Source: Erysipelotrichaceae bacterium
GTDB taxonomy: Bacteria > Bacillota_I > Bacilli_A > Erysipelotrichales > Erysipelotrichaceae
Length of the DNA: 32,000 bases
Assembly (NCBI GenBank): GCA_963676105.1
Contig: OY781039.1
Location: forward strand, 120,001 to 152,000
Direction: 5' to 3'
Of this stretch, positions 1 to 32,000 are shown in pieces. The notes beneath the pieces are model-generated. The model worked only from the letters and a program-made list of their open reading frames with translations. It had not been told where the DNA came from and ran no database searches. Each line of letters begins with the position of its first letter. Positions within the stretch are counted from its first letter, which is position 1. Made by a program: the position numbers and the translations under genes.

Positions 1-1
1 A

Positions 2-1936
2 GGTTTAGGTATTCGATTAGAAGCAGAAGCGTCTGATTTAAATACATTTAAACGTCAGTTATTAGAAGCAGGTCTTCAACAGTCTGAATTTTCACGTGAA
101 GATCGTCAAACGGTTTTATTGGCTGAACTTTTAAAGAATCAACAACTGGACAAATTCATTGTTTATGCAAATCAGTTTGCGGTATCTGAAGCAACCATTT
201 CACATGATATTAATGCTTTAGAACCTATTTTAGAAAAATATAATTTATCTTTAATTCGTAAACCAGGTATGAATTTAAGTTTAGAAGGGGATGAAGAATC
301 TAAACGTAAAGCCATTCGTGATTTTATTTATAATCATTCTGAAGAAAGTAAATTTACGGCATTGCTCAATACGCAATCACCCTTTGATATAGAATCCTAC
401 TTTGAAAATCAAGGTCCTGATTCAATTCTTCAAATTTTAAATAAAGATGTTCTATGGGAAGTTATTCACGTTTTAAAAGAAAATGATTTCTTTTGGGTCA
501 ATCGTCTAGCACAAAATGCTTATGTGGGTTTGATTCTTCACTTAACAATTGCGATTGAGCGGATGTTTAATCATGACGGTATTCATATGGATGAAAATCT
601 ATTGCATAAGTTAAGACAAGACCCTATGTTTCAAAGAGCTAAGGATTTAAGTGAATATTTTGAGGATGAGTTTAACCTAAATTTTCCAGATGAAGAAATT
701 GCTTATATATCAATGCATTTAAAAGGAGCTCGTTTACTTCATGTTGGTGATGAACTTGAAGACATAGAGGATCCAGAATTATCTTTACCCGTCCTTCAAC
801 ATTTCATTATGCGGCTTATTTTTGATTTTGAAAGTCATTCGCAAACTGTGTTAAATCAAGATGATTTGCTTATCAATGGTTTATTAACTCATCTAAGACC
901 TGCACTTACACGTGTTAAATATAAGATGGAAATACGAAATCCATTAATGAATCAAATTAAACAACAGTATCCAGAAGTTTTTAAGATTGCCAAGGAAAGT
1001 GTAAAGAATTTAAAACATCCACAGTTTGATTTATTAAATGATGATGAAATTGCGTTTATCGCAATGCACTTTGGGGCAGCGCTTGAAAGACAAAAACAAA
1101 ATGAAAAACGCTCTACTTTAAAGGTAGCCGTTGTCTGTGCTTCAGGTATTGGGATTTCTTCCTTACTCGCATCGCGGTTAAAAAGTCATTTTAAAGAATA
1201 TGTACAAGTTGAAGCGAAGTCACAACTAGATAAGCAAGCACTTGAAAATGAACAGTTTGATTTCATAGTTTCGACGATGGAAGATGTACAAACAAAAGTA
1301 CCGCTTGTTCATGTGAATCCCTTATTATCAAACGAAGATATTGATAAAATACAAGCTTTAATTAATCAAATATCAGTTCATAAAATCATTGAAGAAAACG
1401 ATAGAACAGACGTATCATGGCATACAAAATTGAGTTTAATTGCCGAAATGACATCACAGATTGATGCCTTAATTAGTCATATAGATCTATATCGATTTGA
1501 TCATACATTAAGTCATTCTGATTTGATTAAAAGCATATCTGAAAAGATGAGTCCTTTATTAGATAAACAGAAACTGATTGCGCAAGATTTACAAAGACGA
1601 GAAGCCATCGGTGATGTGGTCTTAGATGAAGAAAAGATTGCGTTATTTCACGCTCGATCTTCATCTGTTGATCAAGCTAAAATGTGTGTCATTCGAGCCA
1701 AAGAAAAAGCGTTTACTGCCTTTAAAGAAGAAGGTATTAAAACCATTCTTGTCCTATTAGTTCCTGCGACTGCGGTTATGGAACTCAATCGTTGGATATC
1801 GCGCTTAAGCGCAGCCATGATTGAAGATGATGCTTATTTAGATGCATTACAAAATAAAACAAAAGATGAAATAAAAAACGAAGTTGTCAGAATATTGGAG
1901 GGTGCCTATAAAGAATGGATGCGAAAGCAAATATGA
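2..1936 (+). CDS. mtlR: Mannitol operon transcriptional activator MtlR (PRD-containing, BglG/MtlR family); 5' end cut by the window edge
   Basis: The frame is open from position 2, so the track start at 119 is an internal TTG. An HTH-like segment is followed by two PRD-like regions. An EIIB(Gat)-like motif (VAVVCASGIGISS) and an EIIA(Mtl)-like C-terminus (ALFHARS) are present. The gene sits directly upstream of mtlF and mtlD. Confidence 0.85.
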   Translation, partial: GLGIRLEAEASDLNTFKRQLLEAGLQQSEFSREDRQTVLLAELLKNQQLDKFIVYANQFAVSEATISHDINALEPILEKYNLSLIRKPGMNLSLEGDEESKRKAIRDFIYNHSEESKFTALLNTQSPFDIESYFENQGPDSILQILNKDVLWEVIHVLKENDFFWVNRLAQNAYVGLILHLTIAIERMFNHDGIHMDENLLHKLRQDPMFQRAKDLSEYFEDEFNLNFPDEEIAYISMHLKGARLLHVGDELEDIEDPELSLPVLQHFIMRLIFDFESHSQTVLNQDDLLINGLLTHLRPALTRVKYKMEIRNPLMNQIKQQYPEVFKIAKESVKNLKHPQFDLLNDDEIAFIAMHFGAALERQKQNEKRSTLKVAVVCASGIGISSLLASRLKSHFKEYVQVEAKSQLDKQALENEQFDFIVSTMEDVQTKVPLVHVNPLLSNEDIDKIQALINQISVHKIIEENDRTDVSWHTKLSLIAEMTSQIDALISHIDLYRFDHTLSHSDLIKSISEKMSPLLDKQKLIAQDLQRREAIGDVVLDEEKIALFHARSSSVDQAKMCVIRAKEKAFTAFKEEGIKTILVLLVPATAVMELNRWISRLSAAMIEDDAYLDALQNKTKDEIKNEVVRILEGAYKEWMRKQI

Positions 1937-2649
1937 AGAAAATGATTGTTTACGTAGTATGTGATGGCGGTATGGGCTCAAGTGCTCTTGGTGCAAGCTA
2001 TCTAAAGAAATATCTTAAGAATTCAACGATTGATGCAGATGTGGGTAATCGCTCAACCAGTGAAGACTTAAGTCAAGCAGATTTGATAGTAACCCATCAT
2101 CATTTTGAAGAAATGATACAACACAAATATCCCGATAAAAAAATATGGGGGATTAAAGATTTTGTAAATCGAGAGGAATTTAGAAAGGTTGTCGAAAAAA
2201 TGGAAAATCAAAACACAATATTATTAAAGTCAAACATTAAAGTAAATTGCGAAGTTTGTAGTAGTGATGAAGCAATTGAAAGAGCTGGAAGAGACTTAAT
2301 CAATAGTGGATATGTCGAAGAGAAATATCTTGAAGGGATGTATGAAAGAGATCATAGTCTTTCAGTGTTTATGGGCAATAAAATTGCATTACCACATGGT
2401 GAGTATGAATATAAGAAAAATATTTTAAAGAGTGGAATTGTGGTTCACATTTATCCAAAACCAATTGATTGGCATGGCAATGAAGTTAATATTGTTGTTG
2501 GTTTAGCAGGGATAGGTGAAGAACATGTTCAAATCTTAGCGAATGTTGCGGGAGCCCTTGGTGATATGGATGAAGTTGAAAAAGTCATTAGCGAACAAGA
2601 TGTTGAATATATTTACGAATTACTCACTGCCGAGGAGGATGAAGACTAA
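1915..2649 (+). CDS. mtlF: PTS mannitol-specific EIIB-EIIA fusion protein (MtlF-like with an extra N-terminal EIIB domain)
   Basis: The N-terminus (VVCDGGMGSSALGA ... DLIVTH) matches the EIIB(Mtl) phospho-Cys loop. The C-terminal half carries an EIIA type-2 signature (IALPHGEYEY ... VVGLAGIGEEH). GGAGG lies at 1897-1901. An alternative start at ATG 1933 overlaps the mtlR stop (ATGA). Confidence 0.8.
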   Translation: MDAKANMKKMIVYVVCDGGMGSSALGASYLKKYLKNSTIDADVGNRSTSEDLSQADLIVTHHHFEEMIQHKYPDKKIWGIKDFVNREEFRKVVEKMENQNTILLKSNIKVNCEVCSSDEAIERAGRDLINSGYVEEKYLEGMYERDHSLSVFMGNKIALPHGEYEYKKNILKSGIVVHIYPKPIDWHGNEVNIVVGLAGIGEEHVQILANVAGALGDMDEVEKVISEQDVEYIYELLTAEEDED

Positions 2650-3776
2650 TGAAAGCTGTACACTTCGGTGCTGGAAATATTGGTCGAGGTTTTATTGGTT
2701 TACTTTTAAGACAATCAAACTTTGAGCTAACATTTGCAGATGTTTCGGATGTTTTAATTGATGAACTCAAACGTCGTAATAGTTATAGTGTTGAAGAAAT
2801 GTCAGATGTTTCAAAAGTGATTGAAGTGAGTGGTGTAAATGCACTACATTCTGCAAAAGATTCAGATGAACTCTTTCAAACATTACTTGAAGCTGATTTA
2901 GTCACAACCGCTGTTGGACCAAATGTTTTACCAATCATTGCGAGAACACTATTACCTGTACTAAAGAAAAAAGCTGAAACAAATAATAAACATTTCTTAA
3001 ATATTGTTGCATGTGAAAATACGATTGGTGGTTCAGATCAAATTAAAGCGGCTTTATGGGATCAACTCTCAACTGAAGAACAAAGATTTATATCTGCTAC
3101 TGTTGGTTTTCCAAATTCAGCTGTCGATCGCATCGTCCCAAATCAAAAAAATGACGATGTGCTGTGGGTTAAAGTTGAACCATTTTATGAATGGGTTATT
3201 GATGAAACTGAAATTAAAGGAAAACTCGATATACAAGGTGCACATTTTGTATCTAATTTGGAAGCTTATATTGAGCGTAAACTCTTTACGGTTAATACAG
3301 GTCATGCATCATGCGCTTATGCTGCATATCAAAAAGGCTATCAAACAATTTTAGAAGCGATTAGCGATGAGAGTATTGAAACACATGTAAGAGCTGTTTT
3401 AAATGAAACGGGTGCTCTAATGGTTAAAAAACATGGTTTTGATGCGGATGAACATGCAGCTTATATAGACAAAACAGTTAAACGTTTTAAAAATCCAGCC
3501 ATTGTTGATGAAGTGGTTCGTGTCGCAAGATCACCACTTAGAAAACTATCCAGACAAGATCGGTTCATTCGTCCTTTGGTTGAATGTATTGAAAATAACT
3601 TGAGCACTGATGCTTTAGTGAAAGCAATCCATTCTGTTTTGGATTTCGACTATGCAGAAGATGCAGAAGCAATGCAAGTTCAAGCTTATAAAAAAGAATT
3701 AAGTCCTTCTGAATTCTATGAGAAAGTCTCAGGTTTAGACAAAGATTCAAAAGCCTCAAAATTATTATGTGATTAA
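2649..3776 (+). CDS. mtlD: Mannitol-1-phosphate 5-dehydrogenase
   Basis: The N-terminal Rossmann motif MKAVHFGAGNIGRGFIG and the length (375 aa) are typical of MtlD. The start overlaps the upstream stop (TAATG). Confidence 0.93.
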   Translation: MKAVHFGAGNIGRGFIGLLLRQSNFELTFADVSDVLIDELKRRNSYSVEEMSDVSKVIEVSGVNALHSAKDSDELFQTLLEADLVTTAVGPNVLPIIARTLLPVLKKKAETNNKHFLNIVACENTIGGSDQIKAALWDQLSTEEQRFISATVGFPNSAVDRIVPNQKNDDVLWVKVEPFYEWVIDETEIKGKLDIQGAHFVSNLEAYIERKLFTVNTGHASCAYAAYQKGYQTILEAISDESIETHVRAVLNETGALMVKKHGFDADEHAAYIDKTVKRFKNPAIVDEVVRVARSPLRKLSRQDRFIRPLVECIENNLSTDALVKAIHSVLDFDYAEDAEAMQVQAYKKELSPSEFYEKVSGLDKDSKASKLLCD

Positions 3777-3803
3777 AACTGTGATATCTATCACAGTTTT
3801 TTT
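3775..3803 (+). terminator. Hairpin plus T-run after mtlD, which also contains a perfect TGTGA-N6-TCACA box
   Basis: The sequence aaaactgtga-tatcta-tcacagtttt is followed by ttt, giving a T-run at 3797-3803. Confidence 0.6.
3780..3795. promoter_or_regulatory. CRP/FNR-family operator candidate (TGTGATATCTATCACA)
   Basis: This is a perfect 16-bp palindrome of the CRP-type consensus TGTGA-N6-TCACA. It lies 22 nt upstream of the Crp/Fnr-family gene start, and a sister site is at 4502-4517. Confidence 0.6.
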
Positions 3804-3816
3804 GTATACTTTAGAT

Positions 3817-4506
3817 ATGTTAGATAAAAATTTAAGTTGTCAGATGTGCCAAGCACCAATCTGTATATCACAAATACATCTCTTTAGACGTTTGACTCCC
3901 CAACAAAGCCAACTCATCGTTTCTTTGATTCAAAGATATTCTTATAAAAAAGGAGAAATTGTAATACATCAAGGTGATAAGTCAGATGCCTTTTCAATTG
4001 TGACCAGTGGACGTTTTAAAGCTTACACAGTTAATGAAGAAGGGAAGGCTCATTTGCTTTATACCTTTCAAACAGGACAATTCTTTGGTCAAGAAGCTTT
4101 ATTTGAAGCGCAAGAGATGACTTATACGGTTGAAGCGATGGAAGATTCAACGTTATGTAAATTATCCCTAGAGACACTTAAAAAGTTGATTTATGAATAT
4201 CCTGATTTAGGATTTAATCTATTAGCCGAAATGAATGATCGAATTCAAAGTTTAGAAAAAGAATTAACCACTCATAGCACTGAACTTTTAATTGATCGAC
4301 TACATAAATTCTTATGGGATATTGCGAAAGACTATGGTAAAGATAATGGAACTTATATATCAATTCACTTACCATATTCACAGGAAGATATGGCTATGCG
4401 TTTAGGAACATCGCGCGAAAGTATAAATAGAACTCTTAAAAGTTTAGAAAAACAACGTAAGTTGAAACTTGAAAAGCGAAAAGAAATATTATTATATAAA
4501 ATGTGA
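3817..4506 (+). CDS. Crp/Fnr-family transcriptional regulator with an FNR-like Cys cluster
   Basis: The protein has a cNMP-binding-like beta-roll (GEIVIHQGDKSDAFSIVTSGRFKAY) and a C-terminal HTH (QEDMAMRLGTSRESINRTLKSLE). Counting from ATG 3817, Cys8-x2-Cys11-x4-Cys16 plus Cys114 parallel the spacing in E. coli FNR. The track start at 3769 would run through the terminator/palindrome. Confidence 0.8.
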   Translation: MLDKNLSCQMCQAPICISQIHLFRRLTPQQSQLIVSLIQRYSYKKGEIVIHQGDKSDAFSIVTSGRFKAYTVNEEGKAHLLYTFQTGQFFGQEALFEAQEMTYTVEAMEDSTLCKLSLETLKKLIYEYPDLGFNLLAEMNDRIQSLEKELTTHSTELLIDRLHKFLWDIAKDYGKDNGTYISIHLPYSQEDMAMRLGTSRESINRTLKSLEKQRKLKLEKRKEILLYKM

Positions 4507-4517
4507 TGTATATCACA
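4502..4517. promoter_or_regulatory. Second CRP/FNR-family operator candidate (TGTGATGTATATCACA), embedded in a hairpin plus T-run (4498-4527)
   Basis: This is a perfect TGTGA-N6-TCACA that overlaps the stop of the Crp/Fnr gene and lies 53 nt upstream of the DUF438 gene start. The flanks (aaaa...tttt) resemble those of the site at 3780-3795. Confidence 0.6.
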
Positions 4518-4569
4518 TTTTATTTTTGGTTCACTTGGTAGTCTATATAAGATAAAAGGAGCAAGTGCT

Positions 4570-5727
4570 ATGAGTGAATTTATAAATAACGTATCAAGAG
4601 AAAGACAAAACAAACTAAAGTCATATATTTTTCGTTTACATAACGGGGAAGATAAAGATGCAGTAGAAGCTGAATTCAAAAAAGAATTTGCCTATGTAAC
4701 AGGAGCTGAGATTGCCCAAATGGAATATAACTTAGTTCAAGAAGGGGTAAGTGTTGAAGAGATTCAAAACTTGTGTGATGTGCATGCATCTCTTTTTCAA
4801 GGAAATGTTCAAGATCTACATTCTGACGAATTAACGGTTAACCCTTTAAGTGAATTTGAAGATGAAAATGCAGAGCTAGCAGACATTTTAGATGAGGCGA
4901 TGCTCATAAATGAAGCCCGTGAAGAAAAAGTACTTAGAGTTCAAATGTTGAGTTTTATTGACGAGTTAAATCGTTTAGATCAACATTATTCTAAAAAAGA
5001 AAACATCTTATTTCCATATTTAGAAAAATCAGGTGATTTTGTTATTTCAAAAGTAATGTGGGGGGTAGATAATAAAATTCGTAAAGCACTAAAGAATGCC
5101 CGTAAAAAAATCGAAGCAGAAAAGAATATAAAAGCTGAAGTTAAAGCGTTCAAAGAAGCTATTTCTCAAGCTCGCGACATGGTAACTAAAGAAAATCAAG
5201 TCTTATTCCCAATGCTTAGAGAAAAATTAAGTGTGGATCAATTTAAAGAAATTGCGATTAGTTTAGGTGATGAATCGCTTAGTGAATATAAAGAACAAAC
5301 TGTAGAAGAAAACATAAACCCTGATTTAGTAGCGCTCAGCATGGGAGCACTTAACACAAAAGAGATTAATGCGATCTTTAATACAGTACCTGTTGATATG
5401 ACATTTGTAGATGCAGATAATAAAGTTAAATGGGTTTCACAAGGTAAAGAAAGAATCTTTGATCGTCCATTCTCAGTTATTGGTCGTCCAGTGGATTTAT
5501 GTCACCCACCACAATCTGTTGATATCGTAATGAAGATTGTTGAAGATTTAAGATCTGGCAAGAAAGATCATGAAGATTTCTGGATTAATTTTAAAGGTCA
5601 ATTTGTCTATATTCGATACTTTGCGGTTAGAGATGAACTTGGAACTTTCTTAGGTACACTTGAAGTCAGCCAAGAAATTGGTGGCATTAGAAGCCTAGAA
5701 GGTGAAAAACGTCTAGCGAGTCTCTAA
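4570..5727 (+). CDS. DUF438 / hemerythrin-HHE / C-terminal PAS-domain protein
   Basis: The N-terminus (KLKSYIFRLHNGEDKDAVEAEFKKEF ... LCDVHASLF) is typical of DUF438. The middle is a helical HHE-type region. The C-terminus (VPVDMTFVDADNKVKWVSQGKERIFDRP ... LCHPP) is a PAS_10-like module. The RBS aaaggag lies at 4555-4561. Confidence 0.72.
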   Translation: MSEFINNVSRERQNKLKSYIFRLHNGEDKDAVEAEFKKEFAYVTGAEIAQMEYNLVQEGVSVEEIQNLCDVHASLFQGNVQDLHSDELTVNPLSEFEDENAELADILDEAMLINEAREEKVLRVQMLSFIDELNRLDQHYSKKENILFPYLEKSGDFVISKVMWGVDNKIRKALKNARKKIEAEKNIKAEVKAFKEAISQARDMVTKENQVLFPMLREKLSVDQFKEIAISLGDESLSEYKEQTVEENINPDLVALSMGALNTKEINAIFNTVPVDMTFVDADNKVKWVSQGKERIFDRPFSVIGRPVDLCHPPQSVDIVMKIVEDLRSGKKDHEDFWINFKGQFVYIRYFAVRDELGTFLGTLEVSQEIGGIRSLEGEKRLASL

Positions 5728-6098
5728 TGACGAAACGTCTTTATTTAGGCTTAGGGCACATTAGTTTTAGCTTAGCTATCTTAGGAATAGTTATGCCAGT
5801 GCTTCCAACGACTCCTTTTCTATTATTAAGCGCATCAGCCTATTTAAAGGGATCAGATAAGGCATATCAAAAACTAATGTCTCATCCTAGATTTGGCAAT
5901 ATGATAGAGGATTTTCTAATTAATAAAGCCATTGATAAAAAGACACTTATCAAAGCACTTAGTCTATTATGGTTAAGTATTGTAATCACAGTAATTATTA
6001 TTCAAAATCCAATTATTAAACTTGTAATTAGTTTGATTGCGATGATGGTTAGTGCTTATTTGTGTAGCTTATATTTGAAAAAAATAAATAATAAATAA
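5727..6098 (+). CDS. DUF454 (YbaN-like) small inner-membrane protein
   Basis: The motif GIVMPVLPTTPFLLLSASAYLKGSDKAYQKLMSHPRFG matches the YbaN/DUF454 family signature. Two to three TM segments are present. The start overlaps the upstream stop (TAATG). Confidence 0.7.
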   Translation: MTKRLYLGLGHISFSLAILGIVMPVLPTTPFLLLSASAYLKGSDKAYQKLMSHPRFGNMIEDFLINKAIDKKTLIKALSLLWLSIVITVIIIQNPIIKLVISLIAMMVSAYLCSLYLKKINNK

Positions 6099-6100
6099 TA

Positions 6101-6130
6101 GACACTGCCCCTAAAGCAGTCTCTTTTGTT
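6101..6130 (+). terminator. Hairpin (one mismatch) plus T-rich tail after the DUF454 gene
   Basis: The sequence is gacactgc-ccctaaa-gcagtctc followed by ttttgttt. Confidence 0.5.
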
Positions 6131-6139
6131 TATATGTTG

Positions 6140-6148
6140 TGCTATAAT
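6140..6148 (+). promoter_or_regulatory. Extended -10 promoter element (TGcTATAAT) for the TA operon
   Basis: The sequence tgctataat at 6140-6148 lies about 50 nt upstream of the antitoxin ATG. Confidence 0.5.
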
Positions 6149-6158
6149 ATGTACATAT

Positions 6159-6182
6159 ATTGTAAAGTAAATGCTTTACAAT
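6159..6182. promoter_or_regulatory. Perfect 9-bp inverted repeat, candidate TA-complex operator
   Basis: The sequence attgtaaag-taaatg-ctttacaat lies between the -10 element and the RBS (aggagg at 6189-6194) of the antitoxin gene. Confidence 0.5.
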
Positions 6183-6198
6183 AATAATAGGAGGTATC

Positions 6199-6453
6199 AT
6201 GTCGACAAAAGCAATTAATTTTAGAATAGATGAGAAATTGAAAACAGATGCTGAGAAAATATTTAGTGAAATGGGACTTACGATGAGTTCGGCATTAAAT
6301 CTCTTTCTTCAACAAACTGTTAATAAAAAAGCATTGCCTTTTCCAGTAGAAACGATAGATGCGTTCTATAAAAGAGAAAATCTTGATTTACTTTATGAAA
6401 GATTAGCCAAATATGAAAAGGGTGTGTTTGAGGAAAAGGATTTAATTGATTGA
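6199..6453 (+). CDS. RelB/DinJ-family antitoxin
   Basis: The N-terminal ribbon-helix-helix-type sequence (AINFRIDEKLKTDAEKIFSEMGLTMSSALNLFLQQTV) is typical of DinJ/RelB. The gene overlaps the toxin gene by 4 nt. Confidence 0.8.
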   Translation: MSTKAINFRIDEKLKTDAEKIFSEMGLTMSSALNLFLQQTVNKKALPFPVETIDAFYKRENLDLLYERLAKYEKGVFEEKDLID

Positions 6454-6713
6454 AATTAATCTGGCTAGATGGAGTGTGGGATGAATACATCATTTGGCAA
6501 GCAAAAGATAAAGTAGTATTTAAAAAAATAAATGAGTTAATTAAGAATATTGATCGAAATGGATATCAATGTATTGGTAAACCAGAGAAATTAAAAGGCC
6601 AGTTAACCTCTTGGTGGAGTGTTAGATTTACTAAGAAGGATCGTTTGATTTTTAGAATTAAAAATGATTCAATTGAAATACTACAGATTGGTACACATTA
6701 TGGAGAAAAATAG
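6450..6713 (+). CDS. yoeB: YoeB/Txe-family mRNA interferase toxin
   Basis: MKLIW...WDEYIIWQAKDK...KKINELIKNI...GKPEKLKG...WSVRFTKKDRLIFRI...GTHY closely follows the YoeB pattern, including the C-terminal His-Tyr. The start is TTG, overlapping the antitoxin stop. Confidence 0.88.
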   Translation: MKLIWLDGVWDEYIIWQAKDKVVFKKINELIKNIDRNGYQCIGKPEKLKGQLTSWWSVRFTKKDRLIFRIKNDSIEILQIGTHYGEK

Positions 6714-6745
6714 ACACTGCATTAAGGGCAGTGTCTATTCTTTTT
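6711..6745. terminator. Bidirectional hairpin terminator between yoeB (+) and the PBP gene (-)
   Basis: The sequence is tagacactgc-attaagg-gcagtgtcta, with perfect 10-bp arms. It has aaaaa upstream and ttcttttt downstream. Confidence 0.7.
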
Positions 6746-9206
6746 CTGGTAATAGATTTAATACAATTTCAACTGGTTGCGAGTAACTAGCTTTAAAGGT
6801 AAAACGATCAGATTGACCATCTCCCCAATGGATATAGGTAAAGTTACCTGTATTTCCATCGAATTGAAGTTCACCATGAGTTGGATATTCAACCACTGTG
6901 TAGTAAACATAATTGGTATATGGATCATATCCTTTAACATTTCCGTATAGCGTTTGTCCATTATAGAATCCAAAGCTAGTAGGAAAGGCTACAGGCGTTG
7001 ACAGTGGGACGAAAGGACTTGGGACAAATTCTGCTTTTATGTAGCCTGTAACAGCTTGTGAAGCTGTTGCTTCGGTAGGTGGTACGTAAGGATATACACC
7101 TTGAACGTGTGTTATATCAACAACATCAGCAGGTCGCGCAACACTTGACGGATAATCACCATCAGCATAATAGAAATCTAAGATTGAGTTATTAATGTGT
7201 CCTGGTAGATTTAAGTTGATTTGAGCACGATCTAAGTAGGATATTTGATCAGCAACCGCTTGATCATATCCAACCCAAACAGCTGTCACGATTTCACTGG
7301 TACCAGCAATCATCCATTTATCTTTAGCAGCACCTTCTGGAATGCCATATTCTAGACCGGTATCACCCCAGTCAGAGGTACCTGTTTTTGCGTAAACTTG
7401 ATAAGGAGATCGTAATACTTGCATGAAGTTTCCATATGGACCTGTAACATCTTGTTCCATCATCATTGCGGTAATAAACGCAGCTTGTGGTGACAAGACT
7501 TCTTCACTTGTATAGCTTGGTTCAATCGATTCTGATCCATCGTTGAATTCAATTTTTGTGATTGTATGTGGGGTAGTATATAAACCTGCATTTAACATTG
7601 CTGAGTACGCGCCAGCCATTTCCATAGGTGAGGCTTTAAAAGTTGATCCACCAATTCCATAACCTGAATCAAAGGTATCTACTGTTACACGACTAAAGCC
7701 AATTGAATTTAAATAAGCTACAACTTCAGCATTTGATATTTCACGTGCAACAGCTCCCATAGTTTCAATGGCAGGAATATTTAAAGAGTTACCGATTGCA
7801 TATGCCACACTTACAGGCCCTCTATATTTATCATCCCAGTTTCGAATAACAACATCTGTGCCAGTATAGATAATGGGTCTATCGTAAAGAATATGTTGGG
7901 TTGAGTAACCTAGATATTCAAAGGCTAAAGGGTAAGTTAGAATCAGTTTTGCGCTAGAACCAGGTTGTCTAATCATGTCGGTTGCACGATTAAATAAGCG
8001 CTCACCTTCATAGAAACGACCACCCCCCATTGCGAGTATTTCGCCAGTGACTTGATTCATACTGACAATACCTGTTTGAATAATGTCGTTTGGCCATTCA
8101 ACTTCATCTATTTGACCATTTTCAATAGCTTCAATATGTGTTTGTAGTTCTGTATCCATTGAAGTATAAATCTTCATAGACACTAAAGCTGGATCTTGAC
8201 CTGTTAAAGCGATTGTTTCTTGTATAACTTCATCAATATAAGCTTGATAAGGATGAGATGAAACAGCCGTATCATCATTGCTTTCAGTTGTTAGTGTACC
8301 GGTAATTAAATTTTCAATATTTACTGATTTTGCTAAGATATTTTCTTCTTCAGAAATATAACCATGATATTCCATTAAATCTAATACAATATGTGTTCTT
8401 TGAGTTGCAAGTTCTAAACTTTTAATTGGATTATAAGCATTTGGGGCATTAATAACACCAGCTAACATCGCACTTTCAACAAGTCCTAATTCTGAAACAT
8501 CTTTACCAAAGTAATATTGTGACGCTGTTTGAATACCGCGACGATTGAGTGGAACACCAAAGTTAATTCGATTTAAATACATTTCCAAGATACGTTCTTT
8601 ATCAACAATTTTTTCAGCTTCTAAAGCTAAAGAAATTTCTTGAATCTTTCGATTGACACCATCAAGTCCTGATCGAGCTGCTAAACTGTCTTCAGTTTCA
8701 AAGTAAGTCCCTTTAACCAATTGCATCGTAAAGGTTGATCCACCTTGTCCAAAGGATAGAGTACGGATATTTTCTAAGATGGCTTTAGTGAAACGTGGAA
8801 CATCGAACCCTTCGTGTTCAAAGAAACGTGAATCTTCTACCGCTACAAAGGCATCAATGGTAATTTGAGGTAAATCATCAAAGTGAATATTTTCAATAAT
8901 TTGAGTACCGATATCTGCGATTAAATTTCCATCTTTGTCATAAACTTTAGTTGAGTCTTGTTCAATAAAGTCAGCGGCAACTAGTTCTGGCGCATCTGCC
9001 ACTACTGATTGAATATAAGAGATACCTACAAATAACGCGATTAAACCAAGCGCCATAATAAAGAGTAATGCCTCTTTTATGTAAATTAAAAAGTGCTTAT
9101 TTTTGTCATCATTTTTCTGTGATTTGTTTGTTTTTTGGTTTTTAGGATTGAACGCTTTGATGACTAAGCGTATGTTGTCAAAAAACTGTGCAAAGTTAAA
9201 TTTCAT
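6735..9206 (-). CDS. Class A penicillin-binding protein (GT51 glycosyltransferase plus transpeptidase) with a C-terminal extension
   Basis: GT51 motifs are present (EDSRFFEHEGFD, GGSTFTMQLVK, RKIQEISLA). Transpeptidase motifs are also present (SSAK, SLN, KTGT). There is an N-terminal membrane anchor. Confidence 0.92.
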   Translation of the reverse strand: MKFNFAQFFDNIRLVIKAFNPKNQKTNKSQKNDDKNKHFLIYIKEALLFIMALGLIALFVGISYIQSVVADAPELVAADFIEQDSTKVYDKDGNLIADIGTQIIENIHFDDLPQITIDAFVAVEDSRFFEHEGFDVPRFTKAILENIRTLSFGQGGSTFTMQLVKGTYFETEDSLAARSGLDGVNRKIQEISLALEAEKIVDKERILEMYLNRINFGVPLNRRGIQTASQYYFGKDVSELGLVESAMLAGVINAPNAYNPIKSLELATQRTHIVLDLMEYHGYISEEENILAKSVNIENLITGTLTTESNDDTAVSSHPYQAYIDEVIQETIALTGQDPALVSMKIYTSMDTELQTHIEAIENGQIDEVEWPNDIIQTGIVSMNQVTGEILAMGGGRFYEGERLFNRATDMIRQPGSSAKLILTYPLAFEYLGYSTQHILYDRPIIYTGTDVVIRNWDDKYRGPVSVAYAIGNSLNIPAIETMGAVAREISNAEVVAYLNSIGFSRVTVDTFDSGYGIGGSTFKASPMEMAGAYSAMLNAGLYTTPHTITKIEFNDGSESIEPSYTSEEVLSPQAAFITAMMMEQDVTGPYGNFMQVLRSPYQVYAKTGTSDWGDTGLEYGIPEGAAKDKWMIAGTSEIVTAVWVGYDQAVADQISYLDRAQINLNLPGHINNSILDFYYADGDYPSSVARPADVVDITHVQGVYPYVPPTEATASQAVTGYIKAEFVPSPFVPLSTPVAFPTSFGFYNGQTLYGNVKGYDPYTNYVYYTVVEYPTHGELQFDGNTGNFTYIHWGDGQSDRFTFKASYSQPVEIVLNLLPEKE

Positions 9207-9315
9207 AGTAACGTTTTTATTTTACCCTAGCTTTCACGCTTTTAAAAGTAATTGTCATAACCAATGAGTGATTTTATAGTGATTGATTTATAAAGGGGTT
9301 TGTTATAATAGGGAT

Positions 9316-10089
9316 ATGAATGAAAAAATCAGCTTTTTAAAATCCTATTTACCACAAATAAGAGAGAAATTATTAAACTATCCAATAAAGGAAATTAGCA
9401 CAAAATCTAAGTTTGATGACATTGTGACTGACGTTGATGTTTTAGTCCAAAATGAACTTATCGCAACGCTTCAAAAAGAGTATCCAGACACAACTTTTTT
9501 AGCTGAAGAGGAAGGGCAATTAGACCTGAGTAATAAGTTATGGATTATTGATCCCATTGATGGGACAAAAAACTTTGTTAGAAAGCATGCTGATTATGCG
9601 ATATCAATTGCCTATTATGAAGACTTAAAACCTTTGTTTGGCATTGTCTATGACATTGTTGAAGATTTAATGTATCTTGCGCAAAAGGGCGAAGGTGCCT
9701 ATTTAAATGATATTAAAATGCCGATGTGTCCAGTTAAAACACTTAATGAATCCATACTAGATGTTAATTTGAATACTGTTTACTACTATCGAGAAAAACA
9801 GCGAATTGACTTAATCAAAGTGAATGAGCAAGCATTTGCGAATCGTTGTTATGGATCTGCCGCATTAAGCCTTTGTCGAATAGCTTTAGGTTCACATGAT
9901 ATTTATTTAAATAATCGTTTAAGTTTATGGGATTATGCCGCAGCTCAGATTATTCTTGAAGAAGTGGGTGGGGTTGTAAGATTTCCTTATCACTCAGGTT
10001 CTTTATTAAATGATAAAAGTGTTGTCTTAAATGCAGCCTCATCAAAGGAATTACTCGATGAAGTAATTGATAATATGATTCATCTGTAA
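9316..10089 (+). CDS. Inositol monophosphatase-family protein (SuhB/IMPase-like)
   Basis: Family motifs FLAEEEG, WIIDPIDGTKNF and WDYAAAQIILEEVGG are present. ATG 9316 is preferred over the track start at 9283 (TTG). Confidence 0.85.
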   Translation: MNEKISFLKSYLPQIREKLLNYPIKEISTKSKFDDIVTDVDVLVQNELIATLQKEYPDTTFLAEEEGQLDLSNKLWIIDPIDGTKNFVRKHADYAISIAYYEDLKPLFGIVYDIVEDLMYLAQKGEGAYLNDIKMPMCPVKTLNESILDVNLNTVYYYREKQRIDLIKVNEQAFANRCYGSAALSLCRIALGSHDIYLNNRLSLWDYAAAQIILEEVGGVVRFPYHSGSLLNDKSVVLNAASSKELLDEVIDNMIHL

Positions 10090-10100
10090 AAAAATCTATC

Positions 10101-10895
10101 TTAGGATAGATTTTCTTCTGGATTAAAGATATTTTCAATGCCTTTATATAAAGCATAGGCTAAGCGTAGTTGATACGATTCTTGAATGAGTAATTGCTCT
10201 TCAGCAGGATTGGATAAGAAGCCCATTTCTATGACGATATTTGGTACTTTTGAAAAATTAAAGCCTGTTTGGTCATCTCGTTCAAATGATCCAAAGCGAT
10301 CCATTCCCATTTCATCAATGAGTGTATCCAAGACAATGTTTCCATAAACACGACTGGTTTCAGCAATATCAACCGCATAATAAATAGGTGCTGGATACAA
10401 AACTGATGCCCCATCATTGCTTGTATAGATGGATGAATCGCAATGAACACGAATCATAAAATCTGCGTTGAGATAATTGGCGATGTTTACGCGTTCTATG
10501 TTACCTAGCATATCCAAATGATCATCACGTGTCATATAGACAATATAATCATTCTCTAATAATAAGTCCTTTAAGATAAATGAAACATTTAATACAATAT
10601 CTCGCTCCATAACACCTGTGATATTACCGGCTGTCCCAACACCATATTTTCTCTTTGTTATATCTGAGCCAGGGGCGATTGGTTCTTGGTCATAATTAAA
10701 TTGTGTAGAGTGACCTGGATCAATCACGATGATAATGGGATCTTCAATGTCTTCCTTAATTGGATATGAACTAAATAAATTAGCATATTGCTTATCATCG
10801 AGAATCGCACTTTCTTCTTGTGCTTGAGGTCCTAAGCGTAGAAAAAGAATACATGTTAAAAAAGTGAATATTGAAATAAGTGTTTTTTGTATCAT
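10101..10895 (-). CDS. Secreted N-acetylmuramoyl-L-alanine amidase (Amidase_3 family)
   Basis: A signal-like N-terminus is present, together with IVIDPGHS, RVHCDS and VIEMGFLSNPAEE, which are typical of Amidase_3. Confidence 0.8.
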   Translation of the reverse strand: MIQKTLISIFTFLTCILFLRLGPQAQEESAILDDKQYANLFSSYPIKEDIEDPIIIVIDPGHSTQFNYDQEPIAPGSDITKRKYGVGTAGNITGVMERDIVLNVSFILKDLLLENDYIVYMTRDDHLDMLGNIERVNIANYLNADFMIRVHCDSSIYTSNDGASVLYPAPIYYAVDIAETSRVYGNIVLDTLIDEMGMDRFGSFERDDQTGFNFSKVPNIVIEMGFLSNPAEEQLLIQESYQLRLAYALYKGIENIFNPEENLS

Positions 10896-10944
10896 CTTAT
10901 TTAATGATAAGACATTAGCTAGCTTAAAAACAAACTAATAGACT

Positions 10945-12135
10945 TTATTCAGGATTTTTAATTTTAATCGCAACAAATAAATTAATAAAAGACAATGAAC
11001 CTACAAGGTAGAAAATGTATTGAGGTCCATAGTTTTGCCAAACAAAACCAGCTAAAACCGCAAAGGTAATACTCATGACATGATCTAAACTAATCCCAAG
11101 TGATAATGACGGCGTGATGTCTTGTGGATCAACCGCAATCTTTTTAAGATAGACCGTTCTAATGATCGCCATTTGAGCTGACATACGATCTGCGACGAAA
11201 AGGATATAAGCTAGTAATACAGGGATTCCAGTAATGGCTAGCGTTCCATTATAATAACCGCCACTTAAGAAGCCATAGGCAAAATAAACGAGAATAAAAG
11301 ATATCGCATCAGCATATAACATTTTCTTTACGCCAAAACGATCAATCCATCGACCTAGTGCGGGAATAAAGAAAATACCTGCGAACAAACCAGCCATAGC
11401 TAACATCGCAATAGTATCTGTTTTCTTGCCTAATAGTTCAATGATGACCCATGGTCCATAGACCATCATCATTTGTTTTTGAACACCGTACATAATAACT
11501 AAGGTGTAGTAATATTTGTATTCTTTACGAAAAACAAAACGAGTTTTTTTGGGATGTGATCCTTCACCATGCATTTCTTTATTTAAAATTAATAAAAGGA
11601 AAATAACGATGACAAAGATTATAGCTGATATGAGAAAAACCCATTTTATTTCATAGTTAAATGAAAAGAAGCCAGTTCTAAAACCAACAAAAACTAAAGC
11701 CATGCCCAACATTTGAAAACCTGTTGTGACACCTTTGAATTGACCCATTCGTTTACCAATATTTTGTGGTTCAGATAAAGAGATCCCAATAGAGTCTTGC
11801 ATTGGCATAAATAAATGCATCCCTAAAGAATTAATGAATACAAACACGAGCATCACGCCAAACGAAGGAGTAAACAAACCCAAGACAGTAATCCCAATCA
11901 CAGATAGAATTTGCGCAATGATTGATATTTTAATGTCGCTTAAAAAAGATAAGCTTGCGACCACAATTATCAACAGCATACCAGGTGATTCACGTGGTAT
12001 TTCAATCATGCCTCTTTGTAAGGCGGTGACATTATATACTTCTTTAAAATAATTTGAAAAAATATCGTTTGTTAAGGCGATTCCGAAAGCGGTAAAAGCC
12101 AATACGATAAAATACAGTTTCATTGATCTCTTCAT
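10945..12135 (-). CDS. MFS transporter
   Basis: The protein has about 12 hydrophobic segments with an MFS-like organisation. The start was moved to ATG 12135, which lies 6 nt after GGGGA. Confidence 0.72.
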   Translation of the reverse strand: MKRSMKLYFIVLAFTAFGIALTNDIFSNYFKEVYNVTALQRGMIEIPRESPGMLLIIVVASLSFLSDIKISIIAQILSVIGITVLGLFTPSFGVMLVFVFINSLGMHLFMPMQDSIGISLSEPQNIGKRMGQFKGVTTGFQMLGMALVFVGFRTGFFSFNYEIKWVFLISAIIFVIVIFLLLILNKEMHGEGSHPKKTRFVFRKEYKYYYTLVIMYGVQKQMMMVYGPWVIIELLGKKTDTIAMLAMAGLFAGIFFIPALGRWIDRFGVKKMLYADAISFILVYFAYGFLSGGYYNGTLAITGIPVLLAYILFVADRMSAQMAIIRTVYLKKIAVDPQDITPSLSLGISLDHVMSITFAVLAGFVWQNYGPQYIFYLVGSLSFINLFVAIKIKNPE

Positions 12136-12286
12136 AATCAATCCCCAATTCTAATAATGTTTTAAACTATTGATTTATTATAGTTTATATACAAATGGAT
12201 ATCTATTAAATAATAATAACTGGCAAATTTTTTCAATGACAATCACTTTAGTAGATTTAAAAAACATAAAGATGAATAATTAAATT

Positions 12287-12700
12287 ATGGATAAACTTAA
12301 AGTAAGTGTTTTAATAAATGCTAATCACAATGAAGTTTGGGACAAACTGACAAAACCTGAACATATCACACAATGGAATTTTGCGAGTGATGATTGGTGT
12401 TGTCCTAATGCAGTAAATGATTTAAGAATTGGAGGTTTATTTAAATCAAGAATGGAAGCAAAGGATGGATCATTTGGCTTTGATTTTGAAGGTGTTTATA
12501 CAACTGTTAATAAATATGATTCTTATACCTATGTATTAGAAGATAAAAGAGTAATAGATGTAGCTGTTAAAGAAACAGATAACGGTGTAGAAGTAATTGA
12601 GATTTTTGATCCTGAAAACGAAAATCCAGTTGAATTACAAGAAGAAGGTTGGCAAGCAATTTTGAATAATTTTAAAAAATACTGCGAGGAAAAGAAATGA
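12287..12700 (+). CDS. SRPBCC/AHSA1-like small protein
   Basis: The sequence VLINANHNEVWDKLTKPEHITQWNFASDDW ... GFDFEGVYT is typical of Aha1-domain SRPBCC proteins. Confidence 0.68.
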   Translation: MDKLKVSVLINANHNEVWDKLTKPEHITQWNFASDDWCCPNAVNDLRIGGLFKSRMEAKDGSFGFDFEGVYTTVNKYDSYTYVLEDKRVIDVAVKETDNGVEVIEIFDPENENPVELQEEGWQAILNNFKKYCEEKK

Positions 12701-13104
12701 TAAATATCTATTTTAATCACAATGGGAATGCGCGTGAAGTCATCGAGTTCTATCAAACTGTGTTTGATGCCCCAAAAGCACAAATAATGACCTTTGAGGA
12801 GGCACCAAATATTGATGACAGAATGAAAGATTGGATAATGCATGGGACTTTAGATATAAAGGGTCAAACACTGATGTTTTCAGATACGATGCCTGATGAT
12901 CCTGCATCTGTGGGTGAGAACATTACGCTCTTAATATCATTAGATGATGAAAAAGAACTACGAACACGTTTTTTAAGGCTAAGTGATCAAGCAAAGATTA
13001 TTCAAGATCTTAGTCCTAGTTTCTTTAGTCCTTTATATGGTTCTTTGATTGATAAATTTGGGACTACCTGGCAATTTTACTTAGAAACAAGCTCTGACTC
13101 ATAG
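12697..13104 (+). CDS. VOC-superfamily PhnB/YjdN-like protein
   Basis: The pattern YFNHNGNAREVIEFYQTVFDA ... IMHGTLDIKGQTLMFSD ... DKFGTTWQF is present. The gene overlaps the upstream gene by 4 nt. Confidence 0.7.
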   Translation: MINIYFNHNGNAREVIEFYQTVFDAPKAQIMTFEEAPNIDDRMKDWIMHGTLDIKGQTLMFSDTMPDDPASVGENITLLISLDDEKELRTRFLRLSDQAKIIQDLSPSFFSPLYGSLIDKFGTTWQFYLETSSDS

Positions 13105-13116
13105 AGCTTGTTTTTT
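13088..13116 (+). terminator. Intrinsic terminator after the VOC gene
   Basis: The sequence is caagctct-gactcat-agagcttg followed by tttttt. Confidence 0.75.
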
Positions 13117-13160
13117 ATGTTTCAAATATAGGAGTATGATTAATCTATAGGAGAACATCT

Positions 13161-13802
13161 ATGCGAATTCAAAAAATTAGTTTTGCGCTTGCTTTGTTTG
13201 TGACACTCACATCATTGACATTAGCGGGGATAAATAATCATTCTAATAATTTCTTTTTAACACAATTATTTATTGGGATTACATCAAGTTCATTGATTAT
13301 AACCATTTTATCACTATCAAATTATTTTACTGAACGCAAAAAAGCTTTAAGACATTTTTACACCTTATTAATTAAAAATATGAATCTAATTAATAAATAC
13401 ACAAATGATATTGAACTTAAGACACAATTAGAATTTCTCTTAGGTATATCGAATATGGATATTATTGAGTTGGAACTAGCTTTAGAAGAAATTGATTTTA
13501 TCAAAAAGAAATCAAATATATACATCAGAGAACATATCTATGAACCGATAGAGGACTTGCATCACGAGGTCAATCGAAATAAAGAATTGTTATTGAAATA
13601 CTATAAAGCTAATATCCATACAGATGAGTTAGATGAAGTATTAACTCAAATGGATGAAGTGATGTTGGAAATGGTTGAGGAATCAAAGATGCATGAGATT
13701 GGAAATCGATTCTATACCTTTAAAGAAAATAATGTTAAGAATATATTTACTTATCAAATCTTAGATGATTTTGAGAAGTATATTAAGTACTTTACAAAAT
13801 AG
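13161..13802 (+). CDS. Hypothetical 2-TM protein with a helical cytoplasmic C-terminal domain
   Basis: An RBS (aggag) lies at 13150-13154. Two N-terminal hydrophobic helices are followed by a charged helical region. I recognise no family. Confidence 0.55.
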   Translation: MRIQKISFALALFVTLTSLTLAGINNHSNNFFLTQLFIGITSSSLIITILSLSNYFTERKKALRHFYTLLIKNMNLINKYTNDIELKTQLEFLLGISNMDIIELELALEEIDFIKKKSNIYIREHIYEPIEDLHHEVNRNKELLLKYYKANIHTDELDEVLTQMDEVMLEMVEESKMHEIGNRFYTFKENNVKNIFTYQILDDFEKYIKYFTK

Positions 13803-13810
13803 ACATAAAA

Positions 13811-13839
13811 AAACGTTGACCACTTAAGATCAACGTTTT
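13811..13839. terminator. Bidirectional terminator between the hypothetical gene (+) and amt (-)
   Basis: The sequence is aaacgttga-ccacttaaga-tcaacgttt, flanked by an A-run and a T-run. Confidence 0.7.
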
Positions 13840-13852
13840 AATTTGTTTAAGA

Positions 13853-15097
13853 TTATTTAACTGAGAAGCTCTTCATTTCGAAGTCAGCATATGCAGATGA
13901 ACCGTGTTCTTCAATATCAAGACCAGCGATTTCTTCTGCTTCGCTAACACGAAGACCTAATACCATATCAACCACTTTGAATGTGACGAATGCAGTACCG
14001 ATTGCCCAAGCACCTACAGATAGAACACCAACAGCTTGAATTGCGAGTTGTCCAATTCCACCACCGTAGAATAGACCACCATCAACTGCGAAGAAACCAA
14101 CTAAGATTGTACCAACAGCACCGACAACACCGTGAACTGATGAAGCACCAACTGGATCATCGATTTTGAAGACTTTATCGATAATTTCGATAGAGAAGAC
14201 AACGACAACACCAGAGATACCACCGATGAAGAATGCACCGACAGGATCAACGGCAGCACAACCAGCAGTAATACCTACAAGACCTGCTAATGCACCATTG
14301 AGTGACATAGATACATCTGGTTTACCAAATTGTACCCAAGATACGATCATCGCAGCGATTGCACCAATTGCAGCTGCAATATTAGTTGTAACAAAGATTA
14401 AGCTAATTGCTTCAGCATCTGCAGCACTAGAAGCTGCTAGTTGTGAACCAGGGTTAAATCCGAACCATCCAAACCATAGGATGAATACACCAAGTGCACC
14501 TAATGTTAATGAGTGACCTGGAATAGCGTTTGATTTGCCATCTTTAGTATATTTACCAAGACGAGGACCAAGAATCATAGCCCCAATTAATGCAGTCCAA
14601 CCACCAACTGAGTGAACAGCTGTTGAACCAGCGAAATCAATGAAGCCAGAAGCACCAGCGATTTCTAAAGTTGATAAGAAACCACCACCCCAGATCCAGT
14701 GACCTGAAATAGGGTAAACAAATGTTGTAATAACGAAGCTATACATTAAGTATGAAACGAATTTTGTACGTTCTGCCATAGCTCCAGAAACGATTGTAGC
14801 AGCAGTTGCTGCGAAGACTGTTTGGAAAATCAATGATGTGTAATCATCGTAGAATAAGAATCCTGAGAATCCAAATAATCCCATTTGGTCAGCACCATAC
14901 ATAATGCTGTAACCAATAACCCAGAACATAATGGAACCAACTGCGAAGTCCATTAAGTTCTTCATAATAATATTCCCTGCGTTTTTAGCTCTTGTGAAGC
15001 CTGTTTCTACCATCGCAAAGCCAGCTTGCATAAAGAAGACTAAAGCTGCTGCAATGAGAACCCATATAGTATCTAATACTAAACTAATATCTTCCAT
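13853..15097 (-). CDS. amtB: Ammonium transporter (Amt family)
   Basis: The Amt signature DFAGSTAVHSVGGWTALIGAMILGPR is present, there are about 11 TM segments, and the gene is adjacent to a P-II gene. Confidence 0.93.
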   Translation of the reverse strand: MEDISLVLDTIWVLIAAALVFFMQAGFAMVETGFTRAKNAGNIIMKNLMDFAVGSIMFWVIGYSIMYGADQMGLFGFSGFLFYDDYTSLIFQTVFAATAATIVSGAMAERTKFVSYLMYSFVITTFVYPISGHWIWGGGFLSTLEIAGASGFIDFAGSTAVHSVGGWTALIGAMILGPRLGKYTKDGKSNAIPGHSLTLGALGVFILWFGWFGFNPGSQLAASSAADAEAISLIFVTTNIAAAIGAIAAMIVSWVQFGKPDVSMSLNGALAGLVGITAGCAAVDPVGAFFIGGISGVVVVFSIEIIDKVFKIDDPVGASSVHGVVGAVGTILVGFFAVDGGLFYGGGIGQLAIQAVGVLSVGAWAIGTAFVTFKVVDMVLGLRVSEAEEIAGLDIEEHGSSAYADFEMKSFSVK

Positions 15098-15109
15098 TGT
15101 TTTTACCTT

Positions 15110-15457
15110 TTAAAGCGCTTTGACGCCTTCCTCTCCAGTACGTACTTTAATTACGTTCTCAACAGGGTAGATGAAGATTTTACCATCTCCAATTTCCCCA
15201 GTTCTTAATACTTCTAAAGCTGTATCAACAACTTTTTGTACGGGTACTTCACACACCACAATTTCTACACGTGATTTTGGTAGTAAATCAATGCTGTACT
15301 CAGATCCTCTGTAGTATTCAGTTTTACCTTTTTGAAGACCACAGCCTAGTACATTAGTGAATGTCATACCTGTAATTCCGATTTCATTCAACGCCTCTTT
15401 CAATGATTCAATCTTGCTTGGGCGAGTGATGATATCTACTTTTGTAATCTTATCCAT
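15110..15457 (-). CDS. glnK: P-II nitrogen regulatory protein (GlnK/NrgB type)
   Basis: The T-loop (GLQKGKTEYYRGSEY) and C-terminal signature (TGEIGDGKIFIYPVENVIKVRTGEEG) are present. The start was moved to ATG 15457, because AGGAGG abuts the track start at 15463. Confidence 0.9.
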   Translation of the reverse strand: MDKITKVDIITRPSKIESLKEALNEIGITGMTFTNVLGCGLQKGKTEYYRGSEYSIDLLPKSRVEIVVCEVPVQKVVDTALEVLRTGEIGDGKIFIYPVENVIKVRTGEEGVKAL

Positions 15458-15757
15458 ATACATCCTCCTTTTGATTTTTTCATAACCCTTGTGTTGTATC
15501 CGTTATGAATTGAGAGCATAGTAGCAAACCCGAGAACTCATGACAAGTGTAAAATTGAAAAAAACTGCAAAAACATGAAAAATATTTACTGAAAATGCTT
15601 TCAAAAGTGTAATTATATCCAAAAGATTGAAAAATATATCAAAAAGATATGAAAAATATCAATAAAAATGACAAAAAACCGAAAAATATATTATAAATTT
15701 TGATTAAATAAGTTAAATGATATAAAAAGAAACTATTTGCATAGTTTCTGGATATAT

Positions 15758-16459
15758 TTATTTTGCGTATAGAGATACATTTTTGTATATGTATTTCTTT
15801 ACTTTGTATTCAAATTTTTCTTCAGGAACACCATCGATTTGATTATTTAAGATTAGATTAGTCAATATAATGAGTTCTTCTATCATCTGTGGATCAAATT
15901 CTAAATCATTGTGTGATGAATAGATTAAGTTTATTTCTTTTATGTTTTGAACTATTTCTAATGTTTTTAAATAGGCATTCAAATCTCGACCATCCCCAAA
16001 CATAAAGATAGGACCGACTTGGAAACTATCGCCTCCAATCATAAAACCTTTTGATCTTTCAATTAATGCAATACTACCTGGAGTGTGACCTGGTACATGA
16101 ATGACTTCAAAATGGTAATCGCCAATATCTAAGATATCTTTTTCATTAATCTCAATCATCTCTACAGGATTTTTAAAACGATTTCGATAATGTTTTATTT
16201 CAAGTGGATGCATATAACTGATTTCAAAATCATGAGCACCTCCCACGTGATCACCATCAGAATGGGTATATAGTACTTCTATTGGAAGAGAAGTTAGTGA
16301 TTCTACGACCGTTTTTAAATCATCTCTTCCAAGTCCTGTATCTACAAGCAAAGCTTTATTTTGACCAATAACTAAAAAACTTCTCACTAAACCAAAACTC
16401 ATGATATGTTCAATCACAAATAAGTTTTTTCTTATTTCATAGGGTTTGTTCATCGCCAT
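15758..16459 (-). CDS. MBL-fold metallo-hydrolase
   Basis: The motifs LVDTGLG, YTHSDGDHVGG, HVPGHTPGS and SSHND are spaced as in metallo-beta-lactamase-fold proteins. Confidence 0.8.
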   Translation of the reverse strand: MAMNKPYEIRKNLFVIEHIMSFGLVRSFLVIGQNKALLVDTGLGRDDLKTVVESLTSLPIEVLYTHSDGDHVGGAHDFEISYMHPLEIKHYRNRFKNPVEMIEINEKDILDIGDYHFEVIHVPGHTPGSIALIERSKGFMIGGDSFQVGPIFMFGDGRDLNAYLKTLEIVQNIKEINLIYSSHNDLEFDPQMIEELIILTNLILNNQIDGVPEEKFEYKVKKYIYKNVSLYAK

Positions 16460-16505
16460 AGTTAATTACCTCGCTCTTTTACTATATGCCTTTTTTAAAG
16501 GAATT

Positions 16506-16535
16506 AAAAAAATCATGCTTAACAAACATGATTTT
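16506..16535. terminator. Hairpin terminator downstream of the aminotransferase gene (-)
   Basis: The sequence is aaaaatcatg-cttaacaaa-catgattttt. Confidence 0.6.
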
Positions 16536-16559
16536 TAGAATTAATTTAAAGTGATTAAG

Positions 16560-17753
16560 TTATTTTGTTGGATATTCGTTTTTCACGAAAGCTTCTAGAG
16601 CACTTAAACTTCTTAATACTTTTTCAGTATCCACGCAATAGGCCATTCTAAAGTAGCCAGTTACACCAAAGCTATCGGATGGGACAAGAATTAAATTGTA
16701 TTTACGAGCTTTTAAACAGAAGGCATTCGCATCTTCTTCTAAGGCTTTAGGTAGGATATAGAAAGTTCCACCTGGTTTAACCACTTCGAAGCCGAGTTCA
16801 ACAAGTTTATCGTAGATAATATTCATATTGGTTTCATAGATGCTTAAGTCAGAAGTTTTATCTAAGACTTCTGCGATCGCTAATTGGATGGATGAAGCAG
16901 GGCAGTTATGACCTAAACCACGACTAATTTGGCCAAACATCGCAACTAAGACATCACTATCAACAGCATTTGGATTAACCGCAATATATCCAATACGCTC
17001 ACCAGGTAAACTTAAACTCTTGGAAAATGAATAACAAGATAAAGTATTGTCATAGAATTGACTAGGATATACAGCTTCATGTCCCTCAAACAAGATTTCA
17101 CGATAAGGTTCATCACTAATAATGAAAATTTCATGACCATATTCTTTTTCTTTTTCTTTTAGAATTGAACATAGCCCTTCAATGGTTTCTTTTGAATATG
17201 CAATACCAGATGGATTGTTTGGAGTATTGATAATAACAGCATTTACTTTTGGATTTAAGAGTTCCTTAAAAGCATCGAAGTTTATTTGAAAATCTGATGT
17301 ATTTGCTTCAACTATCTTTAAGATGGCCCCAGTTTTACCCACGTATTGGGCATACTCTGGGAAATAAGGTGCAAACGTAATAACTTCATCACCTGCTTGT
17401 GTGACAGCACGTAAACTATGTGCCATGGAAGAAGCTGCACCATTAGTCATAAAGATATGTTTTGTTTCATAATTCATGTTAAAGCGTTGATTTAAACTTT
17501 GAGCCACTTTTGTACGAACGCTTGTAATCCCTAAAGAAGGGGAATAACCATGAATAGAAACTGGATCTTCATTTCTTAATATATCGATTAATGTTTGTGT
17601 AAATTTATCATGAGTAGGAACTGAAGGATTTCCTAATGAATAGTTAAAAACATTTTCTGCTCCGATTTCTTGAGCAAGTTCTGTCGCAAACTCAAATTGT
17701 TCTCGGATGACAGATTTTCCGGATAATAATTTTTTGAAGTCTTGATTAATCAT
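16560..17753 (-). CDS. Class I/II PLP-dependent aminotransferase (AspC/AlaT-like)
   Basis: The motifs NTPNNPSG and SFSKSLSLPGERIGY (PLP lysine) are present. The start was moved to ATG 17753, after aaaggaaa. Confidence 0.88.
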   Translation of the reverse strand: MINQDFKKLLSGKSVIREQFEFATELAQEIGAENVFNYSLGNPSVPTHDKFTQTLIDILRNEDPVSIHGYSPSLGITSVRTKVAQSLNQRFNMNYETKHIFMTNGAASSMAHSLRAVTQAGDEVITFAPYFPEYAQYVGKTGAILKIVEANTSDFQINFDAFKELLNPKVNAVIINTPNNPSGIAYSKETIEGLCSILKEKEKEYGHEIFIISDEPYREILFEGHEAVYPSQFYDNTLSCYSFSKSLSLPGERIGYIAVNPNAVDSDVLVAMFGQISRGLGHNCPASSIQLAIAEVLDKTSDLSIYETNMNIIYDKLVELGFEVVKPGGTFYILPKALEEDANAFCLKARKYNLILVPSDSFGVTGYFRMAYCVDTEKVLRSLSALEAFVKNEYPTK

Positions 17754-17772
17754 TTTTTTGTTTCCTTTATTT

Positions 17773-18762
17773 TTATAAACCATTAACAATGTGATCTGGT
17801 CTTTCGCGATTGATCACTTTTTTGATGTCTGACCATGTCATCGCATAGCCTCTTTTAAAACTTGAAGCAGTGATTCCGCCAATATGTGGGCTAAAGAGTA
17901 TTTTACCTTTGATGCTTTCATCCTTGATAAGGATATTATCTTTCTTGACAGGTTCGTTATCAATACAATCTAACCCTGCCATTTTAATTTTTCCTGATTT
18001 TAAAGCTTCAATTAAATCTTTACTATTAACAAGTTCACCTCTGGCGGTATTAATTAAATAAGACCCATCTTTCATTTGATTGAAAAATTCTTTATTAACA
18101 CTATATCGAGTTTCATCGTTTACAGGTAAATGAAGGGATATAAAATCACAATACCCTAATAACTCATTTAGCGCTAAATATTGAACATTATACATTTCTT
18201 CAACTTCACTATCTGCTTGATGTCGTGAATAATAACAAACATCTGCCCCAAAGGCATTGAGTAATTTGGCTGTACTTTTTGCGATATCACCAAAACCGAT
18301 TAAACCAATTTTGAAATCAGCTAATTCAAATAAGTTAGCATTTTTCATATAGTTCTCTTTTGTGATAATTTGGGTGGCATCTCGAACGCTTTGATCACCG
18401 GTCGCAACATCCCTAAGTACGCCTAACATTAGTAGGATGGTTTGTTCAGCTACAGCCATTGCATTCATACCTTTGCAGTTACAAACATAAACACCTTTAT
18501 CGCGTGCTGCATCAACATCTATAAAATTATAACCGACACCTTCTGAGTGAATCATTTTTAAATGAGGCATTTGATTGATTAGATTGGCACTAACCATACT
18601 CATCGCATCAACAATGATAAAATCTGCATCTTTTCCTTTCTTTAAATAATCATCATCACTTAATCCATTTTCACAATCCACAATTTCAATATCCTTTATA
18701 ATGTCATGTGGGTTAGAGAAACGGTCAATATTACCTTTTTTCCCAATATGTAATATTTTCAT
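17773..18762 (-). CDS. D-isomer-specific 2-hydroxyacid dehydrogenase (NAD-dependent)
   Basis: The protein has GLIGFGDIAKSTAKLL (GxGxxG), ARGELV, a D...E pair and SPHIGG (catalytic His). Confidence 0.88.
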   Translation of the reverse strand: MKILHIGKKGNIDRFSNPHDIIKDIEIVDCENGLSDDDYLKKGKDADFIIVDAMSMVSANLINQMPHLKMIHSEGVGYNFIDVDAARDKGVYVCNCKGMNAMAVAEQTILLMLGVLRDVATGDQSVRDATQIITKENYMKNANLFELADFKIGLIGFGDIAKSTAKLLNAFGADVCYYSRHQADSEVEEMYNVQYLALNELLGYCDFISLHLPVNDETRYSVNKEFFNQMKDGSYLINTARGELVNSKDLIEALKSGKIKMAGLDCIDNEPVKKDNILIKDESIKGKILFSPHIGGITASSFKRGYAMTWSDIKKVINRERPDHIVNGL

Positions 18763-18809
18763 AAGTTCCCTCCATCATTTCTTATAAGTATAAAGAAAAA
18801 GATAAAAAA

Positions 18810-18827
18810 ACACCAAATAATTGGTGT
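18810..18827 (-). terminator. Hairpin plus U-run after the cupin gene
   Basis: On the minus strand the sequence reads acaccaa-ttat-ttggtgt followed by tttttttatc. Confidence 0.6.
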
Positions 18828-19306
18828 TATAAAGCAAGTTTTTTAATTAATTCAGAATATTCAGGATAAACATCTAATAAATCTCTTTGTTTAAAGAGCT
18901 CAAATTCAGAATATAAAAATCCTGGCGATACGACGCAAGCAACTAAACTATAAGTAGAACTAGGTACATATGATGCAAAGATGGTACCTGCTTTGACAAC
19001 GGTTTGAGGAACACAGTTTTTTTCTAGTCCTAAATGAATGATATCTAATTCACCATTTTCTAAGATACATATAACATCTAATGGATCACCATACTGAAAT
19101 ATCCATATTTCATCAGATTGTAAACGATGAAAGTGTGATACTTCTGAACCATATAATAAGAATAGAATCGATGTATATAAAGGTCGATTTTCTCTATTGT
19201 CTAAATCAATAATTTCATCAGCTTTTAAGGTTTCTTTGAAGTAACCGCCTTCGGGGTGTGGTTCAAGTTCATATTGTGTTATTAGATTTTTAACATTTTG
19301 ATTCAT
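18827..19306 (-). CDS. DUF985 cupin-superfamily protein
   Basis: LEPHPEGGYFKET and SHFHRLQSDEIW are typical of the Cupin_5/DUF985 family. Confidence 0.75.
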   Translation of the reverse strand: MNQNVKNLITQYELEPHPEGGYFKETLKADEIIDLDNRENRPLYTSILFLLYGSEVSHFHRLQSDEIWIFQYGDPLDVICILENGELDIIHLGLEKNCVPQTVVKAGTIFASYVPSSTYSLVACVVSPGFLYSEFELFKQRDLLDVYPEYSELIKKLAL

Positions 19307-19322
19307 AATCTTATTATACGTT

Positions 19323-20585
19323 TTAGCTTTCTAAAAACTCAGTATTTTTGTTTTCGTTTATATCAACTAAATATATATCGATTAGATTTCTCATTTCATC
19401 GATGTTTGATTTGAGTAAATTAAATAAATTAGGGTCAATCTGATGTTGTTCATTCATATCTTCCATGATGTGAATGACTTCATCATTACTTAGTGATATT
19501 CGATAGGGTCTATGCTCCGACAATGCGCTAAATACATCAGATATTTGTAGAATACGAGAAGCTGTTTTTATATTTTTAGCTTTTAATTGATACGGATAGC
19601 CACTACCATCCAAACGTTCATGATGCTCACCTAACCATTTTGCGATTTCTTCAAAACCATCTACTTTTTTTATAACCATTTCAGAATAGTATGAATGCAT
19701 CTTAACAAGTTCGTATTCATCATCACTTAAAGGTCCTTGTTTATCGATGATCTCATTTGGTACAACTAGTTTGCCTAAGTCATGTAGTAATCCTGCAAGA
19801 TAAAATAATTTTGTTTCGTCTTTATCGTAGTTCATTTTACCTGCGATATATTCCGCAACTTTTGCGACGTTTTCTGAATGTCTAGCGGTAAAAGAAGAAC
19901 GTAAATCCACTAATTTTGAGAATATTTCAGCAATGGAGATTAAATCTTCAATGGGATAATTCATTGGATGTTGTATTTTGAATTCATTAATAAAATCATC
20001 ACTTTGATTGATGTTCTCTAATTCATCCCAAATTATTTGATTTTCAGAAATCTTAAAAAATAACTCAACAAGTTTTGGATCAAAATGCTCATTGTTTTTA
20101 ATTAATTTGAGTATAGTTTCTTTTTGAGAAAACAGGTTTTTTGTATGATCTAATGATAAATCAATTCGATCAGCTAAATAGATGATACGGCTCTCAAAAG
20201 GTATCATTTCCTTTTCAAGACCATCAGGATTATTACCAGAATAACGATCATGGTGAGCTTTTATAAAAGGTGCAAGTGGTTTGAAAAATTTAGAACTACT
20301 TAAAATATCATAACCCTCAAAAGCATGATTAAAAATTTCACGCGTATCATCTTCAATAATCATCTGCTGTTTTTCATTCCATTCAATTGAGGCACCGATA
20401 TCGTGAATGAGTGCTGAATAGATAAGATTTGCCATTTGATTATCATTCAAATCAGTATATTCACCGATTCGTTTAGTGATATATGTTACGCCTAAATGAT
20501 GTCTTAAAATTCCAGGATTAGATAATTCTAAGGCTTCCGTTAAACTCTGAATTAAATTTATAACATTGAGATGCTGATGAATCAT
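19323..20585 (-). CDS. Tandem HD-domain protein with a canonical C-terminal HD-GYP module (putative c-di-GMP phosphodiesterase)
   Basis: The C-terminal module has HSENVA ... LLHDLGK ... HHERLDGSGYPY. The N-terminal module has HHLGVT ... LIHDIGA ... HHDRYSGNNPDG. The start was moved to ATG 20585 (MIHQHL). Confidence 0.85.
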   Translation of the reverse strand: MIHQHLNVINLIQSLTEALELSNPGILRHHLGVTYITKRIGEYTDLNDNQMANLIYSALIHDIGASIEWNEKQQMIIEDDTREIFNHAFEGYDILSSSKFFKPLAPFIKAHHDRYSGNNPDGLEKEMIPFESRIIYLADRIDLSLDHTKNLFSQKETILKLIKNNEHFDPKLVELFFKISENQIIWDELENINQSDDFINEFKIQHPMNYPIEDLISIAEIFSKLVDLRSSFTARHSENVAKVAEYIAGKMNYDKDETKLFYLAGLLHDLGKLVVPNEIIDKQGPLSDDEYELVKMHSYYSEMVIKKVDGFEEIAKWLGEHHERLDGSGYPYQLKAKNIKTASRILQISDVFSALSEHRPYRISLSNDEVIHIMEDMNEQHQIDPNLFNLLKSNIDEMRNLIDIYLVDINENKNTEFLES

Positions 20586-20725
20586 ATTTACATTATATAC
20601 AATTATGTACAAATAGGTTTTTATACTATATACACATATTTGAAAATAAATATTAGATAATGACATTTTGTAGACTTAGTTCTGCCACAGTCTTTATATA
20701 TACTAGTTTTGTTAGGAGTTGTGAT

Positions 20726-20851
20726 ATGAAAAAATTAGCTATTGTATTTAGCGCATTCTTTATATTATTAACATTTATTCTGGGAAGTAATAATATTTAT
20801 AGTTCTTTTAAGACAGCTGCTCATGATACACAAACTTCATCAACAAAATAG
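20726..20851 (+). CDS. Possible 41-aa small membrane or secreted peptide
   Basis: The RBS aggag (20714-20718) lies 7 nt before ATG 20726. The peptide is MKKLAIVFSAFFILLTFILG followed by a polar tail. There is no family support. Confidence 0.35.
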   Translation: MKKLAIVFSAFFILLTFILGSNNIYSSFKTAAHDTQTSSTK

Positions 20852-20941
20852 AAATAATTTGAAATATTGGGATTCAAATTGTGGATTTAAAAAGGAGTAT
20901 AATTAGTTTAGATAGAAGATTGAAAACGATTGGAGGCTACT

Positions 20942-21130
20942 ATGAAATATCGTGTACATCGTTTTGATCTAAAAATGGATAAGGATCAATCAAAACTTGA
21001 GTTATTCTTAAATAGTATAGAAGGTGAAATAATTTCCATTATTCCAAATGTTAATCCTACATTTAGACCAATGGGTGCAACAGCGAGTGTGAATTTTCTA
21101 TATGTAGTAGAAAAAATAAAAGAAAATTAA
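20942..21130 (+). CDS. Small hypothetical protein (62 aa)
   Basis: GGAGG (20932-20936) lies 5 nt before ATG 20942, and the composition looks coding. I recognise no family. Confidence 0.5.
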   Translation: MKYRVHRFDLKMDKDQSKLELFLNSIEGEIISIIPNVNPTFRPMGATASVNFLYVVEKIKEN

Positions 21131-21245
21131 TTTCATTTATAACTCATTTGTACTGTTGTAAATATTAATATATTTTCAGATTTTCTATGAAAAAATTTTC
21201 AAGTACCATAATAAAAAGTCCAATTCTGGACTTTATTTTTTTATC

Positions 21246-21333
21246 TGGCGGAGGACATGAGATTCGAACTCACGGAAGCTTGCACTTCGCCACCTTTCCA
21301 AGATGGTGCCTTAAACCGCTCGGCCAATCCTCC
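21246..21333 (-). tRNA. tRNA-Ser (anticodon GGA), CCA encoded
   Basis: The reverse complement GGAGGATTGGCCGAGCGGTTTAAGGCACCATCTTGGAAAGGTGGCGAAGTGCAAGCTTCCGTGAGTTCGAATCTCATGTCCTCCGCCA folds by hand. It has a 7-bp acceptor stem, anticodon stem CCATC/GGTGG, loop TTGGAAA, a long variable arm and a TTCGAAT T-loop. Confidence 0.93.
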
Positions 21334-21428
21334 AGGTGCTTTGTTATTATAACGAAAAAGGACATAAATGTCATCTTTTTTGAAGTGTAATTCAACACTT
21401 TGAATTTTCGATGTGTTAGCGTATAGAT

Positions 21429-22097
21429 ATGTTAGAAAAAATACTTAATGAATTAAAAGATCAATCTAAAGAATCAGTTATTAAAATCTATCAGAAGCAA
21501 GGTGTTACTGAAGAAATTTTAGGTGTTCAAAAAGGTGTTATTCGCAAGCTTGCTAAAGAGATTAAACAGAATCACAAATTAGCTCTAGATTTGTGGAATA
21601 CGAATATATATGAAGCACGAGTTTTAGCAATTGAACTATTTGATTCAAATCAATTTGAATTGAATGACATCAAGAATTTAATAGATTCTACAAATTCCAT
21701 TGTTTTATTAGATGAACTTACATTATCTATCTTTGAGAATATTTATCCAAGGATTGATATTTTGGATACATGGAAACATGAGAAAGATTTAAAGTTACTA
21801 CGTTCTGCATGGAATGCAGCTATTGCGAATGTTGTGACTAAAAAATATAATGAAGAACAACTTGGTCAATTATTAAATGCGATAGATAAGACAATCTTAA
21901 AAAGAGATGAATTGGTGCAATATGCAATGAATCGCTGTGTTGTTGAAATTGGTATTACGAACGATCACTTTACAGATCAATGTTTGACCTTGGGAGAACG
22001 CTGGGGTTTGTATAAAGATATGAAAGTATCTAAAGGTTGCACCTCTCCTTACATACCTGATTGGATGAATGCTGTTTTAAGAAGAAAATCCAGATAA
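21429..22097 (+). CDS. DNA alkylation repair protein (AlkD-like HEAT-repeat family)
   Basis: The N-terminus (IKIYQKQGVTEEILGVQKGVIRKLAKEIKQNHKLALDLWNT.IYEARVLA) and the length match the DNA_alkylation family pattern. Confidence 0.78.
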   Translation: MLEKILNELKDQSKESVIKIYQKQGVTEEILGVQKGVIRKLAKEIKQNHKLALDLWNTNIYEARVLAIELFDSNQFELNDIKNLIDSTNSIVLLDELTLSIFENIYPRIDILDTWKHEKDLKLLRSAWNAAIANVVTKKYNEEQLGQLLNAIDKTILKRDELVQYAMNRCVVEIGITNDHFTDQCLTLGERWGLYKDMKVSKGCTSPYIPDWMNAVLRRKSR

Positions 22098-22152
22098 AAG
22101 GTCAAGTAAGATTGACCTTTTATCGTACATATAATAAGATTATTAAGCACAC

Positions 22153-22237
22153 GCCCGAGTGGTGAAATCGGTAGACGCAGTGGACTCAAAATCCACCGCC
22201 GCAAGGCATGACGGTTCGAGTCCGTCCTCGGGCACCA
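22153..22237 (+). tRNA. tRNA-Leu (anticodon CAA), CCA encoded; integration target of the adjacent islet
   Basis: The sequence is GCCCGAGTGGTGAAATCGGTAGACGCAGTGGACTCAAAATCCACCGCCGCAAGGCATGACGGTTCGAGTCCGTCCTCGGGCACCA. It has acceptor GCCCGAG/CTCGGGC, anticodon stem GTGGA/TCCAC, loop CTCAAAA, a long variable arm and a GGTTCGAGTCC T-arm. Confidence 0.93.
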
Positions 22238-22296
22238 TATTACATCTAAGCCTTTAGTTAAGGGCTTTTTTGTTGGTCTCTTTGTCCTGCGTGCCC
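22221..22296 (+). repeat. attL-side direct repeat: tRNA-Leu 3' end, terminator-like hairpin and the 3' end of the integrase gene
   Basis: The segment tccgtcctcggGcaccatattaCatc(t)aagccttt(a)gtt(a)agg..tttttt...ctttgtc recurs at 26462-26533 with a few substitutions and indels. Confidence 0.85.
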
Positions 22297-23390
22297 AATA
22301 AGTGCCCAGAATATAAATTTGGTAGTTCTGAAATGAGTGCATTTACCGCATCTTTTGTGGCATGTGTATACACTTTTAATGTCATATTTATGCTTGAATG
22401 ACCTAATCTTTGTGATACTGCAGAGATTGGAACACCATTATTTATTAAAATTGTTGCATGTGAATGTCTTAAGTCATGAAGTCTTATTTTAGATATTCCA
22501 GATTCTTCAATTGCAGCTTTAAAACGATACTGAATAACGCTATTCACTAATGGTTCTGGTCCACCAAACATAAACCAATTATCATTGTATCCATACTCAT
22601 TTTTAACCCATGATAATAAGCGTTCTATTTCTTGATCACAAATCGATGATACATTTACTTTTCTAATACTAGATCGTGTTTTTGTTGAACTGATTTTAGA
22701 TCGGTCACCTTTTGTTTTGCCTGTTACAGATTTAGTGATGGAAAATATCTTTTCATTATAGTCTTTCCACTGAATTCCTTTAGCTTCAGCACGTCGCATA
22801 CCAGTTGACCATATAGCCATTATTAATGCTTTAAAGTATTTGTCGTGCTCTGTTGTTTCTGATAGGGAAGAGTATAACTTATCAAATTCTTCAGTTATAA
22901 TTGTTCTGATACCACTATCTTCTTCATACTGATCCTTTTTAACTGGAGCAAGCAACGTGGACGGATCACTAATTGAAAACAATTGACTGCCAAATTTAAA
23001 GATAGCTTTTAACTGATGTAGTATTTCATTTTTATACTTTGGTGAATAAGATGTGGAAACTAACTTGTTTCTCCAATCTTCTAAGTGAATCGGTTTAATA
23101 TTTGTGACTTTACGATTATTCAAATCACTCATAAATTCTTCAGCTTTATATTAAATTGCATCTAATGTTGCAGAATGAACGGATTCTTTTTTACGTTCCA
23201 CATAAAGATTAACTAAATCTTTGAATGTTATGATTGAAGCTGTTGATTCACTTTGATTAAGTAGTGTTTCTCGTTCCCATTGTTGAGCTTCTTTTTTTGT
23301 TGCAAATAATTTGTTCTTTCGCTTACGTTCTCCATTAACCACCCAAGAAGCATAAGCAACGTAACCATTATCTGATTTTCGAATTGCCAT
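22254..23390 (-). pseudogene. Tyrosine recombinase/phage integrase interrupted by a single in-frame TAA (23151-23153)
   Basis: The ORF at 23151-23390 encodes an arm-type DNA-binding N-terminus (MAIRKSDNGYVAYASWVVNGERKRKNKLFATKKEAQQWE). The ORF at 22254-23132 encodes the core-binding and catalytic domains (GMRRAE, HDLRHSHAT, LGHSSINMTLKVYTH). Both are in the same frame and read ...SATLDAI*YKAEEFMSDL... A strong RBS (AAGGAGG) precedes 23390. Confidence 0.8.
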
Positions 23391-23408
23391 TATGTACCTC
23401 CTTTTAAA

Positions 23409-24305
23409 TTAGATTATTTTTCGATCTCCTGATACTATAATTTCATCCCAGTAATTATTATTGGCTAAAGACATTGAATTATTCTCATAAATAATTGTTA
23501 AATTTTGTTCATATTTATTTTTACCAGATATGTCAAAATATTCCAAAATAATGTTTAATCTCATATATTTAAAAATACTATCAGGTATTAATTCAGAGTT
23601 AATATAAAATGCAAAGTAAATTGGTTCACCTTCTGCTAAAATATTTTGTGTCTCTAAATCATTGATATTAATTTGAGTCTGATTTTTCCATAAATCTGAT
23701 TTTTTTTCGTTAGAAAATTCTATTTGAACAGTTTTTGTTTCTATATTTCTAGCTGGATTTTTATATATATTGGTTACTGTCAATGCCCATTTATCTTTAA
23801 TATATGCTGTTCCATGTTCTTCGAAATCATCATCTGTGTCTAATGTTTCTATACCTAACTTCAAAATAGGAATACCAGAATTTTTATTATTCTCTTCGTT
23901 AATACTATTTTCGTGTTGCATAGTAAAGATTACTCCAAACATTACCATCGAGCCACCAATAAGTGCTCCAAAAAATCCAATCCAACTAGACTCATTTCCT
24001 ACTGGTGTGATTGTTTCCCTAAAAATTTTCATTAATAAAATAACTATATAAACTAGAAATGGTGATGCTAGTAATACAAAAAGTGTAAAATTCAAAACCT
24101 TATCTATAAAATCTTTTGATTTATTCTCGTAAATTATTGCTATGAAATATGAAACTATATTTATTGAAACTAAAATAGAAAATAATATCTTATTTAAAGG
24201 ATTTAAATAATTAATAAGAATAATCACTGTTAAAGAAAATGAATAGATAATTGGAACTTTATATTTTTTAATATCTTCAATAAATGATTTAAATATTAGT
24301 TTCAT
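23409..24305 (-). CDS. Islet cargo: 298-aa membrane protein (about 4 TM helices) with a beta-rich soluble C-terminal domain, unknown function
   Basis: The RBS gaaaggtg precedes the ATG. Hydrophobic segments lie at roughly aa 20-38, 41-59, 72-92 and 107-127, followed by a 170-aa hydrophilic domain. I recognise no family. Confidence 0.6.
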   Translation of the reverse strand: MKLIFKSFIEDIKKYKVPIIYSFSLTVIILINYLNPLNKILFSILVSINIVSYFIAIIYENKSKDFIDKVLNFTLFVLLASPFLVYIVILLMKIFRETITPVGNESSWIGFFGALIGGSMVMFGVIFTMQHENSINEENNKNSGIPILKLGIETLDTDDDFEEHGTAYIKDKWALTVTNIYKNPARNIETKTVQIEFSNEKKSDLWKNQTQININDLETQNILAEGEPIYFAFYINSELIPDSIFKYMRLNIILEYFDISGKNKYEQNLTIIYENNSMSLANNNYWDEIIVSGDRKII

Positions 24306-24356
24306 GGCTACACCTTTCTAGGTCTGGGTTTATAAACATAACCTCTTTCAATTTTT

Positions 24357-25259
24357 TTAAATATTAGATATATTTATGATTGTTTTTAATTGTTCTAGTG
24401 ACGTTTTATTACCAAAAACATACATATATGATGATAAAAAATTAAAAATATTATAAGTTCTTACATCACTCCAACTAAGTTCTATTACATTTGAATTATT
24501 TTTAGCTTCTGTTAGCATTCTAGCTGCAGTTCTTTTAACCCTGAATACTAATGCTCTTTCTGAAGATATTGGTAAACAAAAATCATTAAATCCAGTATTC
24601 AATTGGAAAGATGGATTATCAGATAATATAAATCCCAATCCAGTATTATTTTTTGCATAGTATATTTCATATTCATTAAATATCATTAATGTAAACTCAA
24701 CAAAACCTTTTAAATTAAATATAGAATTAATTTGAGCAGTCTTACCAGTTGACGCTTTTGAAAGCTCGATTTGTTCTTTAGGTAATTTATAAGCTCTACC
24801 TAAGTCTTCTAAAATCGCATTTACATCATTAGCAAAATTATCTACTTTATCCCTATAAAATAATGTTCTATGTGCTAAATCATATAAAAACAGAATTAAT
24901 AACATTCTATCGTCATTACTTAAAACCAGATAATCATGTTTAAGTATTCTATTTAGTAAAATAGAAGTAGCATATTCTATTTTTGCAAAATAGTTTTCAA
25001 CAAAATTTTCATCTTTTAAATCAATATATTCTGAAAGTTTTGGAGTTATTTCTAATACCATGCTTAAAGCATCTTTTAAATCAGATTCATTTACATCATA
25101 AAATTTATTAGACGTAGCGAATGACTTAGTATTAGTTCTAGTTATAATGTTATCATCTTTTATTTTATACACACAAAATCCATGAACAGAATCTTTAAAT
25201 TTTTTCATTAAAAATTGTGGAATATAATGTTGGCTAATTACTTTATTCTTACGCATCAT
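24357..25259 (-). CDS. Islet cargo: DUF4238-family protein
   Basis: The N-terminal QHYIPQFLMKKF motif and the C-terminal GFILSDNPSF motif are the two hallmark motifs I associate with DUF4238. The start overlaps the upstream gene by 11 nt. Confidence 0.78.
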   Translation of the reverse strand: MMRKNKVISQHYIPQFLMKKFKDSVHGFCVYKIKDDNIITRTNTKSFATSNKFYDVNESDLKDALSMVLEITPKLSEYIDLKDENFVENYFAKIEYATSILLNRILKHDYLVLSNDDRMLLILFLYDLAHRTLFYRDKVDNFANDVNAILEDLGRAYKLPKEQIELSKASTGKTAQINSIFNLKGFVEFTLMIFNEYEIYYAKNNTGLGFILSDNPSFQLNTGFNDFCLPISSERALVFRVKRTAARMLTEAKNNSNVIELSWSDVRTYNIFNFLSSYMYVFGNKTSLEQLKTIINISNI

Positions 25260-25635
25260 TGTTATTTATTCCTAATTGTTTAGCTATTAATTCAGCAGTT
25301 ACTTTTGCAGCGAATGTAGCTAATATATCAATTGAAACAGATCCAACTTTATTTGCAGCCTTTTTGGTTTTATCCCAAGATCCTTGTGGTCGTATGTTGC
25401 CTAGAAATTGATGTCCATAATAGCTTAATGACATAACAGTAAATTCATAATCACTTAAAGTAGATTGGTCTTTTGCATCTAAAAAACCTGCTTCATAAAG
25501 CCTTTTAATAGTATAGTTTATTTCATCTTTGTCATAATCTTTAACAATGAATTTATTGGATTCTATATAATGACGATATGGTATTTCCTCAATGGCTAAC
25601 ATAACATCTCTTACACACTCATGGCTTAATTTCAT
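25249..25635 (-). CDS. Islet cargo: small DUF2513/YjcQ-like winged-helix protein
   Basis: The N-terminus (MKLSHECVRDVMLAIEEIP ... YTIKRLYEAGFLDA) resembles the DUF2513 wHTH pattern. The protein is 128 aa. Confidence 0.55.
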   Translation of the reverse strand: MKLSHECVRDVMLAIEEIPYRHYIESNKFIVKDYDKDEINYTIKRLYEAGFLDAKDQSTLSDYEFTVMSLSYYGHQFLGNIRPQGSWDKTKKAANKVGSVSIDILATFAAKVTAELIAKQLGINNNDA

Positions 25636-25647
25636 GTTCTTTTATTC

Positions 25648-26274
25648 TCACTCTCTATCTTGCAACCATAATCCATATTTGTTGACTCCTCTTACATTAT
25701 TGATAAGTGGCCAACAATCAGCTATATACTTTTCTTTGTCATAAGTGTCTGCTTCTAATAAACATTCAGTTCTTCCTTCAGGTGTTCCTGGGAAGTCTTT
25801 AACAGTATTTTCGTTATATACTGTTAAATCTTCTTCAAATACATAATCACATGGTAAATATGGATTATCTGCAGCTGTACCGTTTTCAGGATCATCAGGA
25901 CATATAATTTCAGGTTCACCAACAATTAGGGTAAACTCTTCTATATCTTTTGCACCATTTTTATCTGTTGCTACATAATAGAGTTGATACTCTCCAATTA
26001 CATTAAAATCATAATATCCATCAACAACAACTTCCAAAGAGTTTCCTTCGTAGTCAACAGCAGAAACTCCATCGATTAGATCGATTGGTTTATTCCATAC
26101 TGTTTCTAAAACATCATTAGTAAAAGTAATTGCTGGAGGAGTTTTAATTTCTTTAACTTCTTCCGTTGTTTCATTAACTTCATCTTCTATTATTTGCTTC
26201 TCATTTTCTGAAGTGTTTTGCTGAGCACATGATGCTAATAAAACTAAATTAACAATCAATATTATCTTTTTCAT
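25648..26274 (-). CDS. Islet cargo: lipoprotein with an Ig-like (DUF5011-type) domain
   Basis: The signal peptide has a lipobox (LLASC). The segment IDLIDGVSAVDYEGNSLEVVVDGYYDFNVIGEYQLYYVATDKNGAKDIEEFTLIV resembles the DUF5011 bacterial Ig-like fold. A Cys-containing C-terminal region follows. Confidence 0.72.
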   Translation of the reverse strand: MKKIILIVNLVLLASCAQQNTSENEKQIIEDEVNETTEEVKEIKTPPAITFTNDVLETVWNKPIDLIDGVSAVDYEGNSLEVVVDGYYDFNVIGEYQLYYVATDKNGAKDIEEFTLIVGEPEIICPDDPENGTAADNPYLPCDYVFEEDLTVYNENTVKDFPGTPEGRTECLLEADTYDKEKYIADCWPLINNVRGVNKYGLWLQDRE

Positions 26275-26461
26275 AGTCCCACCTATACTTTATTAATATA
26301 ACCTTTCTTTTTATTGTTATCCACTTCAATTTTTCTACGTGCCCAAAAAATGCCCATTCATGTATAATTTATTAAACAAAAAATCGTATTGTAACTTGCA
26401 AAGCCTATTAAAATAAGGCTTTTTGAATACTTATAAAATTTATGAAATACAAAAATTAGTT

Positions 26462-26533
26462 TCCGTCCTCGGACACCATATTAAATCAAGCCTTTGTTGA
26501 GGTTTTTTTAGATTCTTTGTCTAAAGCACCTAA
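26462..26533 (+). repeat. attR-side direct repeat (displaced tRNA-Leu 3' end copy plus downstream homology)
   Basis: The sequence tccgtcctcggAcaccatattaAatcaagcctttgttgaggttttttt...ctttgtc is present. The G-to-A change would break acceptor-stem pairing, so this copy is not part of a functional tRNA. Confidence 0.85.
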
Positions 26534-26692
26534 AATTCAACTTAATATCTAAACTTTAATAATATGTAGATGTTTAGAAAAATAGGATATGATTTGCATT
26601 TCTTTTATATTTAATCATTTACATTATCAACAACTTCAATTTTGAAAAAATAGTTTTGAGTTTGAATTTTTTGATTTAAAATAAATATAAAT

Positions 26693-29023
26693 CTATTTTG
26701 TAAATCTTCCTTTTATTAAAAATATTGCTGTTGCAAATATAATCACAATAAATGCAATAAGTGTAATGGTTATCCATGACAATCCATGGCTATAATCCTC
26801 ATCATATTCAATTTTGGAATCATCAAGTGATTCTGTGTCTTGTGAGTCAACAATTGAATTTTCAGAAATTTCTGGTTCGCTGTAACTCATAAAATATCCT
26901 TGTTGAACTGCTTGTGAATAGTTTTTGTAGAATTCACTAGAAGTAAACGAATGAGTAGTAGAATCTTCTCCATTTTCGTGTGATACAAAAGTTATTTCGC
27001 TGTAATATTGTAAAGGTGGATTTTGAATATATATATAACCATCAATGACATCTGATACTATTGAATAGTTCAGATTTGGTGTGTCTGGGAAATAATAGTT
27101 TATTTGATATCTGTCGCTGTTCGTGTCAATTTTGACAAAATGCCCTGGTAATAAAAATGTCCGATATCTGTCTGGATTGTTTGCATTAGCTGAATTCCCA
27201 ATAATATAAGTATCCCTATATTCCTGATAGTATATCCCATTTTGATCTTTAGCATTATAGTCGACAAACGGTTCTCCTTCGTCATACATAAAGTTATCAT
27301 TTAAGTCTACAAATGCTTCGCCAACATTGTGAACACCCGCACCTTCTTCTAGTACATCTGTTACTGCAAAGAAGCCATGATCAATAAACACTTGATCAAT
27401 AGCATCAGAAATTTCAGGGTGATTATGTTGAAGTGCATCATATAAATCAGCACAATGGCGTTGTTTTTCTCTCAAAATAGCGAATAAATCATTTATAGAA
27501 ACCTGATCATCATCCTCCTCACCTGCGTCTATAAAATCATACAATAAGCTTGCCACGGCAATAGTTTCAGAAAATCCATAATTTTCCCAAACTTTATGAT
27601 TTAGTTCTGGATTCCCCATAATATTCGAGAACTCATCATAGTAATGCATAGCGATAATGTTTTCCATAAAAATAGCAAAGCCTTCGGAATAAGAATAGCC
27701 TGTGTAAGAGTTAGCATAACCACCATGATGTGTGTCAGTATCAATACCACTGTCGCCAGGATAATCTGGATAATACAGCATAGTCATAACATAGTGTGAT
27801 AGTTCGTGGTATATAGTGTAGGGCATAGCACTCGAAGTAATATTCGAATAGTTTTCCATGATATGGATTTGACTTGTTTCCGAAACATAATAACCTGTGG
27901 CAGAAGCCGTTTCAGTATCTGTTTCATTTAATATCAGTTTTAAAGGTAATCGCGAATCGAACTCAAAGTTAAAGACATCTTTATAGTAATCGACTGCTTC
28001 CTTCATGCTTTGATAAAAATATACATATGTATTGGAGCTAGTACCAGCTTCAGTTGTTTCTTCAAAAGCTTGGCTTTCATATAGGCTACTAACGATATCC
28101 AAGTCACTTGACGAATTTATGGTATATTCTCCACAGTAAATCATTACTACTTCATCCATAGCGGTATTATCATCTGTTACATAGAAAACTGCTTGATCTG
28201 TATCATCAAAATACATTAGAGAAGTACTTACTACGACTTTATAACCTTGATCAACAGGATACGGAAAATCAACACTGAATTCTCCTTCATGAGTTGTATT
28301 GAGTTCGATTTGATCAAGCTGTTCGCCATTTTCGTTGAAAATATTAAGGAATACTTTCATGTTTTCAGCTTGGTGTTGAACCAAACCATCTTTGTCAAAT
28401 ACCATTTTTCCTTGGATTGAGTATTCCTCACTGTCATCTAACTGTTCTGTTTCTGTTGTTGAAGAAATCGATCCAGCTGATTTTTCAACCAGAGAGTCAA
28501 AATAATTTATAATAACGGATAGAAAATTATCAAAGTTTTCTTTAGGCACATTGAAATCAACATCTGCCATAATCGGTTTTCTCAAATAATAGATTTCACC
28601 CTCAATATTTGAAGATGCTTCACGTGATTTCAAAGCAAAATTATCGGAAATTGAAAAATTATAATAATCATCTTTTTGTTCCTTCGCCCACTCAATGTCA
28701 TCGGCAATATCTTCGACTTGAGCCATCTGTTCAAAATCATCACCTTCAACATAACCAACATTTACCCAAATTCTTCCTCCCATTTCTGAACTTTCTATGG
28801 GAAGTCGATACTCAATTTTGGCGTCAAAATATTTATCCTTAATTATTTCAAATGACTCTGATTTGTATAGTTCGAAACCATATGTTTCAAATTCAGAAAT
28901 TTTTGGCTCATCACCTAGCACCTCTTTTGGATCATCAACTGCTAAAACATCAACAATAAAAAAATTAACAATAAAAAATATAACGAATATGGCCGTTAAA
29001 TAGTAGTTAAATTTATTTTTCAT
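26693..29023 (-). CDS. 776-aa surface-anchored putative gluzincin metalloprotease (HExxH), with an N-terminal signal/anchor and a C-terminal TM helix
   Basis: The motif YHELSHYVM ... SEGFAIFME gives HExxH plus a downstream Glu, as in peptidase_MA-type folds. There is a hydrophobic N-terminus (LTAIFVIFFIVNFFIV) and a C-terminal TM (WITITLIAFIVIIFATAIFLI) followed by KGRFTK. Confidence 0.65.
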   Translation of the reverse strand: MKNKFNYYLTAIFVIFFIVNFFIVDVLAVDDPKEVLGDEPKISEFETYGFELYKSESFEIIKDKYFDAKIEYRLPIESSEMGGRIWVNVGYVEGDDFEQMAQVEDIADDIEWAKEQKDDYYNFSISDNFALKSREASSNIEGEIYYLRKPIMADVDFNVPKENFDNFLSVIINYFDSLVEKSAGSISSTTETEQLDDSEEYSIQGKMVFDKDGLVQHQAENMKVFLNIFNENGEQLDQIELNTTHEGEFSVDFPYPVDQGYKVVVSTSLMYFDDTDQAVFYVTDDNTAMDEVVMIYCGEYTINSSSDLDIVSSLYESQAFEETTEAGTSSNTYVYFYQSMKEAVDYYKDVFNFEFDSRLPLKLILNETDTETASATGYYVSETSQIHIMENYSNITSSAMPYTIYHELSHYVMTMLYYPDYPGDSGIDTDTHHGGYANSYTGYSYSEGFAIFMENIIAMHYYDEFSNIMGNPELNHKVWENYGFSETIAVASLLYDFIDAGEEDDDQVSINDLFAILREKQRHCADLYDALQHNHPEISDAIDQVFIDHGFFAVTDVLEEGAGVHNVGEAFVDLNDNFMYDEGEPFVDYNAKDQNGIYYQEYRDTYIIGNSANANNPDRYRTFLLPGHFVKIDTNSDRYQINYYFPDTPNLNYSIVSDVIDGYIYIQNPPLQYYSEITFVSHENGEDSTTHSFTSSEFYKNYSQAVQQGYFMSYSEPEISENSIVDSQDTESLDDSKIEYDEDYSHGLSWITITLIAFIVIIFATAIFLIKGRFTK

Positions 29024-29446
29024 AGTTACTTAAACACCACCCTCTACATAAATATCTTAATAATCTAATTTAATTACATGTTAAACTAGTTAAATTTAAA
29101 ATTCAAAAATCACAAGTTGGCTTTGGCATAAAAAACAAATTAAACAACAGAAATTAGTTGAAGTTTGATGATTTTTTTGATTAGGAGGAATAATTTTAAA
29201 TATATTAAAAAAACAATTAATAACTCGATTAAATAATACTAATTTAATAAAAGTTGAAGAAGATTTACTTACTTATGTAGAGCTGAATGTTCAATTAAAA
29301 AATCTATATTAATAATTTTTAATATTTTTATACTAGCCATGACTGTCTAATTTATTTAAATTTTATTTGATATTCAAAGGATAATTTTTCGCACTAAAAA
29401 TCTTAGAATAGTATAAATAAAATGACTTATTGTAGGGGATTTAAAT

Positions 29447-30172
29447 TTATAGTTTGAAACATTCTCCACGGTGATGAATTATTTTAATTTTAAAGTTTTT
29501 CATGTAACCATCACGTTTTAACCAGTCATTGACAATCCATTGATCACTAAAATGCATTGGAAAAATGATGCTTTCATGATGCACTTCTTTTGTAAAATAG
29601 TCTAAATTGAGTGCATAGTTATCTTCAAGCCTTGGATCAATGGGTAGAAAGGCAATATCAACAGGTAGTGATTTGAGCAGTTTCATTTCATTAAAATAGA
29701 TTTTTTCAATACCATCAATCCAATCTTGTGGTTCACCATCCCATTTCCACCAGTTTAAGTCACCTGCAAAATAAATATTAGTGTTGTCAATTTTGATGTG
29801 AAAGGCGACACCTTCGTCATTTGATTTAAGGGTTCTAATATGTAGATTATCAATTCGTAATTCTTCATGTGGACTCATAAAATTGATGTTTGAATTTCTT
29901 TCAGTTTCGATATCAGAAGATAAAATATAAGTAATATCTTTAATGTCTTTACGCCACTTAAAAATAATTGGATTAAAATGGTCACTGTGATGATGGGATG
30001 AAAAGACATAAACTTTCAAATCTCTTATCTCACGTGGATCTATAACACCCGCAATGAGTCCCTGTTTATTATTAAATGGTTTATCTTCAAAGTAATCGAA
30101 AATAATGAAATTTTTATCAATTTTTAATGCAAAACTACTGTGATAAAGATACCAAACTTTTATAGTTTTCAT
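29447..30172 (-). CDS. MBL-fold hydrolase (UlaG/beta-lactamase-superfamily-like)
   Basis: The motifs SSHHHSDHFNP (HxHxDH) and FAGD, plus downstream His and Asp residues, are present. Confidence 0.72.
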   Translation of the reverse strand: MKTIKVWYLYHSSFALKIDKNFIIFDYFEDKPFNNKQGLIAGVIDPREIRDLKVYVFSSHHHSDHFNPIIFKWRKDIKDITYILSSDIETERNSNINFMSPHEELRIDNLHIRTLKSNDEGVAFHIKIDNTNIYFAGDLNWWKWDGEPQDWIDGIEKIYFNEMKLLKSLPVDIAFLPIDPRLEDNYALNLDYFTKEVHHESIIFPMHFSDQWIVNDWLKRDGYMKNFKIKIIHHRGECFKL

Positions 30173-30177
30173 AGGAT

Positions 30178-30546
30178 TTATTTTTTACGTACGATTTCGA
30201 TCCAAAATCCATCTGGATCCTCAATAAAATAGAGCCCCATATCTACATTTTCAAAACAAATCACACCGTTTTTCTTATGAAATTCATATGCAGTTTCATA
30301 ATCGTCAACTTCAAAACAAATGTGAATTTCATTATCGCCAAGTTCATATGGCTTTTCCCAATCACGTAACCATGTTAGTTCGAGTTTATGCTTTGATTCT
30401 CCATCACCAAGAAAAACAATAATGAAACTCTCGTCATCTGCAACTTTACGTTTAACTTCAACGAGTCCTAAATTTTCTTTATAAAAGTTAATACTTTTCT
30501 CTAAATCAAATGAACTTAAATTATTGTGGGCAAAATTGAATTTCAT
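30178..30546 (-). CDS. VOC-family protein (glyoxalase I-like)
   Basis: The pattern FAHNNLSSFDLEKSINFYKENLGL ... HKLELTW ... HICFEVDD ... YFIEDPDGFWIEIV matches the glyoxalase/bleomycin-resistance fold. Confidence 0.8.
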   Translation of the reverse strand: MKFNFAHNNLSSFDLEKSINFYKENLGLVEVKRKVADDESFIIVFLGDGESKHKLELTWLRDWEKPYELGDNEIHICFEVDDYETAYEFHKKNGVICFENVDMGLYFIEDPDGFWIEIVRKK

Positions 30547-30683
30547 TTTCTTTTCTCCTAATTGATAATTTTATTTATATAAGATATCTTAACACTCTCA
30601 GCATAAAAGATTACTTAGTTTAATCTATAAGCTAAGTAGTATGAGGGTAAAATGCTGCTCATGATTTAAGATATAATATTTTT

Positions 30684-31535
30684 ATGAATATCATTTCTAA
30701 AATGAAACAACTAAAAAATTTAACACCTAATGAACAAACGCTAGTTGATTTTATTCTTAAAGATGTAGATAGTTTTCTTAAACTAAAACGTAAAGACATT
30801 GCGGTTGAGGCATTTGTTTCAGTCTCTACAATCTATCGTTTAGTCGATAAATTAAAATTAAATGGCATTAATGAGTTTAAACTTCAATTGTTATCAGCAT
30901 TACAGGATACAGGGATTGAATCAAATACCTTAGACTATAACTTTCCTGTAGATGAATCAGATAGTATTCAAGAGATCATTTATAATCTCAAACAACTCGA
31001 TAATAAAACCTTAGAAGAAACCATGTTTTTATTTGATTCTGACGAATTATTAGAGATTATCAACCAAATAAAGCCACATACCATTATTGATATTTATACC
31101 TCTTCATCAAACATCTATTTCGCAAAAAACTTTCAGTTTCAAATGAGTGAAATTGGACGAATTGTTAATGTTCCAGAAGAAAACTATTTCCAACGCATTA
31201 CTGCAGCCAATAGTGATACTAATCATTTTCCTATCATTATGTCGTTTGGAGGAAGAGGTCAAACGACTCAAGAAGTCATAGAGATCTTAAGAGAAATGAA
31301 AAAAGATTTTTGTTTAATTGGATCATCAGAAAATAAATGGAAAAAGTATGCGAAATTTAATATTGAAATTCCATTACTTGAAGATCACTACAATAAAATT
31401 TCTTCTTTTGTGACACGTTTATCACTTCTTTATATCTTTGATGTTTTATATACTTGTATCTTTAACTTAAACAATGAAGAAAATTTAAAGTTTAAATTGG
31501 AAGCTTATAGAAAGATAAATTCAAACTTAGACTAA
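30684..31535 (+). CDS. MurR/RpiR-family transcriptional regulator (HTH_6 plus SIS domain)
   Basis: An N-terminal HTH (LTPNEQTLVDFILKD ... IAVEAFVSVSTIYRLVDKL) is followed by a SIS-like C-terminal domain. Confidence 0.83.
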   Translation: MNIISKMKQLKNLTPNEQTLVDFILKDVDSFLKLKRKDIAVEAFVSVSTIYRLVDKLKLNGINEFKLQLLSALQDTGIESNTLDYNFPVDESDSIQEIIYNLKQLDNKTLEETMFLFDSDELLEIINQIKPHTIIDIYTSSSNIYFAKNFQFQMSEIGRIVNVPEENYFQRITAANSDTNHFPIIMSFGGRGQTTQEVIEILREMKKDFCLIGSSENKWKKYAKFNIEIPLLEDHYNKISSFVTRLSLLYIFDVLYTCIFNLNNEENLKFKLEAYRKINSNLD

Positions 31536-31560
31536 AAAGCGATCATAATGATCGCCTTTT
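31535..31560. terminator. Bidirectional terminator between the RpiR gene (+) and the HAD gene (-)
   Basis: The sequence is aaaa-gcgatc-ataat-gatcgc-ctttt. Confidence 0.7.
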
Positions 31561-31571
31561 AGGTGTATATC

Positions 31572-32000
31572 CTACAAATATCTCTCGACAACTAGGGCAA
31601 TACCATCGTTATCGTTAGAGGCCGTAATTTCCTGGGCAGCGTTTTTAAGTTCATCCACGGCGTTATCCATAGCCACACCCAGTCCTGCAAATTCTATAAT
31701 GGACATATCGTTTTGACCATCTCCAAAGGCAATACAATCTTTTGCATCAATACCCATTGGTGTGAGTACATTTCTGAGTGCATTTCCTTTATCAATGCCT
31801 TTAGCAGTGAATTCATAATAGAAGGCAGCAGTAAACATCGAACTAAGTTTACCTTCAAATGGTTTTCTTATGTTTTCGTAGTTTTTAGTTAAGTAATCAG
31901 GATCAGCCGCAATAAGGATTTTATTTAGTTCAAAATCTGCAAATTCGGCTAGATTTTCTTTCTCGCAGAGCAAATATTTGCCTCCTCGTGATTCATACTG
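31572..32000 (-). CDS. Cof-type HAD-IIB phosphatase, C-terminal part (5' end beyond the window)
   Basis: The motifs GIDKGNAL and FGDGQNDMSIIEFAGLGVAMDNA (HAD motif IV) are present. The frame stays open to position 32000 (...YESRGGKYLLCEKEN), so the track start at 31973 is internal. Confidence 0.85.
   Translation of the reverse strand, partial: QYESRGGKYLLCEKENLAEFADFELNKILIAADPDYLTKNYENIRKPFEGKLSSMFTAAFYYEFTAKGIDKGNALRNVLTPMGIDAKDCIAFGDGQNDMSIIEFAGLGVAMDNAVDELKNAAQEITASNDNDGIALVVERYL

Follow-up and report, generated by a model that had tools for sequence, protein, structure and literature searches.

The analysed window, a 32,000-nt stretch of contig OY781039.1 from an Erysipelotrichaceae bacterium, contains a 4.25-kb islet that is bounded by 26-nt direct repeats at both ends and has the 3' end of a tRNA-Leu gene as its target. 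All islet genes lie on the minus strand in the order lipoprotein, DUF2513 protein, DUF4238 protein, TM4 and integrase remnant. The features are:

22153..22237, plus strand: tRNA-Leu(CAA), the integration target (ARAGORN; Rfam tRNA, 54 bits)
22221..22246: tRNA-proximal att copy (repeat family D8, 24 of 26 nt identical to 26462-26487)
22248..22267, plus strand: terminator-like hairpin directly after tRNA-Leu (consensus scan)
22254..23132, minus strand: C-terminal part of the integrase, 292 aa, core-binding and catalytic domain (Pfam Phage_integrase, E=2e-26; phrog_1, E=6e-53)
23151..23390, minus strand: N-terminal part of the integrase, 79 aa, arm-DNA-binding domain (Pfam Arm-DNA-bind_4, E=3e-8)
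23409..24305, minus strand: TM4, 298 aa, four hydrophobic helices at the N-terminus and, C-terminally, a beta-rich domain of ~150 aa (ORF list)
24357..25259, minus strand: DUF4238 protein, 300 aa (Pfam PF14022, E=1.5e-24)
25249..25635, minus strand: DUF2513 winged helix-turn-helix (wHTH) protein, 128 aa (Pfam PF10711, E=5e-23; phrog_585, E=1e-28)
25648..26274, minus strand: lipoprotein, 208 aa, signal peptide and lipobox LLAS/C (ORF and sequence)
26295..26323, minus strand: promoter-like site, candidate operon promoter (weak pattern match, 9/12, in the consensus scan)
26330..26356: second repeat (TGGGCAnnTTnTTGGGCACG), paired with 22282-22308 (repeat families D6 and D12)
26462..26487: att copy distal to the tRNA (repeat family D8)

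The two att copies are 4241 nt apart. With a tyrosine integrase adjoining tRNA-Leu and a tRNA 3'-end repeat at the far boundary, the element has the anatomy of a tRNA-linked integrative islet. A preliminary description of this DNA had proposed a minimal tRNA-Leu integrase islet with horizontally acquired accessory cargo; the att repeats, the tRNA target and the integrase domains bear this out. The segment 23409-25635 is richer in AT than the rest of the window. The GC content is 0.24 in the DUF4238 and TM4 genes versus 0.30-0.33 in host genes, and 0.30-0.32 in the genes for DUF2513 and the lipoprotein. Just within each islet end lies one copy of another repeat (22282-22308 and 26330-26356); the two are 81% identical, are spaced by 4048 nt and may represent arm-type sites of the integrase. 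The terminator-like hairpin is located beside the att core, towards the islet, and overlaps the stop codon of the integrase gene. The att repeat includes the 3' end of tRNA-Leu(CAA). All window proteins tested were singletons at 90% identity, and no close relative of the genome has been sequenced.

The integrase is broken by a single in-frame TAA (23151-23153). Its two parts are in the same frame, the N-terminal one ending at this codon, and thus represent either a nonsense pseudogene or a split gene. The C-terminal part has kept the residues R..HxxR..Y, and an alignment with four intact integrases revealed that the protein is otherwise colinear with its homologues across the stop. An alternative genetic code was considered as the origin of the stop and rejected, as the codon is TAA and long open reading frames elsewhere are normal under table 11. 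Judged from its nonsense codon, the islet is now immobilised.

The five genes follow each other with successive gaps of 12, -11, 51 and 18 nt. The co-directional, tight packing reported before was confirmed from the sequence, with an 11-nt overlap of the DUF2513 and DUF4238 genes at 25249-25259 and a 51-nt gap at 24306-24356; TM4 has its own ribosome binding site (AAAGGTG, 5 nt before the ATG). TM4 ends 18 nt ahead of the start of the integrase gene. A cassette spanning 23409-25635 had been delimited in the preliminary description. Its three genes were recognised correctly; these coordinates cut the operon, however, because the lipoprotein gene (25648-26274) also lies inside the islet, and the fourth cargo gene was thus left out. 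The consensus scan found no internal terminator-like site in the cassette, and the only suitably placed promoter-like site precedes the lipoprotein gene. These sequence features suggest that the whole operon would be transcribed from there.

The DUF4238 protein matches PF14022 with 87.3 bits (cut-off 27), its residues 10-286 aligning with positions 2-280 of the 281 in the profile, and hence belongs to this family. It has the conserved N-terminal motif QHYIPQF, residues E88, E95 and R131, and the SDNP and P-I-S motifs; the QHYIPQF, E, E and R columns are invariant and common to 75 homologues. With its invariant residues (H, Y, E, E and R), DUF4238 may be an enzyme, but its fold has no match among solved structures. 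The AF2 model has a pLDDT of 80.6, and its only structural match was gp44 of the P2-like phage Smp131. Foldseek searches of the PDB, from which the TM4 model was left out, gave nothing below E=1, and a profile search of PDB sequences yielded only noise for DUF4238. By tblastn, no match was found in the phage and plasmid collections. Homologues are single-domain proteins of ~300 aa in all 120 matches listed of 264. Their genes neighbour GmrSD, McrBC with a DUF4365 helicase, SIR2_2, Fic/AAA or serine recombinases, and integrases adjoin them in a viral contig and in phage Smp131. The closest relatives of the islet protein (38-40% identity) have neighbours different from those in the islet.

At the level of the Pfam family, the islet gene shares its affiliation with a validated single-gene anti-phage system. 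The earlier mention of Rst_DUF4238 proved right: Rousset et al. 2022 (PMC9122126) report protection against T7 by one DUF4238 protein encoded in a P2 hotspot. The two proteins have in common a full-length PF14022 match in a single domain of ~300 aa and a position as cargo of an integrative element beside the integrase, in E. coli in P2-like prophage hotspots; Smp131 is arranged likewise. They differ in that the islet protein is very distant in sequence. It does not match the PADLOC model PDLC03000 (DUF4238-Pers) at E<=0.1, nor even at E<=10. This model is narrow: P0109 matches it weakly, and Smp131 gp44 and five other Pfam-DUF4238 proteins are missed. Moreover, Rst_DUF4238 is a single-gene system, whereas the islet DUF4238 gene lies in a five-gene operon, and overlaps the upstream wHTH gene by 11 nt; neither neighbour, however, is conserved with DUF4238 elsewhere. 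Judged from strep-type PBP matches and the Bacillota phage relatives, the host of the islet also appears to be a low-GC bacterium of Gram-positive type. By analogy to its distant relative in E. coli, the islet DUF4238 would act alone as a cytoplasmic single-protein defence.

The DUF2513 protein is a member of PF10711 (81.7 bits, cut-off 29.6, positions 1-99 of 100) and shares 34-42% identity with phage homologues. It was found in 113 phage records and 565 IMG/VR stretches, nearly always as a solitary gene in lysogenic orientation in Bacillota phages. A profile search of PDB sequences gave noise only. The 11-nt overlap with DUF4238 is made by a C-terminal extension of 5-6 residues that is absent from the aligned phage homologues, an absence which fits a secondary juxtaposition of the two genes. 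DUF2513 is probably a DNA-binding winged-helix protein that would either regulate the operon or act separately.

TM4 matched no family in Pfam, PHROGs or PADLOC at E<=0.01. Among sixty relatives, single Pfam matches were scattered, none were obtained in PHROGs and two marginal ones in PADLOC; a tblastn search of the phage collection gave no match. The family comprises about 164 representatives at 50% identity. Its last helix bears the motif W-I-G-F-F-G-x-L-I-G-G (also given as W-I-G-F-F-G-S-I-I-G-G), a glycine-rich helix with some resemblance to Pfam putAbiC; as the putAbiC model was matched by 0 of 60 family members, no relationship is claimed. The AF2 model, built from a two-sequence alignment, has low confidence (pLDDT 55) and was used for secondary structure. 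The charge distribution over 60 members favours an N-in/C-in topology. In three loci (L105, L107 and L111), TM4 homologues are located between cI/ImmA-type repressor genes and an integrase or serine recombinase gene, that is, in prophage lysogeny modules, and in a further one (L106) the homologue lies downstream of a cI-like gene. Homologues also adjoin Mrr_cat and SIR2_2 genes (L108) or an RNase_T-BRCT gene (L111). The closest relative (42% identity) has neighbours other than those of the islet. Two further phage proteins turned out to be unrelated to TM4, the one encoded 3' of DUF2513 in phage SE-1 (hhalign probability 0.6%) and a protein of the same length, 298 aa, in a Solobacterium phage lysogeny module, which has no TM helix. 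With its N-terminus and beta-domain predicted to be cytoplasmic, TM4 may act alone, embedded in the membrane, in exclusion or abortive infection. The glycine-rich last helix would then drive oligomerisation or pore formation once the beta-domain meets a phage component.

The lipoprotein gene is the first in the operon, 12 nt upstream of DUF2513. In Pfam, the protein gave only a Bact_surface_Ig-like signal (E=2e-4) below the cut-off and no Ltp-family domain; the lipobox is present, and no meaningful phage homologue was found. The protein may be exposed on the surface and serve as an exclusion factor, in analogy to Ltp and without homology to it.

The preliminary description had joined the wHTH, DUF4238 and four-helix genes into one sensor/regulator/effector system and had named a conserved neighbourhood as one check. 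An HMM tally does not support such a system; for DUF4238, the lack of co-occurrence elsewhere that had been named as refuting was observed. Each family occurs by itself, as prophage cargo or within defence islands. None of the 26 DUF4238 loci (19 distinct proteins) contains DUF2513 or TM4, none of the 87 DUF2513 loci contains DUF4238 and 83 of them have no TM4, and DUF4238 is likewise absent from all 11 TM4 loci (about 8 independent). A recurrent conserved gene set, by which a multi-gene defence system is recognised, was thus not found over 124 loci, few close relatives being in existence. Only TM4 and DUF2513 recur as neighbours; they are adjacent once (L105), and in one further phage type (L021/L023) they are 2.5 kb apart. 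A PADLOC search of the window, another check proposed, matched no islet cargo protein to any model. The suggested anti-phage role itself remains plausible, since DUF4238 genes occur beside GmrSD, McrBC, SIR2_2 and Fic/AAA, and TM4 genes beside Mrr-type, SIR2_2 and RNase_T-BRCT genes.

The cargo genes look like the kind that temperate Bacillota phages carry as lysogeny-expressed 'morons', usually singly. With somewhat better than even confidence, we read the operon as a mosaic stack of independently mobile prophage-type immunity genes and not as one co-evolved three-component system. Several observations speak against such a stack. The packing is very tight and has no internal terminator, the frame overlap of DUF2513 and DUF4238 would permit translational coupling, and the low GC content common to DUF4238 and TM4 could mean a joint arrival. 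In the databases searched, only three relatives of the DUF4238 subfamily and one of TM4 are close (>38% identity), so that conservation over short range is barely testable. In addition, DUF2513, TM4 and this DUF4238 subfamily have no demonstrated function, and the PADLOC DUF4238 model misses the islet protein. The packing, the overlap, the single apparent transcription unit and the equally low GC content would be expected of an integrated abortive-infection system with DUF2513 as regulator or antitoxin, DUF4238 as sensor or enzyme and TM4 as membrane effector. A composite role of DUF4238 has a precedent in a TIR-containing defence system with a DUF4238 domain that is active in E. coli; the domain can thus work other than alone, but it is paired in that system with a TIR NADase instead of with a wHTH or membrane protein, and the window contains no TIR domain (Nat Commun 2024, PMC11350192). 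We nevertheless regard a three-component system as very unlikely: the trio never recurs, DUF4238 co-occurs with neither partner in the 26 + 87 + 11 loci, the closest DUF4238 and TM4 relatives have other neighbours, the DUF4238 homologues listed are stand-alone proteins of ~300 aa in highly variable surroundings, and the validated member of the family works alone.

A smaller unit is suggested by locus L105, on the same contig as L110, in which genes for cI, ImmA, a TM4 homologue of 335 aa, a DUF2513 protein of 126 aa and an integrase point in one direction, separated by 18-nt gaps and without DUF4238. Together with the joint presence of both genes in one prophage in L021/L023, and with Erysipelothrix phage SE-1, where the gene 50 nt behind DUF2513 encodes 192 aa with a single TM helix and a beta-rich domain, this could point to a genuine two-gene module of winged-helix regulator or sensor and membrane effector, carried as prophage cargo, into which a stand-alone DUF4238 gene was inserted. 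Such a module is distinctly improbable. The gene order in L105 is opposite to that of the window, the pair in L021/L023 has cI and cro genes in between, and the SE-1 protein is not detectably related to TM4. DUF2513 is lacking in six of seven independent loci found with TM4, including two of the three with close TM4-family relatives (L003 and L111), and TM4 in 83 of the 87 DUF2513 loci. As both families favour the same prophage region, chance co-residence is to be expected. It also seems unlikely that the cargo has no anti-phage role and consists of regulatory or lysogenic-conversion genes that remained from a deleted prophage, or of surface and membrane proteins that serve the host's ecology, on a decaying islet. 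Such a reading would agree with the integrase pseudogene, with the lack of PADLOC matches, with the fact that no function has been tested anywhere for DUF2513, TM4 or the lipoprotein, and with DUF4238 neighbourhoods that are not obviously defensive (L121 and L119). The four cargo genes, however, are all intact beside the broken integrase, which suggests selection on the cargo. An anti-phage phenotype is proven for a DUF4238 family member, defence genes occur in many of the neighbourhoods, and in Gram-positive prophages, exclusion genes such as ltp classically occupy the slot between repressor and integrase (PMC3952083).

The islet also resembles other known systems in part. In the immunity region of prophage lambda, a sensor, RexA, and RexB, a polytopic (4-TM) membrane ion channel, abort infection as an obligate pair. 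A polytopic membrane protein co-expressed with a cytoplasmic partner from lysogeny-oriented cargo is common to both cases and follows the sensor-plus-pore logic proposed earlier for the islet. Nothing in Pfam or PADLOC links RexB to TM4, and, unlike in the Rex pair, the partner is not conserved. Sie2009 is a superinfection-exclusion gene of lactococcal P335 phages, and Ltp is the corresponding protein of the prophage lysogeny module in Streptococcus thermophilus TP-J34 (Ltp: PMC3952083). Exclusion genes of this type share with the islet the position and orientation between repressor and integrase, the expression in the lysogen, the membrane or lipid-anchored products and the mobility of single-gene 'morons' between phages. 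A sequence relationship of the islet proteins to them was not found, and Pfam detects an Ltp-type domain neither in the lipoprotein nor in TM4. For the soluble domain of TM4, a cytoplasmic and not a surface-exposed location is predicted, and the islet genes reside on a phage-less element.

If the operon is indeed a mosaic stack, this locus shows, in compact and natural form, an integrase islet without a phage that kept only prophage immunity morons after its loss of mobility, which is useful and unsurprising. Its novelty is modest; a phenotype for the DUF4238 branch, DUF2513 or TM4, if shown, would add one more defence family and no new category. The islet DUF4238 represents a Bacillota branch that the PADLOC DUF4238 HMM misses, and DUF2513, a very common winged-helix protein of phages, mostly in lysogenic orientation, offers a testable lead. 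It is a doubtful proposition that TM4 is the founder of an undescribed family of membrane proteins from prophage lysogeny modules and a new abortive-infection or superinfection-exclusion effector, which would be joined by DUF2513 in some elements (the islet and L105) and, in the strongest version, by an input from DUF4238. Of the leads from this locus, the most interesting is the TM4 family, which Pfam, PHROGs and PADLOC lack and which is often located where Gram-positive prophages have their exclusion genes.

The islet, an integrase element at the 3' end of a tRNA-Leu gene, is delimited by a direct repeat of that end: the final 17 nt of the tRNA and the following 9 nt recur at 26462-26487 with 24/26 identical positions, which gives a length of 4.25 kb. 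In the ORF list, all relevant islet genes lie on the minus strand.

Features of the islet
22153-22237, plus strand: tRNA-Leu(CAA)
22282-22308 and 26330-26356: second imperfect direct repeat pair, TGGGCAnnTTnTTGGGCACG, one copy just inside each islet end
23151-23390 and 22254-23132, minus strand: tyrosine integrase, two in-frame pieces with a TAA between
23409-24305, minus strand: TM4, 298 aa, four hydrophobic helices and a beta-rich C-terminal half, no family match
24357-25259, minus strand: DUF4238 protein, 300 aa, PF14022 over its full length (E=1.5e-24)
25249-25635, minus strand: DUF2513 winged-helix protein, 128 aa, PF10711 (E=5e-23) and phrog_585 (E=1e-28)
25648-26274, minus strand: lipoprotein, 208 aa, lipobox LLAS|C, first gene in the direction of transcription

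The preliminary description had reported the DUF2513, DUF4238 and TM4 genes as a compact cassette. This layout was borne out in its coordinates and spacing; a fourth cargo gene, encoding the lipoprotein, and the dead integrase had been missed. The lipoprotein gene is followed after 12 nt by DUF2513, which overlaps DUF4238 by 11 nt. A 51-nt gap holding the ribosome-binding site AAAGGTG leads to TM4, and 18 nt separate TM4 from the integrase. A scan found no terminator-like sites within the cassette; of the promoter-like sites, just one is plausibly positioned, ahead of the lipoprotein gene. The four cargo genes would be transcribed from one promoter. The GC content is 0.24 in the DUF4238 and TM4 genes, 0.30-0.32 in the DUF2513 and lipoprotein genes, 0.33 in the integrase and 0.30-0.33 in the flanking host genes. 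A 16-codon upstream ORF (24289-24339, minus strand), preceded by GAAAGAGG, begins within the 51-nt gap and runs across the TM4 start codon in a different frame. It may be meaningless, since the spacing of GAAAGAGG to its ATG is very short.

The sole in-frame TAA of the integrase (23151-23153) lies between the arm-binding domain and the core and catalytic domains. The alignment with four intact integrases is gap-free across this stop codon and the catalytic R, HxxR and Y are kept, which identifies the gene as a recent nonsense pseudogene; the islet has probably lost its mobility recently. The TGGGCAnnTTnTTGGGCACG repeat is an internal tandem of GGGCA, with one copy falling within the integrase gene 3' end, and the pair may represent arm-type integrase binding sites. 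A terminator-like hairpin (22248-22267) is located 3' of tRNA-Leu and overlaps the integrase stop codon; as it lies past the att core on the islet side, the tRNA-Leu terminator may be supplied by the islet.

To assess co-occurrence, loci were gathered around relatives of each gene, and all ORFs were scored with HMMs from our own alignments. For DUF4238, species-representative genomes, metagenomes, viral contigs and exact-protein look-ups supplied 26 loci, which encode 19 distinct DUF4238 proteins. No DUF2513 or TM4 relative was found within 4-6 kb of DUF4238 at any of these loci (0/26), and DUF4238 was found neither at the DUF2513 loci (0/87) nor at the TM4 loci (0/11, about 8 independent). 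The three-part anti-phage system proposed in the preliminary description therefore recurred at none of the loci, the only adjacency among the three families being that of TM4 and DUF2513 at locus L105. As the evidence stands, the trio cannot be counted as a new system, and we regard the three-part reading as very unlikely.

With the DUF4238 gene, a known defence family gains a new, distant member; one protein of this family by itself gives E. coli protection against T7 (PMC9122126). The closest relatives show just 38-40% identity; one has a gene for a secreted 516-aa Big_2 protein downstream and a DUF4011 helicase alongside, and another faces a 240-aa single-TM protein. In a profile search with 264 matches, all 120 listed were single-domain proteins of about 300 aa. 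Elsewhere the neighbours vary, including two GmrSD genes, McrBC with a DUF4365 helicase, a 1168-aa SIR2_2 protein, and Fic with AAA_14 and AAA; others were serine recombinases and R-M or DUF262 genes. DUF4238 has an integrase as neighbour in Smp131, a P2-like phage of Stenotrophomonas, and also in a viral contig. At two loci (L012 4966-6292 and L113 3989-5498), immediately downstream of large serine recombinase genes, the stop codon of the DUF4238 gene overlaps the start codon of a gene for a small protein rich in Cys, 138 or 202 aa long and with repeated CxCxCG motifs, which may be a different recurrent partner.

The AF2 model of the DUF4238 protein (76-sequence alignment, pLDDT 80.6, pTM 0.79) has an alpha/beta core to which both the N-terminal and the C-terminal segment contribute; the stretch between these segments forms an inserted helical bundle. 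Foldseek returned no solved structure resembling it (best E=1.4), and its sole match among viral models was Smp131 gp44, itself a DUF4238 protein. Residues H11, Y12, I13, P14, Q15, F16, E88, E95 and R131 do not vary, while SDNP and P-I-S are nearly invariant motifs; we infer a putative enzyme. The PADLOC model PDLC03000 (DUF4238-Pers, v2.0.0) missed 7/8 Pfam-confirmed DUF4238 proteins tested, namely the window protein and six others, one from a P2-like phage among them. Current defence finders probably miss this branch, and defence annotation probably undercounts the family outside a narrow clade.

DUF2513 occurs in 113 phage records, mostly of Staphylococcus, Streptococcus, Paenibacillus and Lactobacillus, and in 565 IMG/VR stretches. 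In annotated phages and across 80 viral loci it nearly always stands as a solitary gene, oriented like the repressor and integrase and often antisense amid early lytic genes. The overlap with DUF4238 is created by 5-6 extra C-terminal residues, absent from the phage homologues, which suggests a secondary junction, not an ancient coupled pair. In the Erysipelothrix phage SE-1 (1715-2709 of its locus), a 192-aa protein is encoded 50 nt downstream of DUF2513. It has a single TM helix plus a beta-rich domain, whose strand motif K-I-S-N-L-T-N-E-P superficially resembles the TM4 beta-domain; it was rejected as a TM4 relative, as homology was not detectable.

An exhaustive HMMER scan of 1.84 billion proteins retrieved 164 TM4 representatives (E<=1e-3), mostly of 250-340 aa and of the same architecture. 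Among 60 members, none matched PHROGs, Pfam matches were scattered and single, and PADLOC gave two marginal matches. The closest homologue (42% identity) comes after a 223-aa single-TM coiled-coil protein. At L105, L107 and L111 the TM4 homologue lies inside a prophage lysogeny module after a cI-like repressor, preceded in the first two also by an ImmA/IrrE protease gene, with an integrase or serine recombinase directly or almost directly downstream; at L106 it follows a cI-like gene, and the integrase is further downstream on the opposite strand. At L111 (2334-3614), a 426-aa protein in which an N-terminal TM helix is joined to RNase_T exonuclease and BRCT domains is placed between repressor and TM4 homologue. 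At L108, two TM4-like paralogues lie between a TM-FtsK-gamma-Mrr_cat protein and a SIR2_2 protein. This lysogeny module of a viral contig (1736-7156: Mrr_cat protein of 437 aa, tandem TM4-like proteins of 265 and 300 aa, two small proteins, SIR2_2 protein of 527 aa) is an apparent defence stack.

The AF2 model of TM4 was poor (pLDDT 55), and its layout, with about eight strands after four long helices, agrees with the sequence. Conservation is strongest in the last helix (W108, F111, G113; I109 and G118 nearly invariant). Across the 60 members, K+R averages 2.9 at the N-terminus, 0.9 in the loop before the last helix and 4.4 in the 20 residues after it, so that by the positive-inside rule the beta-domain is predicted to be cytoplasmic, the charge signal being weak in the window protein itself. 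We infer that the cytoplasmic domain might detect something and the glycine-rich helices oligomerise in the membrane; equally possibly, TM4 would block DNA entry at the membrane inner face.

Each of the three families occurs alone as integrative-element or defence-island cargo with changing neighbours. Our preferred reading of the islet, held with moderate confidence, is that independent genes have been stacked behind one promoter, with a role in defence or exclusion. Such a role is the most economical guess, because a DUF4238 protein acts alone against T7 and the repressor-to-integrase slot of Gram-positive prophages is the home of exclusion genes such as ltp (PMC3952083); the TM4 homologues at L105, L107 and L111 occupy the same slot. 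That TM4, possibly with DUF2513, constitutes a new prophage-borne membrane defence is a tentative, rather unlikely proposition. It is likewise unlikely that the islet is a non-defence or decaying remnant; the intact state of all four cargo ORFs beside a broken integrase suggests that the cargo is under selection.

A DUF2513-TM4 pair into which DUF4238 was inserted appears less likely still. The pair does recur at L105, as cI, ImmA, TM4 (335 aa), DUF2513 (126 aa) and integrase with 18-nt gaps, but in the order opposite to that of the window and without DUF4238, and at L021/L023 the two genes flank the cI/cro switch 2.5 kb apart. A lineage-restricted system is possible, sampling being the main weakness of the reading as a gene stack. 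Homologues above 38% identity are few, the four islet and two flanking host proteins looked up were all singletons at 90% identity in a collection of 15 billion proteins (6/6), and the window's own locus was absent from the results of a scan over 185,579 species genomes. The source organism (1.96-Mb contig, GC 0.32) appears to represent a lineage without a sequenced close relative. Defence islets linked to tRNA genes are already known as elements. Reasonable leads for experiments are the TM4 family and DUF2513, a very common protein that has gone unstudied.

Just outside the islet, a 776-aa protein (26693-29023) carries an N-terminal signal or anchor, a C-terminal TM anchor and an HExxH-like motif, HELSH. 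It had no significant Pfam match, Glyoxalase being sub-threshold only, and may be an uncharacterised surface metalloprotease.
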